Source of the DNA: a virus
Lineage: Duplodnaviria > Heunggongvirae > Uroviricota > Caudoviricetes
Direction: 5' to 3' (one strand)
Virus record (IMG/VR): IMGVR_UViG_2706794693_000003
Length of the DNA stretch: 4,785 nucleotides
Below, one piece after another: positions 1-4,785 of this stretch. The notes below the pieces were generated by a model, which worked only from the letters and a program-made list of their open reading frames with translations, was not told the DNA's origin and made no database searches. How positions within the stretch are numbered: the first letter of the stretch is position 1; each line of letters starts with the position of its first letter. A program made the position numbers and the translations under genes.

Positions 1-11
1 GTCCAATGTGC

Positions 12-48
12 ATAAAAAAATCCGGAAACAAGTGAGCGTTTCCGGATT
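12..48 (-). terminator. Predicted rho-independent terminator downstream of the portal gene
   Basis: Perfect 11-bp inverted repeat (plus 19-29 AATCCGGAAAC and 38-48 GTTTCCGGATT) with an 8-nt loop. On the minus-strand transcript the stem is followed directly by a U-run (plus-strand A-run 14-20). It lies about 35 nt 3' of the portal stop codon (81-83). Stem has 5 GC pairs of 11, so moderate stability. Confidence 0.6.
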
Positions 49-80
49 CTTACACAGCCACTGGATCGGTCAACTGATCC

Positions 81-1237
81 TTAACTGATCGGCATTACAC
101 CACCGGGACGCGGATTCATATCTTCCAGGTCGCGGCAGTCATTGGAAGAGTAAATTCCCCAGTTGATCCCGGTGGCGTAGGCTTCAAAACGGGACTTCAT
201 ATCCCCGCGCAGTAACGCCCCGGCGTTAAATTTGGCGTAATAAACGCCCTGCTTACTTTTTCGTACCAGTCCGGTGTTGATCCGCTGTTCGATGCGGGTC
301 AGATACGGCACCAGTGAATAGTTGATAAATCCCAGCCCCAGCTCTTCGATATTGTTGAAGGTGGCGCGATCGGTGTTCTGCACCATGTGCAACGGCACCC
401 GGAACAGACGACAGATTTCTTCCAGCTGAAACTTGCGGGTTTCCAGGAACTGACTGTCCTCGGCGTTCAGCGCCATCGACTTCCAGTCCAGCCCCATTTC
501 CAGAATCATCGGGCGGTGAGCATTGCCAAGCCCCGTGTGACACTCCTCAAAATCTTTCTTCAGACGCTCGTAAGCATCCGGCGTGAGCTTTTGTTCCGTA
601 CGCAACACACCGGATGTCACCGCACCATTACTAAACAACCTGGCACCGTGCTCCTCGGTTGCCGCTGCCAGTGAAATGGCCTCACGCGCATACGCAATGG
701 GATTCAGCCCGACAAGTCCATCCAGCGTCAGGGTGCGCACATGCCAGATTTCATTCTGGGTCAACACATCCACGGAACCATCCGGAAACGTCACCTGATA
801 AACCGGCTGCCACTGGCTGTTCAGCTTCGGTTCCACACAGCCCGGATCTATCGGAAGAAGCTCCACCACTTCTCCCAGTGCCTTTACCTTGTAGGCGTAA
901 AAATTCCCCCGTAGACACAGGCAGACAATAACCAGCTCCCAGAATTCCTGCGGTGTCATGTAGCCATTAGGTTTTGCCGAAACCAACTTATGCAGTCGTT
1001 CATCCACCGCCCGTGTTTTCAGGGTACCGCTGATTTTGTAGAGACTGCAGGGCAGCATACCAACAGACTCTGCCAGCACCCTGACGCAAGAATAGACCGC
1101 CGTCAGGCGCATGGCCCGCTGGCTACTGATCCGCTTTCCGGTATAGGTGTCGTATGACAGCCCGATAGCATCAGCAGTTCTGCTGGCGTGGTCACCGGCA
1201 CATCGCTTTTTCGTTGAAATAATCCCGAAAAGAACAC
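81..1237 (-). CDS. Phage portal protein, HK97 family; N-terminal region apparently frameshifted (possible pseudogene or sequencing error)
   Basis: Long minus-strand frame ending at TAA 81-83. Translation from about residue 58 of the track ORF onward (GLSYDTYTGKRISSQRAMRLTAVYSCVRVLAESVG...) looks like an HK97-type portal, and it sits directly after the large terminase. The track ORF 81..1328 starts at a TTG and its first ~28 codons overlap the small membrane gene out of frame, giving an implausible peptide. A GTG at 1235-1237, 6 nt after GGAGG (1244-1248), opens a different frame reading [24 protein letters not shown]..., which fits typical portal N-termini, but that frame stops at 1103-1105. 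Details are in the findings. Confidence 0.8.
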
Positions 1238-1419
1238 TATTTACCTCCGCCGACAGACTGCCGTGTACGGTCGAGATATCGCGCCACCAGCCACGACCAG
1301 AACAGGCACAGCGCCCCGGCAACAACAAAACCCGCCGGGGGATAAATCAGCCAGGCACCATACGCCAGCAAAAGCGCACCCAGCACGCCCACCAGAGGCG
1401 CGAGAATCAGCATGATCAT
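1237..1419 (-). CDS. Small hypothetical membrane protein (60 aa, two predicted transmembrane helices), between large terminase and portal
   Basis: ATG at 1417-1419 preceded by GAGGT with 5-nt spacing, starting 11 nt after the terminase stop. Product [60 protein letters not shown] has two hydrophobic stretches and a charged C-tail. Codons are E. coli-typical (many CTG, GCG, GTG). Its TAG stop (1237-1239) overlaps the candidate portal GTG start by 1 nt. From memory, a 60-aa gene (ymfR) sits in the same position in the K-12 e14 prophage; sequence identity was not verified. Confidence 0.65.
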
Positions 1420-1430
1420 AATTACCTCAG

Positions 1431-3164
1431 TTAAAGCGAGCGGATCCCGTAGGACTCAATGTGGTCAGACAGCGTGTCTTCTTTCTCGTACAGCATGGCT
1501 CTGCCAACCGCCATAATCAGCGCAACTGCACCATCGATTTTGTTTTCCGCCTGCTCTTTGACGGGTTTCACCACATCATCGTTACCCGGCATGTTTTTGC
1601 CGACCACGTTGCCGATACACCAGGTCATGATGGGATTGCCGTCATGATGAAAACGTCCCGATTCAATCGCTGCTTCCAGCTCTTTCATCGGATCGGACAT
1701 ATTGGTGAAGTTCTGGACGATAGTGACGGGATTCAGGTCTTCATCAGCAAGGTCATGTGACAACCCGGTCGCCCCGAAGGGGTCGATGGGTGACTCACTG
1801 ACCGGGCTGATTTTGTTCGCCGCTTTGGCCTCCTCGAGGATGTAGCGATAATCCACCTCCGCACCATCGGTAACGGTCAGAACGCCCATTTCCACCCATT
1901 TCTGAAAGCGTTCGGCTGTCCGTCGATCTTCATTTTTCTCGACGCTGTACACCGTGTCATACGGTACCCAGAAACGCGGGGCCACACTGTAGTAATGCGT
2001 TTTACCGTCAATCTCGCGGGTATAAAGTCGCGCCATGCTGTTCATATCCAGCTTACGCGCCAGGTCAAAGGCCAGAATGCACGGCTGCCCCTCGAACTGC
2101 TCAAGGGTCAGTGATTTATCCTCGCAGCTCTGCCAGCTCACCAAGTTGAAATACGCCGAACGCGCCGACACCCAGATATTGAGGTGTTTTGTTTTAAAGA
2201 CGTTTGCCAGACGGGCGTTATTTTTCGCACGCTGCTGCTGACTTAACAAAAATTCGCGATAAACCGACACGCCAATATTTGGATTGGCTTTTTCCAGCAC
2301 CTGCGGGCCGGTCCAGTCGTCACCTTCATCAACGGTATAGATGATCCCGAACAGTTCATCGTTAGGCACCGAGCCGTTGAGCATCTCGATGACTTCCCGC
2401 CGCTTGTCGTAGCACGGCCCCTCAATGTTGTACCCGGCGGTGGTGATGGCCCACATCAGTGGCTGACGTCGCGCCCCCATCCCGGTAAGCATTGTGGTAT
2501 AAAGCGCATCGGTGGCATGCTCGTGATATTCATCAACCACGGCACAGTGGGGTGATGAACCATCACCTGGGTTGCCGATCAGCGGTTCAAACCGCGCGCC
2601 ATCCTCCGGACGGTTCATGTTTGAGGCGTTAACCTCAATCCCGAACGCTTCCGTCAGCATGGGTGTGCGTTTACACATCAGTCGCGCCGGGCGAAAGACT
2701 TCCCACGCCTGTTTCTCTGTCGTGGCACCGGAATACACTTCCGCGCCAAACTCGTTATCACAGGCAAAACAATACAGGGCAACACCGGCAGAGATTGCTG
2801 ATTTGCCGTTCTTACGGGGGATTTCGGTGTACACCTCCCGGAAGCGGCGCAACCGGGTGCCTTTATTGACCCAGCCAAACGCACAGCAGATCACAAATAG
2901 CTGCCACGGCTCCAGCGTGATGGGCATCCGTTTGAATGCCCACTCCCCCTTGGTGTGCGGCAACAGCTGAATAAATTTCGCGGCCCGTTCAGCCAGGTCC
3001 TTGTCGAAGCGGTAACGAAACGACTTACTTTTTTCCGCCATCAGGTCATCAAGATGGCGCTGGCAGGCCTGAATCACAAACTGGCAGGCAACAATCTTTC
3101 CGCGCACGACATCCCGGGCATACTGATTTGCAGCATTTACGTTGGGGTAAGATTTCCGGCTCAT
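1431..3164 (-). CDS. Phage terminase large subunit (Terminase_1 / HK97-like), 577 aa
   Basis: Uninterrupted 577-codon ORF. Walker A-like motif [10 protein letters not shown], Walker B-like CAVVDEYHE, and a C-terminal nuclease-like region with conserved acidic residues ([19 protein letters not shown]...). The ATG at 3162-3164 overlaps the upstream terS stop (ATGA), indicating translational coupling. Confidence 0.93.
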
Positions 3165-3513
3165 GATTCGATAATTTTCAGAAACGGGTTAGTGGCTTTC
3201 TTCTGCCCCGCCAGGCCAATCAGACGCTGGCGGCTGCTGGGGTCGAGTCCGAGCATTGCCCCCGTGCTGCTCATCTCGGACTCCTGTTCTTTTTTGGCGG
3301 TCAGCTCCGGATTTTTGACCCTGCCGCCCATTGCACCGGTGATGGTGTTGCCCTGTATGGCAATATTTTTCACGGCACGTCGCCAGAACTCATAGGCCAC
3401 GCACCACCGCTCAAGTACCGCCAGGTCAGTCACGCACAGCAGGCCCTGACCGCAGAGTTCTTTGGTTGTCAGTTGCCACATGATCGTGGCGAGAGGGAGA
3501 TCTTCTTCAGCGA
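3161..3513 (-). CDS. Phage terminase small subunit, P27 family; visible C-terminal 116 aa only, N-terminus lies in the N-run
   Basis: Readable translation ...[116 protein letters not shown] resembles P27-family small terminases (recalled from memory). TGA stop at 3161-3163 overlaps the terL ATG. The true start is masked; estimated total length about 150-180 aa (inference). Confidence 0.75.
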
Positions 3514-3765
3514 NNNNNNNNNNNNNNNNNNNNNNNNNNNNNNNNNNNNNNNNNNNNNNNNNNNNNNNNNNNNNNNNNNNNNNNNNNNNNNNNNNNNNNN
3601 NNNNNNNNNNNNNNNNNNNNNNNNNNNNNNNNNNNNNNNNNNNNNNNNNNNNNNNNNNNNNNNNNNNNNNNNNNNNNNNNNNNNNNNNNNNNNNNNNNNN
3701 NNNNNNNNNNNNNNNNNNNNNNNNNNNNNNNNNNNNNNNNNNNNNNNNNNNNNNNNNNNNNNNNN
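3514..3765. other. Run of 252 N (masked sequence or assembly gap)
   Basis: Direct observation: positions 3514-3765 are all n. The 280-aa track ORF 3161..4003 reads through it as X residues and is therefore an artefactual fusion of two genes. Confidence 0.99.
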
Positions 3766-3766
3766 T

Positions 3767-4003
3767 TTTCGCCTCGCTCACCACACCGACACGCAGACAC
3801 AACTGACACAGACCTTTATCGCGCTTCAGAATACGGGCACGAATCACCGTCCATTTTGAGCCATAGCCACGCTGGTGGCGGCTCAGTCCGCGCTGGTGCT
3901 GCACCCAGCCTTCACCGCGATGTTTATCGCAGTAACCCGAACTGTCTGTGGTTGTACCTGCACATCCACGCTTACGGCAGGCACGTGGGATTAGTGATGG
4001 CAT
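3767..4003 (-). CDS. HNH endonuclease, packaging-associated (HK97 gp74-like); visible N-terminal 79 aa only, C-terminus lies in the N-run
   Basis: ATG at 4001-4003 preceded by GAGGT about 6 nt upstream. Translation MPSLIPRACRKRGCAGTTTDSSGYCDKHRGEGWVQHQRGLSRHQRGYGSKWTVIRARILKRDKGLCQLCLRVGVVSEAK... has the Cys-rich zinc-binding N-terminus and basic region typical of phage HNH endonucleases found just upstream of cos and terS. The catalytic HNH motif would fall in the masked part. Confidence 0.8.
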
Positions 4004-4045
4004 AAATACCTCATACCCTGCGAAATGTTTACCACGATAAAAAGG

Positions 4046-4510
4046 CTACTTAATGCACTGAGTGCGGATATACTCCTGTGCCCCTTCCAGTTGCATCTGC
4101 ATCGTCATCAGCCGCTCTCTGAGGGTGAAATAATCCCGTTCAGCGGTGTCTGCCAGTCGGGGGCTGGTTGCATTATCCACGCCGGAGGCGGTGGTGGCTT
4201 CACGCACTGACTGACAGACTGCTTTGATGTGCAACCGACGACGACCAGCGGCAACATCAGCGCGCAGAGTTTCATTTTCAGCTTTCGCATCAGCTAACTC
4301 CTTCGTGTATTTAGCATCGAGTGCATTAACATCACGCTGTCTCTGCTGCATGTCAGTAATGGTTGCGTTCGCCAGCTTCAGTTCTCTTGCGTTTTTGTCG
4401 CGCTGCTCTTTGTAGGTAATGGCGTTATCACGGTAATGATTAACAGCCCATGACAGGCAGACGATGATGCAGATAACCAGAGCGGAGATAATCGCGGTGA
4501 CTCTGCTCAT
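4046..4510 (-). CDS. Rz: Rz i-spanin (inner-membrane spanin), about 154 aa
   Basis: Translation [154 protein letters not shown] is near-identical in pattern to lambda Rz as I recall it (N-terminal TM helix, coiled-coil periplasmic domain). I place the start at ATG 4508-4510, which overlaps the endolysin TGA stop (ATGA), rather than the GTG at 4520-4522 used by the ORF track. Confidence 0.9.
4108..4290 (-). CDS. Rz1: Rz1 o-spanin (outer-membrane lipoprotein), 60 aa, fully embedded in Rz in another frame
   Basis: ATG 4288-4290 preceded by AGGAG (4298-4302) with 7-nt spacing. Product [60 protein letters not shown] has a signal peptide with lipobox VVGC (Cys20) and a penta-proline stretch, as in lambda Rz1. 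Tandem TGA TGA stops. Confidence 0.88.
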
Positions 4511-4785
4511 TGCTGCCCCCACAAACAGACTTCACGCTCAATCTCACGACGGGTCATCAGCCCTTTCCATTGCTTACCGCCAGCATATGTCCAGCGACAT
4601 AGCTGGTCACATGCGCCTTTGATATAGCCCTGGTTTATTTTGCGAAGAAGCGTCGATGTTCTGAAATTGCCAGCGCCCACGTTGTAAACGAACGAGTAAA
4701 GAGCGCCGCGCGTTGTTTCCGGTATATCGACTTTGATGTACGGGTTAATTTGTCTGGCGACAGTGGCAAGGTCTTTATTCAGGAG
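4507..4785 (-). CDS. Phage endolysin (T4-lysozyme-like GH24 lysozyme, R21/RrrD-like); C-terminal 92 codons only, 5' end beyond the window
   Basis: Minus-strand translation of 4510-4785: [92 protein letters not shown]. This matches my recollection of the C-terminus of lambdoid R-type lysozymes of E. coli prophages. The frame is open to the window edge. The position directly upstream of Rz/Rz1 is the canonical lysis-cassette order. Confidence 0.85.

Follow-up and report, generated by a model that had tools for sequence, protein, structure and literature searches.

An HK97-family portal gene of a Shigella sonnei prophage, split by a one-base deletion and cut short at an IS4 end

The minus strand of the 4,785-nt stretch of viral DNA analyzed here (the window) carries an HK97-family portal gene whose coding sequence is split over two reading frames. 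This gene is almost certainly a doubly disabled pseudogene, with two independent lesions, in a defective phiP27/ST64B/e14-like prophage of Shigella sonnei. The ancestral gene would have started at GTG 1237-1235, translationally coupled to an upstream ymfR-like gene, and would have encoded a 413-aa protein of the HK97 family. The first lesion, the loss of one G at Leu21-Ala22, would bring about termination after 44 codons. The second, a break after codon 380 at the end of an IS4 element, would have replaced the last 33 codons, along with the genes for the prohead protease and the capsid, by core chromosome. Neither lesion falls within the conserved portal core (residues 39 to 379). Judging from the sequence, we infer that no functional portal is made and that the locus is evolving neutrally.

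The portal gene is preceded by a ymfR-like gene (1237..1419, minus strand), an ORF for a small membrane protein of 60 aa that occupies the position of the annotated ymfR or “membrane protein” genes of Escherichia coli, phiP27, and ST64B; its product showed no Pfam or NCBIfam match. The first G of the portal GTG is the last base of the ymfR-like TAG (1239-1237). A Shine-Dalgarno-like GGAGG (1244..1248, minus strand), read from the sequence 6 nt 5′ of the GTG, is invariant across all homologues in the DNA alignments. Portal codons 1 to 21 are found in the ancestral start frame (1175..1237, minus strand), whose ORF translation ends, as a 44-aa product, at a premature TGA (1103..1105, minus strand); ribosomes initiating at the GTG would terminate there. 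Codons 22 to 380, comprising the entire conserved portal domain, are found in a second frame (98..1174, minus strand). In tblastn comparisons, the phiP27 and ST64B portals match the window over residues 1 to 21 in frame −3 (positions 1237-1175, 90 to 95% identity), and the long match, in frame −2, reaches residue 380 (window position 99) with 93.6% identity to phiP27. From residue 22 onward, frame −2 is the true coding frame, and the split between the frames is far beyond chance. The long portal frame extends from TTG 1328-1326 to TAA 83-81 without further stops or indels; the first start codon that follows its tandem TTGs is ATG 1112-1110.

The first-pass annotation, which was made from the letters of the window, had placed the GGAGG, its 6-nt spacing, the GTG, the 44-aa peptide with its stop, and the in-frame TTG and ATG starts at these same minus-strand coordinates. 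It had also taken the GTG for the ancestral portal start, which agrees with both the homologue annotations and the tblastn matches to residues 1 to 21, and had proposed an alignment check for a frame switch near 1160-1175; such a switch is indeed present, at 1175/1174, between residues 21 and 22. The loss caused by a start at ATG 1112 had been overestimated at about 70 residues and amounts to 42 N-terminal residues.

The site of the deletion is defined by DNA alignments with phiP27, ST64B, E. coli A36, E. coli C311, and the e14 prophage of E. coli K-12, in which the window shows a single one-base gap. One G of CTG-GCN (Leu21-Ala22) is lost between positions 1175 and 1174 of the minus strand, which puts the downstream portal frame at −1 relative to the start frame. 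The homologues read GAG CTG GCG/GCA GAK GCT ATC GGG CTG, translated as E L A D/E A I G L, and the window reads GAA CTG -CT GAT GCT ATC GGG CTG. The third base of Ala22, which is G or A in the homologues and T in the window, varies as a synonymous site of the downstream frame, so the deletion is fixed to the GG. Insertion of a G after position 1175 yields ...PAELADAIGLSYDTYTGK..., that is, AELADAIGLSY, the same peptide as in ST64B and e14 BeeE at this place. The annotated portals of all five homologues are read through this region in a single frame, as (E/D)AIGLSYDTYTGK, and start at the equivalent GTG, with the ST64B start annotated one codon earlier. On the 5′ side of the gap, most differences between the window and the homologues are silent in the GTG frame (AGC GAT GTG versus AGT GAC GCG; GAA versus GAG), with one Ala-to-Val change. 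This pattern confirms that the GTG frame was the coding one. Thus, the window has a one-base gap, an indel that is not a multiple of three, in a gene that its homologues encode in one frame.

The five one-gap alignments bear out the earlier proposal that a 1-nt deletion splits the portal N-terminus, but they revise its details. The repair had been placed in the GGG at 1161-1163 and the lesion attributed to a homopolymer run; the lesion is in the GG at CTG|GCN, about 13 nt upstream, which is a dinucleotide and not a homopolymer. Accordingly, the junction peptide is not AELLMLSGLSY, as had been suggested, since the correct repair gives AEL-ADAIGLSY. An extra G in GGG 1163-1161 opens the frame, too, but we rejected this candidate because it produces LMLSG where every homologue has A(D/E)AIG.

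The repaired 385-aa portal scores 263.6 bits against the TIGR01537 (portal_HK97) model (cut-off, 112; residues 39 to 379) and 359.2 bits against PF04860 (cut-off, 39.1; residues 47 to 373) and, with scores over both curated cut-offs, belongs to the HK97 family. The length of about 385 aa had been correctly calculated in the first pass; this product, however, is also truncated at the C terminus, as intact homologues consist of 413 aa (413 to 414 aa in the phage relatives). Phages phiP27 (NP_543090.1), ST64B (Sb4), SfII, SfIV, and SfI share the order TerL, 60-aa membrane protein, portal, as well as the same GTG start overlapping the upstream stop, and display 88 to 94% DNA identity to the window portal, with 93.6% protein identity over residues 22 to 380. 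Their portals are intact, encoded in a single frame of 413 to 414 aa, and followed by the prohead protease and capsid genes. In contrast, with its 1-nt deletion at codon 21/22 and the IS4 end at codon 380, the copy in the window does not form a single full-length frame of approximately 413 aa. Nor is the head module syntenic throughout. The order TerL-ymfR-portal is the normal one in phiP27, ST64B, SfII/SfIV, and E. coli K-12 e14, and TerL and ymfR are found upstream of the portal here as well, but the downstream side consists of IS4 and then raiA-pheL-pheA.

Homology to the intact portals ends at residue 380 of 413 (tblastn, window positions 99/98), and the joint with IS4 lies at 98/97. Window positions 1 to 97 (minus strand) are the terminal 97 bp of IS4, recognized by identity to annotated IS4 and beginning with TAATGCCGATCAGTTAAGG at position 97; the truncated portal frame takes its final five codons (VMPIS) and its TAA 83-81 from IS4. 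In 2,591 E. coli genomes, a query consisting of window positions 1 to 105 matched, at 98 to 100% identity, copies annotated as “IS4-like element IS4 family transposase”. The complete IS4 is 1,426 bp long (L007:7068-8493; L numbers denote the fetched loci), has the imperfect terminal inverted repeats TAATGCCGATCAGTTAAG and CTTAACTGACTGGCATTA, and encodes a 442-aa product with the Nterm_IS4 and DDE_Tnp_1 domains. It therefore qualifies as IS4 by its terminal sequence, its length, and its transposase.

Directly beyond IS4 is raiA-pheL-pheA, core chromosome common to all 5,426 E. coli genomes, so that the right flank of the element is raiA upstream DNA. A simple IS4 insertion is flanked by a direct target-site duplication of 11 to 13 bp. 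No such duplication was found around this element, and its flanks, CCCGGTGGTG and CAGCCCTTGA (GGTGGTG and CAGCCCT), are unrelated; IS4 therefore marks a deletion or rearrangement joint rather than a simple insertion. Next to the portal, this locus lacks the genes for the prohead protease and the capsid, which lie 3′ of the portal in every intact relative. These missing head genes might have been relocated by an IS4-mediated inversion instead of being deleted. Together, the deletion and the IS4 truncation at residue 380 substantiate the earlier view of the portal as an inactivated gene copy in a decaying prophage, a view that had left out the second lesion.

Apart from the break in the portal, the joint has cost this site its head and tail genes, through IS-mediated deletion or inversion. 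The element itself varies: an IS3-family element (HTH_Tnp_1 and rve products, on the opposite strand) sits roughly 1.1 kb into IS4 and interrupts its transposase gene in most S. sonnei assemblies, as seen in L004-L006, L010, L015-L020, and L022. An intact 442-aa IS4 transposase is encoded in L007, L008, and L021 (three loci from two assemblies). The nested IS insertion thus differs between S. sonnei strains.

It is very unlikely that the portal gene carries no lesion at its 5′ end and simply starts elsewhere, either at TTG 1328/1325, the call in the Ss046 record, or at ATG 1112. The long frame is open from TTG 1328; public annotations have used the TTG in one assembly (L010, 414 aa) and ATG 1112 in most others (343 aa), and the product of the latter retains the whole Pfam portal domain. 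However, about 90 nt of the TTG extension lie within the ymfR-like gene, and the first 50 or so residues of this extension are without a counterpart in any homologue, whereas ATG 1112 has no convincing Shine-Dalgarno sequence in front of it. Against both starts, the peptide of the GTG frame corresponds to portal residues 1 to 21 at 90 to 95% identity, and the mostly synonymous character of the differences 5′ of the deletion holds in that frame. No intact relative was found whose portal begins at the counterpart of the ATG or TTG and is missing the GTG-frame peptide.

A residual protein initiated at ATG 1112 would keep the complete portal domain, and nothing suggests that it has a function. That this internally initiated 343-aa portal is expressed and has been kept for a role beneficial to the host is extremely improbable; an example of such a role might be interference with the head assembly of incoming HK97-like phages. 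The support for its retention is the open frame, and the young age of the S. sonnei clone explains the small extent of decay equally well. The lack of additional stops and indels, together with the intact TerL, means that the decay of the pseudogene is recent or that the clone is too young for more damage to have accumulated.

The distribution of the deletion allele bears on whether it is a mutation or an artifact. The same 61-nt sequence across the deletion is present in 20 of the 20 fetched loci, which come from 18 distinct assemblies and include CP000038.1. The latter is the genome of S. sonnei Ss046, which is listed in PMC5447701 and credited there to Yang et al. 2005. The portal/IS4 junction is likewise common to all fetched loci that reach far enough, and window positions 1 to 3513 are 100% identical to the fetched S. 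sonnei loci (blastn). Exact-sequence look-up in the assembly collection found the TerL in 4,305 index blocks and the 343-aa portal fragment that starts at the ATG in 1,695.

On the E. coli side, a 251-nt junction query matched 1,391 E. coli records, with no more than 95.2% identity among the matches listed, and the deletion allele was not found with this query in 5,426 complete E. coli genomes. Among the approximately 100 E. coli matches listed (the best ones plus a spread), every full-length row spans 252 nt; one listed row spans 251 nt while covering 250 nt of the query. An exact 36-nt pattern over the frameshift had no match in genome_contigs, a collection that evidently does not include S. 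sonnei as a separate species representative.

The deletion is a fixed mutation of the S. sonnei prophage, found in every sampled assembly that carries the locus. The first-pass annotation had allowed for either a real mutation or a homopolymer error; the former stands, and the presence of the identical deletion in 18 independent assemblies refutes a sequencing error. Single-base indels are the most frequent assembly error, and this lesion is a one-base loss in a GG. Nevertheless, there is practically no chance that the genome truly reads CTGGCT, with an intact portal N-terminus, given that the identical stretch occurs in Ss046 and in later complete and draft genomes alike, that the truncated 343-aa call recurs throughout the index blocks counted above, and that a GG is not a homopolymer of the kind that causes systematic errors.

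Vanishingly little probability also attaches to programmed −1 ribosomal frameshifting or transcriptional slippage that would join the two frames into a full-length protein: although a −1 shift anywhere within 1237-1105 restores the frame, the exact native sequence would result if that shift fell on the CTG codon, and an A5 run (CGA AAA AGC, 1211-1207) lies inside the overlap, there is no X_XXY_YYZ slippery heptamer in any frame of the 135-nt overlap (1237-1103), the only homopolymers there (T4 and this A5) occur just as well in homologues that have a single frame and require no shift, none of the phage and E. coli prophage homologues examined has a two-frame layout, and the product would still be without its C terminus, with the adjoining head genes missing. 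Programmed frameshifting, already judged unlikely in the first pass, is therefore rejected, as both the heptamer and a conserved two-frame architecture are lacking.

The remainder of the window contains other phage genes on the same strand. The large terminase TerL (1431..3164, minus strand) is an intact ORF of 577 aa, with the Pfam TerL_ATPase and TerL_nuclease domains detected in an identical product. A nested Rz/Rz1 lysis (spanin) pair is recognizable from its ORFs (4522-4046, with 4290-4108 within it, minus strand); the 60-aa lipoprotein-like Rz1 ORF is embedded out of frame in a 158-aa Rz-like gene. Between these genes, the N terminus of an HNH endonuclease and the C terminus of a small terminase are joined into an artificial 280-aa ORF (3161-4003) by a run of 252 N (3514-3765). 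The counterpart of the N run in S. sonnei assemblies is 376 nt long (L010:3276-3651) and comprises the 3′ end of the HNH gene and the start of TerS, along with a GC-rich inverted repeat that is followed by a T-run, GGGGCGGGG...CCCGCCCC TTTTTTT. The difference between 252 N and 376 nt means that the mask is not length-preserving or that the source strain differs by 124 bp.

No exact match to the whole window was found among the fetched loci, owing to 2 SNPs in the lysis region and the length of the N run (blastn); over portal, ymfR, and TerL, the loci agree with the window at 100% identity. The lysis region (window positions 3766 to 4785) is 99.8% identical to most S. sonnei loci. Its comparison with L008:2253-3275 gives 93.7% identity with 8 gaps, while the terminase-portal part is still 100% identical, which suggests that one strain has had its lysis cassette replaced as a module. 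In addition, L009 has a C5-to-C4 change inside ymfR (L009:5828), where no ymfR gene is called, and the TerL calls are split or shortened in L019, L023, and L024. These extra lesions could represent either further decay or homopolymer assembly errors.

Compared with E. coli prophages, the portal gene is a mosaic: its 3′ 300 nt (98-400) are 99.7% identical to many E. coli genomes, and the best E. coli match of its 5′ 250 nt (1050-1300) is 95.2% identical. In the best prophage matches from E. coli, 4,686 bp of the window correspond to a span of about 5,620 bp. This longer span implies that there are relatives with approximately 0.9 kb extra between the lysis cassette and the portal, of which about 0.12 kb is accounted for by the discrepancy in the length of the N run.

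The nearest described analogue of the S. sonnei pseudogene is beeE (b1151) of the cryptic prophage e14 of E. coli K-12, likewise a decayed portal gene in a defective prophage. It has the same ymfR-portal junction and an identical N-terminal peptide, in a single frame. The two copies differ in their lesions. In e14, BeeE has kept the N-terminal frame and has an internal deletion after about 135 residues, resulting in a 157-aa product that overlaps the jayE pseudogene; the Shigella copy has the frameshift at 21/22 and the IS4 joint at 380 instead.

For annotation purposes, the locus should be treated as one portal pseudogene, frameshifted and incomplete, whereas public assemblies differ in calling an ORF of 414 aa from the TTG or one of 343 aa from the ATG. 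As the deletion is fixed in every sampled assembly with the locus, it could serve as a lineage marker. Yang et al. 2005 reportedly described how IS elements drive the formation of pseudogenes and the decay of prophages in Shigella genomes. The present case is alike in combining a frameshift with an IS boundary, here within one phage gene, and has nothing distinctive in comparison. This is ordinary prophage decay, and its biological weight is small: the portal locus adds one more instance of IS- and indel-driven prophage decay in Shigella.

Follow-up and report, generated by a model that had tools for sequence, protein, structure and literature searches.

A ymfR-family gene for a predicted inner-membrane hairpin located between the genes for terminase and portal of a tailed phage

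The 60-codon gene that separates the large terminase gene (terL) from the portal gene in the DNA studied here, a 4,785-nucleotide stretch that we call the window, is almost certainly an allele of ymfR, phiP27 L37 and phiKO2 gp3. As such it is a member of protein family PHROG 502 and a real late-operon gene for a predicted inner-membrane hairpin. The gene is already known: annotation calls it ymfR in E. coli and a "membrane protein" in phiP27, ST64B, the Sf phages and phiKO2. Of more lasting value is the comparison between phages, which finds the family attached to the starts of portal genes of the HK97 family, with enterobacterial prophages at one end of the range and a mycobacteriophage at the other.

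The small gene and its two junctions

According to the ORF list and the sequence, a 60-aa hydrophobic protein is encoded on the minus strand at 1419..1237 (Table 1). The terL stop codon, TAA at 1433-1431, is followed by an 11-nt spacer, CTGAGGTAATT (1420-1430), and then by the ATG of the small gene. The GAGG within this spacer is retained in enterobacterial relatives, as our junction table records. At the other end, the final codons of the small gene are GGC GGA GGT AAA TAG, and the G of the TAG is the first G of the portal GTG (1237-1235). These terminal G-G-(K/E/D) codons are constrained because they hold the portal ribosome-binding site; in diverged relatives, GGAGG, GGGGG or GGAGA is retained at the same place in the junction table. 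The original prediction had read the ribosome-binding site, the 11-nt spacing and the TAGTG overlap correctly from the sequence, with no mention of the minus strand, of the frameshifted portal described below or of a family that reaches well past E. coli prophages. An Rfam search of the window found no RNA family.

Table 1. Coordinates of the small gene, its predicted protein segments and its neighbors in the window
Feature	Position	Strand	Details and basis
terL (large terminase subunit; TerL_ATPase + TerL_nuclease)	1431..3164	-	Pfam, ORF list
GAGG Shine-Dalgarno of the small gene, within the terL/ymfR spacer	1425..1428	-	5 nt 5' of ATG; sequence
ymfR-family CDS, 60 codons + TAG	1237..1419	-	ATG 1419-1417, TAG 1239-1237; ORF list, sequence, PHROG 502
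Predicted transmembrane helix 1 (residues 2-24; G11, G14, G21)	1348..1416	-	Hydropathy, AF2
Turn IYPPAG (residues 25-30), signature center	1330..1347	-	Column counts, loop pN/pS
Predicted transmembrane helix 2 (residues 31-46; invariant G35)	1282..1329	-	AF2, hydropathy
Basic, variable, predicted cytoplasmic tail (residues 47-60)	1240..1281	-	Alignment, junction table
Portal GGAGG Shine-Dalgarno, inside small-gene codons 57-58	1244..1248	-	6 nt 5' of GTG; sequence
Portal 5' end, GTG sharing 1 nt with TAG	1103..1237	-	ORF list; alignment to intact portals
1-nt deletion frameshifting the portal, CTGGCG to CTGC	1175..1176	-	Alignment; same allele in L018-L021
Rest of portal CDS (Pfam Phage_portal PF04860, E=2.6e-107), out of frame with its start	81..1175 (approximate)	-	Pfam, ORF 81..1328

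The portal gene of this window is frameshifted. When aligned with the portal genes of phiP27, E. coli GF131 and K-12, it lacks one nucleotide between 1176 and 1175, and the frame started by the GTG therefore ends after 44 codons, at a stop at 1103-1105. The identical deletion is found in four IMG/VR contigs (L018-L021), which match the window with 100% identity over 3.5 kb. The portal coupling signals are intact, but their downstream partner is broken in this lineage. The long frame 81..1328 of this window is produced artificially by the loss of this nucleotide. Relatives with an intact portal gene have a TAA in the portal frame, placed two codons before the GTG (read from GGCGGAGGTAAATAGTG), so that the portal cannot be translated through the small ORF. 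This rules out in those relatives the read-through in another frame that the original prediction had named as a possible objection to the gene.

Since the window has 49 ORFs of at least 30 aa, the small ORF is not significant by itself; it is set beyond chance because it is conserved. Its frame is under purifying selection, with a pooled pN/pS of 0.28, as against 1.10 and 1.59 for the other sense frames over the same gene; for comparison, the terL tail has a pN/pS of 0.22. Frame-specific purifying selection was the coding signal by which the original prediction proposed that the ORF be judged. Together with its conservation and its annotation, this signal upholds the claim that the small ORF is a real gene. 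We also considered an antisense ORF of 95 aa that spans the whole gene (1147..1434, plus strand). We rejected it as a shadow ORF, since it has a pN/pS of 1.30 and is open in only 36 of 58 distinct sequences.

Family membership and predicted topology

The small protein is identical to phiP27 L37 at 59 of 60 positions and to YmfR of the K-12 e14 prophage (WP_000605606.1) at 58 of 60, the differences from YmfR being R53Q and Q54S in the tail. Residues 1-55 of 60 match PHROG 502 ("membrane protein") with E=2.8e-28. The region is present in 1599 of 5426 complete E. coli genomes, where the gene that separates terL from portal bears the annotation "ymfR: protein YmfR". The original prediction had named ymfR in the same position in e14, and both the identity and the RefSeq annotation there confirm it. 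YmfR, phiP27 L37, ST64B Sb3, the "membrane protein" of SfI, SfII and SfIV, and phiKO2 gp3 are the same gene, with the same length, slot and TAGTG junction. The terL of the window is 98-99% identical to that of e14 and only 77% identical to that of phiP27, from which we conclude that the module is mosaic.

At a profile threshold of E<=1e-3, the family matches 431 clusters at 50% identity, mostly of 50-70 aa, and it ranks among the larger phage protein families without an assigned function. Of 84 diverse family members, every one matches PHROG 502. Searches of Pfam, NCBIfam and PDB sequences with the small protein gave nothing above threshold, and sub-threshold matches to TctB, DUF2244 and RseC were dismissed as generic hydrophobic similarity. 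The slot is shared with a named system, since the lambda gene order also has a small gene, that of gpW, between the large terminase and the portal. Lambda gpW is soluble, whereas the small protein is a predicted two-TM hairpin, and neither the gpW model nor any Pfam model scored above threshold in any of the 84 members. In vB_EcoM-720R4, 689R6, 606R7 and Salmonella phage As1 the gene carries the label "W", which we take to be a misannotation based on position.

The small protein is predicted to be an inner-membrane helical hairpin with both termini inside (N-in/C-in), a short periplasmic turn and a basic tail. The AF2 model (pLDDT 86) places helices at residues 2-25 and 27-56, and hydropathy agrees, in keeping with the two-helix membrane protein originally predicted. 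GRAVY is +1.15, and the summed Hessa dG is -1.8 for residues 1-19. Lysine and arginine together number 0.21 per protein in the loop versus 1.8 and 2.2 in the flanks, which by the positive-inside rule implies that the loop is periplasmic. The family signature, (S/A)YGAW(L/M)IY-x-PAG(F/Y)I, is present in the small protein as the GAW-x-IYPPAGF turn. Its columns are well kept (W23 in 73/84 members, Y26 in 66/84, P28 in 74/84 and G30 in 83/84), and the loop has a pN/pS of 0.13. Within helix 1, G21 is invariant and G14 is found in 80 of the 84 members. A Foldseek search with the AF2 model returned no PDB match and, from BFVD, only uncharacterised phage proteins, none of them at E<=0.001; this search was uninformative because a two-helix hairpin holds too little fold information.

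Position next to the portal gene across phages

We found the small gene between terL and portal in 128 loci, including loci whose TerL is 20-23% and whose portal is 24-35% identical to those of the window. In almost all of them the small-gene stop overlaps the portal start or lies within 3 nt of it, the usual overlap being 1-4 nt. The synteny of these loci agrees with the original proposal of a conserved component of the packaging module. Next to the most remote homologues (L016, L119, L134 and L136), a PF04860 portal is still directly downstream, and the upstream neighbor varies, being another TerL type or a non-terminase ORF. At L123, terL and the small gene are separated by an inserted 4HBT thioesterase gene on the reverse strand, with no change to the junction of the small gene with the portal. 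Gaps of about 0.4-0.6 kb like this one are also present in L121, L127, L129, L130 and L133.

The family extends far beyond E. coli prophages. In mycobacteriophage Halley, gp11 matches PHROG 502 (E=3e-17), occupies the same slot and overlaps the portal gene by 4 nt. Hairpins that are related or analogous occupy the slot in 10/10 Ralstonia loci and 74/75 Bacillus loci, and also in Clostridium and Vibrio phages. The Ralstonia and Vibrio K341 slot proteins cross-match PHROG 502 at 4e-6 and 2e-4, respectively. The Bacillus and Clostridium slot genes have a 16-nt spacer before the portal instead of an overlap. With hmmscan, the Bacillus slot ORF matched PHROG 502 at E=0.04, and no PHROG 502 match was listed for the Clostridium slot protein. 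Because profile comparison of PHROG 502 with these slot-mates gave an hhalign probability of only 6-9%, we treat the Bacillus and Clostridium versions as analogues or possible remote homologues and not as members. Like PHROG 502, PHROGs 7105, 1142, 4810 and 26072 lie directly upstream of the portal gene; for 1142 and 26072, the Bacillus and Clostridium versions, homology to 502 is only suggestive.

Several phages do without the gene. In HK97, Aeromonas AsXd-1, Vibrio 1242, Xanthomonas OP1 and Streptococcus Javan244, terL directly abuts a portal gene of the same family, which means that this head type can do without the protein. Across 77 unique loci, pairwise identities of the small protein correlate with those of portal and terL at Spearman 0.85 and 0.86 (partial rank 0.54 and 0.58). 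These correlations are non-discriminating, and we dropped co-evolution with portal rather than terL as evidence, relying instead on the insertion and replacement cases. As a lead from a small sample, the portals of phages with the hairpin carry an N-terminal motif, FF-x-G-L/M-F or GLFGSL, and the HK97 portal N-terminus differs.

Possible roles of the small protein

Tentatively, we propose that the small protein could be an accessory membrane factor, linked to the portal, in head assembly or packaging. As the geometry suggests, the packaging/head transcript would be its source: ribosomes that finish terL may restart 11 nt downstream at the small gene, and those finishing the small gene would release on the TAG that overlaps the portal GTG, 6 nt past the GGAGG. 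With termination and start coupled in this manner, the small protein and the portal would be made together. Late or induced expression agrees with the rise of e14 ymfR alongside other e14 genes under an SOS-inducing drug, the only expression data that we found. The hairpin would then enter the inner membrane, probably oligomerise via its glycine-rich helix faces, and might offer new portal subunits a membrane site or a chaperone while they assemble into a ring, during prohead initiation or in packaging. The hairpin would be helpful and not universally required, since HK97 has no such protein. A precedent is T4 gp40, a membrane-bound chaperone for the gp20 portal initiator; this phage-encoded membrane protein has been proposed to work on the portal at the inner membrane (PMC9958956). 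Its likeness to the ymfR family is a functional analogy only. In T4, gene 40 is not adjacent to gene 20, and membrane assembly is not known for HK97-type proheads. Adjacency to the portal may also be just a tolerated insertion site, which counts against a portal-factor role.

A different function, that of a membrane moron or superinfection exclusion protein which blocks entry of incoming phage DNA or alters the envelope, as with HK97 gp15 and P22 SieA, seems unlikely to us. The PHROGs category of family 502 is "moron, auxiliary metabolic gene and host takeover," the gene is in some HK97-type modules and missing from others, and its conserved periplasmic turn could touch an incoming tail protein. 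Moreover, small inner-membrane prophage proteins within structural operons can be exclusion factors, and HK97 gp15 is such a protein, from the late structural operon of an HK97-type phage (PMC3594210). However, HK97 gp15 is an independent unit in the tail operon, with its own promoter and terminator and deviant GC, whereas the ymfR-family gene lacks all of these signals and is conserved beside the portal over deep divergences. A consensus scan found no sigma-70-like promoter site on the minus strand between 900 and 1900, there is no terminator-like site on that strand, and the stop of the small gene overlaps the portal start. GC3 is 0.672, within the local terL range of 0.650 +/- 0.060. The total GC of the gene, 0.607, is above that of terL windows (0.545 +/- 0.031; highest window, 0.606), an excess that we attribute to amino-acid composition because it is found at codon positions 1 and 2 (GC1, 0.672 versus 0.574; GC2, 0.475 versus 0.405). 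The junctions are tight or overlapping on both sides, and even the opposite-strand thioesterase insertion leaves the one with the portal intact. A single slot is kept across Proteobacteria and an actinobacteriophage under purifying selection, whereas exclusion genes are fast-evolving and patchy. PADLOC defence models gave no match at E<=1 for the small protein or for three distant slot-mates. Deletion of ymfR had no reported host phenotype in work that did not include phage challenge (PMC9145139). The database label "moron" is probably wrong for this family.

The predicted topology also brings to mind a lysis-timing protein, that is, a class II holin, a pinholin or an antiholin-like two-TM modulator of late membrane permeabilisation. 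The small protein resembles class II holins in this respect: it has two predicted TM segments, N-in/C-in, its periplasmic loop is short, its C-terminal tail is basic and its helices are rich in glycine. Late expression would fit as well. We nevertheless consider such a function improbable, since in every lineage examined the gene is linked to portal and not to endolysin. The lysis genes of the window are upstream of HNH/terS (Rz/Rz1 at 4046-4522) and not beside the small gene, and upstream of its packaging genes a related intact prophage carries a complete holin-endolysin-spanin cassette, with a separate annotated holin. Met3 of the "MIM" start is not conserved (relatives have MIL, MFL or MLL), and no charged residue precedes it. 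In a selection, growth with 0.1 mM IPTG was seen for an ASKA clone of ymfR (PMC10299036), which is weak evidence because the protein was tagged. The evidence thus weakens both the moron and the lysis-timing explanations and mildly favors an assembly-linked role. Highly improbable, in our view, is a virion-associated protein near the portal that is ejected and aids DNA across the inner membrane at the next infection. Some ejection proteins are hydrophobic, as is the small protein, which would be co-translated with the portal. However, a hairpin of 60 residues that has hardly any soluble part would enter the membrane of the producer cell, we found no virion proteome that lists the protein, and the family occurs in both myoviruses and siphoviruses, whose entry machineries differ. 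We give the least credence to a translational spacer that sets portal expression and whose peptide is itself functionless. The portal ribosome-binding site inside the ORF, the conserved stop/start overlap and the terminal G-G-x residues, which nucleotide constraint accounts for, would all suit a spacer. The strong amino-acid constraint over the protein and above all in its loop would not, nor would a signature motif common to hundreds of clusters, and in HK97 the coupling of terL to portal is direct, with no ORF of this kind.

If the small protein is indeed a cofactor of portal assembly or packaging, a membrane step would be added to a head-assembly pathway that is usually treated as cytoplasmic. 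We regard a wider version of this proposal as doubtful: PHROG 502, possibly with 7105, 1142, 4810 and 26072, would form one ancient portal-coupled membrane superfamily of Proteobacteria, Actinobacteria and perhaps Firmicutes that nucleates or chaperones HK97-family portal ring assembly or packaging. Were this true, portal initiation with the help of the membrane, which has so far been described for T4, would be common among HK97-type phages. With its 60 codons, in phages that are genetically tractable, the small gene is a cheap and well-defined experimental target.

Our literature search on ymfR and the PHROG 502 family returned no functional study and no paper assigning a function, which agrees with the original description of the gene as uncharacterised. 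Mentions of ymfR in the literature are confined to lists of e14 deletions, its use as a neutral integration site, an induction table and the first round of an overexpression screen. Under an SOS-inducing drug, e14 ymfR was upregulated by a log2 value of 4.5, along with other e14 genes (PMC10012262).

Identity of the small gene and its junctions

The product of the small ORF between terL and the portal gene is identical to K-12 YmfR at 58 of 60 positions and to phiP27 L37 at 59 of 60, and it matches the PHROG 502 family, "membrane protein" (E=2.8e-28). Pfam, NCBIfam, PDB and PADLOC gave no above-threshold match. Megablast against 5426 complete E. coli genomes located the region in 1599; in RefSeq, K-12 e14 included, the gene is labelled "ymfR: protein YmfR" and lies between "terminase large subunit" and "phage portal protein." The original prediction of a real gene in the same position as e14 ymfR is thus borne out. 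Since the gene had been known and annotated before, its novelty is low; what remains of interest is how large and old this uncharacterised family is, and that it stays attached to portal genes. Isolated phages carrying it include phiP27, ST64B (sb3), SfI, SfII, SfIV, 118970_sal3, phiKO2 (gp3), PY54, Yersinia YeP1-3, Marinobacter AS1 and Burkholderia phages.

Some database records need care. GenBank ON470603, ON470584, ON470580 and PQ793804 (hits H40, H46, H47 and H34) name the gene "head-tail joining protein W," which looks like a misannotation by position, since the product is a predicted two-TM hairpin without any Pfam match. A "Bacillota bacterium" MAG contig (L005, JAEWTL010000102.1) and the 1764-nt OR844959.1 ("Enterococcus phage Efm 3-10") carry terL-ymfR-portal segments 94-99% identical at the protein level to enterobacterial prophage; contamination or wrong assignment of the records is the probable explanation, not occurrence in Gram-positive bacteria.

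Everything that had been stated about the sequence of the ORF proved correct on reading the window. Its position also holds, with the minus strand having been left unsaid. Between the terL TAA and the small-ORF ATG are 11 nt, CTGAGGTAATT, with GAGG 5 nt ahead of the ATG. The ORF ends in GGC GGA GGT AAA TAG, with GGAGG 6 nt ahead of the portal GTG, whose first G is shared with the TAG. We infer that the gene is translationally coupled with its neighbours. Translation of the portal through the small ORF, which would have counted against the prediction, is excluded in intact relatives because the portal frame carries a TAA two codons ahead of the GTG (as seen in GGCGGAGGTAAATAGTG).

An alignment to phiP27, E. 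coli GF131 and K-12 e14 shows that one G is missing from the window (CTGGCG to CTGC, between 1176 and 1175 on the minus strand), so that the GTG-started portal frame stops after 44 codons. Four IMG/VR contigs (L018-L021), each matching the window at 100% identity across 3.5 kb, share the deletion, which is therefore a lineage allele and no one-off read error. The prophage lineage is probably unable to produce a normal portal. The identical contigs have 376 nt (L018:531-906) at the site of a run of 252 N in the window, so the lengths differ; an ORF fusing HNH and terS across the run is an artefact of it.

Coordinates of features in the window and in two compared loci
Feature	Location	Strand	Remarks
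Small ORF (ymfR family)	1237..1419	minus	ATG 1419-1417, TAG 1239-1237; 60-residue product
Large terminase gene	3164..1431	minus	TerL_ATPase and TerL_nuclease domains; upstream of small ORF
GTG-started portal frame	1103..1237	minus	interrupted
Pfam Phage_portal domain	81..~1175	minus	E=2.6e-107; frame other than the GTG-started one
Antisense ORF	1147..1434	plus	95 aa; fully overlaps small gene
Run of 252 N	3514-3765		masks HNH endonuclease 3' end, presumed cos region, P27-family small terminase 5' end
HNH-terS fusion ORF	3161..4003		rejected
Rz	4046-4522	minus	Pfam Phage_lysis E=3e-52
Rz1	4108-4290	minus	E=6e-20; embedded in Rz in another frame; spanin pair with Rz
Candidate endolysin gene, 3' end	4507-4785		ahead of Rz/Rz1
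4HBT (hotdog) thioesterase gene	L123:2403-2891	minus (reverse)	162 aa; between terL and small gene
ORF of Bacillus phage BtiUFT6.51-F	L148:1017-1178 (MG710484.1 2333-2494)		53 aa, two-TM, unannotated; PHROG 1142, E=1.6e-14

Coding constraint and conserved synteny

Comparative alignment, proposed earlier as a check on the gene, revealed a frame-specific coding signal. Pooled Nei-Gojobori counts over 38 distinct enterobacterial nucleotide sequences gave a pN/pS of 0.28 in the annotated frame versus 1.10 and 1.59 in the other two sense frames; the sequence pairs are not phylogenetically independent, so the figures are descriptive, but the between-frame contrast is still clear. The values were 0.23 for TM1, 0.13 for the loop, 0.38 for TM2 and 0.22 for the last 60 codons of terL. 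The antisense ORF is rejected as a shadow ORF: its pN/pS is 1.30, and among 58 distinct homologous sequences only 36 keep the frame open and 22 interrupt it.

Searched against 1.84 billion representative proteins, the family profile matched 431 clusters at E<=1e-3, mostly of 50-70 residues. Among the best 148 matches, the motif (S/A)YGAW(L/M)IY-x-PAG(F/Y)I-x-x-G occurs in strict form in 53 and in looser form in 111; in an alignment of 84 of them, G21 and G35 never vary, and G14 and G30 hardly do.

Similarity to the small protein was the sole criterion for fetching 139 loci. The order terL, small gene, portal is kept in 128 of these, with TerL and portal homologues flanking, in line with the conserved position suggested earlier, even where TerL is 20-23% and the portal 24-35% identical to the window's (small protein, 43-55%). 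At almost every distinct junction, the small-gene stop and the portal start overlap by 1 nt (TAGTG, TAATG, TGATG) or 4 nt or are separated by 0-3 nt. A PF04860 portal lies directly downstream in the most remote homologues with downstream sequence (L016, L119, L134 and L136, by Pfam), and the upstream neighbour varies in these four (other terminase types; an unrelated ORF in L134). Contig L135 has a Terminase_4 small subunit upstream of the small gene and ends before any downstream gene. Environmental phage contig L123 has a thioesterase gene between terL and the small gene, with the small-gene/portal overlap unaffected; the otherwise near-identical L116 is without it. On position and strand, this looks like a moron-type insertion. 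A similar gap of ~0.4-0.6 kb is found in L121, L127, L129, L130 and L133.

Predicted hairpin and possible role

An AlphaFold2 model from an 84-member alignment (mean pLDDT 86) predicts two helices, 2-25 and 27-56, and hydropathy gives membrane segments at about residues 2-24 and 31-46; the protein is likely inserted in the membrane as a hairpin. Since K+R is concentrated in the flanks and scarce in the turn (family means of 1.8 ahead of helix 1, 0.2 in the turn and 2.2 beyond helix 2), the positive-inside rule predicts both termini to be cytoplasmic and the conserved turn periplasmic. Both helices have conserved glycines, which suggests that they pack tightly, either inside one hairpin or from copy to copy. 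For the conserved C-terminal G-G-(K/E/D), the best explanation lies in the nucleotides: its codons form the Shine-Dalgarno sequence of the portal.

Loss of e14, ymfR included, is reported to be without consequence, and ymfR is in use as a neutral integration site (PMC9145139). It was induced along with other e14 genes by an SOS-inducing compound (log2 fold change of 4.5; PMC10012262), and a clone overexpressing it was able to grow with IPTG in the first round of a screen (PMC10299036). The PHROG category implies a moron, a reading that fits poorly. Morons are marked by their own promoter, their own terminator and deviant GC (PMC3594210), but the small gene has no promoter-like or terminator-like site on its strand, its GC3 (0.672) is close to that of terL (0.650 +/- 0.060), its junctions are tight on both sides, and it has kept to the same slot across very deep divergence. 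A holin would be another candidate for a small membrane protein of a late operon. This role is unlikely because a related prophage already has a complete holin-endolysin-spanin cassette upstream; moreover, the small gene never travels with lysis genes in the lineages examined. In the window, the lysis cassette lies directly upstream of the HNH-terS-terL packaging genes.

Among the loci compared, the portal gene is the one constant partner of the small gene. For this reason we tentatively propose that the protein may be a portal-linked membrane accessory in ring assembly, prohead initiation or packaging, a reading we hold plausible but somewhat short of probable, and that it may interact with the portal. 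T4 gp40, which acts on gp20 (PMC9958956), would be a functional analogue; we claim analogy, not homology. Any portal-linked role is auxiliary, since HK97 does without the gene. Portals after the small gene often start M-F-F-x-G-(L/M)-F or M-x-G-L-F-G-S-L, whereas the HK97 portal, with no small gene upstream, starts MEEPKYTIDL; the motif may be a co-occurring feature, in a sample too small to judge.

The slot beyond Proteobacteria

By tblastn with the portal, 2071 phage records carry this portal family, and we sampled 16. The slot is empty, with terL abutting the portal, in HK97, Aeromonas AsXd-1, Vibrio 1242, Xanthomonas OP1, Streptococcus Javan244 and an Acutalibacteraceae phage; in phage YYZ-2008 it holds a soluble, unrelated small protein. 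An ORF scan of the unannotated records Klebsiella Kp4866-6 and Ralstonia YO089_1 found no hydrophobic candidate in the slot. Mycobacteriophage Halley has gp11 there, a "membrane protein" by annotation, with a match to PHROG 502 (E=3e-17) and a 4-nt overlap onto the portal. Clostridium phiCT19406C (gp35), Vibrio pVa-4, Vibrio K341 and Ralstonia YO018_1 also have a small two-TM ORF there. In Bacillus phage BtiUFT6.51-F, such an ORF fills the "gap" that the annotation leaves from terL to portal and is conserved in 76 IMG/VR loci. The two-TM slot ORFs of the sampled phages belong to PHROGs 502, 7105, 1142, 4810 and 26072, with weak mutual cross-matches; profile comparison did not establish homology of the Firmicute proteins to PHROG 502. 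Follow-up scans found the arrangement kept in 3/3 Halley-like, 10/10 Ralstonia-like and 74/75 Bacillus-like loci. L183 (IMGVR_UViG_2687453486_000012) is the only Bacillus-type locus with the portal homologue ~1.7 kb downstream of the small ORF, versus 16 nt, so something has been inserted between them.

Follow-up and report, generated by a model that had tools for sequence, protein, structure and literature searches.

A run of N in a Shigella sonnei prophage remnant very probably stands in for an HNH-cos-terS junction of the SfI/SfV type

A run of N that interrupts a 4785-nt piece of tailed-phage DNA (hereafter the window, meaning the whole stretch that was analysed) can be read with high confidence as a placeholder gap over the HNH-cos-terS junction of an SfI/SfV-type lambdoid prophage remnant in Shigella sonnei, judging by genomes that share its flanks. 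It most likely arose in a draft short-read assembly as a scaffold gap whose size was estimated, and the true sequence beneath it is almost certainly the 376 nt that genomes with identical flanks carry at this place. The 280-aa open reading frame that spans the run is an artefact that arises when N is translated as X and the length of the gap happens to put the genes on its two sides in frame.

Results

All genes of the window are on the minus strand and would be transcribed in the order lysozyme, Rz/Rz1, HNH, N-run, terS, TerL, a 60-aa protein and portal. The lysozyme gene (PF00959) is represented by its C-terminal part, which runs off the window (4507..4785, minus strand, coordinates mapped from relatives). 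It is followed by an Rz-type spanin/lysis protein of 154 aa (PF03245; 4046..4510, minus strand), recognised from its ORF and the relatives' annotation, and the ORF list places an Rz1-like ORF of 60 aa within Rz in another frame (4108..4290, minus strand). With Rz and its presumed Rz1 partner forming a spanin pair just upstream of HNH, this part of the window looks like an ordinary lambdoid lysis cassette. On the other side of the run, beyond terS, TerL, the large terminase subunit of 577 aa (1431..3164, minus strand), carries both the PF03354 ATPase and the PF20441 nuclease domain. A small hydrophobic protein of 60 aa, identified from its ORF and from relatives, lies between TerL and portal (1237..1419, minus strand), and its positional counterpart in the E. 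coli relative L002 is annotated as YmfR.

The portal gene (PF04860) occupies about 98..1325 on the minus strand within an ORF at 81..1328; its start codon is provisional, and its last few codons are replaced by IS4. The equivalent gene in the S. sonnei locus L010 is called as a protein of 414 aa, also with PF04860. Abutting the 3' end of portal, positions 1..97 (no strand assigned) correspond to the end of an IS4-family insertion sequence with a terminal inverted repeat (the reverse complement of TAATGCCGATCAGTTAAGGATCAGTTGACC). Indeed, similarity to E. coli prophages starts only at window position 98-100, and in the identical S. sonnei genomes the sequence beyond window positions 1-97 runs into a gene with the PF13006 (Nterm_IS4) and PF01609 (DDE_Tnp_1) domains. 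In S. sonnei, the IS4 at the portal 3' end has an IS3-type element behind it, and raiA/pheL/pheA come next (positions 7067-9700 in L004-L010). Since insertion sequences and chromosomal genes come directly after portal, the head and tail genes are missing and the prophage is a remnant; given this loss, the S. sonnei cos is probably a relic.

The run itself comprises exactly 252 N at positions 3514-3765 (no strand assigned) and is the sole N-run in the window. Just as the original prediction had placed it, it lies between two readable gene parts, the C-terminal 117 codons of terS, a small terminase gene of the P27 family (3161..3513, minus strand), and the N-terminal 79 codons of the gene for a 116-aa HNH endonuclease (3766..4003, minus strand). 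A minus-strand ORF of 280 aa (3161..4003) crosses the run as 84 X residues.

Relatives covering the same stretch were found by using the window's exact TerL protein, which is present in thousands of assemblies, for a look-up that led to Shigella sonnei genomes (Ss046, CP000038, and others), and pattern scans of IMG/VR for the two flanks 362-390 nt apart contributed six further loci on viral contigs. Sixteen loci were of the S. sonnei type (L004-L013 and L016-L021) and matched the flanks at 99.8-100%. In the S. sonnei genomes, the 3513 nt of the terS side are 100% identical to the window, and the 1020 nt of the HNH side are 99.8-100% identical. Eighteen loci match both flanks, and in every one of them the equivalent of the N-run is 375-380 nt long and free of N. 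Of the 16 S. sonnei-type loci, whose flanks are identical next to the run, 15 have the same 376-nt sequence, and the sixteenth has a one-A difference within an A-run. One of these loci, L018, is an IMG/VR contig of 4970 nt that shows zero mismatches over 4479 readable bases of the window (1020 + 3459 nt) and has the same 376 nt at its positions 1136-1511. Ten assemblies with identical TerL share the order lysozyme, Rz, HNH (116 aa), 121 nt, terS (164 aa) and TerL. Against complete E. coli genomes, the best megablast match of the whole window reached 94% identity overall. A 38-mer next to the N-run had no match in the genome contig collection, and the ORF with its X residues has no database entry, so that L018 serves as the best proxy for the source.

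The window has T at positions 4599 and 4626 in the lysozyme gene, and the loci that were checked individually, complete S. sonnei genomes included, have G and C. Among the fetched loci, a 47-mer with both T alleles occurs only in L018. The two alleles may be strain SNPs, or they may stem from consensus bleed-through from a paralogous prophage lysozyme.

In the relatives with identical flanks, the 376 nt begin with the final 110 nt of HNH and its TGA, continue with an intergenic region of 121 nt that holds cos, and end with the initial 142 nt of terS. The N-run is thus 124 nt shorter than what it stands for, a point on which the original prediction was silent although the run is too short for the content that it had predicted. 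Were its length faithful, 252 nt could not hold this content and would leave no room for cos; the length is most likely unfaithful. The hidden HNH codons (110 nt) and the hidden terS codons (142 nt) add up to exactly 252 nt, which is why the two genes look fused in frame, and the 280 aa of the ORF are the sum of 116 and 164. In the relatives, the distance from the HNH start to the terS start is 472 nt (3n+1), so the frames differ, and TGA and the 121 nt separate the genes. The view that the fusion ORF is false and the shared frame a coincidence therefore holds: it is the gap length alone that fuses the genes. An in-frame relation as such has a chance of 1 in 3, and the N-run is no statistical feature. 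If gap sizes were random, 252 would exactly equal 110 + 142 in roughly 1 of 100 cases, and this coincidence counts against reading the run as a gap.

Searched alone, the readable 79-aa fragment of the HNH protein had no match in Pfam or NCBIfam, because the HNH domain spans residues 66-112 and is mostly beneath the N-run. Its identity accordingly comes from full-length genes and not from a profile: its DNA matches the opening 238 nt of genes for 116-aa PF01844 proteins with 100% identity. These full-length proteins match PF01844 over residues 66-112 with an E-value of 1.6e-16 and 60.6 bits (cut-off 21.4), and they have H83, N97, C102-C105 and H106 in the arrangement DH83...N97...CxxCH106. The original prediction placed the catalytic motif and the stop codon of HNH in the hidden stretch, and this is where the relatives have them, with a 110-nt stretch for TVDHIIPKAHGGTDADSNLQSLCWPCHKAKTARERIR, which supplies the His-Asn-His residues and the second CxxC, and a TGA directly after it. 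In the window's readable part, only C66-C69 is visible of the CxxC pairs of the HNH domain; the readable zinc-ribbon motifs are CxxxxC (C9-C14) and CxxH (C25-H28). Group 1 HNH nicking endonucleases combine an N-terminal zinc ribbon with a C-terminal HNH domain, and their genes lie beside cos and the terminase genes (Xu and Gupta 2013, PMC3592412), a common location for HNH genes (PMC3592412). The protein has this Group 1 zinc-ribbon architecture of Xu and Gupta and is a putative nickase.

The small terminase belongs to the P27 family (TIGR01558 / PF05119), with scores above the curated cut-offs. The readable terS fragment matches PF05119 (Terminase_4) with an E-value of 1.4e-20 and 73.9 bits (cut-off 24.7), and as a 116-aa fragment it reaches 72 bits (cut-off 45.6) with NCBIfam TIGR01558 (sm_term_P27). 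The full terS of the identical relatives measures 495 nt (164 aa), and the readable part of the window's gene is 100% identical to that of L004-L021. The hidden part corresponds to 47 residues, and here too the relatives supply what had been foreseen, a start codon and the N-terminus of terS: an AGGAG ribosome-binding site precedes the ATG and the first 142 nt of the gene (MAGTAGRSGRRPKPTARKALAGNPGKRALNKDEPVFTPIKGVEPPEW), and the encoded N-terminus is basic (MAGTAGRSGRRPKPTARK...). In a few database proteins (P0006, P0074, P0105, P0113 and P0120), Terminase_4 is combined with a TerL, tail-sheath, portal or lysozyme domain, and in none of them with HNH; such chimeric proteins are probably products of frameshifts, rearrangements or assembly chimeras.

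That the hidden stretch would contain cos was likewise borne out in the relatives. Their 121-nt intergenic region has a single copy of the 10-mer TGCCCGCCCC, which lies 61 nt past the HNH stop, with 50 nt left to the ATG of terS; L018 has this 10-mer, and so do 15 further loci with identical flanks beside the N-run. End-sequencing of SfI virion DNA identified a 10-nt cohesive end, 5'-TGCCCGCCCC-3', one base off that of SfV (Sun et al., PMC3636060), and the cos of SfIV was described as identical to the cos of SfI, SfII and SfV (PMC3851460). The region also has an 8-bp perfect inverted repeat, GGGGCGGG ... CCCGCCCC, with its arms 33 nt apart, and the cos 10-mer coincides with the right arm. A scan of the intergenic region for terminase-binding direct repeats gave just weak two-copy matches. 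The fold of the cos-region DNA was not significant (z = -0.73), and the region had no terminator-like site. Neither of the two outcomes that would have spoken against the predicted junction, a continuous coding frame or unrelated cargo genes, was seen in the relatives.

Two types of cos/terS module occur behind the same HNH gene (L002 3277-3390, L033 about 9190-9400, L003/L025 and others). Type A reads ...GACTGCCCGCCCC and continues into a terS that begins MAGTAG..., while type B reads ...GACCGCCCGCCAACCC and continues into a terS that begins MSGPPK.... In L002 the left half is of type B and the right half of type A, and L033 is of type A as far as the 10-mer, from where it continues into another terS. 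These mixtures therefore place mosaic joints at or beside the cos cleavage site. A further motif, AGGGAGGGGCGGGGCAAATC (L004 3405-3425), is common to this region and HK97, where it reads AGGGCAGGGGGGGGGATCAAATC (L043, about 40-60 nt before the right end). In both phages it is G-rich and ends in CAAATC, with 34 nt between its end and that of the cohesive stretch, and its score was reached by 1 of 300 shuffles. The motif may be a conserved cos sub-site, for example one that serves termination or the positioning of HNH/TerL.

Discussion

The properties of the run are those of scaffold gaps of estimated size in draft assemblies, which likewise appear as one unbroken N-run amid otherwise perfect sequence and likewise differ in length from the true sequence; the window is also contig-like in the way of such assemblies, with an IS element bounding one side. 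The main competitor is that the length of the run is true and the source has a real deletion of 124 nt, which we regard as highly improbable. In its most exact form, a precise deletion would have removed the HNH stop together with the 121-nt intergenic region, so that cos was lost and a genuine 280-aa HNH-TerS fusion arose; if true, this would mean a single-chain HNH-TerS protein and a cos-less terminase operon, and we consider it the least probable of the readings weighed here. A deletion would account for the run being exactly as long as the hidden codons of HNH and terS taken together, and for an ORF of 116 + 164 residues, and in a remnant prophage under no packaging selection such a loss would be tolerated. 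However, the shortened spacing is found in none of the 18 loci with matching flanks, and flanks 240-264 nt apart gave no pattern match in genome, viral or metagenome collections. There is no microhomology or direct repeat of more than 3 nt at the 124-nt spacing, and L018, which matches the window at the two rare SNPs, has the full 376 nt. As for the fusion protein, a search of the hypothetical sequence against 5.8 billion protein clusters gave a best coverage of 59%, and none of the hits combined PF01844 with PF05119.

It is also conceivable, though we think it slightly less likely again than a deletion of 124 nt, that the run is a deliberate, length-preserving mask over 252 nt of non-canonical sequence such as a rearranged or substituted module. 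Some stretches of one sequence collection are indeed masked as N, but the same stretch is unmasked and N-free in every related locus that was retrieved, and the flanks break off in the middle of genes at points where the relatives continue seamlessly. A substituted module would furthermore have to do with 252 nt, which is too small for extra genes. The reading as a placeholder gap over the 376 nt of the relatives is therefore the one that we retain. Its practical consequence is a caution for annotation: N-runs can make in-frame pseudo-fusion ORFs, the length of an N-run is not to be read as a true length, and gene-calling software that extends genes through N would predict a false HNH-terminase protein of 280 aa.

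In a phage with an intact module of this kind, TerS would bind beside cos, as suggested by HK97 and the SfI/SfV phages. By homology, TerL with the assistance of the HNH protein would then make staggered nicks 10 nt apart and thereby generate the 10-nt cohesive ends, and packaging of the DNA would start from the nicked cos. The HNH-cos-terS junction has already been characterised in SfI/SfV and HK97, and its presence here is nothing new and has little biological weight.

The HK97-type layout that had been assumed for the hidden stretch holds as far as the gene order is concerned, with HNH, cos, terS, terL and portal following one another in both phages; the closest relatives, however, are SfI, SfV, SfII and SfIV. 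The identity to HK97 gp74 is 34% over 70 aa for HNH (E 1.8e-10) and that to gp2 is 26% over 522 aa for TerL (E 8e-31), while BLAST similarity between HK97 gp1 and the P27-family terS was not detectable. In HK97, terS starts at position 50, so that cos lies about 50 nt upstream of terS as it does in the relatives of the window, whereas 319 nt separate the HNH stop from the right end of the record, as opposed to the 61 nt between HNH stop and cos 10-mer in these relatives. HK97 gp74 is a Group 3 protein without a zinc ribbon, in contrast to the N-terminal zinc ribbon (Group 1) of the protein described here (PMC3592412). It stimulates cos cleavage (PMC9410871; PMC11331095), and the binding site of HK97 TerS lies 15-29 bp downstream of the point where cos is cut (PMC11331095; PMC9410871). 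The features by which Kala et al. (2014) recognise an HNH-dependent HK97-like packaging module, an HNH gene adjoining the terminase genes and a TerL and portal of HK97 type, are all present, the portal being of PF04860, and in an intact E. coli relative an HK97-family prohead protease comes next. By homology, the module is predicted to work like the HNH-assisted cos system of HK97.

The likeness to the Shigella flexneri serotype-converting phages SfI, SfV, SfII and SfIV is far closer, with terS/TerL DNA 97-99% identical over the readable 514 nt. HNH is likewise the last gene before cos in SfI/SfV-type phages, and the cohesive 10-mer of SfI (TGCCCGCCCC) is the same as in the relatives of the window. 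The circular junction of SfIV lines up with the S. sonnei region at every base; between GGGGCGGG and the terS ATG, a stretch that includes TGCCCGCCCC, the two sequences are the same or almost the same. The likeness does not extend to all of the neighbouring genes, as the HNH allele of SfIV is unlike the window-type HNH, with only about 80% identity over 117 nt, and the lysis cassette of SfI/SfV-type phages is unlike that of the window. These phages are moreover viable, whereas the element in the window is a truncated prophage remnant flanked by IS4. Taken by its 97-99% DNA identity on the terS side and its identical cos, as read from the relatives, the module would nevertheless belong to the packaging cassettes of the SfI/SfV type.
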